From positions 1 through 64,000 of IMG/VR virus record IMGVR_UViG_3300044557_000281: a DNA stretch of 64,000 nt; one strand, 5' to 3'. Positions 1 through 64,000 of the stretch are shown in pieces. Origin of the DNA: a virus (lineage: Duplodnaviria; Caudoviricetes). The translations under genes were made by a program, and so were the position numbers. How positions within the stretch are numbered: the first letter of the stretch is position 1; each line of letters opens with the position of its first letter. The notes under the pieces are model-generated. The model saw only the letters and a list, made by a program, of their open reading frames with translations, did no database searches and had not been told where the DNA came from.

Positions 1-584
1 TTATTCTTGAGCTATGATAATTACTTTCCTAGTTTTGTCATGAATACAATTTCTTACTCTACCATTACTATTTACTCTATATTACTAATTATAATAATAC
101 TAGTATATATTATATATAATAATAATGGTAAGACAGAAAAATCTATTCATGACAAAAGTTGTTAAATCAAGGTTTCTAAAATAAGGATATTCTTAAACCC
201 TTTAGATACAACATTTCTTAACTCAAAAACAAAGAATAACCCATAACTCAAAATAAGGAATAGTCCTTAACTCAAAAAAACAAATAAATATCCCTGCAAA
301 CTTTAACCAAGGACTGTATTAAACCGCAATGCCGTTTATCTTAAATTTAAGATAGGTTTAAGCCGTTTAAAGTACAATCTGGGATAATTACTCGTAAAAT
401 GCTTAGAACGTCTTAGAATGGCTTACAAGAGCAAATAAAGGTATAGTAAAAAAGAGATACCGGATTCAGTATCTCTCAAAAGATATTTAGTTAGATGTCC
501 CCAAAATTGGGGAGGTGTTTGTTAGTTAAGTGCTAAGCCTAGTTTTCGGCTGAACTAGCGAGGTGTGTCCAAAACTGGACTAAC

Positions 585-1112
585 CTAACCAACCTTAGCC
601 CGCATAGCCTTTAGTTTACAGTCAATGATGTAACTAACTCCTTTAGGCGTCATTTGTAATAAGTCAGCAATGGCTTGGTAAGTCCAACCCTCTTTCCACT
701 TTTCAAACCCAAGTTCATTCCTATCCTCCACAGAACACCAGTAGGACGTCACAGGAAGCTCTCTAAGCCGTTTTAACTTGTTTATGGTATGATTACCCCT
801 AAAATCTTTAAACGTCACAGGAAGGCTTAAATCGTACTTAGGATTGACTGACACAATTTTAATGTTTTTAACTTGAGCTACCTTATTCCAGTAATACCTT
901 TTGGAAGATAAGTCAAGGTGATTGTATTGAATACGAGTACCACGGTGAAGGCTTTTCCAATCCTTATGACCGTGACAGCCTTTGTAAATTCCCTTAATTA
1001 TGTTGTATGAGATTATATCAGAGTCCCTAAAGTCATTCATATAGGTCGGGTTGACCGGATAACTCGTAAGTTTAATTCCTAATCTTTGTTCCACTTCTGC
1101 TACTTTTGCCAT
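585..1112 (-). CDS. Hypothetical DNA-binding protein with C-terminal HTH
   Basis: 175-aa ORF; C-terminal GWTYQAIADLLQMTPKGVSYII is HTH-like; repeat-motif copies lie on both sides. Confidence 0.6.
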   Translation of the reverse strand: MAKVAEVEQRLGIKLTSYPVNPTYMNDFRDSDIISYNIIKGIYKGCHGHKDWKSLHRGTRIQYNHLDLSSKRYYWNKVAQVKNIKIVSVNPKYDLSLPVTFKDFRGNHTINKLKRLRELPVTSYWCSVEDRNELGFEKWKEGWTYQAIADLLQMTPKGVSYIIDCKLKAMRAKVG

Positions 1113-1182
1113 GTATATTCTCCTTTAATCAATAATTTATTCACATTATACCACTAATTATTTGGTGGTCAATCACTTTTTC

Positions 1183-1777
1183 TATGTCATAATTTAAAGT
1201 GGTACTACCTAGTAGTCTATTTTCTACTTTTGTCATGAATACATTTTTTGAATTTGCCTGAAATGTCATGAATACAATTTGTTATTTAGTTATTGGATAT
1301 TCAAATTTTGTAATGAATAGATTTTCATATGTTATTACTTTTGTCATGAATAGATTTTCATATGTTCTTATAGATTTGTCATGAATACAGTTTTGTATCT
1401 ATAGTTTTGAACTATAACGAGAATGTCATGAATAGATTTTCATATGTTATCGTGTCATAATTTAAACTATTACTAGGTAGTAGGGTTTTATCCACTTTGT
1501 CATGAATACAATTTGTTATTTTAATTATTGGATATTCAAATTTTGTCATGAATACATTTTTCGCTTTTGCCTGAAATGTCATGAATAGATTTTCATATGT
1601 TTTACTTTTGTCATGAATACAATTTTGAGTTTACTATAGATTTGTCATGAATACAATTTATTGTTTATAGTTTAAAACTATAACCAAAATGTCATGAATA
1701 GATTTTCATATGTTATTTTGTCATGAATGCCATTTTACAATTTGCCGAAAAATGTCATGAATAGATTTTCATATGTT
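1183..1777. repeat. Iteron-like array of ~14 TGTCATGAATA direct repeats
   Basis: Copies at ~1231,1264,1309(variant),1342,1377,1424,1498,1544,1577,1609,1643,1690,1719(variant),1753; outliers at ~37 (direct) and ~141-157 (inverted). Confidence 0.9.
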
Positions 1778-1868
1778 ACCTAAACCAAGACAGAATTATT
1801 ATAAGTATTAGTGTAGCTACACTAATGTAAGAGACAGCTTAAGTCCCCTTATTACGGGGGACTTGTTG

Positions 1869-4800
1869 TTAGTTGTATTGTGTGTATATGTCTGGTAAAG
1901 TAGGTGACATTGTTTCGTTTAACCATAGGTTGTTAAATTCATAACCAGCCCCATAGTTAACATCTACTAATCGTTCGTACCCTAGCATACTATAAACACA
2001 TGCTTGACCATACAACTAGAAGCATAATCTTGTTAAGAAGCTTCTAGCTAGACTATATCATCAATAATCATATTAGTCAATATAATTATTGGTACACGCT
2101 TCCCACCTTAGAGTTTCACTAAAGTAGTACAGATTTCATCAGCATAGCTACTAAGCCTTAGCTAGTATATCTTAGTCGTTAGACCTTCAAAGCATTTTCA
2201 TGCTAAGCTTGGCACAGGATTAGCATGAAAATGCTTTCCCTGTTAGCTTGCTTATTAACCATCATTTCTTATGGCTACTTAACCGTTAAACAAACACCCT
2301 ATAAGTATAGGTTCATGTACTTTATCGACCACTAATTTGTCAATGGTCGTCTCCTCTGCGTTTAATTATTTGATAAAATTCACCAGTTTTTTGGTCTTCT
2401 TCATCACGAATAACAATATTTCCCCAGTGTTCAATAAAGCGTTTTAATTCTTCATCAACTTCCCACCAGAAACCAATTTCTCCACCTTTCATCTTAGCAA
2501 TGTATCGTTTGTTTTGCATAAGTTTATCAGCAGAAACAATACTATTTTGCTCTGACCATGAAGGAATTAAATTACCAGTAGATTTAGGGGTGCTGGGATA
2601 TTTGCAACCGAATACTTTTTGTTTCCCATAATAAGCAATCAGTTGCGCAAGCTTTTCTCCACTATCCCCAATATCAGCCACAATAATATCCGGACTGTAG
2701 GGGGCTAGTTCTGCAATAATACTTTGTAAGTCAACCCCAATTGCTTTAGGGTCTACTATACTTGATTTACCAACAGAAAATAATCGAATCAAGTCTACTT
2801 GTCCATTGGTTCTTACACCGTGAACAGCACACCAATGACGATTTCCCCAATCGATACCCACCGAGATAAATTTATAATCTCCTCGGCTCATACGTTGTGT
2901 TGGTAAATCTTGTTTTCTGTGTTCTAATACGTCCTCTTGGTGAACACTTAATTTCTTATCTTCGTAGGGGTATCCAAGTGTGTAATTCCAAAACGCTTGC
3001 TTGGATAATGACGCTAGTTCTTTGCGTTTTAGGTCGTCAGCGGTACGGGCATACCGTAGTTTTCACTATACTTTAACACTGATTTAACAGTCGGACTAGA
3101 CTATATCATAAACCTACTTTTTGGTGTAGGTTTCCTTGCTTTACTTTCTCTTACGAGATTTTCTTATCTGGTTTTCACTAGTACCATTTTACTAGTTATC
3201 CAGAAATTTAGTCGTTAGGCTTTTATAGTGCATTGCACTGATTTAGCACGGGATTAACTCTGTCCATATAGGATTTAGTCTCTCTTATCAGCTTATTGGT
3301 TATTCAGCTATGCCCGTTTAACAAGGTTTACTCTCTTATCATTGCTAATAAGGTGGGCTATTACTTAACCCACACCGCGTTCATTTGGCTTATCATGTAC
3401 CCTCTTGTACCTTGACCACCTTTAGTACGGTCAGGGAATTTAGGAACCCCATTGTTAACTACCGCTACTTTCGTAGTATTTAATACGGATTGGACTATAT
3501 CATATTCTTATATTTTGGCATAAGAATCTCTACGTTACGCTATTGCTGTTGGCATTTTTTTGTAAAATCTTCGACTACTTCTAACACTTTATTTTACATT
3601 TGTAGTTTGTATGATACTCTGATAGCAGAGTAATTCTACCGCCATTTGCTTTTACAGCTTCTTCTCTGTAGCTTTCTGGTGTTTGTTTTATACCTTTCAT
3701 AATGTGTTCTCCTTAACTGTGCCAACAGTTCTAATAGCTTTCTCTTAGTTCTCACTAACCCCATTTGGTTAGCTACCCAAGAATTTAGTCTCTAGGCTTT
3801 TATAGCGCTTTGCGCTAGTTTAGCACGGTAGGTAAACTCTATCCTTGCATATTAGGACTTAGTCTTTCTTACCAGTATATTCTTTGTATATGCATTATTT
3901 TACTATGCCCGTTTAGTAGAGTTTAAGGTGTACAGGTCTGTTTATACACCGTTGTACCATCTGTCTAGTGGCTCTCCACACTTTTGGCAAACGAATTGGA
4001 AGGAACCATCTACGACAGTCTTAGCGAGTACGTCAACCCCTTTAGGGTTAACACAATAAATATTGCCACGTTTCTCAATTGGTGCTTCTGGATTATAATC
4101 CTCATAACTCATTTCGTTATAGTGATTACATTTAGGGCATTTGTGCATATACACAAATTGGTCGGATTGCTCAAACACACGGTGTATGCCCATGTGAGGG
4201 GTACTTGGTGTCGACCAACGGTTTATAATTTTGAATGGTGAACTTGACATGGATTCGATAGCAGACATTTCAGCAAAAGCTGGAACCCTATCATATTCGT
4301 CCCGAAAATACCGTAGTTTTCACTATACTTTAACACTGATTTAACAGTCGGACTAGACTATATCATAAACCTACTTTTTGGTGTAGGTTTCCTTGCTTTA
4401 CTTTCTCTTACGAGATTTTCTTATCTGGTTTTCACTAGTACCATTTTACTAGTTATCCAGAAATTTAGTCGTTAGGCTTTTACAGTGCGTTGCACTGATT
4501 TAGCACGGGATTAACTCTGTCCATATAGGATTTAGTCTCTCTTATCAGCTTATTGGTTATTCAGCTATGCCCGTTTAACAAGGTTTTCTATAGAAATTAC
4601 TTCCTATAGCCACTATAACTCAAAATGGCTAAATAGTCTATATCAATCTAAGAAACCCTCACTTTCGTGATATTTAATAGGGACTAGACTATATCATACC
4701 CCTCCTATTCGGTGGAGGGGTCTCTCCGTTACTTCCTACAAAACTTTAGTTAATCTTATATTTTTGCTCTTTATTTAAAACAATTCCTTGTACTGCCATT

Positions 4801-7371
4801 TTTAGCTCGTTATTTAAAACATAATAAGGTATACGATACAAATCTGTAGACAGTGTTTGGAAAAACTTATTGGTTTGGTCATCCTTCTGTTTTACTTTAG
4901 TTAGATAATCCATACCACCCCAAAGCTCCGTAGGTTCATAGTGCTGTCTACCATCGTACTCAATGACAATATCAAGCTCTGGTAAATAGAAGTCTAATCT
5001 ACGGACACCTACGTTAGGTATGTCAAACGTTTTTTCTTGCTCGTACTTTACACCTAGTTCATCAAGCATATAGGCAATCATTTCTTCCCCACCGCTCTCC
5101 TTACAATGTTTACAACCGTAACCACGCATAAACGCATTGTATTGAACATCCAGTTTGTTCCCACACTTTTCATGAGTAATATTAACAAACATATGATGGT
5201 TTTTCATATACACTTTGTTTAAAGTAAAGTTAGGTCTATTTTCTCTCATATAGTCTAGAACATCTTCCTCAGTGTGTCGGTAGATATTTGAGCAGTACTG
5301 ACAACCGGATGTTCCTGTTTTTACAATCCGAGATAAATTTTGTAGGGACGTGTGTACAGTTTTTCCACAAGGGATATGGATAAAATCAGTAGAATACTTT
5401 ATTAACTCAGGGTACTCTACAATTTCAAATGTCTTATCAAGACCAAGTTCTTTAAATCGCTTATCAAACTTGTCTTTAACACTTGCTCTATGTCGAGCAC
5501 GTTTATCTTCTTCCATACACATTTGACATGGTATCTTTTGAGCGCCAATAGAGTGTGGTATCTTATTAAATCGGTACCCACAAGTTAAACATTCAAAGTC
5601 GGCATGAGTTCGAGCATTCACATATTCAGAAACTAATCTGACATGTTTACGCTCCATTGTTTTAATAAAAGATTCTGGTATTTTTTTCATAGTAATAGTT
5701 TGTGTAGGTTTTCTTATCTAGTTCTCACTAATCCCATTTGATTAGCTACCTAGAAATTTAGTCGTTACACTTTCCTCCTTAATTTGATAAATTAACTATA
5801 ACATAAATATTATTTAGTGTCAATACCTATGTAGTCAATTGTTTTAAAGAGGTTTAGCACGGGATTAACACTATCCTAAAACTAGGACTTAGTCTCTCTT
5901 ATCAGCTTATTGGTTATTCAGCTATGCCCGTTTAGAAGAGTTTTTCGACACTAATCACTTAGTGAAGGGGCATTGTAAGTCTACCCTCTACTGCGCCCGG
6001 TTTAGAACTAGAACGAAAATATAAATAACTATCACGTATTTTCTTTGCTTTCAATGAATCTAGTTCTGGGTCGGCTATTGTCTTGTAGTACCCTTTTTCT
6101 AATAACGGATTTAGCCGTGTTTGTACGAACTTCAACATCTGCTCGTTGGTAGGAAATGTATAAAGTGCTTTAACTGCACTGTGACTGTACGTGTCTACAA
6201 AGTGTAATAACTTTCCTACACCAATTTCACTTAACCCGAGCTGACGCGACTTAATTACGGCTAAATTCTTGTGTGTGTCATTTAATACTTGTACTTGCCC
6301 ATTGAGTGTACCCTCGGTTTCCCGATATTTATTAGGGGACTAGACTATATCATCAACCTATCTTTTGGTTTAGGTTGCTCTACGTTACTTTCTCTTACGA
6401 GATTTTCTTATCTAGTTCTCACTAATCCCATTTGATTAGTTACCTAGAAATTTAGTCGTTAGAGTTTCAAATAAGAACAGTTAGTTATATTTATATGTTT
6501 AATAGCAGAACTCCCAACCTTTATAACTTTGTTGCTTTCCTGACAGGCATCTCCTTATACCATTTCTATCTAGTTGAGTGTCTCTTGCACACTCGTTTTG
6601 ACTTAGGTATGTTTTCCTAACACCTGTTGGGGAAGTAGCAGTGAACTTAGTCATATGGCTAGGCTGATATTTATTATTGACTTCCTTAGATATCCATATG
6701 CAGGTTTCGGTGGAATACTTTTTAGCCCCTTTAATGTCTTTGTCTAGTTGAAGCTCTCCTGCGTAGAACCTACTCTCATCCCAACCGTCAATATCACTAA
6801 TGTCTTCTAAGGAATAGTCGAAGCAGTGCCACCTAGCGTCTATGGTAACATCTTTGTAAGCATTAGCTCGAATATGCTTGGCATCATAACACCGCTTTAG
6901 CATACCTTGCCAGACACTAAAAGCTCTGCTATCAGTTCTGTAATTTGTCTCTATAAAATAACCCTTATTATAATAGCTAATGTTAAACACCCCCTTATTA
7001 GCTATTATATCATTTAACTATGGTTTTGTTAAGTACTGCTCTTATTTGTTTACTACGGTAGGTTAACTCTGTCCTTGCATATTAGGATTTAGTCTTTCTT
7101 ACCAGTATATTCTTTGTATATGCATTATTTTACTATGCCCGTTTAGTAGAGTTTATAGACCACAGCATTTTTATGGTCGGTGACTTTGCCGCTTAGTTTG
7201 GTCACGGTCGGAAATAACAAAGGTAATCGGGTGATTACGTATGGTGTGATTTCTCAACAAGTACGTGGAAGTTTGGGTCATATCTAGCAAGTAGCTAAGC
7301 TGTTCAGTTGAAATTCTTTCGGTACCGAACATTTGCCTAGACATACCAGCTAAGTGATTTCCATCTACCAT
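1869..7371 (-). CDS. terL: Terminase large subunit, 7 exons: 7371-7173, 6299-5983, 4647-4625, 4302-3944, 3449-3368, 3045-2343, 2012-1869
   Basis: Exons sum to 1827 nt (608 aa + stop). Join restores RPWQ, KSRQLGLSE, Walker B IDIDYLAMDE, STP, GIDWG and GDDHYGQA, collinear with recalled phage K-type TerL. Confidence 0.93.
2013..2342 (-). ncRNA. Group I intron terL-I6 (330 nt, no ORF)
   Basis: P1 CGACCAU/GUGGUCG; terminal G at 2013 before TAT GGT CAA. Confidence 0.9.
3046..3367 (-). ncRNA. Group I intron terL-I5 (322 nt, no ORF)
   Basis: P1 GUGGGU/GCCCAC; terminal G at 3046; core near-identical to I3. Confidence 0.9.
3450..3943 (-). ncRNA. Group I intron terL-I4 (494 nt, endonuclease remnant)
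   Basis: P1 GGUGUAU/GUACACC; P10 GGGUU; terminal G at 3450. Confidence 0.9.
3581..3700 (-). pseudogene. 39-codon remnant of an intron endonuclease
   Basis: RBS AGGAG + MKGIKQTPESYREEAVKANGGRITLLSEYHTNYKCKIKC*; resembles the N-terminus of the I2 ORF. Confidence 0.55.
4303..4624 (-). ncRNA. Group I intron terL-I3 (322 nt, no ORF)
   Basis: P1 UAGCCAU/GUGGCUA; terminal G; core near-identical to I5. Confidence 0.9.
4648..5982 (-). ncRNA. Group I intron terL-I2 (carries endonuclease ORF)
   Basis: P1 GGGU/GCCC; P7 core; terminal G at 4648 before ATT GAT ATA GAC. Confidence 0.88.
4746..5690 (-). CDS. Intron-encoded Vsr/DUF559-like homing endonuclease with Zn-ribbon repeats
   Basis: CxxC repeats; C-terminal RLDFYLP..IVIEYDGRQHY. 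Confidence 0.78.
   Translation of the reverse strand: MKKIPESFIKTMERKHVRLVSEYVNARTHADFECLTCGYRFNKIPHSIGAQKIPCQMCMEEDKRARHRASVKDKFDKRFKELGLDKTFEIVEYPELIKYSTDFIHIPCGKTVHTSLQNLSRIVKTGTSGCQYCSNIYRHTEEDVLDYMRENRPNFTLNKVYMKNHHMFVNITHEKCGNKLDVQYNAFMRGYGCKHCKESGGEEMIAYMLDELGVKYEQEKTFDIPNVGVRRLDFYLPELDIVIEYDGRQHYEPTELWGGMDYLTKVKQKDDQTNKFFQTLSTDLYRIPYYVLNNELKMAVQGIVLNKEQKYKIN
6300..7172 (-). ncRNA. Group I intron terL-I1 (carries HNH ORF)
   Basis: P1 ACCAU/GUGGU with U-G pair at the splice site; P7 GACUA/UAGUC; terminal G; P10 with GGCA. Confidence 0.9.
6499..6990 (-). CDS. Intron-encoded HNH-type homing endonuclease with C-terminal NUMOD1-like domain
   Basis: WQGMLKRCY, LDKD..YS.ETC.WI...NN, SQNECAR...CLSGK; lies inside terL-I1. 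Confidence 0.8.
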   Translation of the reverse strand: MFNISYYNKGYFIETNYRTDSRAFSVWQGMLKRCYDAKHIRANAYKDVTIDARWHCFDYSLEDISDIDGWDESRFYAGELQLDKDIKGAKKYSTETCIWISKEVNNKYQPSHMTKFTATSPTGVRKTYLSQNECARDTQLDRNGIRRCLSGKQQSYKGWEFCY

Positions 7372-7374
7372 AAT

Positions 7375-7800
7375 TTAAAACGTCCCTTCATTCTGTTGGT
7401 TCATTACTTTTTCTTTTTCGGTTAACATGGCATGAACTTCTTTGTCTGTAAGACTAGCCAAGTCTGCTAAATCAACCAGTTCCTTATCTTCTTCCCCATC
7501 ATTCACAATTTCTGTGGGTAGATAATCAGAAATAACATTACGCTCACCGGGAGACAAAGCTGGCAATGTACCAGTACCCTCACCAGATAGGCTATTAATA
7601 TTATTTATGTCCGTATATATTTGAAACAGCCGGCTTAAATCGGTTACTGAATCAACCTTAACCGCACCGGTAGACACATCTTGCATAAATGTATCAATCA
7701 GTTTTAAGGAAGCGTTGTTAAAAGTATCTCTTAACTTTTCTTCCGAAGACTTCGATTCCTCCTTTTTAACATTTCTTCTAATGTTATCTGAAATAGACAA
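7375..7800 (-). CDS. Putative terminase small subunit / conserved protein upstream of terL
   Basis: RBS AGGAGG then TTG at 7800; position matches the ~136-aa gene preceding terL in K-like phages (recalled). Confidence 0.5.
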   Translation of the reverse strand: MSISDNIRRNVKKEESKSSEEKLRDTFNNASLKLIDTFMQDVSTGAVKVDSVTDLSRLFQIYTDINNINSLSGEGTGTLPALSPGERNVISDYLPTEIVNDGEEDKELVDLADLASLTDKEVHAMLTEKEKVMNQQNEGTF

Positions 7801-7802
7801 GT

Positions 7803-8129
7803 TTATCCTCCTCCTTGCTTGTGTTGAGCATAACAACTTTTAGAATCTTTGCATAAACTCAACGATAAATTTTTACCTAAAGATAACACATAATGGTCTC
7901 TAATGGATTTAGTCTCATACTTATTGTAAGGGATTCCACCTTTAGAGAACCCTTGGACAACTCGTGTTTCTGTTAGTGGTCGTTGACAGACCACACATAC
8001 CCTTGTGCCTTCTGTAATGCGCTTATCGCCTTTTTTAACGATACGTTTAGTCACAGATTTCTTTAACAAGTAAGCTCGTTCTTTACGAATCGTTTCCTTG
8101 TCTTTCTGCTTAATCGGGACGTGTTTCAA
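7803..8129 (-). CDS. Hypothetical basic protein with CxxC
   Basis: 108-aa ORF co-oriented with the terL operon. Confidence 0.6.
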   Translation of the reverse strand: MKHVPIKQKDKETIRKERAYLLKKSVTKRIVKKGDKRITEGTRVCVVCQRPLTETRVVQGFSKGGIPYNKYETKSIRDHYVLSLGKNLSLSLCKDSKSCYAQHKQGGG

Positions 8130-8221
8130 GTGAATATCAACTCCTTAATATAATTTAGCAAATGCTGAAACTAATAAGAATCTATAATATATTATAGAAG
8201 GATAACTGAAGGAGAGGGTGT

Positions 8222-8521
8222 TTGCTTATTCTACAATGGCTGATTATTACCCTAAGTGCTTGCTTTATTCAACTCGTTTCACATTTGTTTCTATATAAAC
8301 TACTGGAATCCTTTATATTAGGAGAGCTTATCATGCAAAAAAAGATAGAATTGCTAACCGCATTTGTCGAGGTCGTTTTCCTATCTGCTGGCAATGTGTG
8401 TTTAATTATTCTCCACCAAGGAATAATTCTTGTGTTTTTAGCTATCCTTATCCTAGTTGTTTTGGCGCAACAGTTATTGGGAGGTGATAAGAATGGCAAA
8501 AACGAAACAAATGTACTATAG
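8222..8521 (+). CDS. Hypothetical membrane protein
   Basis: Hydrophobic segments; RBS AGGAGAGGG. Confidence 0.55.
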   Translation: MLILQWLIITLSACFIQLVSHLFLYKLLESFILGELIMQKKIELLTAFVEVVFLSAGNVCLIILHQGIILVFLAILILVVLAQQLLGGDKNGKNETNVL

Positions 8522-8843
8522 AGATTATGTTAAAACAGAGTTTATTGATATGTTGGCAAAGTTTTTAGATGGTCGACCTAGATACCACGAGTACATAGTA
8601 GATAGGTGTTGTCTAACCGCAACATTGGTAGGGTTCTCCTACCACTATTATACCATGAAAGACGGGGACGGCATTGCCTACAAGCGCTTAGAGTTAGGCA
8701 AGTATGGTACAATAGAGTTTAAGTTACTAGAGAATTTCAATGAGTATTACGTCATTACTACCCCTAATTATGAGTCTATCTTAAAGGAAATTATCACAGC
8801 TTTCCCAACGGTTTCTATTAAAATATCTTTAGAAGATATATAG
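8493..8843 (+). CDS. Hypothetical protein
   Basis: RBS GGAGGTG before ATG 8493 (MAKTKQ). Confidence 0.6.
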   Translation: MAKTKQMYYRDYVKTEFIDMLAKFLDGRPRYHEYIVDRCCLTATLVGFSYHYYTMKDGDGIAYKRLELGKYGTIEFKLLENFNEYYVITTPNYESILKEIITAFPTVSIKISLEDI

Positions 8844-8853
8844 GAGGTAGAAC

Positions 8854-9192
8854 ATGGAATTACAATTACAAGAAGTGATTACCAAGTTACAAAACTTGGA
8901 AGAAAAAATTAAAACGGGTGAAGCTGAAACCAAAGAAAGCGTTAAAGAGCTTAATGAAACAATGAATGACTTACAACGGTGGGTTGTAGCATTAGATAAA
9001 GACGTTGCGATTCAAGAAGAAAAACGTAGGCACCTAATTTTACAAATAAGTCAATTAGAAGCGCAAGCGGCTGAAATAGAAAAGTCCCAATCCGAGGGCG
9101 TAAGCAAGAGGAATGCCTTTGCAGAACAAGTGGTCTTATTGTTAATAGGAAGTGCTATAGGGGCTATAGCAAGCTATGTGACGGCTAAATAA
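8854..9192 (+). CDS. Coiled-coil protein with C-terminal TM helix (XhlA/holin-like architecture)
   Basis: Heptad-rich body then VVLLLIGSAIGAIASYV. Confidence 0.55.
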   Translation: MELQLQEVITKLQNLEEKIKTGEAETKESVKELNETMNDLQRWVVALDKDVAIQEEKRRHLILQISQLEAQAAEIEKSQSEGVSKRNAFAEQVVLLLIGSAIGAIASYVTAK

Positions 9193-9204
9193 AGGAGAAG
9201 TGTT

Positions 9205-9546
9205 ATGAGTTTATATGATGTTAAAAAAGAAGCTGTAGTAGTAATCGAGGATAAGTATTATGTGTTCCCAATGAGGATGGCTGGCACTGCTTTATCAGCA
9301 GAATCAGTATTAAACTCATCAATCGTAGATGAGGGTGGCGTGTTACCAGTATTGATTACGCATACTGATAAGGACAGACGTAGTGAAATCCACTATGTAG
9401 TGTCACGAAATATTCAAAGTATTACCGCAAGTGTTGTTGACGTACCAGCTGATATTATAGCTTTACAGACTGTACCAGATGGTGAAACGACAGAAGCGAA
9501 AGAGATTCGAGAAGCGCAAATTAAAGATTATTTCGAGAGAGCCTAA
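9205..9546 (+). CDS. Hypothetical protein
   Basis: 113-aa ORF with RBS, followed by a terminator. Confidence 0.65.
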   Translation: MSLYDVKKEAVVVIEDKYYVFPMRMAGTALSAESVLNSSIVDEGGVLPVLITHTDKDRRSEIHYVVSRNIQSITASVVDVPADIIALQTVPDGETTEAKEIREAQIKDYFERA

Positions 9547-9564
9547 CCGGTTCTCTTTTTTTTT
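9536..9564 (+). terminator. Rho-independent terminator
   Basis: GAGA..TCTC stem followed by T run. Confidence 0.55.
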
Positions 9565-9575
9565 ACATTTTAGTG

Positions 9576-9604
9576 TTGACAATTCAAAAAACACATGATA
9601 TTAT
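9576..9604 (+). promoter_or_regulatory. SigA-type promoter upstream of the tRNA cluster
   Basis: TTGACA-17-TATTAT. Confidence 0.7.
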
Positions 9605-9771
9605 AGATGAGTAAACAAAACTAAGGAGGAAACAAAATGAGCACAACAGAAGTAATGAGCATTCAAAAAGGGTTAAATACCTTAAAAGTATTAGACGATC
9701 GAATTTCTCGTAAGATTTAACTGTTTACACAAAGATTAAAGTAGCACAAGGCTGTGTAGTCAGCACAGTAA

Positions 9772-9844
9772 GCCGAATTAGTTCAGTTGGTAGAACGCTT
9801 GATTTGTAACCAAGAGGTCGGAGGTTCAACCCCTTCATTCGGCA
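9772..9844 (+). tRNA. tRNA-Thr(UGU)
   Basis: GCCGAAT/ATTCGGC acceptor; D-loop AGTTGGTA; loop TTTGTAA; TTCAA T-loop. Confidence 0.85.
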
Positions 9845-9849
9845 TTCAC

Positions 9850-9941
9850 ACTTCTTTAGCTTAATGGTAAAGCACCCGGTTTATGCCCGGCATATGTCCC
9901 CAGATTAGGGAGTAATGTAGGTTCAAGTCCTACAAGAAGTA
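9850..9941 (+). tRNA. tRNA with UAU (Ile) anticodon and long variable arm
   Basis: ACTTCTT/AAGAAGT acceptor; CCGG-TTTATGC-CCGG anticodon arm; TCCC-n-GGGA variable hairpin; GTAGG-TTCAAGT-CCTAC. Confidence 0.6.
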
Positions 9942-10020
9942 TAGTAAGCACGGCTGTAAGGCGCTGTATCAGTGCTCGAGCTAGAAAGGCTATCCAACCT
10001 AAATCTAGTGCTTACTAACT

Positions 10021-10092
10021 ATTACTATAGCTTAACGGATAAAGCAATCGCCTTCTAAGCGATAAATCTGTGTTCAATTCACAGTAGTAATG
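10021..10092 (+). tRNA. tRNA-Arg(UCU)
   Basis: ATTACTA/TAGTAAT acceptor; ATCGC-CTTCTAA-GCGAT. Confidence 0.85.
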
Positions 10093-10207
10093 TCAAGTGC
10101 TTACTTATGTTATGCTCAATATAAGTGAGTCACTACAGGTTTATGAAGCTGATGTCTATCAGAAACGGTTGACCTTTTAGTAAAACGAACCGTTAACACA
10201 ACAACGT

Positions 10208-10503
10208 AGCTTATAGTTCAATTGCAGAACGACACACGGATAATTTCTTAATATGTTTCTCATATTTTTTCCTTTTATATTAAAGTAATACTAGAACCGT
10301 AGGGACTACGGGGATAGCCTAATCAATATAGATAACCTCTGGAGCTATAAAAAATAGCTCTAAGTCAGTCTAGTTCTTAGGAATCCCCACCTTCAATTTT
10401 CTTTGAAAATAAGGTGGGGTAGTTCAATTGATTACTTACACTTCCGTTTTGTTTCTATTTTCCACCGTGTGTAGATGGTACCTTGCGATAGGTGCCTAAG
10501 CTG
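10208..10503 (+). ncRNA. tRNA-like scaffold with a large insertion in the anticodon loop
   Basis: AGCTTA/TAAGCT, D-arm GTTC-AATTGCA-GAAC, ACACACGG/CCGTGTGT stem, T-like arm GGTACC/GGTGCC. Confidence 0.35.
10279..10427 (+). mobile_element. Orphan IS200/IS605 right end / omegaRNA copy
   Basis: 10293-10427 is identical to the reverse complement of 45189-45323; ends TCAA; TTTAT lies just 5' (10274-10278). Confidence 0.8.
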
Positions 10504-10570
10504 TTTTTGGTGACCAAATACACCAAAAACCAAAAAGTTCTTTCATAGGACACCTCCTTAGATAATGAGG

Positions 10571-10648
10571 TTCTTTAGTTACTGGTGTAACGAATTTAGT
10601 TTCTTGGCATGGAGATTAAAGGACTTGGTTCGATTCCAAGTAAAGAAA
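10571..10648 (+). tRNA. Atypical/pseudo tRNA (anticodon possibly GGC)
   Basis: TTCTTTA/TAAAGAA acceptor and CTTGG-TTCGATT-CCAAG T-arm; anticodon arm irregular. Confidence 0.4.
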
Positions 10649-10902
10649 TTGGTTGTTTAGTGTTACTGTAATCGAAACTAGTTACTCAAATAGCTAGTTT
10701 CATGATAGATTGTAGTGATAGGGAACAACTAAATATTTATTTAATAAACGATAACTGAATAGCAAAAAAATGTAAACCGTGTAGGGTTGAAACTATCTAC
10801 GGTTTATTTTTTTTGTGTTATTTATTTCTATATTATGTAATGAGATTGGGTCGTGAAACCTAGTAAAATATGGTATAATGTAGTAAAGGGGTTGGTCATG
10901 AA

Positions 10903-11370
10903 ATGCTAAACATGATTGTGGCTGTAGACACAGCCGGTGCTATTGGATATAAAAATGAGTTATTGTTCCATTCAAAAGAAGATATGCAACACTTTAAACG
11001 AACTACACTAAATCGTACAGTCGTAATGGGAGTGAATACGGCAAAGTCATTGCCTAAATTCCCCTTACCAAAAAGAAAAAATATAGTATATGGTAGAAAG
11101 CCTGTAGAAGGCGCTTATGCAGAGTACGCCATGTATAAAGAAGATATTATTAAATTAGCTAAAAAGGAAGAAGTTTATATTATAGGGGGCGGACAAACGT
11201 ATCGTGCCTTTATGAAGTATGCGGACGGCTTAATTGTAACCATATTCAAAGATAAAGCAGAACAAGCAGATACTTATTTTCCGGAAATAGACCATTCCTT
11301 ATTCAAATGGATAGATACATTACCACTGAAAGATAACAAAGGAGAGATTCATACTTTTATCAGGAGATGA
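10903..11370 (+). CDS. dfrA: Dihydrofolate reductase
   Basis: MIVAVD..GAIG..NEL; DMQHFKRTT..RTVVMG; LPKRKNIV; IIGGGQTY; ADTYFP. Confidence 0.92.
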   Translation: MLNMIVAVDTAGAIGYKNELLFHSKEDMQHFKRTTLNRTVVMGVNTAKSLPKFPLPKRKNIVYGRKPVEGAYAEYAMYKEDIIKLAKKEEVYIIGGGQTYRAFMKYADGLIVTIFKDKAEQADTYFPEIDHSLFKWIDTLPLKDNKGEIHTFIRR

Positions 11371-11374
11371 TGGC

Positions 11375-11668
11375 ATGAGTAGAAGTTACAGAAAGCACCC
11401 TTGCAATAAGAAATTGTATTCCTTTGGCAAGAGTTATAAAGAAGACAGAGTGCTGGGTGAACGACAATATAGACGTAAACTAAATCAAGGGTGTTTTGAT
11501 GAGTTACCACCACAACGAAAAGATTATAGACGGGTTGGCTATGACTTGTGTTGGCAAAATGACGTTGTGAAGAGTTACTGGATAGGTTTGATAAATGACG
11601 AGCCAGCAAGCAAATATAGTAAATTAACGAACCGAGAAACATTTTTTAAATATTATTACAGAAAGTAG
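11375..11668 (+). CDS. Hypothetical basic protein
   Basis: MSRSYRK-type small phage ORF. Confidence 0.6.
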   Translation: MSRSYRKHPCNKKLYSFGKSYKEDRVLGERQYRRKLNQGCFDELPPQRKDYRRVGYDLCWQNDVVKSYWIGLINDEPASKYSKLTNRETFFKYYYRK

Positions 11669-11727
11669 TTGACTTAACACTATTAATTCTGTATACTAAG
11701 GGTATAACAAATAAGGGAGTTGTTCAA

Positions 11728-12354
11728 ATGGAAAAGAAGAACATGAAACGTAAAGTAGCAATCGGGGCAATCGCATTATCATTAGTTGGGGGCGGTACTG
11801 GATTAGGTGTATTAGCTGGTTCGGGTAATGACGACCCAATTACAAATGTACAAGTTTCACGGAATAATTTTGATACAGTCGTAGACGCTTATAAACAAGC
11901 TTTGACTGACCAAGCAACAGCCACAACAGATAAAGAAAATGCGATTAAAGCGCAAACAAAAGCTGAATCAGACTTGGCACAAAAAGAACAAGAGCTTACT
12001 GAATTAGGTCACCAAGTAAATGACTTGCAAAATAAATTAGCACAAGCAGAAGACAATACACAAGATGAAGCTACTATCCAATCATTGCGTGATAACATTC
12101 AACAATTACAAGACCAAATGGGTGAAAAAGACCAAGAGATTAATGCGTTGAAAGACCAAATTAATCAATTAACTGCGCAATTAAATCAAGCTAAAACAGA
12201 TTTAACAAATGCTCAAGAAGAAGCACAAAAGAGAGAAGAAGAAATTCAAAACTCTAACGCAACCGATAAAGCAAAGTATGACGCATTAGCAGACGCAGTG
12301 AAAGTATTGCGTGACCATACCGACCAAGTAGTTGCTAATCTAGGTTTAAATTAA
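11728..12354 (+). CDS. Membrane-anchored or secreted coiled-coil protein
   Basis: N-terminal basic + hydrophobic segment, long Q/E/A heptads; promoter TTGACT-17-TATACT upstream. Confidence 0.65.
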   Translation: MEKKNMKRKVAIGAIALSLVGGGTGLGVLAGSGNDDPITNVQVSRNNFDTVVDAYKQALTDQATATTDKENAIKAQTKAESDLAQKEQELTELGHQVNDLQNKLAQAEDNTQDEATIQSLRDNIQQLQDQMGEKDQEINALKDQINQLTAQLNQAKTDLTNAQEEAQKREEEIQNSNATDKAKYDALADAVKVLRDHTDQVVANLGLN

Positions 12355-12438
12355 TAGCCTTTTGTGGTATAATAGAATAAGAGGGAACAAGTCCAGAACA
12401 TTCTTTCTGGGCTTTCTTTCTGTCCGAGGGAGGAAACT

Positions 12439-13305
12439 ATGCGTAAAGCAGATAGAGTTTTTAAAGAGAATTTACTTGCCATCTCTAATGAACATAATGA
12501 AACCATTAACAGCAGACCAAACTATGCAGATGGTTCCAGTGCAGAATCACACTATGTGACAGACGTATTTGAAAAATATGATTTAGCCAAAGGAGAAATT
12601 CCAATCACCTTAGCTAGAAAAATACCAATTAAATCAGCTATTCAAGAACTATTAGTTATTTACCAAGATAAATCCAATAAACTAGTAGATTTCGAGAAGC
12701 GTGGCATTACTTGGTGGAAGCCGTGGGAAGTAAAGGGTACTGGCACTATCGGTGAAGTTTATGGCAAAACGGTTGCCAACTATGATATTATAGATAACAT
12801 ATTACATGCTTTAGTGCAGAAGCCACACAGTCGCAGACATATTATAAACCTATGGCAGTACAAAGATTTAGAGAAGCCACATGGTTTAGTACCTTGCGCT
12901 TATAGTATGGCATTTGATGTACGCTATAATAAACAGACCGGACGATACCTATTAGACGCTTCTCTTACTATGCGTTCATCTGATTACTTAGTGGCTGGTC
13001 ACATTAACATGATACAATATGTGGCGTTACAACTTATGGTAGCTAAACATTGCGGTTATGACGTAGGGACGTTCTCACGCCACACTACGAACCTACATGT
13101 GTACTCTAATCAAGTAGAACAAATGAGTAGTGTTCTCTTACGGTTAGACGCAGATAGAGTAAAGAATGCTAAAGATGGAGAAGTAAAATTCTATTTAGAC
13201 GTTCCGGATAAAACATCATTCTATGATATAAAAGCCAGTGACTTTAAGTTAACAGGCTATGAACCCACAACCCCACAAATTAAGTTCCCTGATTTAGCAA
13301 TTTAG
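12439..13305 (+). CDS. thyA: Thymidylate synthase
   Basis: SRRHIINLW; LVPC; MRSSD; INMIQY; HTTNLHVY. Confidence 0.93.
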   Translation: MRKADRVFKENLLAISNEHNETINSRPNYADGSSAESHYVTDVFEKYDLAKGEIPITLARKIPIKSAIQELLVIYQDKSNKLVDFEKRGITWWKPWEVKGTGTIGEVYGKTVANYDIIDNILHALVQKPHSRRHIINLWQYKDLEKPHGLVPCAYSMAFDVRYNKQTGRYLLDASLTMRSSDYLVAGHINMIQYVALQLMVAKHCGYDVGTFSRHTTNLHVYSNQVEQMSSVLLRLDADRVKNAKDGEVKFYLDVPDKTSFYDIKASDFKLTGYEPTTPQIKFPDLAI

Positions 13306-13367
13306 CCTATACATTCAGGATAAACCCTGTTATAATAAAAACAGTTATTAAGAGAGGAAGATTTTTA

Positions 13368-13595
13368 ATGAAAAAGTTTTACGCTATCTTAGAGGGTAAA
13401 GAATCACATAAAGAAACCTATACTACCCGTAATCGTGTTGGTAAAGAGGTTACTAAGACAAAGAAAGTATCTGTAGGAAAAAGCTATAATGTTCCTTTAG
13501 AAGACGCTACAACACGTAGTGAAGCTGTACAAGACGCTACACGTAAAGCATTAAACATTGGCGCTTCTGTTTCTTTTGTCGGAAGCTACAATTAA
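13368..13595 (+). CDS. Hypothetical protein
   Basis: Strong RBS, 75 aa. Confidence 0.6.
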   Translation: MKKFYAILEGKESHKETYTTRNRVGKEVTKTKKVSVGKSYNVPLEDATTRSEAVQDATRKALNIGASVSFVGSYN

Positions 13596-13734
13596 GCACT
13601 TCTCCGAAATGAGACTAAACTATTAAATAACTAATTTAAGGTGGGCGCCTAAAAAAAATAATGAAACTTTTTGGATAATCTTTTTTCTAGTTGCAACGTC
13701 CACCTTTTATTAAATATAGAGTTAGAAAGAAGTT

Positions 13735-16700
13735 TTGTATTTGACAACAGCAACAACAGCATTAGCTACTAAGGTGGCTAAAAGAGATGGTCGGACTGTT
13801 AAGTTTACAAACAACCGTATCAAAAAATCTATTAGAAAAGCTTGTTTTGATGTTTCTTTAGGGGATAAAGAAACTAAGGAATTAGTAGAACGGGTAACAG
13901 AAACGCTTACCCCTCATATTAGCCAAAGACAAGAAATTTCAGTAGAAACCATTGAAGATTTAGTGGTAGAACAGTTAGAAGTGCTTGGTGCAAAAGATGT
14001 AGCAGAATCTTATCGTGTGTATCGTATGCAACGAACTATTGAAAGAGAACAACAAACAGATGTTACTCATGCAATAGGGAAATTAATTGCTAGGGATAAA
14101 ACGGTAATCAATGAAAATGCCAACAAGGACGCTAACACTATTCCGGCTAACCGTGATTTAACAGCAGGCGTAGTAGCAAAAGCAGAGGGGCTTAAAATGT
14201 TACCAAAACGTGTAGCGAATGCTCATTTAAAAGGGGATATTCACTTCCATGATTTAACCAACAGCCCTTATGATGTTAGTACCAATTGTTGCTTAATTGA
14301 TTTTAAGACCATGTTATCTAACGGGTTTAAGATGGGCAATGCTCAAATTGAATCACCAAAATCTATACAAACTGCCACAACAGTAGCTTCGCAAATTATT
14401 GCCAATGTAGCCAGTCAACAATTTGGTTAGGACACTTGCCGTTTTCATAGGTAACTATGATTATTATTACCGAGGTAACAACAGGAAGGCTGTAAAATGC
14501 TAACCCGAAGGGAAGGTTAAAAATAACATTTTAACCACATGCAACGCATAGATTTTGAAACTGGTTTAACCAGAATATAGTAAATCCAAGAGACCACGGC
14601 ACCCTAGATAATAGGGTGAAAAGATATGCTAAACTGGGTATGAAAGAACATACCAATGAAAATGAAGGAAACTTCCAGAGCTATAGATAATAACCTATAG
14701 GATAATAACAATTTGGGGTGCTCATTTGACCGCATAGACGAGGTGCTAGCCCCGTATGCAGAAATGAACTACAAAAAGCATTTAAGTGAAGCTAAGCAAT
14801 ATGTATTTCCAGAAATGCAAGAACAGTACGCAAAGAACAAAACTAAGAAAGATATTTATGACGCTTTCCAAAGTCTTGAGTGAGCATTCACGCCCAAGTA
14901 AAACTTATCTAAACAGGGAAACTCTTAATAAGACAATCCTGTACAAAGTATATTTTTTAATATATGCGTGCAACGACTATCGAAAACAGAAACTAATATT
15001 ACAGGTATTAGTGGAGAAGTGAGTAGAGTACAATTCAAGTGAATTGGAAAAGGTGAGGTTCTGTAAGTAACGATACAGAATATGATATAGTCTGAACTAT
15101 ATGGTGACATATAGAAGGTACAATCTAACGAATTGTATCGTAACATAATGATGAAGTAAATACTTTGTATACCGCTAACGGTTAAGTTTGGCTGTTATAA
15201 AACTATGTGAACCTATATTTGTAGGGTGTTTACTTAACGGTTAAGGAACTATAGGAAATGATAGTTAGTAAGTAAACTAACAGGGGAAGCTAAGGCAGTA
15301 GCTATGCTAATCCTGTGCTAAGCCTTAATAAAGGAAAGTGCAACGACTATCGAAAGCAGAAATCAATAAGAAAATTATTGGTAGGTAAGTGAGTAGAGTA
15401 CAGATTAAGTGTGAATCTTAACTGGAAGCGCATAGAGAATGAAATGAGTGAATCAAAACTAATTTGAACTTGTTTTGTTTTAAGATATAGTCTGGATTTA
15501 TGGAAACATAAAGAGGTGCTACAAACACCGTTTACCACGATTGCCGGTTTCTTAGGCACTAACTGGTTCGAGAGAGAAATACAAAAAGCAATTCTTAATG
15601 TTAGATTAGTTGGACTTGGAGCTGACAAAAAGACAGCAATATTCCCTAAGATACTGTTCACCCTTAAAAAAGGTGTAAACTTTTCAGCAGAAGACCCTAA
15701 CTATGATATTAAGCAATTAGCAATGAAATGTTCACAAGCAAGAATTTACCCTAAGCAACGTTGGGGCTTTATTAAGTAATTAATAAGTGATAATGTGGTG
15801 AACCTAGTTAAAGGGTGTCCTTAATAAGGGCTAACGGGCATAGCTGAATAACCAATAGGCTGATAAGAGAACCTAAGTCCTACATGGATAGTGGCAATCC
15901 CGTGCCAAGACTACTAATAAACATACATTTAATTTTAAACATAGGGAGTTGATTACACATGGAAAAAGATGAGTTATTACAGCTAGCAATAGACGGGTAC
16001 CTCAAGGAGGTAGAAACTATTACTTACATTGAATGCCCTGTCTGTCATGCAAAACTTACCTATAAATGGAAAAGTTCCCTACGCAATATTAAAAGTATAC
16101 ATGGAGCTAACTGCAGCAAATACTACCAGAACCAAGTAACTAAGGAGTTAGGCGAGCAAGCTTGTAAGAAATTCTCAAGCACATACCGTCATGCAAAAGA
16201 ACGTTGTACAAATAAAAACTCTAAAGATTATTACTGTTATAAAGGGAAGTGGGGATTTACTGATTATGTAGATTATCACTTTTGTTGCTATAGCAGTTTT
16301 AGGGACGCTTGGTTACGGAAAATAGAAAATATTTCTATTGATAGGATAGACGGGAATTTAGGCTATGAAAAGGATAATGTTAGGTTTATATCTATGGGGG
16401 ATAATTTAAGAAACAAGGATAGAATAAAACCAGTTATGGCTTTAAACATAGAAACTAATGAATGTCTTACAGCTAACAGTTTAGCTTCTCTTGTAAATAG
16501 TAATAGTACCACTTTTAAGTCGTTAAGTGCTATGCACCACCATCTTAAGAACGGTGGATTATACAAGAAAAAATGGAAAGTGGTTTATCAGTAGTAAGGT
16601 GTATCGACTAAATTGTGCATATGCACTAAGACCTACGAGATTAACACGTAGGGTAGCGCCACACACCCAAGAAATATTGGGTGATGATATAGTCAGGTTA

Positions 16701-18030
16701 AGTAGAAATGCTTAAAGAATAACGGACGTATTAAATTATGATAAACTTGTGGAAATTACTGGCTCATATAAAGCCAGCATGGGTTGCAGAAGTTTTTTAA
16801 ACAAATGGGTCAATGAACATGGAGAAGAAGTTCATGCTGGTCGTATGAATTTGGGTGTTATTTCATTAAACACACCAAGAATTGGGATTGAATCAGAAGG
16901 AAATGTTGAAACTTTCTGGGAACTTTTCAATGAACGATTAGACATTGTTCATGAGGGGCTACAATTCCGAATTAAACGTTGTAAGGAAGCGCAACCTAAG
17001 AATGCACCAATGCTTTATAAACAAGGTGCATTCGGTCATTACCTTACAGATGAGGATACAGTAGACCAACTGTTCGACAATGAACGAGCTACCGTTTCTA
17101 TCGGCTATATTGGCTTATATGAAACAATGACAGCTTTGTTCGGTAATCCTAATTGGGAAACCAATAAAGATATTTATGCTTTTTCTATCGAAGTAGTGAG
17201 ACGTATTGCTGAAAAAGCTGAAAAATGGTCTAAAGAAGAAGAAATCCATTATTCATTGTATGCCACACCAAGTGAATCAATGACTGACCGGTTCTGTAGA
17301 TTAGATACCGCTAAGTTCGGTATTATCAAAGACATTACAGACAAAGGTTTTTATGTGAACTCATTCCATTTAGACACACGAAAAGATTGGTCTCCAATGG
17401 ATAAGATTGATTTTGAATCACCTTACCCTAAATACTCTAATGGTGGGTTTATTCACTATGTAGAAGCAGTTATTCCTAAGCACAATCTGAAAGCTATGGA
17501 ACAACTTTGGGACTACTCGTACGACAAACTAGGATATTTTGGTGTTAATACGCCAATAGATAAATGTTTGAAATGTGGTTTCGAGGGAGACTTTCACGCT
17601 ACCGAGGACGGCTACGAATGTCCAGAGTGTGGGAATAATGACCCAGAAACCTGTGATGTTGTAAAACGACTTTGTGGGTTAACTTAAAGGCTCACATTAA
17701 ACTGTATAAATTGACGGGGACTACCTTAGAGCTTTTACTACTAACTTACTGTGGTGACACAGGCAAGGGCTAGCATAATTAACTAGGTATAGTAAAAAAG
17801 TAAAAGATTGGTAAATCCGCAACGAAACTTCACTACCGTCACATGTTAGTGAAGGACGCTCAACGACTATAATTACGGATGAGGTTAGTCAAACCTCATA
17901 AGGTATAGTCTACTCCCCTAATAAATATCGGGAAACCGAGGGTACTAAGGATTTAGGACAACCACAATTACGCCCCGAAGTTAAGGGAAGACGTAAAGAA
18001 ATAATGAGTCGGGTTAAACACCAACAATAA
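13735..18030 (+). CDS. nrdD: Anaerobic ribonucleotide reductase, 6 exons: 13735-14427, 14716-14881, 15151-15182, 15522-15752, 16725-17679, 17951-18030
   Basis: Exons sum to 2157 nt (718 aa + stop); ATP cone, HFHD, NCC, QFGGCS, EYEVNT..NGQTPF, YPDV, MGCRS, CxxC..CxxC, RLCGYLG. Confidence 0.9.
14428..14715 (+). ncRNA. Group I intron nrdD-N1 (288 nt)
   Basis: P1 UGGU/GCCG; P10 GGGUG/CACUU; terminal G. Confidence 0.85.
14882..15150 (+). ncRNA. Group I intron nrdD-N2 (269 nt)
   Basis: P1 CUUGAGU/GCCCAAG; P7 GACUA/UAGUC; terminal G. Confidence 0.88.
15183..15521 (+). ncRNA. Group I intron nrdD-N3 (~339 nt; 3' end atypical)
   Basis: P1 UAACGGU/GCUGUUA; P7 core; P10 CAAAC/GUUUG places the 3' junction after A15521. 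Confidence 0.75.
15753..16724 (+). ncRNA. Group I intron nrdD-N4 (carries HNH ORF)
   Basis: P1 CCCU/GGGG; P10 GACGU/ACGUU; terminal G at 16724. Confidence 0.88.
15959..16594 (+). CDS. Intron-encoded HNH homing endonuclease
   Basis: SIDRIDGNLGYEKDNVRFI...N; C-terminal NUMOD-like segment. Confidence 0.8.
   Translation: MEKDELLQLAIDGYLKEVETITYIECPVCHAKLTYKWKSSLRNIKSIHGANCSKYYQNQVTKELGEQACKKFSSTYRHAKERCTNKNSKDYYCYKGKWGFTDYVDYHFCCYSSFRDAWLRKIENISIDRIDGNLGYEKDNVRFISMGDNLRNKDRIKPVMALNIETNECLTANSLASLVNSNSTTFKSLSAMHHHLKNGGLYKKKWKVVYQ
17680..17950 (+). ncRNA. Group I intron nrdD-N5 (271 nt), splits the Tyr codon of RLCGYLG
   Basis: P1 UGUGGGU/GCUCACA; terminal G at 17950. Confidence 0.9.
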
Positions 18031-18108
18031 CACTTTACAATACCCTTGTGATTTGGTATAATGTCTATATCAAGTCACAAGGGTTATTTATTATAAGGAG
18101 GAATTTAC

Positions 18109-18420
18109 ATGATAGAAACACCAAAAGCTAGATTAATGAGTACGTTCGACAAGGCAATAGAGGATAACGTAGCGGTAGTGGTGGTCATTCGTACACCAGA
18201 TGATACAGTTTATCCAGAAATTATTATTCACCGACCATATAGCATTCCCGTAAAGAAAGCTTTTTACAACAAAGCTTATACAGATGAGTGTGTTCATGTT
18301 ATGAATGATAAAGTGCTTATTACAAATGCTTTACTAGTTGGTGATGATGTTACTTTAAGAGAACTGTATGCCGCACTTAGCTTTGCCACAGATGAAGGAC
18401 ACACTTTAAATGAAGAGTAG
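18109..18420 (+). CDS. Hypothetical protein
   Basis: RBS AGGAGG; overlaps the nrdG start. Confidence 0.65.
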   Translation: MIETPKARLMSTFDKAIEDNVAVVVVIRTPDDTVYPEIIIHRPYSIPVKKAFYNKAYTDECVHVMNDKVLITNALLVGDDVTLRELYAALSFATDEGHTLNEE

Positions 18421-19006
18421 TGCATGGTCAGCAGAAAAGTTATCGAAGCAATACATTTCCGATTATAAGTTTCCTACTACGGTAGACGGTGAAGGGATTA
18501 GAGGTTCCATTTATGTTTCTGGGTGCTTGTTTAACTGCGAAGGGTGTTATAATAAGAAGGTACAGAACTTTAAAAATGGTATGCCTTATTCAGACGCTAT
18601 TCAGGAACAAATACTAGCCGATATGGAGAAACCTTTCGTAGATGGCATTACCTTACTAGGCGGAGAGCCATTCTTAAATACACAAGTCTTAACGCCTTTG
18701 GTAGAAGAAGTCAAACGATTAGGAAAAAGTGTGTGGGCATGGACGGGCTATACGTGGGAAGAACTCATGGATTCAGCTACTACACGAGATAAATTACACT
18801 TGTTACAGCAAGTAGATGTGTTAGTAGATGGTCGATTCGATAAAACAAAGTATAATAATAAACTTGTTTTTAGGGGGTCGTGGAATCAGCGTATAATTGA
18901 CGTACCAGCCAGTCTAACTAAAAAAGACCTAGTTCTATGGCGTAATGGAGAATACCTCTTAAACGAGCTGAGAGAGCCAATGAAGGTGCATACAGTAGGG
19001 GAGTAA
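18410..19006 (+). CDS. nrdG: Anaerobic RNR activating enzyme (radical SAM)
   Basis: DGEGIR..IYVSGCLFNCEGCYN; LLGGEPF; VDGRF; FRGSWNQRII. Confidence 0.93.
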   Translation: MKSSAWSAEKLSKQYISDYKFPTTVDGEGIRGSIYVSGCLFNCEGCYNKKVQNFKNGMPYSDAIQEQILADMEKPFVDGITLLGGEPFLNTQVLTPLVEEVKRLGKSVWAWTGYTWEELMDSATTRDKLHLLQQVDVLVDGRFDKTKYNNKLVFRGSWNQRIIDVPASLTKKDLVLWRNGEYLLNELREPMKVHTVGE

Positions 19007-19008
19007 CT

Positions 19009-19407
19009 ATGGAAGAACGTAAAGAGAACTTAATTAATGCAATGAAGCGTGAACAAATAGGTGAGATTAAGGTACGGTCGATTAATAAACTAATCAGTAC
19101 GCTCACTGACAAAGGGAGCGTAAGTGATGGGAGTCATACATTCAGTGAGTTGTATTATCACAGATTAGTATTGTTTTCAGTCATTTGCCAAAGTCACCCT
19201 GAACTAGCGTGGAAATCTAAACAACATGATGATGGCACTATGTTTGACGACTACTTTGTGGTAGGGGTTAAAACACCTTTAGGAGACTACTCTTATCATT
19301 ATGAACTAAAATATTGGGATATGTTTGCGGTACCAGAATTAGACAAAGCACCTGTCTGGGACGGTCATACACCGGCAGATGTAACCCGACTGCTTAGCTT
19401 AATGTAG
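19009..19407 (+). CDS. Hypothetical protein (WDGH-motif phage family)
   Basis: HTFSELYYHR, WKSKQHDDG, APVWDGHT. Confidence 0.7.
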   Translation: MEERKENLINAMKREQIGEIKVRSINKLISTLTDKGSVSDGSHTFSELYYHRLVLFSVICQSHPELAWKSKQHDDGTMFDDYFVVGVKTPLGDYSYHYELKYWDMFAVPELDKAPVWDGHTPADVTRLLSLM

Positions 19408-19417
19408 GGGGAGTTCT

Positions 19418-19678
19418 ATGATGATACTTGTAAGTTTAATCACTATCATTTTCCAGATTATGCTAGTAACCTACTTATGGACTACCATGGTAGGTTATAT
19501 AAGATTTCTTAAGGAAATTTCAATAGCGGAGAAGATTGCCGGATTTATAGTCATGGTCACTGCTTCTACCACTATATTTAACGGCTTTCATTTAGCCCCT
19601 TCTATCTGCTCATTAATCTTAATTGTTTTATTCTGGAATAAAGCTTTGATGAACTTGGTAAACGCAAAGGAGAGATAA
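19418..19678 (+). CDS. Hypothetical membrane protein
   Basis: Three hydrophobic stretches. Confidence 0.6.
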   Translation: MMILVSLITIIFQIMLVTYLWTTMVGYIRFLKEISIAEKIAGFIVMVTASTTIFNGFHLAPSICSLILIVLFWNKALMNLVNAKER

Positions 19679-19680
19679 GT

Positions 19681-20274
19681 TTGTATACGCTTGGACAAAA
19701 ACAAAAGAACGGTAGCACAAAAATAAAAAGATACAGAAGGAAAAGCCTATACAGCTTTGATACTTTAGAAGAAGTGACCACTTTTATTAAGGAAAAGAAC
19801 TTGGAAGAAAGCATTGTTCCTTTAGAGATTTTAGCTGGCACTGTACGAGAACTATTCTTAGCTGAATCAGACCCAGAAGCTTTCCACTTTGGGTACAATG
19901 TAATTGAGTTGATTGCTAGTAATGCTAATCGTGCGGTTATTTATGACAGCCCCGACTATAAAGTGGCTTTATCAGTAGATATGGAAAACTATTCATTGCA
20001 TTGTTTTAATGAGTATGATACCACCTATGAAGATGAATCAGGAACAGAATTAGCTGAACACGTACAATCGTACCGTAGAATAGATATATTGGACTTGTTC
20101 GGAGTGTATCAACAAAGTAGGTTAAACGGATTACCACTAGTACGTGAATCAGAACTTCTTGACTTAATAGACGATTATGATTGTACTGATTTGTCAGAAC
20201 ATAACATTTGTTATGAGGGAGAACAGTTCCGTGCTATGCTTAATAAGGTGTATCTTAACAAGCAAAATTCATAA
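19681..20274 (+). CDS. Hypothetical protein
   Basis: 197-aa ORF in operon. Confidence 0.65.
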   Translation: MYTLGQKQKNGSTKIKRYRRKSLYSFDTLEEVTTFIKEKNLEESIVPLEILAGTVRELFLAESDPEAFHFGYNVIELIASNANRAVIYDSPDYKVALSVDMENYSLHCFNEYDTTYEDESGTELAEHVQSYRRIDILDLFGVYQQSRLNGLPLVRESELLDLIDDYDCTDLSEHNICYEGEQFRAMLNKVYLNKQNS

Positions 20275-20353
20275 AATCTTCACACAAATTAACTCAACGT
20301 TGCAAGGCGTTAGGCTATATTATAATTAGAAACCAAGAGAGGGAGTTTTTTAT

Positions 20354-21094
20354 TTGGCAGATACTGAAACGACAACACCTGTAGAAGAATCTACAGAAGC
20401 AACGCCTGTTACCCCAGAAGAAACGGGTACAGAATCAGAAGTCACCACAGCACCAGAATCAACATCAGAAGTAGAACCAGAAGTTACACCGGAATCGGAA
20501 GCAGAAACACCAGAGGTTACGGAACCTGTAACAGAACATACTACAGAAGAAACACCAGTTGAAACACCAGTTGAAACACCAGTTGAAACACCAGTTGAAA
20601 CACCAGTTGAAACACCGGCTGAATCAACTACAGAAGAACCAGTGGAATCAACAGTTGACCCTACTATTGTTGCTAATGCAACAGAGGTATTAACAAAAGT
20701 AGCAGAAGAAGCAGAAGCCAAAGCGCAAGCGGAAGAAGAAGCCAAAGCGCAAGCGGAAGAAGAAGCCAAAGCGCAAGCGGAAGAAGAAGCCAAAGCGCAA
20801 GCGGAAGAAGAAGCCAAAGCGCAAGCGGAAGAAGAAGCCAAGGCGGCAGAAACACCTGTTAAAACTACAGTAACAAAATACTATGTAGAAATCCGTTTAA
20901 CTCGTGAAGGTGTGGATTATGTATTTGCTGATACCATTGGGAATACAGATATTCTAGCTACTCAAGACAAATTCGGTAAATTACTACGTGGATTTAGTAC
21001 AGTATACGATACAAGACGTAATATTGTGAAGTTGTCACCTAATGGTGTAACAACATTGTACTACCGTTTAATTTCTGTAGAAGTAAACGCCTAA
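20354..21094 (+). CDS. Acidic low-complexity repeat protein
   Basis: ETPV x5-6 (12-bp unit) and AKAQAEEE x5 (24-bp unit); strong RBS. Confidence 0.7.
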   Translation: MADTETTTPVEESTEATPVTPEETGTESEVTTAPESTSEVEPEVTPESEAETPEVTEPVTEHTTEETPVETPVETPVETPVETPVETPAESTTEEPVESTVDPTIVANATEVLTKVAEEAEAKAQAEEEAKAQAEEEAKAQAEEEAKAQAEEEAKAQAEEEAKAAETPVKTTVTKYYVEIRLTREGVDYVFADTIGNTDILATQDKFGKLLRGFSTVYDTRRNIVKLSPNGVTTLYYRLISVEVNA

Positions 21095-21640
21095 ATCAAA
21101 TTAATTTAACGTGTAACCACTAACTTGTTGACAGGCTAGTGGTTTTTTTTGTTACTATGAGTTTGTAAAAGAATAAGGGGGGGGGGGATTATATGAGCCA
21201 AGAAGAATTAGAACGGAAAGCAATAGAGGAGTTAAAACAAGAGAAAAAGGTAGAAGTTACTTATTGCGCAAAACGAGATTTAATTTTAACACAGATGATG
21301 ATTGAGACTTATGCTTCTACACTAAAAGTGGAGCAACTGATTTCGCTAAATTGTTTAAAAAACTATTCTATAAAACCTATGATGATGAGGCTGTTCGTAA
21401 AGTAGCTAATCTGATTTGGAGAAAAAATGTTACTGTATTGTATGAGGTTATTTTACCAGATAGAGACCCTCATTTAGTGGATTATGACCATGACCAGTTA
21501 CGGTTATTAGATGTAGTAGACAACAACTTAAACTTTAAACTGAATCAAAAAGTAAAAGACATTTTAGTAAACGATTGGGACTTTGAACAACAAGAACCAA
21601 CCGTGCTTGCTGATAGCAAAGACCTATTGGCATTCATGAT

Positions 21641-23220
21641 GATTTTACGCCAGGAAACTCGGTATTTTAATGCCGAGAGGAATGGCGTCCTTTCTATAAT
21701 TTAGTGTAATTTAGTATTGACAAAATGCTCGATTTCTGCTATAATAGAAGTATCTTAAGTAGAAAGGGGCCCTTATGGAATCTGCAATTTCTTTAAAATT
21801 TAGACTATATCCAACACCAGAACAAAGCCGAGCCTTTTCAGACCTTTGTCAACGTTATGCCAACGCCTGTAATTTTGCAAGTCAATATGCCTTTGACAAC
21901 GGAATGATTACTTCAGTCATTGACTTAAACAGAGGCATATACTTAAACCTTCGTCAAAAGTTTAACCTTAAAGCTCAGTTAGCACAGTCTGTTTCACGTA
22001 CAGTTACTGCACGATATAAAACAATACGTAAACAAATGCAAAAGAATCCTTATGTTTGCAAGTACGAAGTGATACCTAAGAATCTTGATAAAACAAAGTC
22101 TAAAAATAAAAAGTTTAAAACAGTATACGTTAGTCGAAATTTAGACTGGTTACAAAAACCTGTACAATTCAATCGTCCACAAGCGGATTTAGTAAGAAAC
22201 CGTGACTATAGTTTTGTAGAAAATTGCACTAAACTGTCAATTAATACATTAAACAAACGTGTAAAAGTAGATTTTAGTATTAAAGGTTTTGAACATTACC
22301 TTGACGATTATAAACTTGGTACAGCTAAGTTGGTTAAGTCTAATGGAAAATGGTTCTTGCATGTAGGCGCAACAAAAACCGTTGAAGACTTACCCGACGT
22401 TAAACACGTTGTGGGTATTGACCGTGGTTTACGCCAATTGATGGTCACCTATGATGAAGATGGACAGACCGCCTTTTATTCTGGACAAACCGCACGTCGT
22501 AAACGTGACCATTATTCAGCCTTAAGGGCTTCTCTGCAAAGACGTAATACCAAATCTTCCAGACGACGCTTGCGTCGTCTCGGTAACAAAGAGAACCGCT
22601 GGATGACAGATTATAATCATCAGTTATCAAAGACACTTTGTTCAAAATATGAAAATGATACGGTATTTGTTCTTGAAGACTTAAGTGGCGTTCAGTTCGC
22701 TGCAGACAACCAGTCGAAGCAACGTAAGTCTGATAATCATACCTGGGCATTCTATCAATTGGGACAGTTTCTTGCTTATAAAGCAATTCAAAATCGTTCT
22801 ATGATATTGAAAGTAGACCCGGCATACACCAGTCAACGTTGTCCTAAATGCGAACGTATTGACAAAGAACAACGCGACCATAAGTTACATGAGTACCGTT
22901 GTGAATGTGGATACGTAAGTAACGATGACCGTTTGGCTGCAATGAACATTCAAATTTTAGGGCAGTACATTCTTGCACATCCAGAATTTAAAACACGGCC
23001 TTCGTATAAAACATTAACAGGCTTGGCATAAATGTCAACCTTATTGCCGGTGCAATCAACCACCGGGTCTAAGCAGCGGCTTAATACGCTATGACTTAGA
23101 TGAGTAGCATCCTCGCATTAAACATTGATTAAGCCAAGGTTTAAGGTGTTAGAAGTGACTTCGTCATGCTTGACTAACATTTGAGTTGCAAACTCGGTAC
23201 TTTAGTGCCGAGTAGTTGAT
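21641..23220 (+). mobile_element. IS200/IS605-family tnpB-only element
   Basis: Subterminal hairpins CTCGGTATTTTAATGCCGAG (left) and CTCGGTACTTTAGTGCCGAG (right); TGAT at the junctions. Confidence 0.8.
21775..23031 (+). CDS. tnpB: RNA-guided nuclease TnpB
   Basis: RLYPTPEQ; RuvC GIDRG, VLEDL, NDDRLAA; CPKC/CECG Zn finger. Confidence 0.9.
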   Translation: MESAISLKFRLYPTPEQSRAFSDLCQRYANACNFASQYAFDNGMITSVIDLNRGIYLNLRQKFNLKAQLAQSVSRTVTARYKTIRKQMQKNPYVCKYEVIPKNLDKTKSKNKKFKTVYVSRNLDWLQKPVQFNRPQADLVRNRDYSFVENCTKLSINTLNKRVKVDFSIKGFEHYLDDYKLGTAKLVKSNGKWFLHVGATKTVEDLPDVKHVVGIDRGLRQLMVTYDEDGQTAFYSGQTARRKRDHYSALRASLQRRNTKSSRRRLRRLGNKENRWMTDYNHQLSKTLCSKYENDTVFVLEDLSGVQFAADNQSKQRKSDNHTWAFYQLGQFLAYKAIQNRSMILKVDPAYTSQRCPKCERIDKEQRDHKLHEYRCECGYVSNDDRLAAMNIQILGQYILAHPEFKTRPSYKTLTGLA

Positions 23221-23624
23221 AGACAAGGCAAGCAAAGAAACCAATACAGAGGGTTATGTGTTACGTGATGTCACTGGCTATATGGTGAAGTACAAAACAC
23301 CAGAGTTCTTATTGCTTAAAGAGATACAAACGGCAATGGAGCATTGTGCAGGCATGAACGAACCATTAGCTACAGGTACACGGTACAGCATAGTCAACCT
23401 GATTAGAGCGATTAACATGCCTATGCCAGCTAGAAATAAGCGAGATGGGGTTAGTATTAGAAGATGGTTAGAACGTTCTCGTGGTAAGGATTGGTACAGC
23501 ATAATAGCACCTAAAACTCTCGGTGAGAAGCTAGATTAATTTCTAGCTTTTTTTGTTTATTAGTGTTGACAATAGTGTGAACACATGGTAAGATGTACTC
23601 ATGAAGCAAAGGGAGAGAACAAAC

Positions 23625-23969
23625 ATGACAATGACAGAAAATGATTTAGACTTTTTAGATGGATATAACGATTATGAAACCACAGATATATCCGAAGAAT
23701 TAGATTTAGGTAATCCGAGAGCGTTGTTTTATGTACCGCTACCACGTACAAAGGACTATCGTAAAGTAACCATTACTGCTTATGAGCAAGGGGATTACGT
23801 GGCGGCATGGGAAAACTTACGTTGTAAAGAAGTAAACCAAGTATTATTCTCATCATTAGGTTATGGGGATTGGGAAGCGATTGTGTATGATGGTGATTTA
23901 TCAATCAGCATGGAAAAATACATTGTGAAGAAACTAAATCAAATCGAGAAAGAGGGTTTACCAGAATGA
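23625..23969 (+). CDS. Hypothetical protein
   Basis: Promoter TTGACA-17-TAAGAT at 23566-23594; RBS before ATG 23625. Confidence 0.65.
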   Translation: MTMTENDLDFLDGYNDYETTDISEELDLGNPRALFYVPLPRTKDYRKVTITAYEQGDYVAAWENLRCKEVNQVLFSSLGYGDWEAIVYDGDLSISMEKYIVKKLNQIEKEGLPE

Positions 23970-24349
23970 GCAACGCATGGGTACCTTATTTTAAATATAT
24001 TGACGAAGAAAAAGAAGAGCTTATTCCAGACAATCTAAGACATTTCTTAATAGAAGTAAATGCCACGGGCATAGAAGCAGGTCGAACAAAAGGTGATACT
24101 ACTACTGTAGTATTCGCTGTTGTGGGCGAAGTAAACGTCACTTTCACTATTAGAGATGAAACACCTGATTTAGTAAATGTAAACGCAGAGGTATATGCCA
24201 CATATGGTGTAGATTACTTGCGAACACTAAGATTGAATGTGATTCCTTTATTAGAGAATGCAGAAATAGACGGTTTACTTCACACGCTAGTAGATTTAAA
24301 CAGCGAGAACGAATACTACTTAATCAAGACAAAGTTCCTTGACAAATGA
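23966..24349 (+). CDS. Hypothetical protein
   Basis: ATGA overlap with the preceding gene. Confidence 0.6.
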   Translation: MSNAWVPYFKYIDEEKEELIPDNLRHFLIEVNATGIEAGRTKGDTTTVVFAVVGEVNVTFTIRDETPDLVNVNAEVYATYGVDYLRTLRLNVIPLLENAEIDGLLHTLVDLNSENEYYLIKTKFLDK

Positions 24350-24498
24350 GAGGTGGTTGGTATATAATAGCGAAAGATAAGAACAGTACCGTAAAGTCCC
24401 CGATACGCTTTGTAACAGCTGATAAGGCATATGCTTACTTAGACAAGTGGGGCTTGCGTGAAACACATAAAGTGAAGAAAGTATTCTAAGGAGGTCAT

Positions 24499-24551
24499 GC
24501 TTGACTAACATTTGAGTTGCAAACTCGGTACTTTAGTGCCGAGTAGTTGAT
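24499..24551 (+). mobile_element. 53-bp right-end-only mini element (PATE-like)
   Basis: Identical to 23168-23220; preceded by GTCAT in both places. Confidence 0.75.
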
Positions 24552-24623
24552 GAAAGCAAAAACAAATATTAGACGGTACGGACGGTTAATCCGCCATGAA
24601 TCCGTCATTTTGGAGAGTGAGTT

Positions 24624-24866
24624 ATGAAAGCTACAATAGTAGAAACCACCCAACCGTTGGAAACCGAACATAGCACTGCTTTATACATTGATAATGTCCT
24701 TTGTTATACCGCAACAGCCTTAACCGCACAAGAAGTGGCAGAATATGTACAACAAGTCGTAGAATCCATTACAAGTGCTTATAATAAGGGAGTAGAAGAC
24801 CCCTTCTGTGACCTCACTATAAAGACTTTACCAAAAACGGAATCGGACTACACTATCAAATTATGA
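24624..24866 (+). CDS. Hypothetical protein
   Basis: 80-aa ORF with RBS. Confidence 0.55.
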   Translation: MKATIVETTQPLETEHSTALYIDNVLCYTATALTAQEVAEYVQQVVESITSAYNKGVEDPFCDLTIKTLPKTESDYTIKL

Positions 24867-25549
24867 CCTGTACCTGTAATCAGCCCTTATATGGAGGAGA
24901 TAGAGTAAGAATCACTTACCTTGTCCATTACCCTAATCAGGACATAACACAACAAACCATTTTAACTTTCACTAAGGAACTAGAACAGTCCCCAGACATT
25001 GTTAAAATAGAAAAACTTCCCCTATGACGATTCAGTTGTAGGGCTTTTTAATGTAAAAAATTCCCAAAAATAAATGTGGGGAATAGTAGAGGGCGTATAG
25101 AAGAAAAGTTAATCAGAGAAATTACGGGGGAGGGGGAAGAGCAAGGAAGAAGAAGTATCAGTAAAGATAGCGTAAGGGGGGAGCACTTGAACGAATTAGT
25201 TAAGATTTAGTATAGGGTATATGAGCCATAGGAGGGGATTAGTATAGAAGGGCATAGAAGGGCATAGAAGGGGAGAGGCATAGCGGTGGTATAGTAGGGG
25301 AGTAGTGGTAGAGGTATAGACCAATTATAGGGGGCGTTTCATTTACCCAGAAAAATCAGGAAAATTTTACAATGAAAAATAGAAGCCCCAGAGTGTAGGT
25401 GCCCAAATAGAAAGCCCGGCATGTATCGGTCATAAAATAACGGGGTAGGGGTCATCCTCAAGTATAACATAGGATAGCCCCAATGTCAACCCCTAAAATG
25501 AAATTTAATAAAAAGGTTTCGGGGGTCGTGTCCTCCTTGCCTCCCTTGC

Positions 25550-25813
25550 CTAACGTTCTAACAAGTCGGATAAGGAAGCCTTACCTTCTAGTATATATCG
25601 GGCGTTTGTGGCTTGTGTGGTCGTCCCTCCGTACACGTACCCCGCTAAGTCCCTGTATAAGGTTGTTAGGTCGTCCACCCCGTTAAGGTCTTTTAATGCC
25701 TTGTAATAGCCATTAATACCATCGTGGGCTTGCAAGCCCGTGATAAGCTTTCTTTTAGCTAGTGATAACTGATTAAGAATGAATGTTTTGAACAGTTCAT
25801 TTGAGTTTTGCAT
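25550..25813 (-). CDS. Small early hypothetical protein
   Basis: RBS AAAGGAAG; upstream promoter. Confidence 0.55.
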   Translation of the reverse strand: MQNSNELFKTFILNQLSLAKRKLITGLQAHDGINGYYKALKDLNGVDDLTTLYRDLAGYVYGGTTTQATNARYILEGKASLSDLLER

Positions 25814-26232
25814 TTTTAGTACTTCCTTTTCTTATTTATAAACCTAGTATACACTAGTTTTTTAAGGTGTCCACCCTTTTGATTAAATAAATGCAATAAT
25901 AACAAAACTTTCTAAAAGTTCCGCCCTCCTTGCCCTTGTGGTATTTCAATATCTGCAAACCCTTCCGAATCAAATCCCCATGCAACAGGTATATTAATAT
26001 CCCACACGGTAACAAGTCCGCCCCCGTGTCGTCCTTGTGTGTGTCCCTTGTTCCTTACAAGACAAGTATACCATCCCCTTATTAGTATTGCAAGCACTAA
26101 TTGCATGAAATACAAATTTTTTAATTTCTTTTTATCGATTGTAAGCTTCTCTAAGCTATCCTAATGTTTTATGTGTAATTATGTATGATTGTTCTTACAA
26201 CGCCTTAAACGGGCTTACAATGACAATAGGGG

Positions 26233-26487
26233 CTATTTAAAGCTTGCGCTATCATCTTTATGGTACAAGTAGAAAAGTATGATAGCTAATAGTAGTAGTC
26301 CCGTGACCGTGGGAACGAACATATAATATAACAGCCAACTCACTAGAATGACTGGTAAATATAGGCACACTACTAGTTTAAATAACTTTAGAAAATGACT
26401 GAAGGACTTAAAGCACCCTAGTACTGCCATGATTGCTAGGACTGCTGAAACTATTGTTATATAAAAGCAGGTGACTGTTACTAGCAT
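26233..26487 (-). CDS. Small membrane protein
   Basis: Three hydrophobic segments. Confidence 0.5.
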   Translation of the reverse strand: MLVTVTCFYITIVSAVLAIMAVLGCFKSFSHFLKLFKLVVCLYLPVILVSWLLYYMFVPTVTGLLLLAIILFYLYHKDDSASFK

Positions 26488-26893
26488 AATAACAACCAGC
26501 CCAATGAAATTTTCATGATAAACTACATCCCCTCTGTTAAGATCTCTAAGGCGTTGTAAGCTACTCTAGTATAATTATTCCAATAGTGGCTTAGAATAGC
26601 TTACGTGACCGTTTAGAGGTACTGCAAGCTATAATGCAATGATTGTGTATCCTTGACTGTCCAACTGAATATCTAATCCGTTATTTTCGTCCTTACTGCA
26701 TAGGTAGCCTACTACTTGTCCCTTACTATTGATTACCTTACACGTTGAGTAGTTATTCTTCTTAATTGCCATGTTATTTTTCCACCTTTTACTAGTTTTT
26801 GTATAGGGGCGGTACTCGTTCACCGTTTAGGCTTAACCCTCACCCTCACCCCCTTACATTTATTATTATAGATCCTTTAACTTAGTAAGTCAA

Positions 26894-27259
26894 CTACTTA
26901 TTTAAAAGAATTTGTTCTTCTAAAAACTTTTCTGTTTCGGTAACTTTAGCTTCATTATCTGTCATAGTAATTTCTAAGCCACTTGACCATTCGTTCAAAT
27001 ATGTTTCTTGAATGATAATGAACTTACGAGGTTTAGCTTTCCCGATCTTAATGCGGTCAGTCCCATAAATAATGTAATTGTTTACTAATCTACCCTCATA
27101 CGTTTCTACCCAACAGTTCAAGTTTTCAGCAAAGTCCTCCCAACATTTCAAGTTTTCAGCAAAGTCCACCAAACAGTTCAAGTTTTCAGCAAAGTCCACT
27201 AGTCTATTCACTGTTTCTAAGTCTGCATTGATTTTGTAATCTCTCATGATAAATTCCAC
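26894..27259 (-). CDS. Early hypothetical protein with internal 10-aa triplication
   Basis: (L/W)(V/E)DFAENL(N/K)C x3 = 30-bp tandem repeat. Confidence 0.6.
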   Translation of the reverse strand: MEFIMRDYKINADLETVNRLVDFAENLNCLVDFAENLKCWEDFAENLNCWVETYEGRLVNNYIIYGTDRIKIGKAKPRKFIIIQETYLNEWSSGLEITMTDNEAKVTETEKFLEEQILLNK

Positions 27260-27453
27260 CTTTAGTTTTATTTGTTGTTTCCTTATCTCTCTTACAAACC
27301 TAGTATAAGCTCTTTGAGCGAATAAGTCAACTACTATTTAAAAAGAATTTAAAAATAATAAATAAATATTTATGGTTGTAATTGGTACCCTAGTATGGTA
27401 TACTTAATTTATAAAGAGGTGGGAAACCAGATGGCACACCGAACCACGGCTAT

Positions 27454-27471
27454 AATGTAAGCGCTTACATT
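27454..27471. promoter_or_regulatory. cre-like (CcpA/LacI-family) operator, copy 1
   Basis: Perfect palindrome AATGTAAGCGCTTACATT. Confidence 0.6.
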
Positions 27472-27659
27472 TAGGTGTTACTTCCTTGTTTGACCCGAAC
27501 TGATTTAAAAAAAAGCCCGTGAATTTTATGAGAATTTTTTAATTTACTTCACCTTCCTTTCTAATTTTACTGACCTCACTATCCACCTTTCCCTTATAAG
27601 TTAAGTATAGCAAAGGTGGGCTAGTAAGTCAATAACTTTTATTAAGTTTTTTTACTAAT

Positions 27660-27890
27660 TTATTTCATGTTTGCAATGTGGTTTATATTGCCTTTATACA
27701 AGAAACAATTTTCATCATTATAGGCGTTATATGGTAGCGTGTTAGGCGTCCCGCTTGCTGTTCCTTGTGCTGTTAGTGTTCCCGCTTCCTTGTTGTTACT
27801 GATAATAATTTCAATATAGCCAAACATTTCCGATTGAATGACGTCCCCAGCTGTCAGTATGTTAATGTTATTTTTATTTATTTTATACAT
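27660..27890 (-). CDS. Small early hypothetical protein
   Basis: 76-aa ORF with RBS. Confidence 0.55.
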   Translation of the reverse strand: MYKINKNNINILTAGDVIQSEMFGYIEIIISNNKEAGTLTAQGTASGTPNTLPYNAYNDENCFLYKGNINHIANMK

Positions 27891-27951
27891 AGTATTTTCC
27901 CCCAGTAAGTCCTAGCTACCTCTCACGATAGCTAGGCTAGTTTATTAGTTG

Positions 27952-28521
27952 TTATTGTAATGCACTTGCGGCAACTTCTTCATAGCCGGCAGATGGTTCA
28001 CGGAAAGCGGTATATATAAGTTCTTCTTTGTCGTAGTCGTAATAGTAGCCAACAACTTCCATTTCAGTGCCATCTTTTAATGTTATGTTAAACTCTTCCG
28101 CATTGTTTACCGCGTCCATAGCGCGATCTAATTCAGGAATACCTGTAATCACATGCTCAAAGTCAACGCTTGCCCAGTTATCAATAATTTCAGTTTCATT
28201 GTCTAACAGCTTTTGTTCATAGTCGTAATTGTTAATACTACAAATGTCCATGTTATCACTAATGTAAAAATAGTCGTCTGACCATCTAAAGTCGCTGTCT
28301 AAATTGCTTACAATATCGCTAGGTGAGTAACTTTGTAAAGCACCGTTAAATGCTTCATTGTCTAAATCCATCACCGCATAATCTTCCAGTGACCTATTAT
28401 GGCATGTTAAGTCACTGATAATAGCTTTAAATAGCGCAACTTTTTCGTCATTGCTTGCCCGTTTTACATAAGTAGTTACGGCTTCCGATAAACTGTCAAA
28501 TCCAGTATTTAATGTTTTCAT
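27952..28521 (-). CDS. Acidic early hypothetical protein
   Basis: 189 aa; own promoter and RBS. Confidence 0.7.
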   Translation of the reverse strand: MKTLNTGFDSLSEAVTTYVKRASNDEKVALFKAIISDLTCHNRSLEDYAVMDLDNEAFNGALQSYSPSDIVSNLDSDFRWSDDYFYISDNMDICSINNYDYEQKLLDNETEIIDNWASVDFEHVITGIPELDRAMDAVNNAEEFNITLKDGTEMEVVGYYYDYDKEELIYTAFREPSAGYEEVAASALQ

Positions 28522-28625
28522 GATAATTTCTCTCCTTGTAGGGGTCGAACCTTATTGCCCGTACCCCTTATCTCTTACAAACCTAGTATAAGCTCTTTGA
28601 GCGAATAAGTCAACTACTATTCTAA

Positions 28626-28820
28626 CTAATTTTTAAAATAATTATTTGCTTCATAATCTGCTAAGGCTAACTCTAAACTGTCGTAGCTGTCAAAGTATTC
28701 CGTATGAAAGTCCCCATTGTCTGCATAGTCCTTAACTAACAAGTGGTAGTAAGTTTCTTCCGTCCCATCAGTTTGTACCACTTGAATGCTGTCGTTTTCC
28801 CAGATAGTTGTATTTGTCAT
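28626..28820 (-). CDS. Small acidic early protein
   Basis: 64 aa; RBS GGGAG. Confidence 0.55.
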   Translation of the reverse strand: MTNTTIWENDSIQVVQTDGTEETYYHLLVKDYADNGDFHTEYFDSYDSLELALADYEANNYFKN

Positions 28821-29093
28821 TTTTATTACTCCCTTTCTTTCTTACAAGTTCATTGTACCATTGTTTAATCAGTATTGCAAGCACTAGTTTCAATTCTTTT
28901 AAAACTTTTTTATTGGCTGCCCCCTTTCCCTTACAAACCTACTATAGCATTATCTAATTAGTAACACAATCATTTATCTAAAAGAATTTAAAGAAAATAA
29001 ATAAATATTTATGGTTGTAATTGGTACCCTAATATGGTATACTTAATTTATAAAGAGGTGAATACCAGATGAAACGCCAACCCAACGATATAA

Positions 29094-29107
29094 TGAAAGC
29101 GCTTACA
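29094..29107. promoter_or_regulatory. cre-like operator, copy 2
   Basis: TGAAAGCGCTTACA. Confidence 0.55.
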
Positions 29108-29372
29108 TTTAAGTGTTACTCCCTTGTTTAGTGTCTGGATTTTTAAAAAAGTCCCACACACTTTTTGCAGCATTTTAATTATTTTCTCATTCCTTTCTAA
29201 TTTTTATTTTTACCTGCCCTCCTTACAATTCTTATTATACACTTGTTAACTTAGTAAAGCAAGCACTATTTTAAAAGAATTTTGAAAGAGTGCTAACTTA
29301 ATAACACTCTTTCATTCCTTTTAATCCGCTGTTACACTAGTAAAGACAACGCCATTTTCTGTTAAGTAATCC

Positions 29373-29996
29373 TTAACGCTTTTTGCGGATAGGTGTAATC
29401 AAATAAGTGAAGTCAATGCTTGATACTACGAATGGCTTAGTAACCGTTGAGTAATTAAATTCAATTGTTTCCCGTGTACAATCGGATAAGTAGTCACAAA
29501 CAAAAGCAAAGCAATCTCTTAAATATTCACAATTACAAAGAATAGCGGTATGGTTAACAATCTCACTACTACTAACAGCTAACTCGATAGATACGGGACT
29601 AGTAATCACACTAGACTTATTTTCTTGGAACCCGATTGTCATTTTATCTTTGTCAATCGTAAGTACCGCTATGCTTTTCTTAAAGCTAGTCAAAATTTTA
29701 ACGTTATCTTTAGAAAAAGCGTTACGTATTAAATGCACTCTATTCGATTGATTTGTTTCGATAGCACCCTCTATAATTCTATCAGTTGCAGGATAACGCC
29801 CGTCAATTTCTTGCATAGTGTTAATATTAAGCACCATATCGTTTTTAATTTCCCCAATAAAATCAGTTTCTAGCATACGGTAACTGTCAGTAGCAACGAG
29901 CTTATTACGGTCGGCTTGGAAATGCACGCCACCTAAAATCGGGCGTGAGTCTGTTTTCTTAGTGATTGCAGTAAAGTGTTTGTTTAAATTTTTCAT
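29373..29996 (-). CDS. Truncated DNA polymerase III beta-clamp-like protein
   Basis: SRPILGGVH..KLVATDSYRM; YPATDRII; CNCEYL.DC..; KPFVV..YLITPIR resemble DnaN domains 2-3. Confidence 0.65.
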   Translation of the reverse strand: MKNLNKHFTAITKKTDSRPILGGVHFQADRNKLVATDSYRMLETDFIGEIKNDMVLNINTMQEIDGRYPATDRIIEGAIETNQSNRVHLIRNAFSKDNVKILTSFKKSIAVLTIDKDKMTIGFQENKSSVITSPVSIELAVSSSEIVNHTAILCNCEYLRDCFAFVCDYLSDCTRETIEFNYSTVTKPFVVSSIDFTYLITPIRKKR

Positions 29997-30336
29997 GGTA
30001 TTTTCTCCTTATGAGGTCAAGCCTTATTGCCAGTACCTCGTATCTCTTACAAGTTCATTGTAACAAAGTTAATTAAGTAAGTCAACTACTAATTTCAATT
30101 CTTTTAAAACTTTCTTACCAGTTAACTTCTTGCTTATCTCTCTTACAAAACCTAGTATACACGCACTCTATTCCTAAGTCAACAACTAAATACAGTATTT
30201 TTCAAATTAATTTAAACCTTCATTTTTCTATTTATATAGTAGAAACACGACTATTTTAATTAATTTAAATAAACCTATTGCAATTTCATACCCAATCAAC
30301 TATACTAAATCTATCAAAGAAAGGAAGTAACATACC

Positions 30337-30540
30337 ATGACAAAACAAAACATATTTCGAACAAAAGTAGTAAGCACCCTATACACACTCTATCTAATCA
30401 TAGACACGCTTTATAAGCTGTTTAATAAAGAATGCCACAATCAGTCCCCAACCTATGTAAAGCGTCGTAAACGAGCTTATACAGCCTTATGGTTACTCTT
30501 AAGCCTAGTAGCTGCCCTAATCTTAAAAGCAATCTTATGA
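30337..30540 (+). CDS. Small protein with C-terminal TM helix
   Basis: Promoter and RBS upstream; LWLLLSLVAALILKAIL. Confidence 0.5.
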   Translation: MTKQNIFRTKVVSTLYTLYLIIDTLYKLFNKECHNQSPTYVKRRKRAYTALWLLLSLVAALILKAIL

Positions 30541-30713
30541 AATTGTGGGGATTCCCTGATACAACTATCTATGATTCAATTGTACTGATTTCGTTATATT
30601 ACAAAGGCTTAGAGTTAGTACAAATTAATCAATTAGATAAGAGTATTACCATTTACGACAGTGCAGACTGTTATAAACCAATGATTAAAAAGTTCTTAGA
30701 ATTATATCAATAG
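30537..30713 (+). CDS. Small hypothetical protein
   Basis: ATGA overlap with the preceding gene (MKLWGFPD). Confidence 0.45.
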   Translation: MKLWGFPDTTIYDSIVLISLYYKGLELVQINQLDKSITIYDSADCYKPMIKKFLELYQ

Positions 30714-30789
30714 ACTTGACAAAGGGAAAGAAGTGTGAAAGCTTCTTTTCTTCAGTCCCTAGTTCATTCAGCCAGCAGTCCCACGGATT

Positions 30790-30880
30790 CATGACAGCTA
30801 CTACTCCTAATCCATGACAGCTACTACTCCTAATCCATGACAGCTACTACCCCTAATCCATGACAGCTACTACCTAAATC
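30790..30880. repeat. 23-bp tandem repeat x4
   Basis: Unit CATGACAGCTACTACTCCTAATC. Confidence 0.9.
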
Positions 30881-31419
30881 AATTCATTCCTACCTGTAAG
30901 CTCATATAAGGCGTTCTAATGTTATCTAATGTAATTAACCCACACTATCCCCTAAACCGCTTAGAACGCAAACTAGACCCCTTGTAGGTCATTCTAACGA
31001 TAGTACATCCCTAAACTGTATACCCTGAATAGCCCATACTCTTATTACTTCATGACACTTACTATATAGCCAATGCCACCAGTAAGCTAAACACCCTACA
31101 AGTACACTGTAAGCCCACACAATCCGTTCTAAGCTATTGTAACCCTATTCTAGCATAATTACACCTCATAACTCTAAAACCTCTTAGAACGCAAATGAGA
31201 GCCTTATAAGCCTATACACAACATAATAGTATAATCATACTCTAGTTCACAATACCTCTAGGAGGCTCTGTAAGCCGTTCTAAGCCATTGTAAGTATAGG
31301 AAGTAACAACTACACTAGTCAATCTAACCAATACACTCATCCCCCTGCATAGTCTAATAGGGATGTCCTCTAATAATTGTATAGGGGATAACTACTAACC
31401 TACAGTCTATCCTAACCTT

Positions 31420-31800
31420 ATACCCTAAGCCTATCCTAATTCAATCTATCCTAAGCCTATCCTAATTCAATCTATCCTATCTTGAATGGACACACCCTTA
31501 TCCTAAGTCTTATCCTATCTAGTAGTTTATCCTAACTATCCTATCCTAATTCCACTGTAAATTAGAAAATGTATAAAATGTATAAAATAACATCCACATT
31601 TAGAAAAAGTCGTGAGTTTCCCCTAGGGAGAAAGTTCATTTCACCTCTTACAAAGCCCGGTAAATCAACATTCCTGTTTTTACCATATTTTTCATAAAAA
31701 TGTATAAAATAACTAAAAACTTGCATAAAACACCCAAAACACCCTAAATCTACCTAAATCTACCTAAATCTACCTAAATCTACCTAAATCTACCCTAAAA
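31420..31800. repeat. Short skewed repeats (CTATCCTA units; 10-bp TCTACCTAAA x5)
   Basis: Read directly at ~31420-31550 and ~31741-31797. Confidence 0.8.
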
Positions 31801-32216
31801 TAGCCCTCACCTCCCCCCTATGTAAAATGGACATTTTCCCTGTGGGTAAATCAGAATAACACTAACTCACTCTGATTGGTGTACTATTGGTACAGTAATT
31901 CACGGGGAAACAGTAAGAGTAACCTGAATGGTTAAACCCTAATGCTTTAATCAACTTGTACATACAAGTAAAGGGATGTCCTAAGACCATCCCCCTACTC
32001 TATGACATACCGTATAATAACCTTTACCTCATTCAATACCCCTACATAGTCTATCCCTACAATCCTACCCCCTGTAAAGTCATTGACTACCTTATTCAAC
32101 TTCACACTAAGAGTAACCTCATTCATCCCACTTACATTAGGTATAGTAGTAACATAATGATTGATATATTCCAAAACTAGCCACCTCCTTTCTCCTACAA
32201 TTTTCAGGTACCCTTT

Positions 32217-32705
32217 TTATAAAAATACATTCTTCCCTACTTTATTAAATCCATCAAAGTGACGGACTATGGTAAAGTAATCATCTAAGTCCCAGTGTAC
32301 CTGTGTAATTCCCTGCAATGCTTCTGTATACCTATGAATAGCCAGTACATACTCCCCTAAGTCCCTATACAAGTGTTCCATTGTGTCCCAGTGGTCAATA
32401 CTGGCTACTGTATAGTCCCTCTCTAAGTGACCGTTAACAACCACTCGTTCTAACTCTAAATCAACCCTACTTATCTCAATCACCTTACGGTCATTGTCCA
32501 CATACGTATAAGGGATAATAGCTAATAGACTACGTTCATTCATGAAAACATAGTTCATATCCATTACTAACAGTCCATCTATTACTTCCCCTGTACGGTC
32601 ATAGGCAGGTTCTACGTCCTCATACCAAGGGAATTCAAAAGTAGCCTTAAATTGTTCCTTATTCATTGTCCAGTTATTCCTATATAATTCTAGTGATTGT
32701 GTCAT
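32217..32705 (-). CDS. Hypothetical protein
   Basis: 162 aa; promoter and RBS GGAGGAAG. Confidence 0.65.
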   Translation of the reverse strand: MTQSLELYRNNWTMNKEQFKATFEFPWYEDVEPAYDRTGEVIDGLLVMDMNYVFMNERSLLAIIPYTYVDNDRKVIEISRVDLELERVVVNGHLERDYTVASIDHWDTMEHLYRDLGEYVLAIHRYTEALQGITQVHWDLDDYFTIVRHFDGFNKVGKNVFL

Positions 32706-33129
32706 AGTAACTTCCTCCTTAACTTTCTATAAACCTAGTATACTATACACTGATTAGCCTGTCAACCATTATCACTTAATTAGTACATTAAACTTTGATT
32801 AGTATAAGTAGTATAGGGATAGTAAGGTTGACTGCTGTGCTGGTAGGGGGTACTGGTTAAGAGTATAGGAAGCCGTATAAGAGGTTTGAATAGGTTAGAG
32901 GGATGATTAGTAGTATAGAGAGTAAGTTACCAGTAAGCCTTGTCAGGGACAGTATAGGGGCATAGTAGGTTAAAGGATGAGTATAGGGGAACTAGTATCG
33001 GTTACTAGGTGGACTGGTAGTGAGAAGTATAGGGGATAGTTATGAGTATTTATTATTGTTACAAATGCAACATAATTATGTAGGCTAGGGGGGATATATA
33101 GAGGGGATGTTGTGAATCTGGGGCTACAG

Positions 33130-33750
33130 TTTTTTTTTTTATTTGATTAAATTTTATTTTGATGGTCATGGGTTGACTCATATTAATTATCCCTTTCTTT
33201 GATTTTCAACATATCGTTTAATTGTTTGACTAGATACGTTCCCAGCTGTTGATACGAAATAACTACGTACCCATAAACTAGGCATTGCCTTTAGTTCTGA
33301 AAATTCATCACGTAACTGCCTTGATGTCCCTCCTTTAATTTTAGCCATTATATCAGCAGGACTATAAGTTGGTAGTGCATTTATGAAAAGATGACAGTGG
33401 TCTTTATCGGTTTCTAATGCCACTATGTTAAAGTCATATTTTTGAGCAATTTGACCTACCAATTCTTTAAACCTAGCATCTAAATGTTTATTAAAAAATA
33501 TTTTACGTCTGTATCTGGGGCAAAACACAAAATGATAGTTGATTAAACTTACGGTTGTTTTAGTTCTTCTGTACTCTTCCATGATTCAATGTTAACATGG
33601 AAATATATGTTAGTCAATAGCACATACATCAATTGTTGAAAAAAGGATAGTGAAAATTTGGCTCTTCGATTTCTCTAAAAGAGAAACCTTGTCACCACTT
33701 CACTACCATCCCACGATTAAAACCGTGGGCTTTCCCGTTCAGGTAATTCT
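33130..33750 (-). mobile_element. Truncated IS605 (left end + tnpA + first codons of tnpB)
   Basis: Left-end hairpin CCCACGGTTTTAATCGTGGG; MSQPMTIKIK follows tnpA and then breaks at poly-A. Confidence 0.75.
33187..33582 (-). CDS. tnpA: IS200/IS605 Y1 transposase
   Basis: YHFVFCPRYR; DHCH (HUH); LWVRSYFVST; IKRYVENQ. Confidence 0.92.
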   Translation of the reverse strand: MEEYRRTKTTVSLINYHFVFCPRYRRKIFFNKHLDARFKELVGQIAQKYDFNIVALETDKDHCHLFINALPTYSPADIMAKIKGGTSRQLRDEFSELKAMPSLWVRSYFVSTAGNVSSQTIKRYVENQRKG

Positions 33751-33860
33751 GTAACCTCTTTTTATTTTCTCTAAAATATTAACTACTTTCCGAATCTCGA
33801 CTCTAATACCACAAAGGTTCAAGGATATAGAGATTAAAGCAATAAATATTAGAAATTCCA

Positions 33861-34034
33861 TCACTCTTCCTCCCATTTCAACACAACGTCTCCTTCTTTT
33901 TCATACGTATCTAACCATCGCTGCTTACCATCGGAAAAGATACATAACCTTAACGGATAACCCATTTCATCAAATTGGATTACATTTGAACGTATTTTTA
34001 TTCTTGGTATATCCTTCTTTTTGAAGAACATCAC
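33861..34034 (-). CDS. Small hypothetical protein
   Basis: Start MFFKK after GGAAGAG RBS. Confidence 0.5.
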   Translation of the reverse strand: MMFFKKKDIPRIKIRSNVIQFDEMGYPLRLCIFSDGKQRWLDTYEKEGDVVLKWEEE

Positions 34035-34326
34035 TCTTCCTCCTGTTCCATTCCGCAAATGCAGTGAGGACTTGGTATTGTTCTTTAGTCAGTATATCAG
34101 ATATCTCCTCATTTTCCATTATGCGCCAAATTGTAAAAAATGGGTCCCAACCGTCTTGGTCTACTTTCAATACTTCCAAAACTGTCCGCTGGTTGTCGTT
34201 GAGAGAGACTACTGGCTTCAAAATTTCTCTAACCTTTTCTAATGTATTTTCTGCCGTATCAACTCCTGCACTATACATATCTAAAATAAATTTAATACCA
34301 ATAAGTGTTTCTTCTGCTTTAGTCAT
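33970..34326 (-). CDS. DUF1642-like prophage protein
   Basis: LNDNQRTVL...QVLTAFAEW, paralogous to 37387-37794. Confidence 0.55.
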   Translation of the reverse strand: MTKAEETLIGIKFILDMYSAGVDTAENTLEKVREILKPVVSLNDNQRTVLEVLKVDQDGWDPFFTIWRIMENEEISDILTKEQYQVLTAFAEWNRRKSDVLQKEGYTKNKNTFKCNPI

Positions 34327-35003
34327 TCCGCTACCTCCTGATTTTCTATTCGTTCTTTTGCAATGTCAAAATACTTTTGATCCAACTCCATGCCTATAAA
34401 GTTACGGTTATCATTTAAACAAGCGATACCAGTTGTGCCACTACCCATGAATGGGTCTAAGACTAAGTCACCTTCGGCACTACTCGCAGATACTAAATAC
34501 TCAAACAATGATAGACTTTTTTGTGTAGGGTGAATCTTCCCTCTCTCCGTAGGAAATTCCCATACGGAAGATTTAGTTTTAGCATAAAATTTTGTTTTTC
34601 TACGCTTTGCAAAAATACAATTTTCCATTGACGACAACCACATGTGCTGACCATTCATCGGAGAAGGGTTAGTTTTCTTCCAAGCACATTGTCGTACCAT
34701 GAAATCTTTATGCGCATTAAAATATGAGTAGATATGCGATACTTGTTCAATGCCACAGAAGATATAAATTCCTCCGTTTGAAACTCTACTTAACTCAATT
34801 AATAACTCGTCTATATCAAAATTAATTTTATCAGCGTTTCCTTTGTCAATATTTCTTAGTTGACCAGCGTACCTAGCTCTCTCTGCTCCCATCTTATTTA
34901 CCTCTCCATACGGGATGTCTGTTAAAATCATATCAATACTTTTATCAGGTACATTTTTCATCAGTTCCAAGCAATCACCTTGCAATAATTTCATTTCGCT
35001 CAT
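34323..35003 (-). CDS. N4C/N6A DNA methyltransferase (beta class)
   Basis: GDCLELM; DMILTDIPY; HPTQKS; DPFMGSGTTG. Confidence 0.88.
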   Translation of the reverse strand: MSEMKLLQGDCLELMKNVPDKSIDMILTDIPYGEVNKMGAERARYAGQLRNIDKGNADKINFDIDELLIELSRVSNGGIYIFCGIEQVSHIYSYFNAHKDFMVRQCAWKKTNPSPMNGQHMWLSSMENCIFAKRRKTKFYAKTKSSVWEFPTERGKIHPTQKSLSLFEYLVSASSAEGDLVLDPFMGSGTTGIACLNDNRNFIGMELDQKYFDIAKERIENQEVAE

Positions 35004-35078
35004 TTAATTCACTAAGGAGTAAAGTATACTTTAATCGGTGGCCACCAAACCTCCACTCCTTTCGCTTATTTAGTTATT

Positions 35079-35540
35079 TTAATTTAAAAGGTCACTATTT
35101 TCGTAAATGTTTCCAATTACTTTGATAGAATTACGAGGATCTTTTGTTAATTCACTAAGTTGTACACATGACCCGAATTGCCTTGTCAGAAATCCTCTAG
35201 TGAACAAGCTTTCTACTTCTGAATGATGTTCTATCTCTTTTACTTCTATACATGTAAATCCGTGAAAAGCCCATTGCTCGTCTTCGTTGCTATAGCTAAT
35301 CCAACTTACGGGCGCATTGTATGTTCCACCGTATCTACCGTATTCAAAAACTCTAACAATATCACCCTCATAAATCTCCACGCCGTTCTTGTCCTTGAGT
35401 CCCGTGTATTGCATTAAGATACGTTCTCCGCCTTCTTCATGAGCAAAACGAAATAAAACGCTATCGTCGTAGTCTTCACGCTCTCCAATTACCAATGTTT
35501 TGCGTTCTGTATCCCATTCACGAAATTTAATCTCTCTCAT
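35079..35540 (-). CDS. YopX-family protein
   Basis: MREIKFREWD; MQYTGLKDKNGVEIYEGDIV; VIGNIYEN. Confidence 0.85.
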   Translation of the reverse strand: MREIKFREWDTERKTLVIGEREDYDDSVLFRFAHEEGGERILMQYTGLKDKNGVEIYEGDIVRVFEYGRYGGTYNAPVSWISYSNEDEQWAFHGFTCIEVKEIEHHSEVESLFTRGFLTRQFGSCVQLSELTKDPRNSIKVIGNIYENSDLLN

Positions 35541-35568
35541 TCCGCTACCTCCTCCTCTAAGTACTCCG

Positions 35569-36831
35569 TTAGTTGAATTTAAATCTCTTTGCGATTTCAT
35601 ATATCACAGGTACGGTCACACTATTGCCAGCTTGTTTATATAGTTGGCTGTTGCTATTTACTTCTTGTGCTTTATCAAACGCCCAATCAGGAAAGCCTTG
35701 CAATCGCCAGCATTCCCTTGGGGTAAGTTTCCGTATCCGCAATCCGTCATAAATCCCGTGGCGGTCTTGGGTGTTTAATGTAAACGTTGGATCTCCATTC
35801 TCTTTAAATCTTCGCCCATTTTGTCGCTTGTTCATTCTATCTGGTGTAATCACTGGAACAACTACACCCTGATTCAGACCTGTTTCTAGTGTGTTTGCTC
35901 GCTGCTTTCCGACTCTTCCGCGCCTTGTTTTTGAATTAGGTTGGCTAATATTTACTGAATCACCAACTTGTGCTTCGGAATATCCTTTTTTCGTAGCTTC
36001 ACGAATGGTAATCTTAGGTTCACGTCCACCACCGCCCATCGTATTTAATGCAGGACTAACGCCAGCTGGATAATAAACTCGACCAGTTTGTGGGTTACCA
36101 CCAAAAGAATCACTGTCACTAATGTTTCCTACTTGTTTAATAGCAATTTGTTTTGGTCCTTTATAATCTCTGCTCATTAGAGTAGTTGAAAGACCAGTTG
36201 GGTCTAGCACATCCTGACTACCATACGAGCCATCCCTTCTACCGTTGAACAAGCGAACTATTTCATTTGTTTCACTAGTTGATCTGTTTTCTCTTTCGAT
36301 AGGAAAAACTTTTCTGGTACGTTTCCCTCTAAGATGCCCAACAATGAAGACACGTTCTCTGTTTTGAGGCACGACTTCTTTTGAATTGAGAACGTCCCAT
36401 TCACAGTCATACCCGATTTCATCCAGTTCAATTTGAAGCTTGGCAAAGTCCCATCCTCCGTTAATACTAAGTAAGTTTTTAACGTTCTCAATGAGTAAGA
36501 ACTCGGGTCTATTTTCTTCTTCGAGGTCTCTAATAAGTCGCGTAACTGTGAAAAACAAACTTGAACGATTACCTGTGAATCCTTTTTGTTTTCCTGCAAC
36601 ACTGATGTCTTGGCAAGGGAACCCGAAGCACCAAATATTGGCTCTTGGGATTTCATTTGCTCTAACGTTTGTAATGTCATGTGCTGTCCATTCTCCTTCT
36701 GTGTTGTGAATCGCTTTGTAACTGGCTCTTGCGAATTTATCCCATTCAACATAACCAACGCACTCGTGACCCGCTTGTTCCATCCCTAAACGGAATCCAC
36801 CAATGCCGGCGAATAAATCTAAAAACTTCAA
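35569..36831 (-). CDS. dcm: C5-cytosine DNA methyltransferase
   Basis: FAGIGG; GFPCQDIS; ENVKNL; PQNRER; LTPREC.RLQGFPD; QAGNSV. Confidence 0.93.
   Translation of the reverse strand: MKFLDLFAGIGGFRLGMEQAGHECVGYVEWDKFARASYKAIHNTEGEWTAHDITNVRANEIPRANIWCFGFPCQDISVAGKQKGFTGNRSSLFFTVTRLIRDLEEENRPEFLLIENVKNLLSINGGWDFAKLQIELDEIGYDCEWDVLNSKEVVPQNRERVFIVGHLRGKRTRKVFPIERENRSTSETNEIVRLFNGRRDGSYGSQDVLDPTGLSTTLMSRDYKGPKQIAIKQVGNISDSDSFGGNPQTGRVYYPAGVSPALNTMGGGGREPKITIREATKKGYSEAQVGDSVNISQPNSKTRRGRVGKQRANTLETGLNQGVVVPVITPDRMNKRQNGRRFKENGDPTFTLNTQDRHGIYDGLRIRKLTPRECWRLQGFPDWAFDKAQEVNSNSQLYKQAGNSVTVPVIYEIAKRFKFN
36258..36758 (-). CDS. Alternative-frame ORF inside dcm, resembling the M.EcoHK31I beta polypeptide N-half
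   Basis: NWMKSGMTVNG and SLLGILEGNVPEKFFLS motifs; 166 open codons in an overlapping frame. Confidence 0.5.
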   Translation of the reverse strand: MVMLNGINSQEPVTKRFTTQKENGQHMTLQTLEQMKSQEPIFGASGSLAKTSVLQENKKDSQVIVQVCFSQLRDLLETSKKKIDPSSYSLRTLKTYLVLTEDGTLPSFKLNWMKSGMTVNGTFSIQKKSCLKTENVSSLLGILEGNVPEKFFLSKEKTDQLVKQMK

Positions 36832-36880
36832 TTTACCTTCTCCTTTTTCTACATAATTGGCGTGGTTAGCGGACTATCCA

Positions 36881-37387
36881 CTAATTCTCGTAGATGTTAC
36901 CTAAAATAGTTATATCGCTTGATGTTAAGTTGAAATTGTGCAAGAATATTTCTTCTAAATCTTCCGCATCAGGTAAACTCACGGAAACAGAAATCCCATC
37001 AATTTCACTAGGTATAGGTTTGGGAGTATCGAAGTCATACTTGGCATCTTTGATAATCCATGCTGTTCCTGTTTCGTCTTTATCAACCACACCGATCATA
37101 TGATTTTCTTGGTAATAGCCCATAGGCCACTCTTCCCAAAAGATATCAATGATGTCACCTCTATAAACGTCCTTTTCTTCATCGTCTTCGTGTGAATCTG
37201 ACATATAACCTTTCAAGCCAGTTGATTGCATAAGCACCACATCGTTAAAATCCCGTGTCAATGTGTGTCTGTTTTCGTGGTCTCCATTGTCCGTCTCAAG
37301 CCAAACTGTGTTTTTCTCAAAGTCAATCTCATTGACGGTCATAATCATTTTGTATTTTTTATCCCATGCCATAAATTTTGGTACCAT
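36881..37387 (-). CDS. YopX-family protein
   Basis: PKFMAWDK; LMQSTGLK; GNIYEN. Confidence 0.82.
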   Translation of the reverse strand: MVPKFMAWDKKYKMIMTVNEIDFEKNTVWLETDNGDHENRHTLTRDFNDVVLMQSTGLKGYMSDSHEDDEEKDVYRGDIIDIFWEEWPMGYYQENHMIGVVDKDETGTAWIIKDAKYDFDTPKPIPSEIDGISVSVSLPDAEDLEEIFLHNFNLTSSDITILGNIYEN

Positions 37388-37752
37388 CACTCTTCCCCCT
37401 TGTTTCCCCATTCCGCAAAGGCAGCGAGGACTTGATTAGACTCGTTCCTATCTAACCTTAAAAATTCATCTGACATACATTTGTTAATAAAAATGTACAC
37501 TGCTTGCATTTTTGATTTGTAGCTTTGTTTCATAAAAATCTGGCACAACTGGTTCAATACGACCTGCTGATCGTTGGTGAGCTTAGGCGGTAACATCAAC
37601 CTAAACTCATTCGGATGTGTCTCAATCCACTTTCGGACGTCTGGGTCGTCGAGTGTGTTATGCCCGGAATTATAAATAACGCCAATCATGATGCTGTCAA
37701 AACTATCGGTAGTGAGGTTTTTATCCACAATCCACTCTTTGACTTGTCCTTT
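37387..37752 (-). CDS. DUF1642-like prophage protein
   Basis: LTNDQQVVL...QVLAAFAEW. Confidence 0.55.
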   Translation of the reverse strand, partial: KGQVKEWIVDKNLTTDSFDSIMIGVIYNSGHNTLDDPDVRKWIETHPNEFRLMLPPKLTNDQQVVLNQLCQIFMKQSYKSKMQAVYIFINKCMSDEFLRLDRNESNQVLAAFAEWGNKGEE

Positions 37753-37784
37753 CATTCTGCTACCTCTTTCTATTACTTTAATCA

Positions 37785-38393
37785 TCATATCCATCTAATA
37801 ATAGGTTCTCCTTGATAGCCTTTTTCAAAAACAAACCAACCGAAAGCCATAGTGCTTGCCCATTTTTTACCGTCCTTGTCCGTTGATTGACCATTGCGCC
37901 AAGGATTAGCACGATAAGAATATACATAAACATATTTTAAAGGTACAGTGGGGAACCATTCCTTTCTAGCAACCCCTTCTAAAAATTGAATCTTTAAAAA
38001 CATCATTACGTATTTTTTTGATACTTCTAGCGACTTATCAATCATTTCCTTTGCGTATTTGAAAGGCGGGTTTGTGAGCGTTAAATCATACATATTTTCA
38101 TCTGGATAACAATCTAAGTAATTCAACTGCTTTATATAAGAAGCTCTTGGGTTTATGTCATAACTATCAACCCGTATACCAGAATGGTATTTTTCCACAG
38201 TTTCAGTGATATGCCCAGCCCCTGCACAAGGTTCTAACATGCTAGAACCGTCTATCATTATCCCATCTCGCTCTAAAGCTTTTAAAAAATTAAGTGTATC
38301 GCGTGGATTGGTGGCATAGAAGTCACCATCTACGCGCCCTCTCTTTGGATTCCCGCCAGCTATGTTACTGCCTGTAACCACCGTTGTTCTCAT
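37785..38393 (-). CDS. Putative N6-adenine DNA methyltransferase
   Basis: DFYAT; LEPCAGAG; TNPPF; FLEG..R. Confidence 0.78.
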   Translation of the reverse strand: MRTTVVTGSNIAGGNPKRGRVDGDFYATNPRDTLNFLKALERDGIMIDGSSMLEPCAGAGHITETVEKYHSGIRVDSYDINPRASYIKQLNYLDCYPDENMYDLTLTNPPFKYAKEMIDKSLEVSKKYVMMFLKIQFLEGVARKEWFPTVPLKYVYVYSYRANPWRNGQSTDKDGKKWASTMAFGWFVFEKGYQGEPIIRWI

Positions 38394-38600
38394 TCTGCTA
38401 CCTCCTCTTTATTTCTAAGGTCATATACTATTACAGCACTAGGGAAGGTTGAACTACCTCTAGGGATACCATCTACTTCAAACCTCAATCGACCTTTAAT
38501 GAACCTAATATCGTCTGCTTTATTGAAGATGTAATCATGCCATCTTTTTGTATCTGTCCTAGCTGGTATAAGGAGAACTATAACCCCCCTCCAGTTAGAA
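38390..38600 (-). pseudogene. C-terminal fragment of a phage N6-adenine methyltransferase
   Basis: LIPARTDTKRWHDYIF..IRFIKGRLRF..FPSAVIVY; N-terminal half absent. Confidence 0.7.
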
Positions 38601-38612
38601 GAAATGGTATCA

Positions 38613-39146
38613 TTAATCTTTGATTTCTTTAATTGACACATTAACCACACAAGGGTCTGAATACAGTGCTTCCTTAGCTACTTGCATACGTTTAGGTAGT
38701 TTTAAGTTACTAGGCATTTGTTTCACTGCTTCTACATTATAATACACTGGAATACTTTTATCAAACTTTTTACGACTTCTTAAAGCTGTAATTTCAATTT
38801 GATAAATCATAACGATTTGAGAAATGTAGGCGTCTGTCTTACCCATAATTTCTGCCATTTCTTTAATGTTCCACATCTTTTTATTTAACGAACGAATTTC
38901 TTCTGCAATTTCTCTTCGTGAGTTCCGAATATCTTTACGACCTAAATTTCCTAGTAGGTTTGAATAAGCAACTAGTTCTGGGTCATTCATGTTTTTCACA
39001 CTTACTATAGAAGCGTCCTCCACTTGGTCATTTAAAATGTAACGGGCAATGACTTTGTTTTCCCCTAAGAACCGTTTCCGTTCATAGGTGACTGTTCCGT
39101 TTCCTAGTTTAAAAATATCTACTCCGTATTTTGTGTTTGCTTTCAT
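38613..39146 (-). CDS. HTH-containing hypothetical protein (paralog of 41228-41644)
   Basis: GNGTVTYERKRF; IKEMAEIMGKTDAYISQI. Confidence 0.65.
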   Translation of the reverse strand: MKANTKYGVDIFKLGNGTVTYERKRFLGENKVIARYILNDQVEDASIVSVKNMNDPELVAYSNLLGNLGRKDIRNSRREIAEEIRSLNKKMWNIKEMAEIMGKTDAYISQIVMIYQIEITALRSRKKFDKSIPVYYNVEAVKQMPSNLKLPKRMQVAKEALYSDPCVVNVSIKEIKD

Positions 39147-39240
39147 AATAAATCTCCCCCTTTACTTGATGAATTAAGTATAGCTTTTACTAATTAGTTT
39201 GTCAACTACTTTATTTAACTTTATTTCAAGGAACTAGAGA

Positions 39241-39465
39241 TTAATCTAGCTCCTTATTAAACTCACTACCATTTAAAATCAGTTGGTTATTTAGTACCGT
39301 GTAACTTGCTACTGCTCGTGGTTTAGATTGAATGTTACGAGTACGGGCACGGAATGATGAGGGAATATCTACAGCCACTTTAGCAGTAACCAGTACCTCT
39401 GTTTCGTCTGCAATCCCTAACTCCTCAACCTTATCCAGTAAGTTCTTCAGTTCTTTAATTGTCAT
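39241..39465 (-). CDS. Hypothetical protein
   Basis: RBS and promoter upstream. Confidence 0.55.
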   Translation of the reverse strand: MTIKELKNLLDKVEELGIADETEVLVTAKVAVDIPSSFRARTRNIQSKPRAVASYTVLNNQLILNGSEFNKELD

Positions 39466-39538
39466 GAGTAACTCCTCCTCTTGTTATCTTTGTTGAATTA
39501 AATATACCATGTGTTCACAATTCTGTCAACACTATTTT

Positions 39539-39829
39539 TTAAATATTTTTATTAAATTCTGCAAAAGCAGAAGTCTCCTTTAACACCGGGTACAACCGAT
39601 ACGTGTTGTCCATTATAGTTAGCATAGTTTTATCCATCTTGTCTACTTGATTGCTCCACCAATCCAGCTCGGTATCTATATCCCTATCCGCCCCTTTGGT
39701 TCGGTTTATTTTCTTAATCATTAGTTTGTCCCTGTCATATCTAGGAAGTACAGCTACAGATAGCCAAGCAAGGAATCCAATAACCCCTAGGGAAATTACT
39801 ACTATAATTTTATAGGTTGTACTACTCAT
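39539..39829 (-). CDS. Hypothetical membrane protein
   Basis: N-terminal TM helix. Confidence 0.55.
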   Translation of the reverse strand: MSSTTYKIIVVISLGVIGFLAWLSVAVLPRYDRDKLMIKKINRTKGADRDIDTELDWWSNQVDKMDKTMLTIMDNTYRLYPVLKETSAFAEFNKNI

Positions 39830-40044
39830 TTAACGAACCATATTAGTAAACAAGCTATTGCCACAAACATGATGGCTAAGCACTCTAAAATCACTAACAT
39901 TCTTTCTTTTTTATTTTTGTACTCGGTATGTGTGAGAATCCATATACAGACTCCGATAGTAACTAATGCTAACGCCACCTCCGCAAAGCCAATATAATCT
40001 CGCAAGTGAAACCACATCATAATAACACTCCTTATCTTTTTCAT
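39826..40044 (-). CDS. Hypothetical membrane protein
   Basis: Two TM helices. Confidence 0.5.
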   Translation of the reverse strand: MKKIRSVIMMWFHLRDYIGFAEVALALVTIGVCIWILTHTEYKNKKERMLVILECLAIMFVAIACLLIWFVK

Positions 40045-40084
40045 AAAAAATCAGAACTATAGTTGTGAGCTATAGTTCCGATAC

Positions 40085-40648
40085 TTAGACTAATTCCACG
40101 TCTAATTGTACTTCATTTAATTTAATCGCTTCCGCTTCTTGTACAGTACGAGTTCTCACTGCAATGTTGCCGGCACCTGTACTGGTGATATGCAACTCAA
40201 TGATTAAGTCTTGTGGGGCATGAGTAGTAACCGCTGTAGGATTTAATACTACTGGTTTTTGTGCCACCTTTTTAGGCTTTTCATCTGGTAATAACTCTTG
40301 TTGTACTGGAATACGTGGAACCTTTTTCCCTTGTAATGGGGCTTGTGTTTGACGCATAGCCGGTTCTGGGTCTAATCCAACAGAAACCATCCAATCAATA
40401 TAAGTAGCTTGTTGTGGCTTATTCTTAGCCTTTACAGTTGTTTGTTTGATTGGGTTGGCTATGAAACCTCTTACGTAAAACACTTCTGTTTCTTGGTTTC
40501 TGCTTTGGTAAATATGGGCTAAAGAAACTTGGAAGAATTTTCGTAAGCCAGCAATAGAAGTAAAGTCTAAGTAGTACGTTACCCCTTTACCGGTTGGAAC
40601 AGTTACGCGATAGGCTTTTGCTAATGTGCTTCTCATAAGAAAAATCAC
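40085..40648 (-). CDS. Hypothetical protein
   Basis: Basic, Pro/Gln-rich linker. Confidence 0.55.
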   Translation of the reverse strand: MIFLMRSTLAKAYRVTVPTGKGVTYYLDFTSIAGLRKFFQVSLAHIYQSRNQETEVFYVRGFIANPIKQTTVKAKNKPQQATYIDWMVSVGLDPEPAMRQTQAPLQGKKVPRIPVQQELLPDEKPKKVAQKPVVLNPTAVTTHAPQDLIIELHITSTGAGNIAVRTRTVQEAEAIKLNEVQLDVELV

Positions 40649-40662
40649 TCCTTTTAATTTTT

Positions 40663-41175
40663 TTAAGAGGCTGTTAAAGTAACAGTTACTCTATTTAATG
40701 TTTTAAATTGTACGTTTTGGTTAAACGTGGTGTGTCCTGCAACAGGTGAAAGAATTAAAGGTTCTTTTGGTACGTTTGGCTTATTCCTTTTAGCTTTCCG
40801 TGTCACTGGGTGTTTTTTATGTTTAAGTAATTCACTGTCTTTTAGAATGTTTGGATTCACTAGATAACGGTTTACTTTCCCTTCTAAGAGTACGGAAGGA
40901 TAACGGTCTACCACTTCTTGGAACCATTTGTAAGTCCCTAGTACCCGTCCTTTAGGTAGGTTTAGCTCCCTTGTAATGGTTGCATAAGAAACCCAATCAC
41001 CCTTAATGTAATTAATCAACGCTGTCCCTAACACGAAAGCACCCTTATTGGCTACATTAAATGTAGAAAGTTCCCCTTTAGTTACAAGGTTGAGTACGTC
41101 TGTGTAGTCCATATCTAGGATTTGTCCCACGGTCTGCAATGAATACTGTTCATTCTCCGAAATAATTGTTCGCAT
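40663..41175 (-). CDS. Excisionase-like HTH protein
   Basis: YSLQTVGQILDM...VLNLVTKGEL. Confidence 0.55.
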   Translation of the reverse strand: MRTIISENEQYSLQTVGQILDMDYTDVLNLVTKGELSTFNVANKGAFVLGTALINYIKGDWVSYATITRELNLPKGRVLGTYKWFQEVVDRYPSVLLEGKVNRYLVNPNILKDSELLKHKKHPVTRKAKRNKPNVPKEPLILSPVAGHTTFNQNVQFKTLNRVTVTLTAS

Positions 41176-41227
41176 AAGTAATTCCTCCTTCAGTTAGTAG
41201 TGTAACAAGCTTTAAAGTTTAAAGCAA

Positions 41228-41593
41228 TTATTTTGACTTCTTATGTGGATTGGTAATCTCATATAACATAGCGGTTTGAGAAATGTAAGCCGGTGACTTG
41301 TTCAGCAAGGTAGCAATCTCTACAAATGATTTATCTAAATTAGCTAGATTGCGAATGGTCTGTGCTAAATCATCTCGTCCGCTTTGTTTAGCTGATAGGT
41401 TAATCAGTAGTGTGCCGTACGCTCTAAGCTCGTTGTCTGCACCATCTATAGCTTCCACAACTACTGCTCGTGTGACGTCTTTGTCTGGTGCTTCTCGGTA
41501 CCGCCCTAGAATCTTCACACTTCCCGTGAACTTTCTTTTTTCATAACTTACTGTGCCATCACCAATCTTACTAGTATCTACTAGACTTGTCAT
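41228..41593 (-). CDS. HTH-containing hypothetical protein
   Basis: GDGTVSYEKRKF; FVEIATLLNKSPAYISQ. Confidence 0.65.
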   Translation of the reverse strand: MTSLVDTSKIGDGTVSYEKRKFTGSVKILGRYREAPDKDVTRAVVVEAIDGADNELRAYGTLLINLSAKQSGRDDLAQTIRNLANLDKSFVEIATLLNKSPAYISQTAMLYEITNPHKKSK

Positions 41594-41721
41594 GTGTACA
41601 CCTCCCTTTAATTTAATTCTACTACGTGTTCGTTGGCTTTGCAATAGGAAAGTAACAATTAGTTTAAAAAGACTACCGTTTCTTTTATAGTTAAGGCTAG
41701 GAAGAACCTAGCCCACTACAA

Positions 41722-42009
41722 TTAAACCATTGCTAAATCAAAATATATTTCATATTCTTCTGGTAGGGGGAATACAGACCCTAATTCCTTTAAATTAAAT
41801 AATACTATAACACCTTGTTCCTCACACGGTTCTACTTCTTTGTTTTCTAAATCTACAAAAGAAGTGTTCGATACCCAGATTTCATCTTTTGTTACGGCTG
41901 TTAGATACCCCAAAAACCCTTTTTTTAAGTCTGTAACTTGTTCTACTTGTTCATAACCAAAAACATAAGGGGTGTTTAGTGCAACCTGTTCCAATTCTTT
42001 AAATAGCAT
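41722..42009 (-). CDS. Hypothetical protein
   Basis: RBS GGAGAATG. Confidence 0.6.
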   Translation of the reverse strand: MLFKELEQVALNTPYVFGYEQVEQVTDLKKGFLGYLTAVTKDEIWVSNTSFVDLENKEVEPCEEQGVIVLFNLKELGSVFPLPEEYEIYFDLAMV

Positions 42010-42067
42010 TTTCTCATTCTCCTCATAAGCAAAAGTGTTGTTACTGTATTACAGGATTATAATAACA

Positions 42068-42706
42068 TTAACTATTTGAATGGTCAATACTTTTCTTAGG
42101 AAAATCTTTCCCTGTTTCAAGGTCAATCTCATAAGGCTCAAAGCGGAATGTTCCTAATTTCTTTTCAGGTTTTAATAGGGTATTGTAGGTGTCTTGTACG
42201 TCCGTAGACTCCTTGTAACTTCTTGTTAAGTACAATTTCCCCGGCATATCTGCATAGCGCTCACGGGCGTTTACAGCGTTTCTGGTGTAAGCCACTAATT
42301 GTCTGGTTTGTTTTAAGGCGTCCACAATAGCGTAGACCTCTGTTACAATAGAAGGGGACTTTTCCATGTACCCTTTGTTATAAATTTCTTCTTGTTCTTC
42401 TTTCGTTAACATTTTCGTTAATACGTCTTTAATCTGTCTACGTTCATGTAATAAGTTGGTGTAACAATTTCCTAAGAAAGCAAAGTCTCCTTGTGAGTAC
42501 CCTTCCCCTAATTCAAACATATGTTGGTAGTCAATCTGTTTGTGTAAGTTTTGATGAAATAGGGACACGGTATCTTTTACTAAGGAATGTACTTTAGTTT
42601 CCACTCCCCAAAGAACAGTGTTTGGTACATCAATAGTATCTAAAATTCCTTTTAATTCATTCCAGTTCGATTCTGCTTGACTTCCTAGTGTATGTGTTTC
42701 TAGCAT
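42068..42706 (-). CDS. Hypothetical protein
   Basis: 212-aa ORF with RBS. Confidence 0.65.
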   Translation of the reverse strand: MLETHTLGSQAESNWNELKGILDTIDVPNTVLWGVETKVHSLVKDTVSLFHQNLHKQIDYQHMFELGEGYSQGDFAFLGNCYTNLLHERRQIKDVLTKMLTKEEQEEIYNKGYMEKSPSIVTEVYAIVDALKQTRQLVAYTRNAVNARERYADMPGKLYLTRSYKESTDVQDTYNTLLKPEKKLGTFRFEPYEIDLETGKDFPKKSIDHSNS

Positions 42707-42755
42707 GATTCATTTCTCCTTAGTGGGGCTTTGCTCTTACACAAAGCCCGTAACT

Positions 42756-43076
42756 TTAATTATTAGATACAATCCGTAAACTTGCTTTCGTTTTAACCAT
42801 CTTCGTATATTGTTTGGCAATGTTAGGGTAGTCTGCAATCATAGATTTCGTGTCTACGCTTTCTTTTGCTTTAGACGGAAGTAGTGTTGCGGTAGCGTCT
42901 TCTGTTGCTAATTTCTTAATATTATTTTCTTCCATGTACTCCATGATACCGGCTTTAATGGTATCTTTACGAGCTTTTAATTCTTTTAATTGGCGGTCAA
43001 TATCTGATAAATCTAGTAATTGGTATTCAAGTTCTTCCTTAGTTAATTTAACGTCTTCCATTTTAGTAATTTGCAT
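42756..43076 (-). CDS. Hypothetical coiled-coil protein
   Basis: LKELKARKDTIKAGIMEYM pattern. Confidence 0.6.
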   Translation of the reverse strand: MQITKMEDVKLTKEELEYQLLDLSDIDRQLKELKARKDTIKAGIMEYMEENNIKKLATEDATATLLPSKAKESVDTKSMIADYPNIAKQYTKMVKTKASLRIVSNN

Positions 43077-43303
43077 GAGTGTTTCCTCCTTAGATGAGTA
43101 CGTTTATTTTGTTTCTGGTTGTAACATTCCGTAAACGAAGCTTCCAGCAAATGTTAAAATTAATGCTGGGAAAAATCCTAATGTAAGCATGATAATGAAG
43201 AATGCAATAAAGGCTACGAAGTATTTCATGGTGTTCACTTCCTTTCGTTAAATTAATAATACCATACCACTAATTAGTGGTCAAGCACTTTTTAAAATAA
43301 TTT

Positions 43304-43969
43304 TTAATTTCTTTCTCGAATAGTTGGGAAATGTTCTTTAAACGTTAGGTTATCGAATAAATCAGTAATGAGATAAGAGTAATCTTTGTAACCGATAATA
43401 CTGCCTTCATACTTAGTGGAACGTAATGTGTACAATCGTGTATACGTCATATTCATTTCCATAGTTTGAATCTTACGACTGATTTCCTTTACTTCCCAAT
43501 CAATTTTCTTTTGGAGTGCTTTTGTATTGCCACAATCGGGTGATAGTACCACATTCAAACTGGTTTCTAAAATCTTTAAACTATGGGCAAAGGCATAAAT
43601 ATGATTAGCTCCATTGATATACATAGTGCTGTAGAAGTTATCATACTCTTTATGGTCTAAGACTTCATATAAGAAAGATTTGTAGGCTTTTCTAAGTTTA
43701 AGTACGGTTTGTAATCGTTCTGTTAAAAGGTATGTTTCTGATTCAGGTGCTAATTCTAGTAGGTGCACTAGGTCTGTGTACACCAAGTTAATGCTACGTG
43801 CTTCATTCAATGCGTTTCTAATTAACAAATGGATTGGAATAACCAATTGGTAAGTTCTTGTTTTGTCACTCCAATTGTCTGTAATATTTTCCACATTCAT
43901 TAGAATGTTTTCCTTAAAGTCATTTAGTAGTGTAATCGCTGTTTGTTCTTTCATTTTCATCATATTCAT
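43304..43969 (-). CDS. Hypothetical protein
   Basis: 221 aa; own promoter. Confidence 0.65.
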   Translation of the reverse strand: MNMMKMKEQTAITLLNDFKENILMNVENITDNWSDKTRTYQLVIPIHLLIRNALNEARSINLVYTDLVHLLELAPESETYLLTERLQTVLKLRKAYKSFLYEVLDHKEYDNFYSTMYINGANHIYAFAHSLKILETSLNVVLSPDCGNTKALQKKIDWEVKEISRKIQTMEMNMTYTRLYTLRSTKYEGSIIGYKDYSYLITDLFDNLTFKEHFPTIRERN

Positions 43970-44093
43970 TCTCTCCCTTATTATTTGTTTTGTTCCCTCT
44001 CAACACATTAAGAATACCATGTATTATTTATTCCGTCAACACTAATTTATAAATTAATTTTAAAGGCTAGAAATAAATCTAGCCCTAAGTGGT

Positions 44094-45113
44094 TTAGTTT
44101 CTACGAGGGACGTTGTGTAGGTCTAAAATGTAGTACAAGCCATTCTTGTATAGGTCATACTTTAAGTACAACTCTCGTAAAGGCATTTTGGTATTCTTGT
44201 AATCATCAAGTAACTCTGCTAATGCGTCTTGGTCACCAGTAATGTGTGCCACTCTGTCTTTTAAGGCTTTACTTACATTTGCAATCCCATGACGGATTTT
44301 AATAGATTGTAATTGCCCAGCACTGATAGATTGACGTCTCATTATATCCTTAGCAGTCACTCCATGTTTAATGTCATAAACAATTTGTTGCTCTTCTCGC
44401 TCTTTTTCTGGGTCAGCGGTTACTTCATCTTCTGGTTCATCTTCAATTTCAATAGAAGTGGTAGGATTTAATGCCACCTCATTATCAAAGTATTGTAATT
44501 TAGTTGAGTCCCCTAAACCAATTGCTTCAGCTAATTCAGCTTCAGTTGCGATTTCATCATCTTCAGATGGTTTCCACTCTGTTTGAATACATGTTCTAAA
44601 ATCTGAATAGTCGAACCACTCTGCTTTTTCATCTAGCCCTTTAGGAAAAGTTTCTGGAATACAAACTGCAACACCATCTTCATGTCCGGCACCTCCGGAA
44701 AAATTGAACACTTGCATACGGCTGTACACATAACGTTTTACCTTTTCAGTGCAATCAGCTAAATCTTCTTTTAGTGTGTCAGACACGAATTTAGCTGGTA
44801 GTGGGTAAGCGTCTATGAACTGTTGTTTAGTGAGCATGTAGAACACATTGTTACCCACTTCTCTTACGTTAGTCTCAAAGTCTCTCATTAGTTTTTCATA
44901 AGTTTCTGGTGTTGTATCTTCCTTTAATGACCACTCTTTTTGCCCAACAGGTACCACTTTAAGGTCTTTACCGTCTATTACAGTTTCTTCTAGTGTACCA
45001 TAAGGATTTTCTCGTGCATAATCTCTTACATTTTTCTCTAGTTCTTGTACAGCGGTAGCCATTGCAAAGTCTTTCACATTTTGTGATAAACGTTTTGACA
45101 TAGGTTTACTTTT
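44094..45113 (-). CDS. Conserved Herelleviridae-type protein with C-terminal HTH
   Basis: LYLKYDLYKNGLYYILDLHNVPRR C-terminus (recalled family feature). Confidence 0.65.
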   Translation of the reverse strand, partial: KSKPMSKRLSQNVKDFAMATAVQELEKNVRDYARENPYGTLEETVIDGKDLKVVPVGQKEWSLKEDTTPETYEKLMRDFETNVREVGNNVFYMLTKQQFIDAYPLPAKFVSDTLKEDLADCTEKVKRYVYSRMQVFNFSGGAGHEDGVAVCIPETFPKGLDEKAEWFDYSDFRTCIQTEWKPSEDDEIATEAELAEAIGLGDSTKLQYFDNEVALNPTTSIEIEDEPEDEVTADPEKEREEQQIVYDIKHGVTAKDIMRRQSISAGQLQSIKIRHGIANVSKALKDRVAHITGDQDALAELLDDYKNTKMPLRELYLKYDLYKNGLYYILDLHNVPRRN

Positions 45114-45188
45114 CACTTGTATCACTCCTTAACTTTATATTAGTAGTATATCAACATTAATAACCCTTGTCAACTACTTTTGTACAAA

Positions 45189-46584
45189 TTGAACTACCCC
45201 ACCTTATTTTCAAAGAAAATTGAAGGTGGGGATTCCTAAGAACTAGACTGACTTAGAGCTATTTTTTATAGCTCCAGAGGTTATCTATATTGATTAGGCT
45301 ATCCCCGTAGTCCCTACGGTTCTTTTTTTTTTATTTTAATTTAAGGCTTGATTCAGAATATTTTGTGCGGCATTGATATCTCTATCATGTGTTGTGTTAC
45401 AAGAAGAGCAAGTCCATGTCCTTACGGACAATGGTTTTTTCCCGTCTATGACTCCACAATTTGAACAGACTTGTGAACTTGGATAGAATCTATCTATCAC
45501 GACAAGCTCTTTATCGTACCAATGACACTTATACTCAAGCATAGAACGAAAAGCACCCCAAGATACATTCACAATAGCTTTTGCTAATTTATGGTTTCTC
45601 ATAAGTCCTTTCACATTTAAGTCTTCAATAGCAATGAAATCATTCTCTTTCACTATTTTTGTGCTTAACTTATGAAGAAAGTCCACTCGTTGATTGCGTA
45701 CCTTTTCATGTAACTTTGCTACTTTTAGTTTTTGTTTTTGATAGTTTTTTGCCTCTGAAAGAGCTTTACCATCTCTTTTTGCTTGTTCGTATCTACGAGA
45801 AAGGATTCTTTGTTCTTTCTTTAACTGTTCTTCGGCTTTTTTGATGAAGTTAGGATTATCTATTTTTTGCATATTCTTGTCTGTCGTAATAGCAAAATGA
45901 GTTAATCCTAAATCAATACCAATACTTTTGTTAGTCTTTTCCATTGGTTGAATGTCTTCTTCTGTTAACAACGAGATAAAGAACTTACCACTAGGATTTC
46001 TTCTTATGGTTGCAGAGATAATTCTCCCCTTAACTTCACGAGAAAGTGCAACACGAACAAGCCCTAATTTTGGAAGTTTGACCTTATTCCCCTTTATGGC
46101 AATGTTGTTGTTAACAGATTTAGTTGTGTATGATTGTCTTGAATCATGTTTTTTCTTGAATCGTGGATAATGATTCACTTTTTTGAAAAACATTTGAAAT
46201 GCCTTATGTAAGTCAAAAACAGCAGTTTGAAGGGCGATTGAATCAACTTCTTTAAGAAAATCCGTCCCTTTTTTCTCGTTTGTTAAGTTCTTACTCAAGG
46301 TTTTCTTACTAGTTTTTACACCCTTTTCATAATCAGCATTCCATTGAGCTAGTGCTTTGTTATAGACAAAACGAGTGCAACCGAAAGTCTTATTGATTAA
46401 GACAGACTGTTCTTTTGTTGGATAGATTCTAAAACTGTAAGCCTTGTATGTCATTGGACTTTCGACCCCTTTCTTTACTTGTATTATACCACAAAAAGAC
46501 TAAAAAGTCAACATTGTAGGGGAATTCATCTCCTCCTTAAAATCATTCTGATTTTTGAAGAAGGAGTCTTCTTCCCTTTTTTAG
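45189..46584 (-). mobile_element. IS1341-type tnpB-only element
   Basis: Target TTTAT at 46589-46585; left-end hairpin; right end ending TCAA; empty site restores terminator + promoter. Confidence 0.85.
45336..46454 (-). CDS. tnpB: RNA-guided nuclease TnpB
   Basis: FRIYPTKEQ; GIDLG; AIEDL; CSNC/CSSC; DRDINAA. Confidence 0.93.
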   Translation of the reverse strand: MTYKAYSFRIYPTKEQSVLINKTFGCTRFVYNKALAQWNADYEKGVKTSKKTLSKNLTNEKKGTDFLKEVDSIALQTAVFDLHKAFQMFFKKVNHYPRFKKKHDSRQSYTTKSVNNNIAIKGNKVKLPKLGLVRVALSREVKGRIISATIRRNPSGKFFISLLTEEDIQPMEKTNKSIGIDLGLTHFAITTDKNMQKIDNPNFIKKAEEQLKKEQRILSRRYEQAKRDGKALSEAKNYQKQKLKVAKLHEKVRNQRVDFLHKLSTKIVKENDFIAIEDLNVKGLMRNHKLAKAIVNVSWGAFRSMLEYKCHWYDKELVVIDRFYPSSQVCSNCGVIDGKKPLSVRTWTCSSCNTTHDRDINAAQNILNQALN

Positions 46585-46605
46585 ATAAAAAAGCTAAGAT
46601 TTCTC

Positions 46606-47055
46606 TTAGCTCATTTTGGTAAAACTGATTTTATCTACTGGTACTGGTTCTGTTACCGCACTCAATTGAACAGACAATGTATCATCATCTGCTTTTAATA
46701 GGTCTTCTATAAGAGCAGAATCCTCTTTACCAGTTGTTTCATTAGTGTAGTAAACCGTAGCTCCTACTGGATAGAGTGACGCTTCTGTGTAGTTTTCGTT
46801 CATTAAATACACAGGATATAAAGACAATGTGTTTAATGATACATCATGTAATGCCCAATACGTGCCACTCCAATTAGCAATTGTAATATCTGTATTGTAA
46901 CTAATAACTGTTAAGGGCACTCGTGTTTGGTCTAACTTCACCAATACATTTGCGTCATATGTCTTTTCGTACCCCTTAATAATAATAATATCTCCATTAA
47001 ACAAAGCGTCTAATGCCCCTTTAGCGGTTAGCTTCTTTAAACTGATTGATTTCAT
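46606..47055 (-). CDS. Conserved hypothetical phage protein
   Basis: In the K-like middle gene run. Confidence 0.6.
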   Translation of the reverse strand: MKSISLKKLTAKGALDALFNGDIIIIKGYEKTYDANVLVKLDQTRVPLTVISYNTDITIANWSGTYWALHDVSLNTLSLYPVYLMNENYTEASLYPVGATVYYTNETTGKEDSALIEDLLKADDDTLSVQLSAVTEPVPVDKISFTKMS

Positions 47056-47058
47056 TTA

Positions 47059-47751
47059 TTATAACTCCAATCCGGCTGATTTAAGTGCCGTAGTTATTTT
47101 TCTATCTTCTTCTGTTAAATCTAAAGTATCGTAAAACTCTTTTTCTTTCTCGTCCATAGCTTGTAACACTTCTTCGTGTTGGTCTGCCGGCACGTACTGT
47201 AAAAGAACTTCTGTCATAGCAGACTCTTTGGCTATCCGTCTTAGATTAAGTTCACGTAAACCTGCCATAGACAATCCTTGTAACTGATTCCCTGTAATTT
47301 TATTCTTAATTTCGATTGCTTTCATAGCAAGCGGTAGTTCCACAATATCCACGTACTGTAATCCGGCAAAGCCTTTAGCTACAATATCATCTAATAGTTC
47401 TAAGTCATTGTAAAGCTTGCCTACACTGTCTAATGGTGCATTATACTCCTCGATAATCTCACCATCTTTAGTAGTAGCTTTCTCCCGTTTAGGAACTAAA
47501 TCAATTACATTCCCAGTCTTTCTCCGCTTATCAATTAAATCCTTTAAAGGAACACCAGTCTCCATAGCTTCCTTACGTTTTGAATTGTAACGTGAGATAG
47601 CAGACTTACTGATTTCAAAGTCATACTCCCTACATAAATCAATAATTTCATCATACGTCATACCATTGTCTAACGCATAGTTTACTTTAGTAGCTAATTT
47701 CTTATTGTTGTATAACTGTACTAGAATTGGTTCTTCTGTTTTTCTTGTCAT
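47059..47751 (-). CDS. Conserved Herelleviridae-type DNA-binding protein
   Basis: MTYDEIIDLC..FEISKSAISRY HTH-like segment. Confidence 0.65.
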   Translation of the reverse strand: MTRKTEEPILVQLYNNKKLATKVNYALDNGMTYDEIIDLCREYDFEISKSAISRYNSKRKEAMETGVPLKDLIDKRRKTGNVIDLVPKREKATTKDGEIIEEYNAPLDSVGKLYNDLELLDDIVAKGFAGLQYVDIVELPLAMKAIEIKNKITGNQLQGLSMAGLRELNLRRIAKESAMTEVLLQYVPADQHEEVLQAMDEKEKEFYDTLDLTEEDRKITTALKSAGLEL

Positions 47752-48018
47752 TTTAGGTGTAACTCCTTATGCCTTAGTGTATTATCTGAAAGTCTTATGA
47801 GCCTTGCTCTATCAGCCTTCTGAAATAATATAGCAAAGTAAGCCGTGATTACTGGGTTCTAAGTAAAACACTGGCTTTCCTTTACTCTATTGTACCATAA
47901 AATGGCATTATGTGATTGTGAGTAACATGAAATAATTTCAATAACTACTACATCTAGTATTCAAAACTAGGTGTAATAGTAATGAAAACTAACACTCTTT
48001 AGTAACAAAATGAGGTAT

Positions 48019-48315
48019 CTAGTTTGCTTTCCGTAAAGCCACTCGTCCTTCTTTTAATCGAGCTAAACGAGCTTCTTGCTCGGCTACATTAGCTTTTACT
48101 GTGGCTAATCTATCGTTATTTGGTGTCACTAGCTTAGCTGAATTACGGCTCTTACCAACCAATGTAAGGTACTTGTCAATGACTTCATGCTGTTCAGCAC
48201 TTGGGGCGGCATTGAATCGGCAACGGGCTTGGACAGTACGATAGCCACCAATCTGTTCTTGTAATTCTAAGGTAATCCATGAGCGTTCTGGGCTATCTGC
48301 TTCACGTAAGAACAC
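48019..48315 (-). CDS. Hypothetical protein
   Basis: ORF in operon; start uncertain. Confidence 0.5.
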   Translation of the reverse strand: MFLREADSPERSWITLELQEQIGGYRTVQARCRFNAAPSAEQHEVIDKYLTLVGKSRNSAKLVTPNNDRLATVKANVAEQEARLARLKEGRVALRKAN

Positions 48316-48356
48316 AATGACACTCGTACCATTGGCTACTTTATTGGCATAAGAAG

Positions 48357-48632
48357 CTACACATTAAATGAAAGACCCTCATCTGTTCCCAGTCCTTCGG
48401 CAATACATTCCACAGCTTTTTCATTTAAACCATTTAAAGCGGTATTAATATTTACTTCGTTCCCTACACGAGCTTTTCCATCCATTGTGCAAGAAATTGT
48501 TCGGTCTCTGAAGTTTAAAGTAGTCGCCCATTCTGTCATTGATTCATCTTCTTCAGGTACGTTACTTCCAATAACCACAATTCCTTTTGCTCCACTAATT
48601 AAATGTATGTTGCTTGCTTTCCCATATCTCAT
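48357..48632 (-). CDS. Hypothetical protein
   Basis: RBS before MRYGK. Confidence 0.5.
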   Translation of the reverse strand: MRYGKASNIHLISGAKGIVVIGSNVPEEDESMTEWATTLNFRDRTISCTMDGKARVGNEVNINTALNGLNEKAVECIAEGLGTDEGLSFNV

Positions 48633-48735
48633 TGAACTACCCCACCTTAATTTGTATGAGCTTATTATAACGAACAATTGTTATTCTGTCAACACTAATA
48701 AACAAAAAAAGCTAGAAATTAATCTAGCTTTCAAA

Positions 48736-49122
48736 TTAAGGCTTATGTGTTCCTACTTTTAGAGAACCATCTTCTTGTAAAGTGGTTCGTATATCTAAAG
48801 CGGAATCTAATAATAATGTGCTGAATGAGTTATCAGCATAAATGATTTCGATAGCCGTAATGTCCCCTAAACTTAATCGGTCAAACAATTTCTCACCAGA
48901 TGGTATCGTATCATATTTCTTGTTTACCCCCGGTGCTAAATAAAATTCAAAGGTGCTTAACTCTTTAGCCAGAATGGTTTTATCATGAATCGGTAATAAG
49001 CTTTCTGTAAGGGTACCGGTAATGAGGTTGTAATACTCACCGGCTAGTAAAGGGACACCCTCCCCTGTTTCAAAGAATAATGAAATACTTCTTACTACTT
49101 TTTCTGCTCTTAGTGCTAACAT
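48736..49122 (-). CDS. Hypothetical protein
   Basis: RBS GGAGAG. Confidence 0.6.
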   Translation of the reverse strand: MLALRAEKVVRSISLFFETGEGVPLLAGEYYNLITGTLTESLLPIHDKTILAKELSTFEFYLAPGVNKKYDTIPSGEKLFDRLSLGDITAIEIIYADNSFSTLLLDSALDIRTTLQEDGSLKVGTHKP

Positions 49123-49132
49123 AGCTTCTCTC

Positions 49133-50008
49133 CTATCGGTTCATTAATAGTACAATGTCTTGTTCTTTTAAGTGAATGGTTACTTCTCGTGTACCGTTTT
49201 CTGCCGGACTAATCGTGATTGATTTCAACTCGTCACAATTGAATACTGTATACCCACCTAATTGTTTAATAATGTAATTTCCGTCCATTTCCTGAAAGAT
49301 TACATTGGAAGTTTCTGGTAATAGTACACTCACCACGTTACGAACATAAAGACTAGTCTGTAAAATGATGTTATTGGTCATTACAGGCTTGCACAAGGCT
49401 TCTATTATCTTCTTGGAGTCTCTTAGGTTATGATGTCCCTCCAAGCCCCCTAAGAACGTCTCACCGTCATATTCACGCTCTTTAAACAAAAGGATTAAAT
49501 CATGACTGAACGGTAACTCGGTTGCTTCTATGCTCACACCAGACCCCTGTAAGCGGACTTCATAATAGGTCTTGCCTGCTATGGTGATAGTAGCTCGTTC
49601 GATTGTATCGGTGTCATATACAGTAGTGAAAACATAATCCTGTACATTACTAAATGAGCTTTTCATAAGCAACATATCTGTTCCTAAATCAGATTCCACC
49701 TCTGGTGCTTTAAAGTCTGTCACGGCTGTTCCTAGACTATAATACTCCATTAGGAATTTTAAACGTGACAGTTCGTTGTCTGTTGTTTCACCGGGTGTAG
49801 GGGTGAATGTAATGTTCACGTCTACTGTTTTGCCATTGAAGTGAATCTCATCTATAAATGGTTTGATTGGTAATGGGTCTTGGGCGTTACTTGGAATATA
49901 AGTAGCCCCTACTAGGGTTAAGTAACTCCCTAAGTACGGTTCCTTTTCTCCATTTAACATTTTCTTTAATGTATTGGCTTGGATATGCTTTCCAGTTGCA
50001 TTAATCAA
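49133..50008 (-). CDS. Conserved hypothetical phage protein
   Basis: 291 aa in the K-like gene run. Confidence 0.65.
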   Translation of the reverse strand: MINATGKHIQANTLKKMLNGEKEPYLGSYLTLVGATYIPSNAQDPLPIKPFIDEIHFNGKTVDVNITFTPTPGETTDNELSRLKFLMEYYSLGTAVTDFKAPEVESDLGTDMLLMKSSFSNVQDYVFTTVYDTDTIERATITIAGKTYYEVRLQGSGVSIEATELPFSHDLILLFKEREYDGETFLGGLEGHHNLRDSKKIIEALCKPVMTNNIILQTSLYVRNVVSVLLPETSNVIFQEMDGNYIIKQLGGYTVFNCDELKSITISPAENGTREVTIHLKEQDIVLLMNR

Positions 50009-50487
50009 TAGAAGTTCCTCCCTTTTCTTGCGGTATTATTTGGTTTAAGTGGTTTGCCTTTAATCCCTTTTCCAGCTAAATGCTTATCACGGAACACAAA
50101 AATAAGCTGAATGGCCTTATAAGTACGTAAGACCTGAATGGATAGTTTCCCTATCGAGTGCGCTCCTAAACTCACATAGTATACTGTAGAAACAGAAGCT
50201 AATGTTTGGGTAGTTTTTCTGGTCTTGTACTTCAAGTGCTCTTTAGGTACTTTAGCATAATCAGCTACCATGTCAAGTCCATAATCTAATTTTAATTCCA
50301 CGTCACGTTCTGTCACATTTGCAAAAGATTCTACAAAAGCTAAGTCATAATTCCCTTTAAATGAGGCTTTTCTCGTCTTAGCAATCTTTCGTTTGTCTAC
50401 ATTAGGAACAAGGTTTAGGGCTTGGTTACGAGTGGTTTTAGACCGTCCGAACTTATTCCCTTTAAATTTATTCTTGTCTACCATCAC
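50005..50487 (-). CDS. Conserved basic hypothetical protein
   Basis: Overlapping operon gene. Confidence 0.65.
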   Translation of the reverse strand: MMVDKNKFKGNKFGRSKTTRNQALNLVPNVDKRKIAKTRKASFKGNYDLAFVESFANVTERDVELKLDYGLDMVADYAKVPKEHLKYKTRKTTQTLASVSTVYYVSLGAHSIGKLSIQVLRTYKAIQLIFVFRDKHLAGKGIKGKPLKPNNTARKGRNFY

Positions 50488-51209
50488 TTAATCCCTCCTT
50501 TTTTAAAGTGTTGAATTTTAATCACTTTATTCGAGAACCGTCTATGGTAAATGAAGTTATCACAAAATAGTTTATTGGCTCCCTCTTCCCCTACACGTTT
50601 AATGAGGGATTTTATAACCAATGTTTTACTCATGTCACGACCAATTACTTTCCTTTCATAGGAAGGCATTGACGTTTGACTTTTAAAACTCCGGTAAGTT
50701 AAGTCATTGGCTTTTGCTATAGCATGGGCTGGCTTCCTAAACATGCCATAAGTGGCTACTAGTTCTGCTTTCCATAAAATATCTAATGTGTTGAACACAT
50801 TCTTGTACGGGCTTAGTCGAGTAGGTCTGTAAATTCCTAACATAGGCTTCCCTTTGAACTCAATGTACGAGATAATACCTACGTGCGTGTGTTGGTAGCG
50901 TTTTAGTATCTGTTCTACCTTTTCTACATGGTCGTCATGACAAAGTACATACACGTAGTCACACACCTTTTCATAGTTGTGCAACTGTTTGTTTAACCGA
51001 TTCGTAGTATCACGTTCGGTCTTGATTTCTACCCCTATGACCCCCTTTTTCTCGGTACAGATTAAAGCGTCCATAATGGTTTTTCCACGCATAATTGCCT
51101 TTTCAAACACAATAGCAGACTTCCCAATATCCCCAAAAATATCTTCATTCACTAATAGGGAATCTTTAATATCTTGCTCTAAAAACTTAGTCAAATTTAA
51201 TCCCACCAA
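50484..51209 (-). CDS. PD-(D/E)xK-like protein (sce7726-like)
   Basis: FEKAI..IMDAL..GVEIKTERD...LNKQL.NY. Confidence 0.65.
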   Translation of the reverse strand: MVGLNLTKFLEQDIKDSLLVNEDIFGDIGKSAIVFEKAIMRGKTIMDALICTEKKGVIGVEIKTERDTTNRLNKQLHNYEKVCDYVYVLCHDDHVEKVEQILKRYQHTHVGIISYIEFKGKPMLGIYRPTRLSPYKNVFNTLDILWKAELVATYGMFRKPAHAIAKANDLTYRSFKSQTSMPSYERKVIGRDMSKTLVIKSLIKRVGEEGANKLFCDNFIYHRRFSNKVIKIQHFKKGGIK

Positions 51210-51756
51210 ACCAGATTTGTTTATTCACTAGATATTTCTCAATAGCGTCTGATAAATCTACTACGGCAGTGAACCATTCAATGGAGTCAAATGAGATAAA
51301 GACCCCTGTACGATTGCCTTGTTCTAAGGTTTTACCATCCGCTAAAATTCTGTCTTGGGTACGTTCATAAAACCCTTTTCCTAAGTGTCCGGTGAAAGTG
51401 TCTTGTCCGAAATACACCATATCCATGAACAAAGGTGGGTAATCATGATTACGGTATTGCTTCTTAACCCCTTTAAGGGTATTAGCAAGTTGCCCTAGTA
51501 GTGTGTCTTGCCGATAAGCTAATTTATATTCTTTTTGTACAAAAGCTTTGATTGGTGGCATTGCATTTGGCTGTGCTTTAAACACAGAAATCATTTCTAT
51601 ATCTTGAGCTTCTCCTACTACTTCCACTATATATAACGGGCGTTCTTTATTGGTGACACAGGTTTTTCCTTGTAAGCGCATTTCATAAATAACGCCCCTA
51701 CGGATTAATTTAGGGGCGTTGGTTAGGTCTACAAGGGCTTTGTTGTTTTCTTCCAA
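51187..51756 (-). CDS. Conserved hypothetical protein
   Basis: 189 aa. Confidence 0.65.
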   Translation of the reverse strand: MEENNKALVDLTNAPKLIRRGVIYEMRLQGKTCVTNKERPLYIVEVVGEAQDIEMISVFKAQPNAMPPIKAFVQKEYKLAYRQDTLLGQLANTLKGVKKQYRNHDYPPLFMDMVYFGQDTFTGHLGKGFYERTQDRILADGKTLEQGNRTGVFISFDSIEWFTAVVDLSDAIEKYLVNKQIWFGGIKFD

Positions 51757-51762
51757 CTAACA

Positions 51763-52131
51763 TCAGTCCTTCATGTTTTTTGCTGTACGTTGTACAATAT
51801 ATCGTATCATAAGTGTTTTAATAACAGTGAGTAAGAAGCGTGTCACCAAGTCCTGAATGATTAATAACAGTACAACTACTAAAATAATAATCATAGATGG
51901 TGCATGACTTACTGCACTATCTAAGATAAAGTGGGTCATAATCGGTTTTAAAATAGTAGAAGTTAAAATAACTTTAATAATGAACTCTAAGACTAGGAAC
52001 ACATAAGAACTAGTCGGCAACGGGCTTCCACCCTCTGCTACCACTTCTCGTTCTCTATGCACGGTAACAGAATAGCCACGCAACATATTAAAGATTAATA
52101 CGGCATAGACCACATTGAATATATTTTGCAA
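51763..52131 (-). CDS. Conserved membrane protein
   Basis: Three TM helices. Confidence 0.6.
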   Translation of the reverse strand: MQNIFNVVYAVLIFNMLRGYSVTVHREREVVAEGGSPLPTSSYVFLVLEFIIKVILTSTILKPIMTHFILDSAVSHAPSMIIILVVVLLLIIQDLVTRFLLTVIKTLMIRYIVQRTAKNMKD

Positions 52132-52134
52132 AAT

Positions 52135-52497
52135 TTAGTCTTCCTCCTTATCTCGTTGAGTAATCGTCCACTCGTGTTTATAAGGAATAGGGATTGTAAA
52201 CATTGGTCTAAATATTGGTTTAGTTGACAACATTTGAATGAAGTCCTCGAAAGTATCTACATACACAGTGCCATTAGCCCCTATAGAGATAATATCTCCA
52301 ATGTAAGCAGTTCTGGTTACACCATCTACTGGTTGTAACTTAATCATAGTAGAGAACACTCCTAGCCCCAATAAGCGCCAATTAGAATGACTTAAATCAA
52401 GTAAAATGTCTGCATTATCTATCAGCTCACTGGTCACTAAGTAGGTGGTTACTCTTTCCCCTAAACGGGTACACGTTGTGGTTAGCTCTTGTCTCAT
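52135..52497 (-). CDS. Hypothetical protein
   Basis: 120 aa with RBS. Confidence 0.6.
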   Translation of the reverse strand: MRQELTTTCTRLGERVTTYLVTSELIDNADILLDLSHSNWRLLGLGVFSTMIKLQPVDGVTRTAYIGDIISIGANGTVYVDTFEDFIQMLSTKPIFRPMFTIPIPYKHEWTITQRDKEED

Positions 52498-52509
52498 AAG
52501 TTTTCTCCT

Positions 52510-53763
52510 TTATTTAAGAAATACGGTATGTTGTACAATGCCATCTAAATCTTTTCCTAAGACAAACATAGTCTGGCTAGGTGTTGTTTCTGGTAGTTTT
52601 AACTCTTTCGAGTAGTTGTTGGCTCCCATTGTGCTTGAGCAGACAATTTGTAACCGTTCATAATCTTCTTGTTGTACAGAATAATTATGCACGTGACCAG
52701 TAAGTAGAATATCTATTGGGTGGTCTTTCATTACTTTTGTAATGTTATCTCCTTTTCCTTTTAAATGGTCTCCGTGGTCTACGGCTATTGTTTTTCCACA
52801 CGAGGTATACTCGGCGTAGTAAACATCTTTTCTATTATCATAAATCGTGACGTTTTGTAATGACCCAAGTTCTTGTGCTAATAACAAGCTATCTAAGATT
52901 AAGTAGCCGGCATTGTCATTGTAAACTGCGTCTTTCTTATTGCCTTGAAAACGGTCGTGATTGCCACCTACCATATAATAATTCGTGGTTGTGAGTTGTG
53001 ACACGTCTGTTAGAAAATCTAAAAGAAGTCTGGTGGCTTTGGCTATCTGCTCTGTTGCCGGAAACTCTGCTTCAAATGCTTGGTTCACATTCCGCATATT
53101 AATATGTTCGATAGTGTCCCCTAAGTTTACTACATTTATCTTAGTGACTTGATAAAGTTTTGCTATCTTCACAATCTGTTCTTGGTATTGATTAAGGCGG
53201 TCTCTTAGCTTAGTGAAGTTATAACCGCCTGTTCTGGTGTTGTAAACTAACGCTCCTACGTGCCAATCAGATAACATAACTGTCAGTTCACGTTCAGCGC
53301 CCTTAGCTTGCGTTCTAAGCGGTTTTAATGGTTTAGATGGAAGAATACACAGACCATCCTTAAAAGCGCTTAGAAGCTGTTTTCTGGACTCCTCAACGAG
53401 TAATTGTAAATAAGTTCCTTCACGTTGTAGTTTATTAAACTCTCGTTTATCTGCTAAGACTTTTTCATGTGTAATAGCATAAGGGGAAATAAGACTATCC
53501 ACTTGTTCTTCTAACCCTATTTTAAGGTCGTCTAGTGTATAAGTACCTTGCATAAAGTCCATGAATACTTCACTATAAAGTGGTTTAGTATTCACTAACG
53601 CCATCAGGTCTTGGGCTTCTTCTTTATTAATCTTATCCAGATTAAATTCCTCACCTATTTTATTAATTTTAGGTAGGTTAGCTTTCCCAAATGTTTTTAC
53701 ACAGTAACCAATGATAGCTACTGTTGTGTAGTCTTCATTGGCTTTAATTGCTTTAATGTCCAA
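52510..53763 (-). CDS. Metallophosphoesterase / exonuclease subunit
   Basis: SDWHVG; LGDTIE; GGNHDR; DHGD; GHVH. Confidence 0.8.
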   Translation of the reverse strand: MDIKAIKANEDYTTVAIIGYCVKTFGKANLPKINKIGEEFNLDKINKEEAQDLMALVNTKPLYSEVFMDFMQGTYTLDDLKIGLEEQVDSLISPYAITHEKVLADKREFNKLQREGTYLQLLVEESRKQLLSAFKDGLCILPSKPLKPLRTQAKGAERELTVMLSDWHVGALVYNTRTGGYNFTKLRDRLNQYQEQIVKIAKLYQVTKINVVNLGDTIEHINMRNVNQAFEAEFPATEQIAKATRLLLDFLTDVSQLTTTNYYMVGGNHDRFQGNKKDAVYNDNAGYLILDSLLLAQELGSLQNVTIYDNRKDVYYAEYTSCGKTIAVDHGDHLKGKGDNITKVMKDHPIDILLTGHVHNYSVQQEDYERLQIVCSSTMGANNYSKELKLPETTPSQTMFVLGKDLDGIVQHTVFLK

Positions 53764-53832
53764 GTTAAATCCTCCAGTTGTATGTTATAAACTAAGTATA
53801 GCACACTCCCGTTTGTTTCCTTTATCTATAGT

Positions 53833-54720
53833 TTAGAATAGTTGTAAAGTATTGTTAATAGCAGAAGCCATCATATCTACTGTATTGTCTAACCAACACA
53901 CAGCCGTATGCTGTTTTCCTTTAGCACTAGGCGTAAGTAATTTGCCATATGCCACAGCACTCACTTCACCGTAGGCGCGAATAGTGAACATATCCTGTTT
54001 TCCCGAATGACTTCCAAGGAATACAACACCGCTCTCATTATCAGCTTGCTTCATAGAGGTCATTAACAGATGAGCCAACTCATTGTTGTACCGTTCATTG
54101 TACGTCACACCCACTAAGACTTTTGAATTAGTGTGGAAATAGCTTACACGGTTAGGTTTATTAGCTAAGTCCATACAATAGTCATAGACTTGTTTCCCCC
54201 GTGAGTGTATTAAGTAGTTTAATGTACTGAATGGTGAGGCTTCATTGTTTGCTAAAACACTCCACCAATGAACACTGTTTTCTTCTAATGAGTAGTGTAG
54301 CCCTACAGCAGAAACAAATAATGGGTCTTCTGTCTTGTACGCATGGTACATTTGAATAAGGTTAAGAAATAACTCCATCCTTTTCTGGCTGTTATAATCA
54401 AAGTGAAAGAAGTTTCTTTGGTTTAACCACTCATATAGTAAGACTGTTGGGGATAGTCTTTCATGGTAGAGGTCTTGGTAATTAGTTGGTGGTCTGGTTT
54501 TAGATTCCTCACCATATGACCCTACCCGTAATATTTGCTTGGCGTACTCTACTTGGTTCCATTCCGTTTTGTCAAAATAAGAGTTCCCAGTAATGACTAT
54601 ATCTTCTGTCCCTATTAAGCTAGTGCTCTCTAGTGGTAACACAGGAACTTCGGTATAGTTTGCAATAATAGTTAGCTCTTTTGTTAGCGTGGCTTTTGTT
54701 TGTTTAATATAGATGGTCAT
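53833..54720 (-). CDS. DHH/DHHA1-like phosphoesterase-fold protein (degenerate)
   Basis: C-terminal FTIR..SAV.YG..AKGK; likely start MTIYIKQ at 54720. Confidence 0.5.
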   Translation of the reverse strand: MTIYIKQTKATLTKELTIIANYTEVPVLPLESTSLIGTEDIVITGNSYFDKTEWNQVEYAKQILRVGSYGEESKTRPPTNYQDLYHERLSPTVLLYEWLNQRNFFHFDYNSQKRMELFLNLIQMYHAYKTEDPLFVSAVGLHYSLEENSVHWWSVLANNEASPFSTLNYLIHSRGKQVYDYCMDLANKPNRVSYFHTNSKVLVGVTYNERYNNELAHLLMTSMKQADNESGVVFLGSHSGKQDMFTIRAYGEVSAVAYGKLLTPSAKGKQHTAVCWLDNTVDMMASAINNTLQLF

Positions 54721-55054
54721 TATAATTTGCCCTCCTTTGGTCTTATTATAACTCTTGTTTTGATTAAAGTAAAGCCATAATCTTATTATTTTCATTTGTT
54801 TCGGTGGACTGTAAGAGATGTCCGTATACTCGTTGTACCATAGAGGTGTCTGTATGTCCTAAACGCTTAGCTACCACCTGTAATGAAATTCCTTTGGGTG
54901 AACTACTCACCACTTAGCTAAACCTAACGGTTTCTTACGCTTGAAGTGGGAGCTTCTTGGGAATAGAGCGTACTTGCAAGCGTATTTCTTTGCTCACAGC
55001 GGTGTCTCTTATTTACCAAGCTATCCCCGTAGTTCCTACGGTTCTTGATTGTAC

Positions 55055-56206
55055 CTAAGCTAATGATTGTATTCTTAGACCTTCGGTCAAGATATTGATA
55101 CTAGCGTTGATGTCTCGGTCGTGTTGAGTATGACAAATAGGGCAAGTCCATTCTCGAATATCAAGAGATTTCTTACCATCTTTGTGTCCACAATTCGAAC
55201 AGATTTGGCTAGATGGAAACCACTTATCTACTTTGATGATTTTCCGACCGTACCAGTCAGCTTTGTATTGTAATTTAGTCACAAAACTAGACCAAGAAAC
55301 ATCCGAAATACTTTTTGCTAGTTTATGATTACGCAACATACCTTTTGTGTTTAAGTCTTCAATACAGATGATATCGTGATTTTTGATAATTTCTGTACTC
55401 AACTTATTCAGAAAATCAGTACGTTGATTCATTACTTTTTCATGCAATCGTGCTACTTTTCGTTTTTGCTTTTGGTAGTTTTTAGCTTCGAATAGATTGA
55501 TACCTTTCTTTTTAGCTAAAAGACCGCGTCTTGACAACTTACATTGTTCACGTTTTAGTTTCTTTTCCATTTTGGATGTGAATTTATTATTATCAATTTT
55601 TTGTCCGTCAGAAAGAATTGCAAAGTCAGTAATACCTAAGTCAATACCAATCGCAGACTTCATCTTAGGTAATTCGTTAACTTCTTCTTTGCATAACAGA
55701 GAAACATAGTATTTACCGCTAGAATGACGTGAGATTGTAGCGGACTTGATAATCCCTTTAGGCTGTCTATGAAGTTTAATTTTGATTAATGATTTTAATT
55801 TAGGAACTTTGATAAGTCTATTATCAATCAAAGAAATTGTTCCATTTTGATTATTCGTTGTATAACTCTGAACAGGATTTTTCTTACTCTTGAAACGAGG
55901 AAATCCAATGGATTTATCCCGAAAGAAATTCTTGTATGCTTTATCTAAATTAAGTTGTGCATTGGCTAAAGCAAGGCTATCAACTTCCTTCAAAAACGGA
56001 AATTCTTTCTTGTATTTAGCAGGTGTCGGAAAAGTCATTGTTTTAGAAGAATCATTTTTTACTTCTTCATACGCCTTTATTCGGTCATTAAGCATTAGAT
56101 TGTAGACCTTACGGATGCAACCAAAAGACTTAGCAAAGAAAATTTCTTGTTCTTCTGTTGGATATAATCTAAACTTATATGCTTTTAGTCGTTCCATAAG
56201 GCTCAC
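55055..56206 (-). CDS. tnpB: RNA-guided nuclease TnpB
   Basis: GIDLG; CIEDL; CSNC/CPIC; DRDINAS. Confidence 0.93.
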   Translation of the reverse strand: MSLMERLKAYKFRLYPTEEQEIFFAKSFGCIRKVYNLMLNDRIKAYEEVKNDSSKTMTFPTPAKYKKEFPFLKEVDSLALANAQLNLDKAYKNFFRDKSIGFPRFKSKKNPVQSYTTNNQNGTISLIDNRLIKVPKLKSLIKIKLHRQPKGIIKSATISRHSSGKYYVSLLCKEEVNELPKMKSAIGIDLGITDFAILSDGQKIDNNKFTSKMEKKLKREQCKLSRRGLLAKKKGINLFEAKNYQKQKRKVARLHEKVMNQRTDFLNKLSTEIIKNHDIICIEDLNTKGMLRNHKLAKSISDVSWSSFVTKLQYKADWYGRKIIKVDKWFPSSQICSNCGHKDGKKSLDIREWTCPICHTQHDRDINASINILTEGLRIQSLA

Positions 56207-56213
56207 CTACTTT

Positions 56214-56618
56214 CTATTTATGATTATTCCCTTGATTCTGAATATATTTCTTTATAACGTCAATCGGTGCACCACCAGTAGTCAAAAGACAGAAGCTTTT
56301 AGACCAGAACATTTCCTTCCAGAGAAATTGTTTTACTCTTGGAAAGTCACGTTTTATCAAACGAGAACTAGCACTTTTATAGGCATTGATGAATTTTGTT
56401 AATTCCGTTTTTGGTTGAGCTTTGAACATGATGTGAATATGGTCTTTATCATGATTCCACTCAACTAAAGTAATGTGATACGATTTTGAAATTCTTTCAA
56501 AAGTATCTTTAGCATAATCAGATATTTCATCATCAATCACTTGTCTACGATACTTCGTTACTAAAACAAGGTGGTAATAAAGAAGGAATACTGAATGATT
56601 ATTTGTGTCTAATTCCAT
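56214..56618 (-). CDS. tnpA: IS200/IS605 Y1 transposase
   Basis: YHLVLVTKYR; DHIH; FWSKSF; YIQNQ. Confidence 0.93.
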   Translation of the reverse strand: MELDTNNHSVFLLYYHLVLVTKYRRQVIDDEISDYAKDTFERISKSYHITLVEWNHDKDHIHIMFKAQPKTELTKFINAYKSASSRLIKRDFPRVKQFLWKEMFWSKSFCLLTTGGAPIDVIKKYIQNQGNNHK

Positions 56619-56962
56619 GTTATATCAACTCATTTCTTATATAGACTGATTATAACATAAGATAAAATAAAAAGTCAATATTGCCTTAACTGTCGGTTTT
56701 CGAGTTACCAACGGTAACCCTTATACTGAACGGCATTCATCACCCACCTATAGAGGATGGGCGACTTCTGCCTAATTCTGTTAAAAGGTAGGAAGCATGT
56801 GTATGGCGTAATTTATGGAACGCTGACACTCCACACGACTAAAGTCGTGGGGTTCTTAGGTAGTACACCCTAACAGGTGCAAATTTACTAAGCTATCCCC
56901 GAAAGTCCTTCGGTTTTAATATTTACGCTTGTCCAAGATAATATAACGGGGTATAGAACCCT

Positions 56963-57100
56963 ATATGTGGGTGCTACTACGATAAAAGATTCGTTTATAT
57001 ATAAGAAAGGGTTTGTAGGGTCTATCTCCACACTAGGTAGAGATAGCTTTTCTACAAACCTCTTAACATTGCCTGTTAAACTTAAGTAGGCAACTAACAT
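56963..57100 (-). pseudogene. nrdI: nrdI 5' fragment
   Basis: AYLSLTGNVKRFVEKL...FIVVAPTY, then fuses to the IS right-end sequence. Confidence 0.75.
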
Positions 57101-57102
57101 AT

Positions 57103-57333
57103 TTAAACTGCCAACTTAGCAATCAAGTCAGGTCTAAACCCTGAGAATGGCTCTCCTACAGGAGGGACTACGAAAGGTGCCTCCATAGCACCTTGGTTGA
57201 CCGCCTCTTCTCTATACTCGTCATTAAGGTCAATATGTCTCTCTTCATACTCTAACCCTAATTTTTCTAACTCTTTCTTAGTAAAGGTACATTGTCCGCA
57301 CCCTGCCTTAGAATATACAATAACTTTACTCAT
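57103..57333 (-). CDS. nrdH: NrdH-like glutaredoxin
   Basis: VYSKAGCGQC; GFRPD. Confidence 0.85.
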   Translation of the reverse strand: MSKVIVYSKAGCGQCTFTKKELEKLGLEYEERHIDLNDEYREEAVNQGAMEAPFVVPPVGEPFSGFRPDLIAKLAV

Positions 57334-57349
57334 TCAAAACCACCCTTAT

Positions 57350-58069
57350 TTAATGTATTACTTTATATAATCTTTCTGTCCTACCTCTATTTGAATTGTT
57401 TATGGATGATACCCCTATAGTCACCTCTTTGCACCAAAACTCCTCAAAAATGTCCTCAGGCATATCATACTCACTAATAAGCACTGTGTTATTCTCTGCC
57501 ATTTGTACACACCACTCATAAAATTCATTATGAGAAAATGTGTCCCGATAACCTAAGGTACTTTTATAGGGAGGGTCACAATAAATAACGGCACCCGATA
57601 CTGTTTTAGGGTCATAGTCCTTATACGAGCCTAACCCAAATTTTATACCCTTTAAGTTAGGAGCTTGGTTAATAATATTACGTATACCTTCACTAGACAT
57701 GTCACGTTTACCCTTTCTGTCTCTAGCAAACCCGCCAAAGTATTTAGCCCCAAATGTAGCACAAAAACCTACTAAGCCAACGTACCAATCAGGGTAGCTA
57801 TTCTTATTATCCCTAACATTGATATACTCGTCCTCAGTTATCGTACTAGGTAAGTTACTAATATTGTCCTCGTCTTGGACATAAACAAGTAGTGCAATAA
57901 GTTTCTCATGAACATCCGTCCCTATCTTAACTGGACTCTTAATCTTATCAATCATATTAGCCCCTCCAACGAAGGGCTCTATGTACATTGTAGTATCCTC
58001 CGTTATATATGATTGAATTATTGGTGCTATTTGTTTACTCAGCCTGTTTTTACTTCCTACGTATTTCAT
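57350..58069 (-). CDS. Dam-family N6-adenine DNA methyltransferase
   Basis: YVGSKNRL; EPFVGGA; YCDPPY; ISEY. Confidence 0.88.
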   Translation of the reverse strand: MKYVGSKNRLSKQIAPIIQSYITEDTTMYIEPFVGGANMIDKIKSPVKIGTDVHEKLIALLVYVQDEDNISNLPSTITEDEYINVRDNKNSYPDWYVGLVGFCATFGAKYFGGFARDRKGKRDMSSEGIRNIINQAPNLKGIKFGLGSYKDYDPKTVSGAVIYCDPPYKSTLGYRDTFSHNEFYEWCVQMAENNTVLISEYDMPEDIFEEFWCKEVTIGVSSINNSNRGRTERLYKVIH

Positions 58070-58079
58070 GTTAAACCTC

Positions 58080-59045
58080 CTAGATAAAGTCGTCTGAAAA
58101 TACTTTGTCCACTAACTCTGTTAAGTAGTTTAAAGTTATTTCACCGTCATTTTCTTCTAACCACTCATTATAAGCGGAAAGGAACCACAGCATGTAGGTT
58201 GTGTCCACTCCGATTAATTGCTCCCTTAAAACGTCAGGGTTTTTCAAATCTAACTCTTGTAGCTGAAATACCATTTTAAGAATCTGACCTGCGTTAACAG
58301 AGAACCCTCTTTGAATAAACTTACGCATACGGAATAGAGAACATAGTGGAAACTTAGAACCTGTGTATACTAGCTCATGAGTCATCATAGACACAAGGGC
58401 TTCCTTAGGTAAACCTAATTCTTTTTCTTTAGGGTCATACCAACAAGTACAATGAACGAAATCAAAGTTCTCATGTATTTGTTCAGGAGAACCAACAAAC
58501 CTCAATATAAGCTGTACTTTACCTGTTAAACTAATTGCGTTGTCTGTAAAATACACTGGTTTGTGTCTAGTTTCCTCAGTGTCCTCCACATTAGTATCTT
58601 CATCAGTTGTAGGTTTCAAGTCCTCATTTTTAAGTAACTCAGTATCTTGTGCCACACCTGACGATTTTATAAATACTTTTATCGGGTCAGTTGCTCCTTT
58701 AAATTTATGTGCGTCTGCCACATCAATATCTACACTCTCGCCTTCTCCTCCATATCCCTCTACGGAGGACGTTGTAATATCAGCATACTGTAGTTTAACT
58801 GATTCTTTGTTTTTCTTTTTATTAAACATTTTAGCATAGTAATCTGCGACTATAATAGCTGAGTACGTGTCCCTAAAGTATATATCTAGGTCGTTCAAAT
58901 CACCTACCATAAGTAAGCTAGCAACAGCACCTCCTGTTACGAATGTGCCGTCTTTAGCTACTTTTCTTACTTCTTCGTCTGTTATAGATTCTAGCCATGC
59001 TTTGTGTTTTCTACCTATAATGCTTTTTACAGTTTTAGTTTTCAT
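58080..59045 (-). CDS. Putative nucleotidyltransferase-fold phage protein
   Basis: GGAVASLL..DLDIYF; FDFVHC; RMRKFIQRGF. Confidence 0.55.
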   Translation of the reverse strand: MKTKTVKSIIGRKHKAWLESITDEEVRKVAKDGTFVTGGAVASLLMVGDLNDLDIYFRDTYSAIIVADYYAKMFNKKKNKESVKLQYADITTSSVEGYGGEGESVDIDVADAHKFKGATDPIKVFIKSSGVAQDTELLKNEDLKPTTDEDTNVEDTEETRHKPVYFTDNAISLTGKVQLILRFVGSPEQIHENFDFVHCTCWYDPKEKELGLPKEALVSMMTHELVYTGSKFPLCSLFRMRKFIQRGFSVNAGQILKMVFQLQELDLKNPDVLREQLIGVDTTYMLWFLSAYNEWLEENDGEITLNYLTELVDKVFSDDFI

Positions 59046-59107
59046 AATTATCTCCTTTTATCATATTTTAATTAATAATACCATAAAAGAGATAATTTGT
59101 CAACTAA

Positions 59108-59187
59108 TTACTTTATATGTTTAACTCTAGCGTCAATCTCTTTTTTACGACCATACGCATTAGGTCTAGCTTGTGGTTGTCCTAAAT
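59108..59187 (-). pseudogene. nrdD: Second nrdD terminal exon (80 nt)
   Basis: (Y)LGQPQARPNAYGRKKEIDARVKHIK*; same phase and length as exon 17951-18030. Confidence 0.85.
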
Positions 59188-60325
59188 CCTTTATACCCTC
59201 GGTTTCCCGATATTTATTAGGGGCATAGACTATACAATCACCTAAACGGTGGCTATATTATAGTCGTTGAACGTTATCTATGGTTAACTTTTTATATTTT
59301 TCATATTTACGGTCTAGATACACAGTAGCATTCCTGTACAGTATAGTTAACGCCATTCTAGCGTTGTTACCTCCTAGAGAGATATAGAAAATACCTTTAG
59401 CCCTGTATAACTGACTTTTAGACTTTGGTGCAATTATCGGCTTAACCACTGACAAGAGTTGTTCAGTACCTAGCATAGAAAACCTAACTCCTGATTTGCT
59501 GTTGTATACTGAACCATCTCCATCGAAGTAACCTCTAATAAAGTGGTTAACTAGATTATCGTCTAGTTTAGGAAACTTTAGTGTTTTACTTTTGTTGGGT
59601 GTTAGCCCCTTGTCTAGTAAGTCATTATACATTTTTCTACTAGTAATGTTTAGTACACAATACTTGTAGTCTTCACCGCTGTATGAGCTACTATTGCTAG
59701 TATACACATGAATAGGGATGTTACTGCTTAAACTTGAGTTTAATTTGTGTAAGTGGTCTATATCCTTTACAGATAACTTCACGCCTATAACTTTCCCGTT
59801 AGTAACGTACCCATCAGCCATGAGAAAACCTAACCAGTAAGCTTTATGCTCTGTGTTTATAACCTCAAAGTAGTCGTCATCCCAAGTATAAACCTTACCA
59901 TTAGACTCTACCCCTCTAATAGAAATGTTATTCTCTAGTAGCACTCTCTTTATTACAGATGTGCTTACTGAAAACTTACTGGCTATTGCTTGTTGACTAC
60001 TTCCTGCATTGTAACTTGTTAGTATAATTTCTATATCTTTATCCGTAAATATTTTCTTTTTTACCACATGTGTACCTCCTATAAGTTAGTTATACTTATA
60101 ATATAGCACAATGGAGTTTAACTGAGCCATAAATCTTCGATGCGGATTTCCCATTTATCCACCCTTAGCACCTTTGTGACAAGGCTTTTATTTCAGCTTA
60201 GGTAATCTAACTAATTTTTTCTGCTTTCGCAACGTTCACGCTCACCGTTTCCAGTCACGTTGTAATTTAGTTAGCTTTACGTATTTCCAGCAATTCAGTT
60301 TCTTCATTGGGCAATATGAGTTTTT
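59188..60325 (-). ncRNA. Group I intron lacking its 5' exon (cognate to the nrdD-N5 site)
   Basis: P7 GACUA/UAGUC; P9 shared with N5; terminal G; IGS GCCCA at 60312-60308. Confidence 0.75.
59258..60067 (-). CDS. Intron-encoded two-motif LAGLIDADG endonuclease with N-terminal HTH
   Basis: AYWLGFLMADGYV; HFIRGYFDGDGSV; LDRKYEKY. Confidence 0.85.
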   Translation of the reverse strand: MVKKKIFTDKDIEIILTSYNAGSSQQAIASKFSVSTSVIKRVLLENNISIRGVESNGKVYTWDDDYFEVINTEHKAYWLGFLMADGYVTNGKVIGVKLSVKDIDHLHKLNSSLSSNIPIHVYTSNSSSYSGEDYKYCVLNITSRKMYNDLLDKGLTPNKSKTLKFPKLDDNLVNHFIRGYFDGDGSVYNSKSGVRFSMLGTEQLLSVVKPIIAPKSKSQLYRAKGIFYISLGGNNARMALTILYRNATVYLDRKYEKYKKLTIDNVQRL

Positions 60326-61300
60326 GTATTGCCTCTAAATGCAAGTTTCCCTACATTCTTACAGTACGTCTACGGGCTATCATCCACACGGTTTTAACCG
60401 TGTGGGTTTTCTCGCCCGCAAATTCTATAAGTGGTCTGGTACACCGCAAGCGGTTAAGACTCTTCTTAAAGTTTCGTTCACTGTAGAATTAACTGGGTTA
60501 CGGTCTGTGGCTACAAAGTAAGGGGCATGTGGTTGAATTGTGTCATAGATGCTTCGCCACTGCTCAAATTTAGCTAAGAGAGTTAACCAATCTTGGTCAA
60601 TTACAATCGTTCGTACACTAGATAAGTTCTTGGTTGGGGCATAATCTTTGGTATATTTATAATCCCAAGTCTTATCAATTCGGATTGTATTATTGTTGAT
60701 TGAATCCTGATTTAGTCCTAGAATTTCAGATAAACGAGCACCAGTCTTTAGGGCTGTGTAAATAGGGAACATATAATACTGGATAGCGGTTTCTCTAGCC
60801 CTCGGTTTCCCTTGGGTATTAAAAGAAACTGGTTCCTTGGTTAAGAATGTGTTTAACCATGCTTCTGTATAAGAGACCACTCTAGTGTACTCATCTACCT
60901 CTAACTATTTCTTGGCATTTCGCTCATTAGACAGTTCTAAGATAGTCATTTGGTCGTCCTTACTGGTTAGAGTGATACGTTTATAAGGGCTTACTGGGAT
61001 ATAATTATCAATTACTGCGTCCGATAAGCATGATTTTATGTAGTTACTTTCTGTTTTTACTGTTCGTTTACGGTGGGTTAGCCCGTAGTCTTGCATATAC
61101 TGCTGAATATCTTTACGAGTAATTTTAGTGAGTTGTAGTTGCCCTAGATTAGATTTAGCTAATCGGTCTCCTGTAATCGTGTATTTTTCTAAGGTTGCTA
61201 ATCCTACATTAGGTTTCTTGTATAAGTTTACCCACTCGTTATACCACTCTGTCATTTTCATGTTATTTATTCTCTCCTTCTTTGTTTTAAGTACAAGCGT

Positions 61301-61329
61301 AGTATAACAGTATTTATTAGTGTTGTCAA
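61301..61329 (-). promoter_or_regulatory. SigA promoter of the recombinase
   Basis: TTGACA-17-TATACT. Confidence 0.75.
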
Positions 61330-61413
61330 TACTAATGTTAGAGTAAAATAAAATGATTAGTTGTGTGAACTAATCATTCTATTCTTCATGCTATTTAAAC
61401 AACAAATTTCGTT

Positions 61414-61878
61414 GTTGTAAAACGAGAGGAACTAACGGGAACTGATGTACAGCAACGTGTGGAAACGACTATTTACGTAAGAAATAGAATCATTGCTAAA
61501 TCAATTGTTAAAAACACTTATATTAATCCGGCAAACGGAAATGAAGATTACCAAGAGGGGAATGCTGTATTCACTACAGCACCCATCGCAATTGCCGTCA
61601 AAGAAGTTTCGATAGCAAAATATGAAAAAACTACATATGGAAACATTGCTATGAGTTTTTATAAAGCTATTCCACCGTCTGGTTTTGTGAATACTCTTGT
61701 TGTTACCACAGATGGAGAAACCAAGGAATCTATGTCGTTTACAATTGATGAGAGTATTAATTATATCCGCTTTAGTCCTGATGCAAATAACGGCGACTAT
61801 AATTTTAAATTCAAACTAGTATCTGGAACTGAAATAGGCGGAAGAACACTAGCTCCAGAGGACATCTTAGCTAGCTAG
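61414..61878 (+). CDS. Silent alternative C-terminal cassette (CBM-like) for gene 61867-62472
   Basis: Open from the repeat: VVKREELTGTDVQQRVETTIYVRNR...KLVSG...APEDILAS; no convincing own start. Confidence 0.75.
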   Translation, partial: VVKREELTGTDVQQRVETTIYVRNRIIAKSIVKNTYINPANGNEDYQEGNAVFTTAPIAIAVKEVSIAKYEKTTYGNIAMSFYKAIPPSGFVNTLVVTTDGETKESMSFTIDESINYIRFSPDANNGDYNFKFKLVSGTEIGGRTLAPEDILAS

Positions 61879-62355
61879 TATACTTTCAGCTGGAATGGTC
61901 CAAATGTATGAATCTTCCGAACTACCTTTTCTTAAAGAAAGCTTGCGTGCCTGACAGATAACTGGTAGATTGCCATCATTTTGGGTAATCATGACCAGAC
62001 CGAGGGTCGTAGAATTTTCGGTTGTCAGTACTGTCGCGGTTGTGATACCCTTGCTTCCATTTTTCACTTCTTGATTGCTTCCCCAATCTGCAACTGTGCC
62101 ATCAGAAAGATGGGACTGTAATTGTACACTTAAAGGCAATGTGTTAGAAGGCGCGGTATTATCAATTTCTATGCTTGCCGTATAATTTTCGTTAGATTGA
62201 ACATTGAGTAGTTCAATCTCCCCATTGTTCCAACCAGTAAATTTATATTCAACCCATTTTGAGGTACTAAGTAAACTAGTTAAATTGCGACTATACACCA
62301 CTACCCCCTCACGCTCAACGGCACCACTAGTAGCTACAACATCTCGTTTTACAAC
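61414..62355. other. Putative invertible segment bounded by GTTGTAAAACGAGA inverted repeats (61414-61427; 62342-62355)
   Basis: Both repeats read GTT GTA AAA CGA GA (VVKR) in frame with two alternative convergent C-terminal domains. Confidence 0.85.
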
Positions 62356-62472
62356 GTCTAACGGTTTCACTGTTAACGCGCCTGTATCGTCCTTCACACA
62401 TTGGAACCACACATAGTCAGAGGCGGTGTCTGTTGGTTGCACTTTATATAAATGTCCTTCGATTAATTTCAT
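61867..62472 (-). CDS. Putative virion surface protein with CBM-like C-terminal domain (expressed phase)
   Basis: VVKRD..VYSRNL..KLSLRKG..WTIPAESILAS. Confidence 0.65.
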   Translation of the reverse strand: MKLIEGHLYKVQPTDTASDYVWFQCVKDDTGALTVKPLDVVKRDVVATSGAVEREGVVVYSRNLTSLLSTSKWVEYKFTGWNNGEIELLNVQSNENYTASIEIDNTAPSNTLPLSVQLQSHLSDGTVADWGSNQEVKNGSKGITTATVLTTENSTTLGLVMITQNDGNLPVICQARKLSLRKGSSEDSYIWTIPAESILAS

Positions 62473-63398
62473 GCGGTTACTCCTTTTACCATAGTAAGAA
62501 AGTCAGTTTGAGATAACGAGTGAACAACACTATCCGTATCACTTGCCACACCGTCCACTGTTATATTAAGACTTTGTTTACTAATGATTTCTGTATTTTC
62601 ATAAATGTCTTTTGGTGCATAAGTAAAAGTAATTAAGTCTGTAGTAGCCCCTTTAATCACTTTGTGTTTGTTGCTATATTTTCCACTATCTGCGTCCATA
62701 GTCACAATAAGACTAGCTGTTCTATCGGGGGCAGTGAAGCTGAAGTTCCCTCCGGCTACTGTGGTTGTATTTTTATCTTGTTTTAACATGGTGCCACCGT
62801 CACCATACCATGTGAAGCTCACATTGCCCGTCCCAGCCGGTAGAATGCAACTATAGACCATCCCACTACTGGCTTTAATAGAACCGGTTACAAAGGAAGC
62901 TGTGGCGTCTACGATAGCGCCTGTAGCGTCCACACTCTTTAACGGTGTCACACCACCGGTCACAATTAAGTTTTTACTGTACACGGTTTTACCGTCACTG
63001 GATTGGATTAAATCTACTGGTGTCACTTGTCCGTACACACTTACATAATACACAAACTTACTAACGGTATCTGCCGGTTGTACAGCATACAATAAACCGT
63101 CTGTAGCAAAGAAGCTATCGGCATTGTTTATGTGGGTCATAAAGTCGGTCTGACTAATGGAAATAGTCTCATACTTCCCATTGCTTACTACACCGTCTAC
63201 TGTAATGAAATAATCAGTCAGTATAGGTAAAGCAGTAAATCCCGGTACGTATTGTTTTAAGCCGTCACTCGTTCGTTTAACATAGTAACTATTAGGTGGT
63301 ACAACTTGCCTACTCAATAAACCAGAAATTACTAGTGAAGTTTTATCCCCACTAGTAATTAGTTTATTGGCAGAATCGTATAATTCGTATTTAGCCAA
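62469..63398 (-). CDS. Putative virion/tail accessory protein with CBM-like domain
   Basis: VYSKNL..KVIKG..FTYAPKD; YAVQPADT module shared with 61867-62472. Confidence 0.6.
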   Translation of the reverse strand: MAKYELYDSANKLITSGDKTSLVISGLLSRQVVPPNSYYVKRTSDGLKQYVPGFTALPILTDYFITVDGVVSNGKYETISISQTDFMTHINNADSFFATDGLLYAVQPADTVSKFVYYVSVYGQVTPVDLIQSSDGKTVYSKNLIVTGGVTPLKSVDATGAIVDATASFVTGSIKASSGMVYSCILPAGTGNVSFTWYGDGGTMLKQDKNTTTVAGGNFSFTAPDRTASLIVTMDADSGKYSNKHKVIKGATTDLITFTYAPKDIYENTEIISKQSLNITVDGVASDTDSVVHSLSQTDFLTMVKGVTA

Positions 63399-63416
63399 TT
63401 GTTATTGTCCTTTCTA

Positions 63417-63884
63417 TCATTCTATTGGAAATATATCGTTATAAGCCGGTGTCCATACTATAGTGGCTGAATCATCACCAGTAGTTGGGATATACAGCTT
63501 ATAACCTGATTGTGGGTCTAATTCTGGTAAGGTAATCTTGCCGTTAGTGTCAGTCATAATTGTTCCGATTAACTCTTGTCGTTGCTCATACTGCCCATAT
63601 GAATCCTCATCAGTCGGTGCCACTACTTCATAAGAGTAATAACGGACTAAATCATAATTCGTATCAGCCAGTAGAACATCTGGCGTACCTGATTTAGGTA
63701 GCCAGTTTCTACGATAGTTGTTAACCTCCCCTGTCTCTAATACAAGATTTATCTTTTTAATGGGTTTATCGTCCACAAGCAATAAATCGTCTACGTCATA
63801 AATGTAAGGGAGTGAGTGCAAACCTTGCGCTTTATATATGTTATAGTTGGTTAGATTGCATGGCTGAATTGTGTATTTTGTCAT
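63417..63884 (-). CDS. Putative virion/tail accessory protein
   Basis: YRRNWL..WTPAYND. Confidence 0.55.
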   Translation of the reverse strand: MTKYTIQPCNLTNYNIYKAQGLHSLPYIYDVDDLLLVDDKPIKKINLVLETGEVNNYRRNWLPKSGTPDVLLADTNYDLVRYYSYEVVAPTDEDSYGQYEQRQELIGTIMTDTNGKITLPELDPQSGYKLYIPTTGDDSATIVWTPAYNDIFPIE

Positions 63885-64000
63885 ACTTCTAAACCGTTCC
63901 CTTCACTTGCTACTGTCGTATCAACCATTGCTAAAAAGTCTGCTTGTGAAACTGTCTCTACGTCATAGTCCCCTGTTTCTACTACACCATCTCTAGTAAT

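Follow-up and report, generated by a model that had tools for sequence, protein, structure and literature searches.

A phage terL gene interrupted by six group I introns in a Herelleviridae contig related to the Enterococcus Brockvirinae

The terL gene of the Bacillus phage SIOphi, a member of the Bastillevirinae and of the family considered here, contains three introns, at about residues 90, 305 and 395. The introns of such Bastillevirinae genes belong to group I, type IA, and often have endonuclease ORFs in their loops; for SIOphi TerL transcripts, self-splicing in vitro has been shown (Weglewska et al. 2025, PMC11878797). In the Bastillevirinae as a whole, terL holds at most two or three introns per gene (PMC11878797). 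The classic multi-intron gene of the Herelleviridae is orf142 of phage Twort, a tail tube gene which, as summarised in the same paper, has three group I introns and gives rise to an exon-skipping by-product (Landthaler & Shub 1999, via PMC11878797). By TerL sequence, the closest relatives of the locus described below are the Enterococcus Brockvirinae phages EFP01, iF6, KEN04, phiM1EF22 and EF24C (68-80% per exon). Their terL introns are homologous to those reported here and number one to three per gene, with a maximum of four tblastn pieces among the 120 matches listed. Heavy loads also occur in unrelated phage groups: in the zeta crAss-like and Jug phages, essential genes such as those for MCP, TerL, NrdD and polymerases are split by many group I introns, the loads given per genome being a maximum of 14 or a mean of 18.5 (PMC7886860, PMC12880540), and published single-gene cases amount to two to five fragments. 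The terL gene of MarsHill was not reconstructable according to Korn et al. (bioRxiv).

The gene described here carries six introns and falls into seven pieces, against three introns in SIOphi terL and in Twort orf142. It lies on the minus strand of the window, the 64,000-nucleotide stretch of viral DNA that was analysed, between positions 7371 and 1869. A scripted join of its seven exons gives an 1827-nt frame with zero internal stops and a product of 608 aa, the length claimed in the first-pass annotation; the introns occupy 3676 of the 5503 nt of the locus (66.8%), which bears out the earlier figure of about two thirds. The query for our comparisons was the uninterrupted TerL of Enterococcus phage EFDG1 (L001:3017-4852). 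An alignment of the spliced protein to a Herelleviridae TerL had been proposed as a check of the reading, and it runs end to end: residues 4-607 match EFDG1 residues 5-610 with 71% identity over 604 residues and 2 gaps, the ATPase and nuclease parts following each other in order, as befits a member of the TerL family. In tblastn the same query gives six collinear minus-strand blocks from 7356 to 1875, and their sole gap, residues 174-181, is filled by a 23-nt micro-exon at 4647-4625. PF05876 (GpA_ATPase) is matched by exons 2 and 4, and phrog_675 by exon 6 (E 2.9e-83). The gene for the terminase small subunit, terS (7375-7836, minus strand; phrog_1063, E 1.1e-38), lies directly upstream, in the same order as in EFDG1.

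All seven exons are on the minus strand. Exon 1 (7173-7371, 199 nt) aligns with EFDG1 residues 7-67 in tblastn and ends in the U of a split UGG tryptophan codon; exon 2 (5983-6299, 317 nt; residues 69-173, 76% identity) holds a GpA_ATPase match and the Walker A-like motif SRQLGLS. Exon 3, the micro-exon (4625-4647), encodes IDIDYLA, in the Walker B strand, plus the first two bases of a Met codon, and has a double role, as its first 4 nt form P10 of the preceding intron and its last 7 nt P1 of the next. It is followed by exon 4 (3944-4302, 359 nt; residues 182-300, 80%), exon 5 (3368-3449, 82 nt; residues 302-328, 85%), exon 6 with the nuclease domain (2343-3045, 703 nt; residues 329-563, 68%) and exon 7 (1869-2012, 144 nt including the stop codon; residues 564-610). 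Conserved peptides are rebuilt free of indels at all six junctions: HRPW/QV, VEG/IDID, YLAM/DEYD, NGVW/VPKF, AVWV/TADD and GDDH/YGQA.

The six introns, I1 to I6, are likewise on the minus strand, and their insertion sites are given as EFDG1 residues. I1 (6300-7172, 873 nt; residue 68) ends in CAAUG; I2 (4648-5982, 1335 nt) is inserted at residue 173, I3 (4303-4624, 322 nt) at residue 181, just before the Walker B Asp-Glu, and I4 (3450-3943, 494 nt) at residue 301, within a UGG codon. I5 (3046-3367, 322 nt) interrupts the gene at residue 328, and I6 (2013-2342, 330 nt) at residue 563, after GDDH. The junctions, fixed independently by the protein alignment, show the marks of group I splice sites. 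Every 5' exon ends in a U paired to a G in a P1 of 4-7 bp (GACCAU/GUGGUC, GGGU/GCCC, UAGCCAU/GUGGCUA, GGUGUAU/GUACACC, GUGGGU/GCCCAC and CGACCAU/GUGGUCG, from I1 to I6), and every intron ends in G (omega-G); both features had been claimed for all six introns, and both are there. The P1 of I2 is short, 4 bp followed by a mismatch. A plausible P10 had also been claimed at each junction, and this part stands for half of them: a P10 of 4-5 bp adjoins P1 in I1, I2 (AUUG/CAAU) and I4 (GGGUU/GACCU), while the best candidates in I3, I5 and I6 reach 2-3 bp, not above shuffled exons. P10 is dispensable in some group I introns.

The assignment of the introns to group I was sought with the Rfam model RF00028, as the first-pass annotation had suggested. 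At the Rfam gathering score of 50 bits the model finds no match in the terL locus. Below that score, where matches were taken by an E-value threshold, its positions 1-253 are matched by I3 (41.9 bits, E 2.8e-8), I5 (37.4 bits, E 5.9e-7) and I6 (32.7 bits, E 1.5e-5); the matches of I1 (6321-6458), I2 (4668-4813) and I4 (3476-3568) are partial because ORFs or long inserts split the cores. The check thus yields full-length matches for three introns and partial ones for the other three, all under 50 bits. A J8/7-P7 motif, GATATAGTC, is present in one copy near the 3' end of each of the six introns; the window as a whole has 11 copies, where 0.47 would be expected. Two further copies, at 21803 and 54595 on the minus strand, were considered as signs of additional introns and rejected: they lie in long open frames, without an Rfam match.

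Alignment of the six introns brings out P3, P4, P6, P7 (GACUA/UAGUC), P7.1/P7.2, P8 and a GNRA-capped 3' hairpin. Compensatory changes are found in P3 (CUCUAC/GUAGAG, CUCUUC/GGAGAG, CCUUGU/GCAAGG), P6, P8 and the GNRA hairpin, and when 24 related terL-intron 3' domains were analysed with RNAalifold, all 11 of the predicted pairs showed changes on both sides. The minimum free energy fold of I3 reproduces P2-P9 with a z of -4.9, and the fold of I6 has the same z. From this layout we infer IA-like introns. Judged by sequence, I1 to I5 would constitute one IA-like family with P7.1/P7.2 and I6 another sequence family, the P3-P9 core being common to both. The earlier reading, six group I introns whose splicing gives full-length TerL, is therefore supported by the exon map and the splice-site rules, and backed in addition by covariation in the core, by introns at the same sites elsewhere and by homology to terL introns known to self-splice. 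Guanosine-dependent self-splicing of all six introns may be inferred, as their removal leaves an intact ORF and the homologous SIOphi terL intron family splices in vitro.

Some of these introns are closely related to one another and to introns of other phages. The core of I5 is a near-copy of that of I3, in a near-identical repeat of 282 nt; the two introns differ at 28 of their 38 first positions (P1-P2), at 2 positions in P6 and at 3 near the 3' end, and are identical elsewhere. I1 and I4 have in common a 5' module of 108 nt (95% identity). Both I3 and I5 resemble SIOphi terL intron 2, with about 75-76% identity over about 290-300 nt, almost their whole length (76% over 292 nt for I3). The 3' domain of I1 matches terL introns of iF6 and of the metagenome contig L003 described below at 94-95% identity, and its aligned 3' terminus is close to the KEN04 intron at site 68.

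Endonuclease ORFs are carried by I1 and I2, a remnant of one by I4 and none by I3, I5 and I6. The I1 ORF (6499-6990, minus strand, 163 aa), placed in the P6 loop behind a 14-bp closing stem, is HNH-family homing-endonuclease-like (phrog_2081 'HNH endonuclease', E 7.9e-44). Its C-terminal domain is I-HmuI NUMOD-like (PF22083, E 2.3e-8), and it has no Pfam-recognisable HNH motif. We considered it as kin of the endonuclease encoded at the same site in KEN04 and found no similarity, which points to different endonuclease families inside related introns. In I2, where P2 has a GUGA loop, a homing endonuclease gene (4746-5690, minus strand, 314 aa; phrog_559, E 6e-50) occupies the P7.2 loop; it is of a type annotated 'VSR endonuclease' in iF6, and its product shares 46% identity over 311 aa with the endonuclease of the L003 site-173 intron. 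The P7.2 loop of I4 contains the remnant (3581-3700, minus strand), whose 39 aa match residues 23-60 of the endonuclease at site 301 of L003 (276 aa) with 87% identity.

The insertion sites themselves are mostly shared. At five of the six (68, 173, 181, 301 and 563), other Herelleviridae phages or contigs have an intron and EFDG1 has none. Site 68 is also occupied in KEN04, phiM1EF22, SEP1 and MR003, site 181 in CIFT_MRSA32 and L017, and sites 173, 301 and 563 in L003 by homologues of I2, I4 and I6. For site 328, that of I5, none of the 15 comparators shows an intron; a protein of 240 aa (P0010) was followed up as a possible marker of a second intron there and discarded, since its contig, L017, reads straight through site 328. 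Conversely, sites 90, 117, 213, 352 and 396, used in the Brockvirinae phages named above, are empty in the window terL, and its sites differ from those of SIOphi except in the region 301-305, a further difference being the 23-nt exon that separates two of its introns.

According to the first-pass annotation, a terL with six introns is not known elsewhere. This agrees with the curated phage records sampled, which have at most three each, but not with a public metagenome contig, the L003 mentioned above (Logan SRR29354200_1772). In this unannotated, Schiekvirus-like contig, for which we found no published description, terL also falls into seven collinear pieces separated by six introns, with Rfam group I matches of up to 67.7 bits. 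Besides the shared sites it uses 91, 117 and 213 in place of 68, 181 and 328, and it keeps more full-length endonuclease genes, in a locus of about 7.5 kb. Its site-301 intron is 84-85% identical to I4 apart from a deletion of about 600 nt in I4, and its site-563 intron, 71% identical to I6, scores 49.5 bits with RF00028. The 3' half of the L003 gene, with the last three introns, was recovered from a second sample (L004). Taken together, the six introns of L003 and the recovery of this half indicate that such loads exist in assembled genomes.

In all probability, then, what we see is a single Herelleviridae terL, related to those of the Enterococcus Brockvirinae, that has been colonised by six selfish group I introns through accumulation and recombination, with no designed circuit. 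The terS-terL transcript would carry six ribozymes, whose removal would restore the 608-aa TerL. Following established group I chemistry, an external guanosine would attack after the U of P1, and the freed 5' exon would then attack after the terminal G. Six such reactions would be needed on one transcript, including the correct use of the 23-nt exon 3. Homing driven by endonucleases may have brought the introns from co-infecting relatives into those parts of terL that are most conserved, and the endonuclease genes would have decayed later: they are intact now in I1 and I2, reduced to a remnant in I4 and missing from I3, I5 and I6. The mosaic modules, and the close match between the cores of I3 and I5, could stem from recombination among introns of the one gene. 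The large number of introns would reflect accumulation and not a designed regulatory circuit.

Selfish accumulation is compatible with a secondary benefit, and one could imagine that occupancy was selected as both shield and weapon in competition between phages, every filled site no longer offering a recognition sequence to a homing endonuclease of related co-infecting phages, and the intact endonucleases cutting the intron-less terL of rivals. An intron endonuclease does mediate interference between co-infecting jumbo phages (PMC11620839), and relatives are known to be targeted at five of the six sites, where they carry endonuclease genes. The two best sigma70-like sites on the coding (minus) strand, TTAACA-17-TATAAT at 7032-7004 and TTGACA-17-TATAGT at 5823-5795, in the P6 loop of I2, closely precede the two intron ORFs, a position that is suggestive; promoter-like sites across the terL region are nevertheless not enriched in a promoter/terminator scan (26 against 22.8 expected). 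Moreover, an endonuclease is missing from three introns, and in the I1 ORF Pfam recognises no HNH motif; the argument is one of fitness, added onto the same mechanism. We regard it as unlikely, if worth bearing in mind. A bolder version, which we consider doubtful, holds that the six-fold occupancy itself was selected and that terL provides immunity, a weapon and timing all at once when phages compete. Each intron would then block a site of competitor Herelleviridae endonucleases, the two intact endonucleases would attack intron-less rivals, and TerL supply would be tied, through six splicings and the 23-nt exon, to the conditions under which ribozymes fold.

The first-pass annotation suggested that the six splicing events could serve as a timing or checkpoint device. 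That the introns are kept as such regulators, so that splicing delays packaging or, through GTP and Mg2+, makes it subject to a metabolic checkpoint, is speculation and in our view very improbable. Weglewska et al. see introns as possible 'molecular on-switches' (PMC11878797). Here, skipping of exon 3 would shift the frame, so that splicing fidelity would limit TerL output. However, EFDG1 and similar relatives have an uninterrupted gene for the same protein, intron number per terL in relatives ranges from 0 to 6 with no pattern beyond site occupancy, the sequence has no regulation-specific feature, and the endonuclease ORFs, the remnant and the common homing sites are the signature of selfish spread. 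Very improbable too is a terL that is dead, through a non-splicing intron or a defective genome, or a chimeric 'pan-intron' assembly of several strains: the sub-threshold Rfam scores, the short P1 of I2, the lack of P10 in I3, I5 and I6, the 282-nt repeat of the kind that confuses assemblers, and the absence of a close relative for cross-checking (an IMG/VR scan with exon 6 gave zero matches, and in the protein collection the exon-6 ORF is a singleton whose next relative is 68% identical, with no sister genome) speak for it, but seven exons that are intact, ordered, in phase and free of frameshifts, with conserved motifs, are not expected of a decaying gene, the whole 90-kb contig has only one terL copy, and the independent contig L003 also has six terL introns, the last three of them found again in L004. 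If the contig is a metagenome assembly, a merged intron-polymorphic population could show more introns than any single genome.

Read as selfish accumulation, the six-intron terL is a genuine, extreme instance of a familiar phenomenon, with no new kind of element or mechanism. It is one of the densest single-gene intron loads found for phages, the published maxima that we found being three introns per terL and four interruptions in any one phage gene. Gene callers fragment such a terL and miss the 23-nt and 82-nt exons, so that an exact exon map is needed for annotation and for TerL-based phylogeny. Several phases of the homing cycle can be seen together in this locus: endonuclease genes that are still intact, a remnant left by deletion, introns devoid of ORFs and a pair with identical cores. 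This makes the locus a natural system in which to follow how introns spread and recombine within a gene, and to weigh the cost of heavy intron loads against their benefit.

The window lies in a single contig of 90,155 bases, and its terS-terL region is similar to that of Enterococcus Herelleviridae of the subfamily Brockvirinae. When the uninterrupted 611-aa TerL of Enterococcus phage EFDG1 (L001:3017-4852) was used as a tblastn probe, six collinear blocks were found on the minus strand between 7356 and 1875, spanning EFDG1 residues 7-67, 69-173, 182-300, 302-328, 329-563 and 564-610. Residues 174-181, absent from these blocks, are supplied by a 23-nt exon (4647-4625) set between two intervening sequences. 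Junction sequences place the seven exons, all on the minus strand, at 7371-7173, 6299-5983, 4647-4625, 4302-3944, 3449-3368, 3045-2343 and 2012-1869. Joined by script, they give a 1827-nt frame whose sole stop is the terminal one. The product is the full-length 608-aa TerL that the first-pass annotation had anticipated; it aligns with EFDG1 TerL at 71% identity over 604 residues with two gaps, and conserved peptides are restored without an indel at the junctions (HRPW/QV, VEG/IDID, YLAM/DEYD, NGVW/VPKF, AVWV/TADD and GDDH/YGQA). The share of intron in the locus, put at about two thirds, is 3676 of 5503 nt. No second terL is present in the 90,155-base contig. Directly upstream lies terS (phrog_1063). 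Just past the terL stop codon (1869), at 1840-1865, is a G+C-rich 10-bp hairpin that was classed as terminator-like for the plus strand; it may act, in either orientation, as a terminator of the terS-terL transcript.

The six introns (I1 to I6, in gene order) carry the marks of group I. The same annotation had claimed a P1 with a U-G pair, a terminal G and a plausible P10 at every junction. The first two hold throughout: a U precedes all six introns and pairs with a G at the end of P1, a helix of 4-7 bp whose intron strand lies within the first 10-18 nt, and the last intron base is G in every case. P10 stands for I1, I2 and I4 (4-5 bp adjoining P1); for I3, I5 and I6 the best candidates are no better than shuffled exons. 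At its gathering score, Rfam RF00028 matches none of the six terL introns. At an E-value threshold, the whole model aligns with I3 (41.9 bits, E 2.8e-8), I5 (37.4) and I6 (32.7), whereas in I1, I2 and I4, where ORFs or long inserts interrupt the core, parts of it match. Each terL intron has a single copy of the conserved J8/7-P7 motif GATATAGTC close to its 3' end; the window holds 11 copies against 0.47 expected.

Alignment of the six introns, with the two long ORFs cut out, brought to light a common architecture: P1, an optional P2, P3, P4-P5, P6, P7 (GACUA/UAGUC), a P7.1/P7.2 extension, P8 and a GAAA-capped 3' hairpin. From the P7.1/P7.2 extension we take this layout to be IA-like. P3 covaries (CUCUAC/GUAGAG in I1 and I4, CUCUUC/GGAGAG in I2, CCUUGU/GCAAGG in I3 and I5), as does P8 (AACCUA/UAGGUU, CCCCUCC/GGAGGGG, AACCUAC/GUAGGUU or UUCUUAU/AUAAGAA). 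For 24 terL-intron 3' domains from the window and its relatives, RNAalifold predicts P8 and a GNRA hairpin, with both-sided changes in 11 of 11 pairs. The minimum-energy fold of I3 recovers P2 to P9 (z = -4.9), and that of I6 has the same z of -4.9. Over ~290-300 nt, I3 and I5 are ~75-76% identical to terL intron 2 of the Bacillus phage SIOphi; self-splicing of SIOphi TerL transcripts in vitro has been demonstrated (PMC11878797). The observation of six introns is confirmed, and the sequence supports reading terL as a gene split by six group I introns. Assembly of a polymorphic population could in principle yield a contig whose intron number exceeds that of every genome in it.

How unusual is this number? 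Among the 120 matches listed from ~800 curated phage records, terL fell into at most four tblastn pieces, that is, three introns. Bastillevirinae terL genes are reported to have two or three introns at most (PMC11878797), and Twort orf142 to have three (as cited in PMC11878797). Published accounts also describe terL split into two or three pieces in Jug phages and an MCP gene in five pieces in zeta crAss-like phages. The Schiekvirus-like metagenome contig L003 (Logan SRR29354200_1772), with a TerL 97-100% identical to that of EFDG1, likewise has terL in seven collinear pieces, and the 3' half of that gene, with its last three introns, was found again in a second sample (L004). In L003:9803-11081 a second copy of the final 18 terL codons follows ~1.2 kb downstream (11028-11081). 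Between the terL end and this repeat is an ORF of 353 aa with faint HTH matches; together these may represent an additional insertion at the gene's 3' end. Six terL introns are the top of the range described in print and are not unique in public data.

Mapping of the EFDG1 protein onto terL in 15 further phages and contigs revealed at least 11 insertion sites in the family, near EFDG1 residues 68, 90, 117, 173, 181, 213, 301, 328, 352, 396 and 563. The window uses sites 68, 173, 181, 301, 328 and 563. Site 68 is also occupied in KEN04, phiM1EF22, SEP1 and MR003, site 173 in L003, site 181 in CIFT_MRSA32 and contig L017, site 301 in L003, L017 and two further comparators (L005, L006), and site 563 in L003 and L017; site 328 is vacant in all 15. 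Judged by resemblance to T4 gp17 motifs, the terL insertion sites appear to fall at conserved motifs: the Walker B strand would lie between I2 and I3, with I3 directly before Asp-Glu, and I6 would follow GDDH in the nuclease domain.

Individual introns differ in content. A 14-bp stem closes the P6 loop of I1 (873 nt, minus strand), which holds an ORF of 163 aa with matches to phrog_2081 ('HNH endonuclease', E 7.9e-44) and to an I-HmuI NUMOD-like domain. I2 (1335 nt, minus strand) has a 314-aa endonuclease gene (phrog_559) in its P7.2 loop, 46% identical to the endonuclease in the L003 intron at the same site. I4 (494 nt, minus strand) is 84-85% identical to its same-site L003 intron except for a ~600-nt deletion, which left a 39-aa ORF with 87% identity to the N-terminus of the 276-aa L003 endonuclease. 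I3, I5 and I6 have no ORF. Two sigma70-like sites, each with a TG and matching at 11 of 12 positions, lie on the minus strand just upstream of the ORFs in I1 (TTAACA-17-TATAAT, 7032-7004) and I2 (TTGACA-17-TATAGT, 5823-5795). They are the two best such matches on the coding strand and may be intron-internal promoters of the endonuclease genes; across the region as a whole such sites are not enriched.

I3 (4303-4624) and I5 (3046-3367), each of 322 nt on the minus strand, have the same core. Mismatches are confined to the P1 guide and P2 (28 of the first 38 positions), to P6 (two) and to the vicinity of the 3' end (three), so that one ribozyme core works at two distinct splice sites separated by 1257 nt. 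Since reverse splicing into the other's site would have brought the guide and P2 along, recombination between two distinct introns is the simplest explanation for the identity of the cores. A 108-nt 5' module is common to I1 and I4 (95% identity), both of which split a UGG Trp codon directly behind its U. I2, I3, I5 and I6 have modules of 76-124 nt in common, at 78-87% identity, with introns of a second cluster at 13700-18050 (plus strand). RF00028 matches there, all on the plus strand, at 14856-15114 (50.9 bits), 15209-15513 (55.1), 16534-16715 (29.7) and 17648-17933 (37.4), and GATATAGTC occurs at 15084, 15484 and 16686. Four more copies lie at 21803-21811 and 54595-54603 (minus) in the window and, beyond it, at 66865 and 80627 (minus) of the whole contig; the two in the window sit inside long open frames, have no Rfam match and may be due to chance. 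Three tRNA genes are found at 9772-10092 (plus), one of them (9850-9941) with a long variable-region insertion.

Selfish accumulation is the most economical reading of the six terL introns. Work on a jumbo-phage intron endonuclease (PMC11620839) suggests a possible role in competition or immunity; nothing in the sequence requires such a role, and the close relative EFDG1 has an uninterrupted gene for the same protein. The proposal that six splicing events could act as a timing or checkpoint device is likewise not required by anything in the sequence, and the same EFDG1 comparison applies to it. Under selfish accumulation, homing introns of co-infecting relatives would invade the best-conserved parts of an essential gene, would stay tolerable through efficient self-splicing, and would afterwards lose their endonuclease genes and recombine among themselves.

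Follow-up and report, generated by a model that had tools for sequence, protein, structure and literature searches.

Splicing of the introns in the terminase large subunit (TerL) gene has been studied in the Bacillus phage SIOphi (Bastillevirinae), for which exon skipping was measured (PMC11878797). Two of the SIOphi introns, at sites s90 and s303, are devoid of open reading frames (ORFs) and have 98%-identical cores, but are unlike in P1-P2 and in their last bases; the passages of that paper matching term searches make no mention of this near-identity. A comparable pair, I3 and I5, belonging to the same intron family and located in the same gene, is present in a stretch of 64,000 nucleotides (the window) of a metagenomic Herelleviridae phage contig from IMG/VR with an estimated completeness of 60%. 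The window pair occupies other sites than the SIOphi pair, in which an insert of roughly 80 nt close to P7.2/P8 forms an additional difference between the two members. A further contrast to SIOphi is that both window introns lie in the same codon phase, so that exon skipping would keep the frame.

Introns of the same family and site system are also found in the Enterococcus phages phiM1EF22, Car, Ef2.3 and EFP01 (Kochikohdavirus/Schiekvirus). Car carries an intron with a homologous P1-P2 at the site of I3, whereas the site of I5 (s328) is unused in all four phages. The identical tract of the Enterococcus phage pairs is restricted to the 5' half (179–194 nt) and at least one partner contains an endonuclease ORF (the s67 partner of phiM1EF22 being ORF-less), while in the window pair it spans the whole ribozyme body and neither partner contains such an ORF. 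Recombination between introns of phage T4 was reportedly described by Hall, Liu and Shub (Nature, 1989) and by Bryk and Belfort (Nature, 1990): different group I introns of the phage are said to recombine through their homologous core elements into hybrid introns, with deletion of the intervening DNA. Crossing-over between I3 and I5 would likewise delete the intervening DNA, but in T4 the crossovers arose in the laboratory and joined introns of different genes with only short conserved elements in common, whereas the window would represent a non-crossover homogenisation kept in a natural genome. The orf142 gene of Staphylococcus phage Twort resembles the window gene in being a late gene of a Herelleviridae phage with three ORF-less IA2 introns of P7.1/P7.2 architecture, although it is a different gene. 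A crystal structure exists for the Twort I2 ribozyme. Exon skipping has been reported for orf142 as well (cited in PMC11878797; PMC3984707).

Outside phages, related group I introns at different sites of nuclear rDNA are regarded as evidence for spread by reverse splicing (PMC1299323; PMC3984707). These introns also occupy several sites at which the exon end fits the guide over 4–6 bases, comparable to the site classes with exon ends GGGU, CCAU and CCCU in the present family. In contrast to the window introns, they reside in rRNA genes and have diverged far more deeply, and the window gives no sign of an RNA intermediate. According to a 2014 review, reverse splicing is without direct evidence and illegitimate repair is the other candidate (PMC3984707). 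Literature searches yielded no account of a single phage gene whose introns combine near-identical cores with different guides, and the window gene together with the public genomes provides natural material on the spread of group I introns to new sites.

The window TerL gene, a DNA-packaging gene, lies on the minus strand, as do all features given below, and is interrupted by six introns; splicing of its seven exons yields an open frame of 608 aa. Intron I2 (4648–5982) contains an HNH/VSR-type homing endonuclease ORF (4746–5717; phrog_559) and lies 23 nt upstream of I3, separated from it by exon 3 (4625–4647), a 23-nt micro-exon (IDIDYLA plus AT) that is the P1 partner of I3. The ORF-less I3 (4303–4624; 322 nt) interrupts the Met codon of YLAM/DEY (the slash marking the splice site) at s181 in phase 2. 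Exon 4 (3944–4302; 359 nt), of which the first residues are the Walker B acidic pair DE, sits between the twins, as do intron I4 (3450–3943; 494 nt), which interrupts a Trp codon (T/GG) at s301 with GGUGUAU/GUACACC as P1, and exon 5 (3368–3449; 82 nt), whose 3' end is the P1 partner of I5. The equally ORF-less I5 (3046–3367; 322 nt) interrupts the Val codon of AVWV/TAD at s328, also in phase 2, and is followed by exon 6 (2343–3045), which encodes the TerL nuclease domain (phrog_675). The neighbouring introns I1 and I2 contain endonuclease ORFs, and the I2 enzyme could be a source of double-strand breaks and co-conversion near I3. I1 and I4 have 108 nt in common at 95% identity. Gene callers fragment genes of this kind, so that the spliced frame is needed for terminase-based phage classification.

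In I3, the exon end UAGCCAU pairs with the guide GUGGCUA over 7 contiguous pairs and in I5 the exon end GUGGGU pairs with GCCCAC over 6, the last pair being U.G in both cases. Cross-pairing between guides and exons is limited to 3 and 2 pairs, in line with an earlier note on this DNA, which stated that the P1/IGS regions and last nucleotides differ and that each guide fits its own exon. Shuffled versions of the first 30 intron bases equalled the P1 pairing in 70 of 5000 cases for I3 and in 412 of 5000 for I5. Intron removal produces the junctions ...YLAM/DEYDRV and ...NAVWV/TADDL, both colinear with the TerL of phage EF24C, which is intron-free at the s181 and s328 positions. Both introns terminate in an omega-G, and the EF24C intron has a homologous 3' site. 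Alternative 3' sites 9 nt upstream, in frame in both twins and adding YFR or YAR, were rejected on two grounds: the homologous EF24C intron terminates at the position corresponding to the downstream G, and intron-free proteins do not contain the extra residues. Inspection by eye gave no convincing P10 or P9.0 partners for the variable last bases of I3 and I5.

The Rfam model RF00028 is covered in full by I3 and I5 (E = 5e-8 and 1e-6; 41.9 and 37.4 bits), with both scores below the gathering score of 50; the shortfall lies in long P5 and P7.1/7.2 insertions. In an alignment of ten introns of the family, 40 of the 67 consensus pairs show compensatory changes, which argues that these introns are real ribozymes. 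Covariation supports P3 to P8, for instance in P3 (CCUUG/CAAGG to CUCUG/CAGAG), while the P7 strands GACUA/UAGUC are invariant and hence uninformative in this respect. Between P7 and the P3 3' strand, I3 and I5 have the IA2 hairpins P7.1 and P7.2 (UCUGG...CCAGA with an inner CUAGUA/UACUAG stem, and UCUC-GUAA-GAGA), which appear in single-sequence as well as consensus folds and covary. No ORF of endonuclease size was found in either intron, as the earlier note had said, and both thus lack a homing endonuclease gene of their own, the mark of a mobile intron. These sequence features place I3 and I5 among the IA2-type group I introns that lack endonuclease genes, and both are predicted to splice.

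A repeat search matches 3051–3332 with 4308–4589 (282 nt, 99%), and base-by-base alignment confirms the equal length of the two introns and the near-identity of their cores, with 3 mismatches in 282 nt. Aligned without gaps over 322 nt each, the twins differ at 33 positions: 27 in nt 1–35 (P1-P2), 3 in nt 36–317 and 3 in nt 318–322. Random placement would leave at most 3 of the 33 mismatches in the 282-nt block with P = 2.6e-30 (hypergeometric). The core differences are located at intron nt 38, 136 and 142, of which the latter two, in P6a, had been noticed from the sequence before and the first had been missed; the change at nt 142 of I5 disrupts the C-G pair that closes the P6a hairpin. Exact-match runs within the repeat measure about 97 and 175 nt, and the next-best matches to the twin core in the same genome are fragments of 49–134 nt with 75–90% identity. 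Each intron can accordingly be divided into three parts. The targeting modules of I3 (4590–4624) and I5 (3333–3367) consist of the P1 loop, the guide and the P2 hairpin and are unlike each other. The core copies (4308–4589 in I3, 3051–3332 in I5) extend from J2/3 through P3–P9 and a terminal GNRA-type hairpin to a conserved GGUAU. The 3' linkers are UUUCG in I3 (4303–4307), which fits the form that the family has in EF24C (AUUCG), and GCCCG in I5 (3046–3050), with the omega-G as last base and 3 of 5 bases unlike. The near-identity begins and ends abruptly (3/282 between 27/35 and 3/5), the picture looked for in gene conversion.

One of the two origins offered in the earlier note, the retargeting of one ribozyme by guide reprogramming, is not supported by the targeting, or address, modules. 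The entire 35-nt P1-P2 is unlike, including the P2 hairpin, and the I3 and I5 modules match no better than shuffled sequence (z = -0.3), whereas each of them resembles older modules elsewhere. The I3 module finds its match in Car, in the intron that likewise occupies s181 (z = 6.0; 0 of 1000 shuffles), and the I5 module has a moderate likeness to GGGU-targeting modules (z = 2.6–6.1; 6.1 for SIOphi s395 and 4.2 for phiEF17H s90). Since the I3 module also scores z = 5.2–5.4 against s90 modules, P1-P2 modules appear to have a general scaffold in common. The insertion sites can be grouped into a few classes, each with a common 4-nt exon end: the GGGU/GCCC class comprises introns at s90, s173, s303, s352 and s395/397 plus I5 at s328, and the CCCU class comprises s117 and s213. 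One identical P1-P2 module is attached to different cores at EF24C s117 and EFP01 s213, a pair showing that modules and cores reassort freely at the J2/3-P3 junction. One address module can be found on two bodies at two sites, and one body on two address modules in I3/I5 and SIOphi s90/s303. At the other end of the intron, the 4–7 bases before the omega-G differ in nearly all ten aligned family introns and are identical only in two s90 introns, which suits an edge beyond the reach of conversion.

Pairs of this type recur in published relatives. The s67 and s397 introns of phiM1EF22 are 99.4% identical over 180 nt, the identity beginning only past P1-P2 and P3, and it is precisely in the stretch matching s397 of the same phage that the s67 intron departs from its counterparts at s67 in Ef2.3, Sw5, KEN04 and phiEF17H. 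The TerL exons of the phages in this comparison are 100% identical to those of EF24C, and by before/after comparison with Ef2.3 a conversion is visible at phiM1EF22 s67. Together with Car s181/s397 (95.4% over 194 nt), Ef2.3 s67/s397 (95.5% over 179 nt) and SIOphi s90/s303 (97.7% over 177 nt plus 98% over 101 nt), the published equivalents are 95–99% identical from just past P1-P2. The I3/I5 pattern is therefore already contained in these relatives, and the window offers an instructive example and no new kind of element. In a tree of intron bodies, I3 and I5 form a clade (support 99/99) with the phiEF17H s90 intron as nearest relative, and Car s181 falls in the other major clade beside Car's own s397 intron. 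Since Car s181 combines an I3-type address with a core of the other clade, the core at s181 must have been replaced at least once. The related-phage survey proposed in the earlier note thus turned up a same-site intron with a kept flank and a diverged body for the I3 site only, and no second intron at the I5 site.

Taken together, these comparisons point to gene conversion of the core, one of two origins proposed in the earlier note, and the near-identical cores of I3 and I5 are probably the outcome of recent intragenic gene conversion or homologous recombination, with older, site-specific address modules. I3 and I5 would be two separate IA2-type introns, each with an address module suited to its own exon and descended from older lineages that are present in other Herelleviridae phages. 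Their 282-nt bodies, from P3 to the last hairpin, would have been homogenised recently, within one genome or between replicating copies, over a tract that begins with the first conserved block past P2 (J2/3-P3-P4) and extends as far as GGUA, the final conserved block ahead of the 3' site. The ends outside this tract would have stayed site-specific because they have no homologous flank and because P1 must fit the exon. We infer that the conversion took place in this lineage, and likewise its direction and the splicing of both introns; with a nearest relative at only 68% TerL identity, date and direction of the event are not directly readable.

A rather doubtful alternative is recent duplicative spread, in which one intron was copied into s328 and gained a new guide region later, so that the near-identity would reflect a young duplication. 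At least 725 of 748 Herelleviridae records run through s328 without interruption, and in 288 DNA matches the s328 exon is nowhere followed by a 5' end like that of I5. The only phage match broken near s328 is Staphylococcus phage SPJ2, which was rejected as an I5 orthologue, as its unrelated intron lies 6 nt upstream of s328 after GCGGU. In view of this emptiness, I5 may be a recent colonist of s328; by the same token, there is no sign of an older intron at the site that could have been converted. Duplication would also account for the lengths of exactly 322 nt, and the common 4-nt exon ends (GGGU, CCCU) are what guide-directed ectopic insertion would be expected to leave. Furthermore, the s328 context (AVWV) nearly copies that of s303 (GVWV), where the guide of the SIOphi intron is GCCCA and the I5 guide forms 6 bp with the exon. 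However, a copy of I3 would bring along the I3 guide, which forms merely 3 contiguous pairs with the s328 exon, and the dissimilarity extends beyond the guide to the entire P1-P2 (27/35) and to the last 5 bases, which a fresh copy leaves unexplained. A second recombination would be required for P1-P2 in any case, one step more than conversion. Of the ectopic spread proposed in the earlier note, a recent arrival of I5 at an empty site is thus still conceivable, while the reprogramming of its guide finds no support.

Separate import of I3 and I5 by homing or recombination during co-infection, from phages that already had the core at both sites, is improbable. In its favour, phages whose TerL exons are identical differ in which intron sites are occupied, I3 is 23 nt away from an intron with an endonuclease ORF, and the twin core has a mosaic make-up of its own, P3–P8 being nearest to phiEF17H s90 (85%) and P7'–P9 nearest to EF24C s117 (90%). 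Import would merely shift the homogenising event into another genome, though, and no donor with the twin core was found among GenBank phages, in IMG/VR or in a scan of metagenome contigs, its identity elsewhere being at most about 87%. A 23-mer of the twin core had zero matches in IMG/VR and one among the metagenome contigs, in a phage resembling EF24C and carrying a single s90 intron that is 81–85% alike. Zero matches were likewise obtained in IMG/VR for the exact P1-P2 strings of I5 and I3 and for the I5-site junction pattern. The collections searched hold no close relative of the window phage (best TerL exon identity 68%): among 5.8 billion proteins none except the window's own exceeded 68% identity to exon 6, and scanning IMG/VR with an exon 6 protein pattern returned no close relatives. 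An assembly artefact, by which one intron path was threaded through two similar repeats or strain mixtures were merged, is highly improbable despite the metagenomic, 60% complete source and the long exact runs, given that three internal differences are preserved, all junctions are coherent (P1 with U.G, omega-G, restored frame, family-typical modules), an assembler cannot make unlike sequences similar and isolate genomes have the same sort of pair.

Beyond conversion at this one locus, the TerL introns of Herelleviridae might, more tentatively, be viewed as a recombining population of exchangeable address modules and bodies joined at the invariant J2/3-P3-P4. I5 would then reflect an early colonisation, in which a GGGU-class address settled on a look-alike WV pair 25 codons past a known site and the body was subsequently shared with its neighbour. 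If true, this reading would supply a DNA-level route by which group I introns reach new sites. As 282-bp direct repeats 1257 bp apart, the shared bodies constitute a deletion hazard in an essential gene. Recombination between the twins would delete exons 4 and 5, as the earlier note recognised, with a loss of 1257 bp including 441 nt of exon, in frame. At the RNA level, the twin repeats are likely to cause exon skipping in the window TerL, by analogy with the TerL of SIOphi.

The gene for the terminase large subunit (TerL) in the window is of Herelleviridae type and lies at 1869-7371 on the minus strand, where seven colinear pieces were matched by tblastn with phage EF24C TerL as the query. 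With borders placed using P1 pairing and omega-G, the exons run on the minus strand at 7371-7173 (E1), 6299-5983 (E2), 4647-4625 (E3), 4302-3944 (E4), 3449-3368 (E5), 3045-2343 (E6) and 2012-1869 (E7). Spliced E1-E7 form a single open frame of 608 aa, and the six introns (I1-I6) are located at residues 67, 173, 181, 301, 328 and 563 in the numbering of the spliced EF24C protein, from which site names such as s181 are derived. Exon 3 has just 23 nt (IDIDYLA and two bases of Met), is flanked by an endonuclease-bearing intron and I3, and does double duty as 3' exon for I2 and P1 partner for I3. The source contig is a 90-kb IMG/VR metagenomic virus, estimated to be 60% complete. For its TerL exon 6, no match among GenBank phages and 5.8 billion predicted proteins exceeds 68% identity, which leaves no close relative for comparison.

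I3 (4303-4624) and I5 (3046-3367) have the same length of 322 nt, and ungapped alignment confirmed the earlier note in describing them as near-identical twins with different guides, each fitting its own exon, and without an endonuclease. They differ at 27 of 35 positions in P1-P2 (nt 1-35), at 3 of 282 in the core (nt 36-317; positions 38, 136 and 142) and at 3 of 5 in the 3' linker (nt 318-322), a distribution far from random (hypergeometric P = 2.6e-30). The next-best core matches elsewhere in the genome span 49-134 nt at 75-90%, with no comparable pair. The I3 guide GUGGCUA pairs with its exon end UAGCCAU over 7 positions and the I5 guide GCCCAC with GUGGGU over 6, the last pair being a U.G wobble in each, whereas the swapped combinations yield only 3 and 2 pairs. 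Both 3' ends are backed by the restored protein sequence and by homology to the EF24C intron, whose last base is the equivalent G. Neither I3 nor I5 contains an endonuclease-sized ORF.

The Rfam group I model covers both twins at full length (E = 5e-8 and 1e-6), with scores under the curated threshold. Ten related ORF-less introns of Enterococcus, Listeria and Bacillus phages were aligned and gave a consensus fold with P2, P3, P4, P5/5a, P6/6a, P7.1, P7.2, P8 and a terminal GNRA hairpin, in which 40 of the 67 pairs show compensatory changes. The P7.1/P7.2 insertion assigns the family to type IA2 of phages. Of the three core differences, two fall in the peripheral P6a hairpin: a loop change, and a change that breaks the closing pair in I5. 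The J3/4-P4 strand ACGGGCAUA (3309-3317) is perfectly complementary to the 3' end of I5 together with the first exon base (UAUGCCCGU; 3046-3054), and this complementary motif is present in every intron of the family. In the lowest-energy RNAfold structure of I5 the UAUGCCCGU/ACGGGCAUA helix replaces P4 (-91.8 vs -83.3 kcal/mol for I3), and CGGUA-UGCCCG/UACCG (slash, splice site) could form a hairpin spanning the I5 3' splice site.

In related phages, each insertion site has its own version of the first 35-45 nt of the TerL intron, conserved from phage to phage; the s90 module of P1 guide and P2 is nearly alike in six Enterococcus phage records and Listeria phage A511, and recognisable in Bacillus phage SIOphi. 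Grouped by guide and by the final four bases of the exon, the sites form a CCAU class (guide GUGGyy; s67, s181, s563), a GGGU class (GCCC; s90, s173, s303, s328, s352, s395/397) and a CCCU class (GGGG; s117, s213/214). On module similarities computed on short sequences, I3 is closest to the s181 module of Enterococcus phage Car (z = 6.0, 0 of 1000 shuffles), which belongs to the sole other intron known at s181. I5 is closest to modules targeting GGGU sites, namely SIOphi s395 (z = 6.1) and phiEF17H s90 (z = 4.2), with z = 3.3-3.5 for SIOphi s90 and s303. The mirror case, an identical 38-nt P1-P2 module on different bodies, is found at EF24C s117 (L002, the EF24C record, 1465-1502) and EFP01 s213 (L013, the EFP01 record, ~4959-4996), both sites ending in CCCU.

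Gene conversion of the core, the second alternative of the earlier note, gains support from intron pairs in phiM1EF22, Car, Ef2.3 and SIOphi. The TerL exons of several Kochikohdaviruses are 100% identical to those of EF24C, and among them Ef2.3, Sw5, KEN04 and phiEF17H have one and the same s67 intron. The phiM1EF22 s67 intron departs from these copies exactly where it matches the s397 intron of phiM1EF22 itself (99.4% over 180 nt), with the P1-P2 and P3 strands unaffected; here introns at two sites of a single gene have undergone gene conversion within a short time. Likewise, identity reaches 95.4% over 194 nt between Car s181 and s397, and 95.5% over 179 nt between Ef2.3 s67 and s397. The SIOphi s90 and s303 introns (L023, the SIOphi record, 3466-3890 and 4495-4839) are a further twin pair, at 97.7% over 177 nt and 98% over 101 nt, and here too P1-P2, the P6a loop and the final bases ahead of the splice site are different. 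In the window, twin identity begins at the J2/3-P3-P4 block, where AAACGGGCAUAG hardly varies across the family, and ends at the conserved GGUA, a few nucleotides short of omega-G. Between GGUA and omega-G lie 4-7 bases that are unlike in nearly all ten aligned introns, the same linker being found only in the two s90 introns of phiEF17H and A511. We infer that bases adjoining the non-homologous exons would be out of reach of conversion, because it would need homology on both sides of the converted base, and that P1 would additionally be held by selection. I4 and I1 have a 108-nt block in common at 95% (3818-3925 and 7048-7155), the remainder of each being unlike; this is another exchange inside the same gene.

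I3 and I5 group together (99/99) in a maximum-likelihood tree built from the ~185 nt that follow P3, and their nearest neighbour is the phiEF17H s90 intron. This intron is also closest to the twins over P3-P8 (85%), and the EF24C s117 intron over P7'-P9 (90%). The Car s181 intron carries the I3-type address, yet falls in the other major clade of the body tree and is 95% identical in its body to the s397 intron of Car. Two phages thus have unrelated bodies at the same site and with the same address, so that the s181 body has been replaced at least once. The address of I5 and its P3-P8 body both point to GGGU-class introns, which mildly favours I5 as the putative donor.

By simple duplication, I5 would be a fresh copy of I3; such a copy should bring the last five bases of I3, and the differing 3' ends therefore weigh against it. 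I5 may be a recent colonist of s328, since this site is uninterrupted in nearly all relatives (at least 725 of 748 Herelleviridae records); in 288 DNA matches, similarity stops exactly at the I5 exon end. The exon context of I5, AAC GCG GTG TGG GT/T, is a near copy of a GVWV context 25 codons upstream that in SIOphi is occupied by an intron with the guide GCCCA, and the I5 guide pairs over 6 bp with the exon of that intron. A small group I intron after GCGGU in Staphylococcus phage SPJ2 (L021, the SPJ2 record, ~4755-5000) was considered as a counterpart of I5 and rejected, being unrelated and 6 nt upstream. The short TerL stretch around s328 thus attracts introns in more than one lineage. Guide reprogramming, also proposed in the earlier note, found no support: the equally short I3 and I5 modules compare at z = -0.3 and each is closer to modules of other phages, so that they are not mutual versions. 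Some smoothing of the repeat by the assembler may have occurred, but it cannot account for the coherent junctions or for the same pattern in isolate genomes.

The twin cores are 282-bp direct repeats 1257 bp apart. A crossover between them would yield a hybrid intron and the loss of E4 and E5 (441 nt, 147 codons), in frame because I3 and I5 are both in codon phase 2. The product should be dead, in our reading, because the Walker B acidic residues opening E4 would be lost. In RNA, the identical bodies might invite pairing of the I3 5' site with the I5 3' site. According to the retrieved passages of PMC11878797, an in-vitro assay of SIOphi TerL gave a dominant product from which an internal exon is skipped in this manner. 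The identity of the SIOphi s90/s303 twins may be the cause; those passages make no mention of it.

The P7' motif GATATAGTC has 11 exact copies in the window vs 0.47 expected. Copies outside terL and nrdD lie on the minus strand at 21803-21811 and 54595-54603 of the window and at 66865 and 80627 of the genome, and suggest extra group I introns in other genes. The plus-strand region 13735-18030 holds four more Rfam group I matches, above the gathering score at 14856-15114 and 15209-15513 and below it at 16534-16715 and 17648-17933, and one stretch there, 15833-15908, matches 76 nt of the twin core at 87% identity. At 1183-1780, about twelve repeats centred on TGTCATGAATA are densely arrayed upstream of a minus-strand ORF of 179 aa (585-1124) without a Pfam match. 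In phiEF17H (L015, the phiEF17H record), 3711-4025 and 4025-4339 form a perfect 315-nt tandem duplication within the TerL intron region, with a copied piece of exon (EF24C residues 325-352) inside it.

What the first reader, a model, noticed from the sequence alone, without database searches (positions are those of the whole stretch)
13735..18030. Anaerobic RNR gene with five group I introns, one inside the glycyl-radical motif
Six exons rejoin to a 718-aa NrdD. Introns sit at conserved motifs (QFG/GC, LE/YE, NG/QT, YP/DV, CG/YLG). With terL this gives 11 introns in two genes within 18 kb, while thyA, dfr and nrdG have none, which is an unusually high and selective intron load.
Basis: partly seen in the sequence, partly recalled or inferred. 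Interest (0 to 1): 0.7.

Follow-up and report, generated by a model that had tools for sequence, protein, structure and literature searches.

The report
Phage nrdD gene with five introns
The anaerobic ribonucleotide reductase gene of this 90-kb phage is cut into six pieces by five self-splicing group I introns, one placed right after the codon of the radical-bearing glycine; this is an extreme example of a well-known phage phenomenon, and one of the introns has a flawed 3' end.

Summary
Confirmed. Window 13735-18030 (+) holds one class III ribonucleotide reductase gene (nrdD) in six colinear exons of 693, 166, 32, 231, 955 and 80 nt. They join to a 2,157-nt frame with one stop. The 718-aa product is about 60% identical to intron-free Enterococcus phage NrdDs and keeps the key residues of T4 NrdD.

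The five inserts (288, 269, 339, 972, 271 nt) make up half of the gene and are group I introns.
- **Rfam:** four match RF00028, two above the curated threshold.
- **I1:** it escapes Rfam but aligns with AR9/phiR1-37 topoisomerase-gene introns in a covarying P3/P7 pseudoknot fold.
- **5' splice sites:** every 5' exon ends in U, paired with G in a P1 helix.
- **I2:** it sits at exactly the nucleotide of phage T4's nrdD intron and shares sequence with it.
- **I4:** it carries an HNH endonuclease gene.
- **I5:** it splits the Tyr codon after the radical glycine. The same intron at the same nucleotide is in Enterococcus phage iF6 (unannotated) and in distant metagenomic phage nrdD genes, so it is not unique.

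One flaw: I3 ends in A, not the usual G, so its splicing is in doubt. Other genes of this phage also carry introns. This scan earlier noted a Gly|Tyr intron on other DNA.

The parts
13308..13336 (+). promoter-like site upstream of the small ORF 13368-13595 and nrdD
   Evidence: TATACA-17-TATAAT with TG, 10 of 12 matches; a consensus match only
13735..14427 (+). nrdD exon 1 (ATP cone plus start of the NRDD domain; ends ..SQQFG). The start may be TTG 13741 instead of 13735
   Evidence: Pfam ATP-cone 1.6e-17 and NRDD profile positions 1-104; tblastn to EfV12 NrdD residues 16-234
14428..14715 (+). intron I1, 288 nt, phase 0, between Gly231 and Gly232 (T4 residues 125/126); no ORF
   Evidence: No Rfam hit. 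Aligns with intron RNAs of AR9/Goe21/phiR1-37 topoisomerase II genes and a Clostridium phage terL. A group I topology with a P3/P7 pseudoknot is 96.8% paired, with 28 pairs showing compensatory change, against 31-48% paired in slid controls. U before the 5' site, G last; IGS CACUU|GCCG gives P1 of 4 bp and P10 of 5 bp
14716..14881 (+). nrdD exon 2 (GCSFDR..QSLE plus the first base of Tyr287)
   Evidence: tblastn 74.5% identity to EfV12 residues 235-288; NRDD profile 105-142
14882..15150 (+). intron I2, 269 nt, phase 1 in Tyr287 (GAG T|AT GAA); no ORF; same nucleotide position as the T4 nrdD (sunY) intron
   Evidence: RF00028 50.9 bits, at or above gathering. T4 junction derived. 77% over 52 nt and 93% over 27 nt shared with the T4 intron. 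P1 CUUGAGU/GCCCAAG has 6 of 7 pairs, including a pair changed on both sides relative to T4 (read from the sequences)
15151..15182 (+). nrdD exon 3, 32 nt ((Y)EVNTLYTANG)
   Evidence: tblastn to EfV12 residues 290-299; frame restored only with this piece
15183..15521 (+). intron I3, 339 nt, phase 0, between Gly297 and Gln298 (NG|QTPF); no ORF; the last base is A
   Evidence: RF00028 55.1 bits. IGS GUUUG|GCUGUUA gives P1 of 7 bp and P10 of 5 bp. Related introns at the same site in L015 and L032 end in G
15522..15752 (+). nrdD exon 4 (QTPF..RIYP)
   Evidence: tblastn 63.6% identity to EfV12 residues 300-376; NRDD profile 156-239
15753..16724 (+). intron I4, 972 nt, phase 0, between Pro374 and Asp375 (YP|DV); carries an ORF in the P6 loop
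   Evidence: RF00028 29.7 bits on the 3' part. Nt 81-156 are 86-87% identical to three places in the terL region, at least two of them inside RF00028 hits. IGS ACGUU|GGGG gives P1 of 4 bp and P10 of 5 bp; ends in G. P6 placement of the ORF is read by eye
15959..16594 (+). intron-encoded ORF, 211 aa, HNH-type homing endonuclease candidate
   Evidence: PHROG HNH endonuclease families at 5.2e-12 and 1e-11; best hit phrog_28742 (unknown function) at 3.1e-30; no Pfam hit
16725..17679 (+). nrdD exon 5 (DVLNYDK..RLCG plus the first base of Tyr693); holds Cys395, Asn416, the zinc-ribbon cysteines and the radical Gly692
   Evidence: Pfam NRDD 1.9e-88 and Gly_radical 1.3e-22; mapping to T4 C290, N311, C543/546/561/564 and G580
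17680..17950 (+). intron I5, 271 nt, phase 1 in Tyr693 (GGG T|AT TTA), one base after the radical-glycine codon; no ORF
   Evidence: RF00028 37.4 bits, E 4.5e-7. P1 UGUGGGU/GCUCACA of 7 bp; ends in G. Homologous introns at the same nucleotide in iF6, L012/L031, L032, L033-L038, with compensatory changes in P1 and P7
17951..18030 (+). nrdD exon 6 ((Y)LGQPQ..VKHQQ, stop 18028-18030)
   Evidence: tblastn to EfV12 residues 700-722, E 6e-6; coordinates
18042..18084 (+). terminator-like hairpin after nrdD, overlapping a promoter-like site (18034-18062) for the downstream genes
   Evidence: 19-bp stem plus T-rich tail; TTTACA-17-TATAAT, 11 of 12 matches; consensus matches only

Best explanation
This is a single phage nrdD gene (class III, glycyl-radical ribonucleotide reductase) transcribed as a pre-mRNA of about 4.3 kb that holds five group I (IA-like) self-splicing introns.

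Mechanism, inferred from the family: in each intron the internal guide sequence near the 5' end pairs with the last bases of the upstream exon (P1, with a U-G wobble at the splice site). A free guanosine bound in P7 attacks there. The freed exon then attacks the bond after the intron's last G, guided by P10, and the exons are ligated. Five such events give a 2,157-nt mRNA for a 718-aa NrdD that works with the neighbouring nrdG activase.

The introns are mobile DNA that home into the most conserved, and so most widely shared, stretches of nrdD.
- I2 is the counterpart of the T4 nrdD intron.
- I5 belongs to a lineage that targets the Gly|Tyr position of the radical motif in several phage groups.
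- I4 carries its own HNH endonuclease.
- The four ORF-less introns would depend on endonucleases acting in trans or on recombination in mixed infections.
- I3 has lost the canonical terminal G. It probably splices poorly or at a nearby cryptic G.

Shown here: the exon and intron anatomy, the ribozyme cores and the homologies. Inferred: the splicing itself, the homing and the enzyme activity.
For: - **Colinearity:** six colinear exon matches to an uninterrupted NrdD, and an exactly restored frame with one stop.
- **Protein integrity:** Pfam ATP-cone, NRDD and Gly_radical domains spread in order over the exons. The counterparts of T4 C79, C290, N311, G580 and the four zinc cysteines are all present.
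- **Ribozyme cores:** RF00028 hits in I2, I3, I5 and I4. The I1 fold has the group I order of helices and the P3/P7 pseudoknot, 96.8% paired with 28 compensatory pairs.
- **Splice sites:** all five 5' sites follow a U that faces a G, in a P1 of 4-7 bp within the first 20 nt of the intron. A contiguous 5-bp P10 is present in I1, I3 and I4.
- **I2:** same nucleotide as the T4 intron, with shared sequence.
- **I5:** the same nucleotide position holds homologous introns in iF6 and in 8 further loci from IMG/VR or metagenomes. Their NrdDs are only 31-36% identical in six cases. Guide sequences match their own exons (GGGU/GCUC against GGAU/GUCC) and P7 is compensated (GACUA/UAGUC against GAACA/UGUUC).
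- **I3 site:** also occupied in L015 and L032.
- **I4 ORF:** matches HNH endonuclease families.
- **Transcription unit:** no strong + strand terminator inside the gene, and a hairpin right after it.
Against: - No RNA data: splicing is inferred for all five introns.
- I3 ends in A (15521) at the only junction that restores NGQTPF. All 13 homologues compared have nothing between G and Q, and the two related introns end in G.
- I2's P1 has a C-A mismatch at position -3.
- I1 is not recognised by RF00028. I4 and I5 score below the Rfam gathering threshold.
- The I1 covariation rests on four sequences, two of them close relatives.
Confidence: 0.88

Rival explanations
1. The gene is on its way to being a pseudogene. 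The introns are real, but at least I3 (terminal A) no longer completes exon ligation, so little or no full-length NrdD is made and the phage relies on host ribonucleotide reductases.
For: I3's last base is A, while related introns at the same site end in G. P7 of I3 is canonical, so a G is expected (alignment). The nearest in-frame G (15518) would insert a Leu into the invariant NGQTPF. Other genes of this genome are reported broken by mobile elements (unverified notes).
Against: All six exons keep an open frame and every catalytic residue. A strong 5-bp P10 still marks the correct 3' site. A single base difference could also be an assembly or population variant.
Confidence: 0.2
2. The C-terminal piece (exon 6) is not spliced on. 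It acts as a detached glycyl-radical peptide, as in the two-gene NrdD arrangements noted elsewhere in this scan.
For: Earlier notes of this scan describe bacteria with a separate small gene for the radical-bearing tail (not checked here).
Against: - Exon 6 has 26 codons, starts in the middle of a Tyr codon and has no start codon.
- The radical Gly692 itself lies in exon 5, so the cut falls inside the motif.
- The spacer is a group I ribozyme with P1 pairing to exon 5.
- The same spacer family varies from 271 to 1,056 nt at the identical nucleotide in other nrdD genes.
Confidence: 0.02
3. Some inserts are not introns but inteins, translational bypass elements or plain insertions that leave separate gene fragments.
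For: Phage RNR genes are known to carry inteins and endonuclease-split genes as well (PMC3653736). I1 has no Rfam match.
Against: All five inserts have stop codons in the exon frame soon after the junction, so none can be an intein. Exon 3 is only 32 nt and cannot be a gene fragment. I1 has a covarying group I fold and relatives inside CDSs that the depositors annotated as joined.
Confidence: 0.02

Closest known systems
Phage T4 nrdD (sunY) group I intron with the I-TevII endonuclease gene
   Same: Same gene and the same nucleotide position as I2 (GAG T|AT GAA, inside the Tyr codon of ..E|YEVNTL..). The 5' domain and core share sequence, and P1 is formed by the equivalent guide segment.
   Different: T4 has this one intron only, and it is 1,033 nt with a GIY-YIG endonuclease ORF. 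I2 is 269 nt without an ORF. Its 3' two-thirds are 97% identical to an intron in another gene of this same genome.
Enterococcus phage iF6 (MT909815) nrdD, and IMG/VR or metagenome relatives (L012/L031, L032, L033-L038)
   Same: Homologous intron at the identical position, one base after the radical-glycine codon. The last 52 nt are 98% identical in L012.
   Different: In iF6 the intron is 1,056 nt and encodes a LAGLIDADG endonuclease. The record annotates a truncated nrdD plus a 'DNA endonuclease' and no intron. iF6 has one nrdD intron and L032 has two; this phage has five.
Multi-intron phage genes: Twort nrdE (2 introns), Brochothrix A9 nrdE (3 introns plus an intein), Jug phage nrdD (4 fragments), Bastillevirinae genes
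   Same: Several group I introns stacked in one conserved nucleotide-metabolism or packaging gene, next to functionally important residues (PMC3653736; PMC12880540; PMC11878797).
   Different: Five introns in one nrdD is more than in any case I found in those papers. Introns make up 2,139 of the gene's 4,296 nt.
Introns of the topoisomerase II/gyrA genes of Bacillus phages AR9, PBS1 and Goe21 and Yersinia phage phiR1-37
   Same: I1 aligns with them over most of its length (68-70% identity). It shares the conserved J6/7-P7 and J8/7-P7' blocks and the helices, which covary.
   Different: Different host gene. The relatives carry an endonuclease ORF upstream of the ribozyme; I1 has none.

Membership tests
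Group I self-splicing intron (Rfam RF00028) | Conserved catalytic core (P3-P8, J6/7, J8/7, P7 guanosine site), scored by the covariance model | tested here: met
   I3 55.1 bits and I2 50.9 bits reach the gathering score of 50. I5 37.4 bits (E 4.5e-7) and I4 29.7 bits (E 9e-5) fall below gathering but are significant in the local search. I1 has no hit, but its J6/7-P7 and J8/7-P7' blocks match the canonical ones with two P7 pairs swapped in a compensatory way. Its helices follow the group I order with a P3/P7 pseudoknot.
Group I self-splicing intron (Rfam RF00028) | 5' splice site after a U that forms a U-G wobble in P1 with an internal guide sequence | tested here: met
   All five: the 5' exon ends in U facing a G of a guide segment within the first 20 intron bases. 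P1 is 4 bp (I1), 6 of 7 (I2), 7 bp (I3), 4 bp (I4) and 7 bp (I5) (I2 by comparison with T4).
Group I self-splicing intron (Rfam RF00028) | Intron ends in G (omega G) | tested here: inconclusive
   Met for I1, I2, I4 and I5. Not met for I3, whose colinear junction ends in A15521. G15518 is the nearest in-frame alternative.
Group I self-splicing intron (Rfam RF00028) | Guanosine-dependent self-splicing of the transcript | not testable with these tools
   Needs RNA work.
Class III ribonucleotide reductase NrdD | NRDD barrel domain, C-terminal glycyl-radical motif RxCGY, thiyl cysteine on the finger loop, zinc ribbon | tested here: met
   Pfam NRDD, Gly_radical and ATP-cone domains lie in order across the exons. 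T4 C79, C290, N311, C543/546/561/564 and G580 map to C185, C395, N416, C655/658/673/676 and G692. The T4 residue roles are from my own knowledge of the T4 NrdD structure literature. An nrdG activase gene lies 380 nt downstream.
HNH homing endonuclease (I4 ORF) | Sequence membership in HNH endonuclease families | tested here: inconclusive
   PHROG HNH families at 5e-12 and 1e-11, but the best PHROG has no function and no Pfam HNH model matches. Catalytic residues not examined; cleavage not testable here.

The most novel reading that the evidence does not exclude
I3 is a naturally working group I intron whose last base is A rather than the otherwise universal G. Its 3' splice site would be chosen by the unusually strong 5-bp P10 helix, so the phage still makes wild-type NGQTPF NrdD. 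Alternatively, its inefficiency throttles NrdD output as a form of regulation.
Probability: 0.1. Interest if true: 0.75.

Novelty: new member of a known kind. Interest (0 to 1): 0.5.

Why it matters
- **Intron density:** it is one of the densest stacks of group I introns in a single bacterial-virus gene, with five in 2.2 kb of coding sequence, and the same genome has a heavily interrupted terL.
- **Insertion-site map:** together with the relatives fetched here it gives at least seven intron sites in phage nrdD. These are the C79 site, YGG, the T4 site, NG|QTPF, YP|D, the C290 site and the G580 site. Several fall on or next to catalytic residues, which fits the idea that homing elements settle where the DNA cannot change.
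- **Annotation:** the Gly|Tyr intron lineage crosses phage groups whose NrdDs are only about 32% identical, and it is missed in a GenBank record (iF6). nrdD genes that look truncated at the radical motif should be re-examined.
- **Intron evolution:** near-identical ribozyme cores shared between introns in different genes of this genome offer material for studying how introns are retargeted.

Tried and rejected
- **Near relatives of the phage:** megablast of the region and of 25 kb of flank against 50,697 phage records found none, only short intron or methylase matches.
- **Related loci from one protein:** The search for related loci with the single exon-5 protein found nothing in IMG/VR. The alignment query worked.
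- **The look-up of encoding contigs:** The split-looking NrdD fragments P0003, P0016, P0112 and P0012 could not be placed on their contigs.
- **I3 3' junction pattern:** no match in IMG/VR, so no near-identical copy was available to check the A at 15521.
- **Glycyl-site junction pattern:** no match in the GTDB species genomes. I therefore have no evidence for this exact intron in cultured bacterial chromosomes. The metagenome hits sit in phage-like gene neighbourhoods.
- **Literature:** searches for an intron in the glycyl-radical motif found nothing specific.
- **Alternative I3 splice-site pairs:** other pairs with U at -1 and G last either shift the frame or add Leu, Val-Leu or Leu-Leu (read from the sequence).
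- **Pfam on the I4 ORF:** nothing found.
- **Intein and detached-peptide readings:** rejected (see rival explanations).
Full report
**What is there**

The window is the first 64 kb of a single 90,155-bp contig. It has no near relative among 50,697 phage records. Its NrdD is closest, at about 60% identity, to those of Enterococcus Schiekvirus phages.

I used the uninterrupted 723-aa NrdD of Enterococcus phage EfV12-phi1 (L001) as a probe. tblastn finds six colinear pieces on the + strand between 13.7 and 18.0 kb. Exact coordinates were fixed by script:

| Exon | Coordinates | Length (nt) |
|---|---|---|
| E1 | 13735-14427 | 693 |
| E2 | 14716-14881 | 166 |
| E3 | 15151-15182 | 32 |
| E4 | 15522-15752 | 231 |
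| E5 | 16725-17679 | 955 |
| E6 | 17951-18030 | 80 |

Joined, they give 2,157 nt with a single terminal stop, 718 aa. Pfam places the ATP cone and NRDD profile positions 1-104, 105-142, 156-239 and 259-541, plus the Gly_radical domain, in order on the exons. In an alignment with T4 NrdD the residues C79, C290, N311, the four zinc cysteines and G580 all have counterparts: C185, C395, N416, C655/658/673/676 and G692. The roles of these T4 residues are from my own knowledge of the T4 structure literature. One small doubt concerns the start codon, TTG 13735 or TTG 13741.

**The inserts are group I introns**

| Intron | Coordinates | Length (nt) | Phase and site | RF00028 |
|---|---|---|---|---|
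| I1 | 14428-14715 | 288 | phase 0, QFG\|GC | no hit |
| I2 | 14882-15150 | 269 | phase 1, in Tyr287 | 50.9 bits |
| I3 | 15183-15521 | 339 | phase 0, NG\|QT | 55.1 bits |
| I4 | 15753-16724 | 972 | phase 0, YP\|DV | 29.7 bits (E 9e-5) |
| I5 | 17680-17950 | 271 | phase 1, in Tyr693 | 37.4 bits (E 4.5e-7) |

Together they are 2,139 nt, half of the gene. The RF00028 gathering score is 50; the E-values are from the local search.

I1 is invisible to RF00028. By blastn it resembles RNA inside split genes of other phages: topoisomerase II/gyrA of AR9, PBS1, Goe21 and phiR1-37, and terL of a Clostridium phage. AR9's CDS is annotated as joined. An alignment of I1 with three of these introns supports a fold in the group I order, with a P3/P7 pseudoknot:
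- helix order: P2, P3, the P4-P6 domain, P7, an extra hairpin, P3', P8, P7', then three P9 hairpins;
- 96.8% of cells paired, against 31-48% when partners are slid;
- 28 pairs with changes on both sides; 0 of 500 shuffles reach this.

The conserved I1 blocks correspond to the canonical J6/7-P7 and J8/7-P7' blocks of I2-I5, with two P7 pairs exchanged in a compensatory way. The alignment has only four sequences, two of them close.

**Splice sites**

Every 5' exon ends in U. In each intron a guide segment within the first 20 bases pairs with the exon end, with the U facing a G. P1 is 4, 6 of 7, 7, 4 and 7 bp for I1 to I5. I1, I3 and I4 also have a contiguous 5-bp P10 with the first bases of the next exon (the I2 guide was found by comparison with T4). 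I1, I2, I4 and I5 end in G.

I4 holds a 211-aa ORF (15959-16594). It matches PHROG HNH endonuclease families at 5e-12 and 1e-11 but no Pfam model. By eye the ORF lies in the P6 loop, and its stop codon falls in the 3' strand of P6, just before P7.

**The flaw in I3**

The only junction that restores the motif NGQTPF puts A15521 at the intron's last position. It is also the junction marked by the 5-bp P10. All 13 homologues compared have nothing between G and Q. Related introns at the same site in two other contigs (L015, L032) end in G directly before the same exon bases. P7 of I3 is canonical.

The nearest G that keeps the frame (15518) would add a leucine inside the invariant motif. I cannot tell which of these holds:
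- a natural terminal A;
- a cryptic 3' site;
- a crippled intron, and so a crippled nrdD;
- a base error in the assembly.

No near-identical copy was found to check it.

**Comparison of insertion sites**

I derived the T4 nrdD junction from the T4 record. It is GAG T|AT GAA, the same nucleotide as I2. I2 also shares 77% over 52 nt and 93% over 27 nt with the T4 intron. So I2 is the counterpart of the classical sunY intron, without its endonuclease gene.

I5 cuts one base after the codon of the radical glycine (G692, T4 G580). The same position holds a homologous intron in other records:
- **1,056-nt version:** Enterococcus phage iF6, an IMG/VR contig (L012/L031) and a metagenome contig (L032). 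In iF6 the record shows a truncated nrdD and a 'DNA endonuclease', here a LAGLIDADG protein.
- **275-nt and 765-nt versions:** six metagenome loci whose NrdDs are only 31-36% identical to this one. At least one (L033) lies in a phage-like nucleotide-metabolism neighbourhood.
- **Compensatory changes:** across these versions the guide sequence tracks its own exon and P7 shows a double compensatory change.

The glycyl-site intron is thus a recurrent lineage, not a peculiarity of this phage. I found no paper that describes it. An unchecked note of this scan reports a Gly|Tyr intron in another genome.

The I3 site is also occupied in L015 and L032. I saw no other nrdD with an insert at the I1 or I4 sites. 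Relatives have further inserts at the C79 site (L009, L010) and at the C290 site (L028, with a 35.7-bit RF00028 hit).

Local conservation around the five sites (±5 residues) ranks at the 35th, 96th, 86th, 60th and 90th percentile of the protein. The residues directly at each junction (YGG, LEYE, NGQTPF, MYPD, CGYLG) are invariant or nearly so.

**Context**

dfr, thyA and nrdG are intact. A promoter-like site lies at 13308-13336 and a terminator-like hairpin right after the stop codon.

The intron load is not confined to nrdD and terL:
- RF00028 also hits 2034-2299, 3079-3377 and 4336-4636 on the minus strand, the terL region.
- It hits two places beyond the window, at about 66.8 and 80.6 kb. 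The first lies in a RecA-like gene that also seems to hold an intein.
- I2 nt 87-266 are 97% identical to that RecA-gene intron, while the 5' thirds are unrelated.
- Parts of I3, I4 and I5 recur in the terL introns. Ribozyme modules are therefore shared between introns of this genome.
- A second copy of the 3' end of the glycyl-site intron, fused to a complete foreign exon 6 (closer to the Enterococcus phage version), lies at 59117-59235 on the minus strand. This fits exon co-conversion during intron movement.

**Verdict**

In kind this is well known: group I introns in phage ribonucleotide reductase genes, from T4 to Twort, Brochothrix A9 and the Jug phages. In degree it is extreme. Several points are new as far as I could search: four of the five sites, the wide spread of the Gly|Tyr lineage, the core sharing, and the terminal A of I3. 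Splicing itself is inferred, not shown.

Noticed in passing
window 59117-59235 (- strand): A second copy of the 3' end of the glycyl-site intron (92% identical to I5's last 48 nt), joined to a complete NrdD exon-6 reading (..LGQPQARPNAYGRKKEIDARVKHIK, then stop). This reading is closer to the Enterococcus phage NrdD tail than to this phage's own. It looks like an intron that moved together with its flanking exon.
   Followed up: partly
L002 2146-4913 (- strand) = genome 66146-68913: A RecA-like ATPase gene that appears to hold both an intein-like insert (in the 607-aa ORF) and a group I intron (RF00028 67.9 bits). The intron's 3' two-thirds are 97% identical to I2 of nrdD, while the 5' third is unrelated.
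   Followed up: partly
window 14417-14426 and 14706-14716: A 10-nt direct repeat (AACAATTTGG) at the end of exon 1 and across the I1/exon-2 boundary. It is too long for chance in 300 nt and I have no explanation for it.
   Followed up: no
window 21775-23031 (+): A 418-aa ORF with OrfB_IS605 and Cas12f1-like TNB domains (a TnpB-type protein), about 3 kb downstream of nrdG.
   Followed up: no
L030 (Enterococcus phage iF6, MT909815) 402-3630: The GenBank annotation ends nrdD at the radical glycine and calls the intron ORF a 'DNA endonuclease'. The 26-codon last exon is unannotated. The gene is in fact interrupted by a 1,056-nt intron that encodes a LAGLIDADG protein.
   Followed up: yes
L009/L010 (~aa 185), L028 (aa 394/395), L036 (~aa 172): Other phage nrdD genes from IMG/VR or metagenomes carry 0.7-0.9 kb inserts at or next to the codons of the two active-site cysteines (T4 C79 and C290). 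L028's insert has a group I hit of 35.7 bits.
   Followed up: partly
window 18034-18097: A long hairpin after nrdD gives a weak chance match to the mir-308 model (23 bits). It is more likely a terminator, and it overlaps a near-consensus promoter for the downstream genes.
   Followed up: partly

What the first reader, a model, noticed from the sequence alone, without database searches (positions are those of the whole stretch)
54764..61261. Tyrosine recombinase scattered over 6.5 kb and disabled three times
Pieces 61261-60427, 56822-56781 and 54897-54764 join in frame (...VPDHLS/FHKLRHTHASYLLT/KGISLQVVAKRLGH...RVYGH) to 336 codons with all catalytic residues. It carries an amber at codon 119 and two independent IS insertions 42 bp apart. 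Repeated hits suggest selection to freeze the adjacent switch, or neutral decay. Both insertions are of a precisely excising family, so only the amber is hard to revert.
Basis: partly seen in the sequence, partly recalled or inferred. Interest (0 to 1): 0.7.

Follow-up and report, generated by a model that had tools for sequence, protein, structure and literature searches.

The report
Phage recombinase gene broken three times
A DNA-flipping enzyme gene of a large virulent-type phage lies in three pieces, broken by a stop codon, by a jumping gene and by a rearranged self-splicing jumping intron that now carries other phage genes; the gene is almost certainly dead and the switch beside it is probably stuck, which is an instructive but fairly ordinary case of gene decay by mobile DNA.

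Summary
Three minus-strand pieces (61261-60427, 56822-~56780, ~54896-54764) join in frame to a 336-aa tyrosine recombinase. It aligns end to end, with no gap at either join, with ~340-aa homologues (34-45% identity) and keeps R176, K211, H281, R284, H307 and Y317. Codon 119 is TAG where 16 of 19 homologues have Trp.

Insertion 2 is a complete IS200/IS605 element (tnpA and tnpB). Insertion 1 is not a plain IS. Its ends are those of a group A IStron, and an intact copy splits the phage primase gene. Its interior has been replaced by an RNR-type group I intron with a LAGLIDADG endonuclease, an orphan nrdD last exon, a nucleotidyltransferase-like gene, dam, nrdH and a truncated nrdI. The hybrid ribozyme lacks a P3 partner and the stem that brings the distal 3' splice site to the core, so splicing rescue is unlikely.

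The protein has no arm-binding domain. Its gene starts 153 bp from a 914-bp segment flanked by perfect 14-bp inverted repeats lying in frame in a gene. It therefore looks like a Rin-like invertase, now dead.

I favour recent neutral decay in a genome full of mobile elements over selection to freeze the switch. The contig is metagenome-assembled and about 60% complete. The scan had already noted the switch and the cargo IStron on this same contig.

The parts
60427..61261 (-). Recombinase exon 1 (codons 1-278 plus 1 nt). It holds the SAM-like core-binding domain from residue 4 and the first half of the catalytic domain (R176, K211). TAG sits at codon 119 (60907-60905).
   Evidence: Pfam Phage_int_SAM_3 covers residues 4-57. 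The TAG column is Trp in 16 of 19 homologues.
61301..61329 (-). Near-consensus TG-extended sigma-70-like promoter upstream of the recombinase gene.
   Evidence: TTGACA, 17 nt, TATACT, 11 of 12 matches.
56823..60426 (-). Insertion 1: a 3604-nt IStron-ended mosaic with no transposase. It lies after CTTAT and ends in TCAG.
   Evidence: Its 5' 245 nt are 85% and its 3' 109 nt are 94% identical to the ends of the complete IStron in the primase gene. The group A IStron hallmarks are those of PMC4227781.
60273..60426 (-). IStron-derived 5' part of insertion 1: the left-end hairpin and P1 to the P4 5' strand of the group I intron.
   Evidence: Alignment A4. This stretch is nearly identical to the primase IStron up to the conserved P4/P5 stretch. 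After that it follows an RNR-type intron instead.
59188..60272 (-). RNR-type group I intron part (P5 to P9) with a LAGLIDADG/HTH homing endonuclease ORF at 60067-59258.
   Evidence: It is 90% identical to the nrdE intron of Enterococcus phage phiEF17H. Its 3' part is 94% identical to the resident nrdD intron at 17903-17967.
59108..59187 (-). Orphan second copy of the last nrdD exon (the end of the glycyl-radical motif).
   Evidence: 71% amino-acid identity to the resident nrdD last exon at 17950-18021.
56960..59045 (-). Cargo genes: a 321-aa nucleotidyltransferase-like gene (59045-58080) with its own consensus promoter, a D12-class Dam methylase (58069-57350), an NrdH-like glutaredoxin (57333-57103), and an NrdI fragment of the first ~46 residues (57100-~56960).
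   Evidence: All are single copy in the 90-kb contig.
56823..56945 (-). The last ~14 codons of an IStron tnpB plus the right end (hairpin, ending TCAG).
   Evidence: Alignment A5.
56779..56822 (-). Recombinase exon 2 (42-44 nt) encoding S-FHKLRHTHASYLLT, which holds catalytic H281 and R284.
54896..56778 (-). Insertion 2: a complete IS200/IS605 element of 1883 nt. tnpA is at 56618-56214, tnpB at 56206-55055, and an omega-RNA-like right end at 55047-54916. Boundaries are good to +/-2 nt.
   Evidence: Y1_Tnp 2e-42; OrfB_IS605 9e-26; Ref70.
54764..54895 (-). Recombinase exon 3, from KGISLQVVAKRLGH through VYGH to the stop, with H307 and the nucleophile Y317.
61414..62355 (.). Adjacent inversion switch. 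Perfect 14-bp inverted repeats lie at 61414-61427 and 62342-62355, with 914 bp between them. The expressed gene is 62472-61867 (-). The silent alternative C-terminal cassette is 61428-61878 (+).
   Evidence: Both repeats lie in frame and encode VVKR. These are the only two perfect copies in the window.

Best explanation
This is a recently inactivated gene for a tyrosine recombinase that has no arm-binding domain. The enzyme most likely served as the invertase of the two-cassette switch that starts 153 bp upstream of the gene.

The likely history is as follows. A group A IStron (a group I intron fused to IS200/IS605 genes) inserted after CTTAT, just before the HxxR motif. At that stage it was probably harmless, because such elements splice out of the mRNA. 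Its interior was later replaced. One crossover lay in the conserved P4/P5 core it shares with an RNR-type intron that carries a homing endonuclease. The other was an illegitimate joint between nrdI and the 3' end of tnpB. This brought in an orphan nrdD exon and four phage genes and wrecked the ribozyme.

Independently, a complete IS200/IS605 element inserted 42-44 bp downstream, and codon 119 changed from TGG to TAG. The order of these events is unknown.

Shown: the anatomy, the homologies, and the loss of the P3 and inverted-repeat (IR) stem partners. Inferred: the enzyme's invertase role, the order of events, and that the product is non-functional. The switch is therefore probably locked in its present orientation, unless an enzyme encoded in the unseen ~40% of the genome acts on it.
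For: - **Gene and lesions.** The pieces join in frame and align gap-free with homologues. All six catalytic residues are present. TAG sits in a column that is Trp in 16 of 19 homologues. No suppressor tRNA is found.
- **Insertion 2.** It has full-length tnpA and tnpB, and its ends are confirmed by the EFP01 and EF1 copies.
- **Insertion 1, origin.** Its ends match a complete IStron in the primase gene. That copy scores 65 bits against Rfam Intron_gpI. The chimeric junction is mapped in alignment A4. An orphan nrdD exon lies inside it.
- **Insertion 1, ribozyme.** P3 has a 7-bp partner in the intact IStron but at most 4 bp in the chimera, and P4 drops from 6 to 4 contiguous bp. The 5' arm of the IR stem is absent.
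- **Domain layout and switch.** The core-binding domain starts at residue 4. The 14-bp inverted repeats lie in frame.
- **No other recombinase.** No other tyrosine or serine recombinase is present in the 90 kb.
- **Little decay.** The joined protein keeps 58 of 61 highly conserved columns, which is within the range of intact homologues. The silent cassette is still open for 157 codons.
Against: - No inversion has been observed and no flipped allele was found.
- The nearest relatives (32-45% identity) sit in prophage early operons next to a small N6-methylase gene, not next to switches. The invertase role therefore rests on adjacency and domain layout alone.
- The contig is a metagenome assembly, about 60% complete. 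The amber could be an error or a minority variant, and the mosaic joints have no read support here.
- Ribozyme failure is inferred from lost pairings, not measured.
Confidence: 0.78

Rival explanations
1. Selection to freeze the switch. Locking the receptor-binding-like gene in one orientation was advantageous, so independent knock-outs of the invertase were each favoured.
For: There are three lesions in a 1-kb gene. Two of the roughly seven IS605-type elements or remnants seen in 90 kb fall within 44 bp of each other in this gene.
Against: One knock-out is enough, so further hits add nothing that selection can see. An intact IStron would not have knocked the gene out at all (PMC4227781; 10.1101/2023.11.20.567912). 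Non-splicing elements can survive only in dispensable DNA, so the effective target is small and clustering is expected. The silent cassette and the gene show almost no decay, which argues against a long-frozen state.
Confidence: 0.08
2. The gene is a relic integrase, or another kind of recombinase acquired from a temperate phage. It has nothing to do with the neighbouring inverted repeats.
For: The closest relatives are prophage-borne, and phage-database hits at 27-30% identity are annotated as integrases. A quick tree places the protein at the base of a prophage early-operon clade (SH-aLRT 87).
Against: There is no arm-binding domain. In the Amphibacillus prophage the homologue is a second recombinase, separate from the 400-aa arm-type integrase at the prophage edge. 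The host phage resembles strictly virulent Herelleviridae. The gene starts 153 bp from an in-frame pair of 14-bp inverted repeats that is expected about 0.02 times by chance.
Confidence: 0.15
3. Insertion 1 still works as an intron or as a mobilisable cassette, so the gene is blocked only by the IS and the amber, and the block is conditional.
For: The 5' splice-site context (U before the intron), the left-end hairpin, and the right end with TCAG are all kept. A cognate TnpA and TnpB are encoded by the primase IStron.
Against: The P3 partner is lost, P4 is weakened, and the IR-stem arm is missing. A nearer nrdD-type 3' splice site would give a truncated fusion lacking HxxR, H and Y. Rfam sees no intact intron there.
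Confidence: 0.1
4. Assembly artefact. The mosaic or the amber arose when a metagenome assembler crossed repeats or mixed strains.
For: The record is an IMG/VR metagenome contig. Insertion 1 and the primase IStron share a stretch of about 100 identical nt.
Against: Two separate false joins would have to restore exons 1 and 2 in order, in orientation and in frame. The first ~60 nt and the last 109 nt of insertion 1 differ from the primase copy. No repeat is seen at the nrdI/tnpB joint.
Confidence: 0.07

Closest known systems
Rin shufflon invertase of Bifidobacterium prophages (Mavrich et al. 2018, PMC6109161)
   Same: Both are phage-encoded tyrosine recombinases with no arm-binding domain. Each lies directly beside cassettes that encode alternative C-terminal ends of a virion-type protein. 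Short crossover repeats sit inside the coding sequence (11 bp there, 14 bp here). The cassettes are very dissimilar to each other. One natural rin allele also carries a stop codon.
   Different: Here there are two cassettes and one inversion, not a multi-cassette shufflon. The host is a Herelleviridae-like, virulent-type phage of Bacillota, not a temperate actinobacterial siphophage. No inversion has been observed. Sequence kinship to Rin was not tested. The gene is broken three times.
Rci/shufflon of IncI plasmids such as R64 (own knowledge)
   Same: A tyrosine recombinase swaps C-terminal segments of an adhesin at short repeats inside the gene.
   Different: That system is plasmid-borne, has many segments and acts on pilus tip protein PilV. 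No specific sequence similarity was shown here (one search gave only weak generic Xer/integron hits, and only for the intact homologues).
Group A IStrons (CdISt1 and Enterococcus IStrons; Tourasse et al. 2014, PMC4227781; Zedaveinyte et al., 10.1101/2023.11.20.567912)
   Same: Insertion 1 lies after a T-rich pentanucleotide and ends in TCAG. It has a 5' group I intron with the IS left-end hairpin in P1/P2 and an IS605-type right end. A complete sister copy (intron, tnpA, tnpB) interrupts the essential primase gene.
   Different: tnpA and nearly all of tnpB are gone. The ribozyme is a hybrid with an endonuclease-bearing RNR intron. The element encloses about 2.3 kb of unrelated phage genes. The degenerate IStrons described so far have lost ORFs; they have not gained cargo.
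IS200/IS605 insertion sequences with TnpB (e.g. the copy in Enterococcus phage EFP01; Karvelis et al. 2021, PMC8612924)
   Same: Insertion 2 has a Y1 tnpA, tnpB and subterminal structures, with no target duplication. It is 88% identical to the EFP01 copy. A miniature left-end-plus-right-end derivative exists in phages EF1 and EF5.
   Different: Nothing unusual apart from its position inside a recombinase catalytic motif.
Unnamed clade of ~340-aa recombinases in prophage early operons, paired with a small N6-methylase gene
   Same: These are the best sequence relatives (32-45% identity). They share the length and the arm-less layout.
   Different: They have a different neighbourhood (methylase next door in 10 of 11 loci) and no inverted-repeat-flanked segment was seen. 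Their function is unknown.

Membership tests
Tyrosine recombinase superfamily (Pfam PF00589 with SAM-like core-binding domain) | Catalytic R...K...HxxR...H/W...Y in order within one catalytic domain | tested here: met
   R176, K211, H281, R284, H307 and Y317 are present in the joined reading and aligned with 19 homologues. Each fragment alone scores below the Pfam cut-off (18.5 and 19.3 bits against 27.1).
Tyrosine recombinase superfamily (Pfam PF00589 with SAM-like core-binding domain) | N-terminal SAM-like core-binding domain | tested here: met
   PF14659 at residues 4-57 (29.3 bits, cut-off 22.6) and PF13102 at residues 5-95.
Tyrosine recombinase superfamily (Pfam PF00589 with SAM-like core-binding domain) | Uninterrupted open reading frame (a working gene) | tested here: not met
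   TAG at codon 119, a 3604-nt insertion and an 1883-nt insertion.
Phage/plasmid tyrosine DNA invertase (Rin- or Rci-like) | No arm-type DNA-binding domain | tested here: met
   The core-binding domain begins at residue 4. By contrast it begins at residue 79 in the arm-type integrase of the Amphibacillus prophage.
Phage/plasmid tyrosine DNA invertase (Rin- or Rci-like) | Gene adjacent to a segment bounded by short inverted crossover sites inside a coding sequence, with alternative C-terminal cassettes | tested here: met
   Perfect 14-bp inverted repeats lie 914 bp apart, both in frame, and the gene starts 153 bp away. They are the only two perfect copies in the window. The cassettes are open but dissimilar.
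Phage/plasmid tyrosine DNA invertase (Rin- or Rci-like) | Both orientations of the segment observed, or inversion shown in an assay | not testable with these tools
   No reads are available, and no related contig carries the locus.
Phage/plasmid tyrosine DNA invertase (Rin- or Rci-like) | Sequence kinship to Rin or Rci | not tested
NCBIfam gave only sub-threshold Xer and integron-integrase hits for the intact homologues.
Temperate-phage integrase (att-site integration) | Arm-binding N-terminal domain, and a position at the prophage edge with lysogeny genes | tested here: not met
   The protein has no arm domain. It lies between DNA-metabolism genes and the switch in a Herelleviridae-like genome. 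Only about 60% of the genome was seen.
Group A IStron (insertion 1) | [quoted passage not shown] | tested here: met
   Insertion 1 lies after CTTAT, and the primase copy after TTTAT. Both end in GTGTCAG. CTTAT is a one-base variant of the published motifs.
Group A IStron (insertion 1) | Complete group I ribozyme (P1-P9), with an inverted-repeat (IR) stem that brings the distal 3' splice site to the core | tested here: not met
   There is no Rfam hit, the P3 partner is lost and P4 is weakened, and the IR-stem arm is absent. The primase copy meets this feature.
Group A IStron (insertion 1) | IS200/IS605 tnpA and/or tnpB inside the element | tested here: not met
   Only the last ~14 codons of tnpB remain.
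IS200/IS605 (insertion 2) | Y1 HUH transposase, TnpB, conserved ends without target duplication | tested here: met
   Y1_Tnp matches 1-121 of 121 positions (2e-42), and the OrfB_IS605, TNB and HTH domains are present. The ends are shared with the EFP01 and EF1 copies, and the flanks join in frame with no duplicated bases.

The most novel reading that the evidence does not exclude
The invertase gene is not simply dead but is held under a multi-part, partly reversible lock by RNA-guided selfish elements. The two IS605-type elements home into the catalytic-motif region of intact alleles during co-infection, with TnpB cutting the empty sites, and so spread a 'locked host-range switch' state through the phage population. 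Scarless excision of both elements, with reversion or read-through of the amber, would regenerate active invertase in rare genomes.
Probability: 0.06. Interest if true: 0.7.

Novelty: new member of a known kind. Interest (0 to 1): 0.42.

Why it matters
The locus shows in one place how three classes of selfish DNA interact in a virulent-type phage: homing-endonuclease introns, IStrons and plain IS605 elements. A 'harmless' splicing transposon can become a gene-killing, cargo-carrying block through recombination with an unrelated intron. If the enzyme is shown to flip the neighbouring segment, it would also be one of very few phage tyrosine invertases known after Rin, and the first in a Herelleviridae-like phage. 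For phage host-range work it is a warning that a switch seen in the sequence may be locked. As a finding about the recombinase alone, it is gene decay by known mechanisms.

Tried and rejected
- **Stop-codon recoding or suppression of TAG.** Rejected. No suppressor tRNA is present, long ORFs elsewhere are intact under table 11, and the codon aligns with Trp.
- **Both insertions as introns.** Rejected for insertion 2. Only about 160 nt precede its tnpA, and the only Rfam hit is a weak one to an Enterococcus sRNA on its right end.
- **Rfam on insertion 1.** No hit. This is uninformative on its own, because the endonuclease ORF splits the core, so I checked the pairings by script.
- **Search for an intact or near allele.** I searched 5.8 billion proteins, IMG/VR, GTDB genomes, JGI metagenomes and INPHARED. 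Nothing was above 38% identity in any of these searches (45% in the trimmed tree alignment).
- **Search for the donor of the cargo.** No close relative of the 321-aa gene was found.
- **Inverted repeats near the closest homologues.** None convincing.
- **Homologues of the methylase partner in this phage.** None.
- **Structure prediction of the joined protein.** Not attempted, because the joined sequence has no single reference.

Full report
**Setting.** The window is the first 64 kb of a single 90,155-bp IMG/VR virus contig. The record is classed as linear and CheckV puts it at about 60% complete. GC content is 36.8%. Its SbcD-like exonuclease is 44% identical to those of Enterococcus Brockvirinae, and its mobile elements are 88-92% identical to copies in Enterococcus phages. 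It is therefore a distant Herelleviridae-like, virulent-type phage, probably of Enterococcus or a neighbouring genus. No close DNA relative was found in the phage collection.

**Observation.** On the minus strand, 61261-60427 translates to 278 residues with one TAG at codon 119.
- Joined, the three pieces give 1011 nt, or 336 codons plus a stop.
- The nearest proteins among 5.8 billion are ~340-aa tyrosine recombinases at 34-38% identity over 99% of exon 1.
- In a MAFFT alignment with 19 of them the joined protein runs end to end, with no gap at either join.
- Exons 2+3 (58 residues) are 53-76% identical to the homologues.
- The catalytic residues are split across the pieces: R176 and K211 in exon 1, H281 and R284 in exon 2, H307 and Y317 in exon 3.
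- The TAG column is Trp in 16 of 19 homologues, so the lesion is most simply a TGG-to-TAG transition.
- No suppressor tRNA is encoded.

**Insertion 2.** Between exon 2 and exon 3 lies an 1883-nt IS200/IS605 element.
- It has a full-length Y1 transposase (2e-42) and a full-length TnpB.
- It has its own consensus promoter.
- Its right end gives a weak hit to an Enterococcus sRNA model. I read this as the omega-RNA region.
- Its right end stops exactly where the 88%-identical copy in phage EFP01 stops.
- A miniature left-end-plus-right-end derivative in phage EF1 fixes the left end.
- The boundaries are ambiguous by 2 nt, with no effect on the protein.
- There is room for only about 160 nt before tnpA, so this element has no intron.

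**Insertion 1 is not an IS.** It is 3604 nt long.
- Its first 245 nt are 85% and its last 109 nt are 94% identical to the two ends of an element at contig positions 78863-81013.
- That element splits the DNA primase gene. It holds a group I intron (Rfam Intron_gpI, 65 bits, E = 1e-15), tnpA (133 aa) and tnpB (372 aa). It is therefore a complete IStron.
- Both copies lie after a T-rich pentanucleotide (TTTAT in the primase gene, CTTAT here) and end in TCAG. These are the hallmarks of group A IStrons, a group that includes Enterococcus elements (PMC4227781).
- An intact IStron splices out of the mRNA at exactly the joint that DNA excision would leave (10.1101/2023.11.20.567912). The original insertion into the recombinase gene need not have been harmful.

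**What happened to insertion 1.**
- Alignment A4 shows that it follows the IStron only up to the conserved P4/P5 stretch. From there it follows an RNR-type intron that is 90% identical to the nrdE intron of Enterococcus phage phiEF17H.
- That part holds a LAGLIDADG/HTH endonuclease ORF. Its 3' part is 94% identical to the last intron of the resident nrdD gene.
- It is followed by a second, orphan copy of the last nrdD exon, 71% identical to the resident one.
- Next come a nucleotidyltransferase-like gene with its own consensus promoter, a Dam methylase, an NrdH-like glutaredoxin and the first ~46 residues of NrdI.
- NrdI is joined to the last ~14 codons of the IStron tnpB and the right end.
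- All of these genes are single copy in the contig.
- The simplest origin is replacement of the IStron interior by a stretch of a phage nrdD region. One crossover lay in the shared intron core and the other joint was illegitimate.
- I could not find the donor.

**Can insertion 1 still splice?** Probably not.
- In the primase IStron the P3 5' strand has a 7-bp partner. In the chimera the best match in the equivalent place is 4 bp, which is chance level.
- P4 falls from 6 to 4 contiguous pairs.
- In the primase copy an 11-nt arm pairs with the 3' terminus and would bring the distal splice site to the core. That arm is absent from insertion 1.
- A nearer nrdD-type 3' splice site is present. Using it would fuse exon 1 in frame to the orphan nrdD exon and give a protein without HxxR, H and Y (read).
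- These are sequence inferences, not measurements.

**What the enzyme was for.**
- The core-binding domain starts at residue 4, so the protein has no arm-binding domain.
- The gene has a near-consensus promoter.
- It starts 153 bp from the left copy of a perfect 14-bp inverted repeat. The right copy lies 914 bp further on, inside the gene at 62472-61867.
- Both copies are in frame and encode the same four residues.
- Beyond the left copy an open frame of about 150 codons runs the other way and ends in the same ILAS motif.
- The two cassettes are otherwise unrelated in sequence.
- The 14-mer has no other perfect copy in the window.
- This is the layout of the Rin shufflon of Bifidobacterium prophages, reported as the first phage tyrosine invertase (PMC6109161).
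- No other tyrosine or serine recombinase is present in the 90 kb.

**Evidence against the invertase reading.**
- The closest relatives sit in prophage early operons next to a small N6-methylase gene in 10 of 11 loci.
- They have no convincing inverted repeats nearby.
- This phage has no such methylase.
- A quick tree puts the protein at the base of that clade with modest support (SH-aLRT 87; the careful search did not finish).
- NCBIfam gives no named family.
- The invertase role is therefore a well-motivated inference, not a demonstrated membership.

**Decay or selection?**
- The joined protein keeps 58 of 61 columns that are at least 90% conserved among homologues. That is within the range of the intact proteins. 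The silent cassette is still open. Inactivation therefore looks recent.
- The contig carries many group I introns (Rfam hits; earlier scan notes report eleven in terL and nrdD).
- It also carries about seven IS605-type elements or remnants.
- The splicing IStron sits in the essential primase gene, while the non-splicing IS sits in this gene. That is what purifying selection would leave if the recombinase were dispensable.
- TnpB-guided cutting of empty sites gives a selfish route for such insertions to spread and persist.
- One knock-out is enough to freeze a switch, so repeated hits are not evidence of selection.
- I favour recent neutral or selfish-element-driven decay.

**Caveats.**
- The contig is metagenome-assembled, so the amber and the mosaic joints need read support.
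- About 40% of the genome is unseen.
- No close allele, intact or flipped, was found in any collection searched.
- Earlier notes of this scan on the same contig had independently described the switch, the cargo-carrying IStron and the chimeric intron. My results agree with them. The lead to the Rin paper came from one of those notes, and I checked it by reading the paper.

Noticed in passing
L002:2865-5003 (contig 78864-81002), minus strand: The DNA primase gene is split by a complete group A IStron: a group I intron (Rfam 65 bits), tnpA (133 aa) and tnpB (372 aa). It lies after TTTAT and ends in TCAG. Because the primase is essential, this copy presumably splices.
   Followed up: partly
window:10293-10429 and window:45187-45323: These are 137-nt perfect inverted copies of an IS605-type right-end/omega-RNA-like sequence. 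One abuts a solo tnpB (45336-46454). The other stands alone beside the tRNA cluster. They could mediate a 35-kb inversion or mark a recent copy event.
   Followed up: no
window:33187-33737: A tnpA-only element (131 aa, 71% DNA identity to the IStron tnpA) with an IStron-like left-end hairpin at 33703-33737. It may be another IStron remnant.
   Followed up: no
window:21775-23031: A distant TnpB-like ORF (418 aa, 24% identity to the insertion-2 TnpB) on the plus strand.
   Followed up: no
L173:300-770 (Enterococcus phage EF1, MF001358.1): A miniature, ORF-less derivative of about 470 nt (left end plus right end) of the same IS as insertion 2. It lies between two phage genes and is also present in phage EF5.
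   Followed up: partly
L003, L011, L012, L013, L091-L097: The closest recombinase clade (~340 aa without an arm-binding domain, or ~460 aa with an N-terminal HTH extension) is paired with a 200-270-aa N6_Mtase ORF in prophage early operons in 10 of 11 loci. In the Amphibacillus prophage it is separate from the true integrase. This recombinase-methylase pair has no known function.
   Followed up: partly
window:25-1780 and the last ~150 nt of the contig: An array of 27-39-nt repeats built on TTTGTCATGAATA, with palindromic stretches, at the start of the contig and again at its far end. It may be an origin, a set of iterons or a terminal-repeat region.
   Followed up: no
window:59075-59103: A consensus TG-extended promoter lies inside insertion 1, ahead of the nucleotidyltransferase-like gene, dam and nrdH. 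The captured genes are therefore probably expressed independently of the broken recombinase gene.
   Followed up: no
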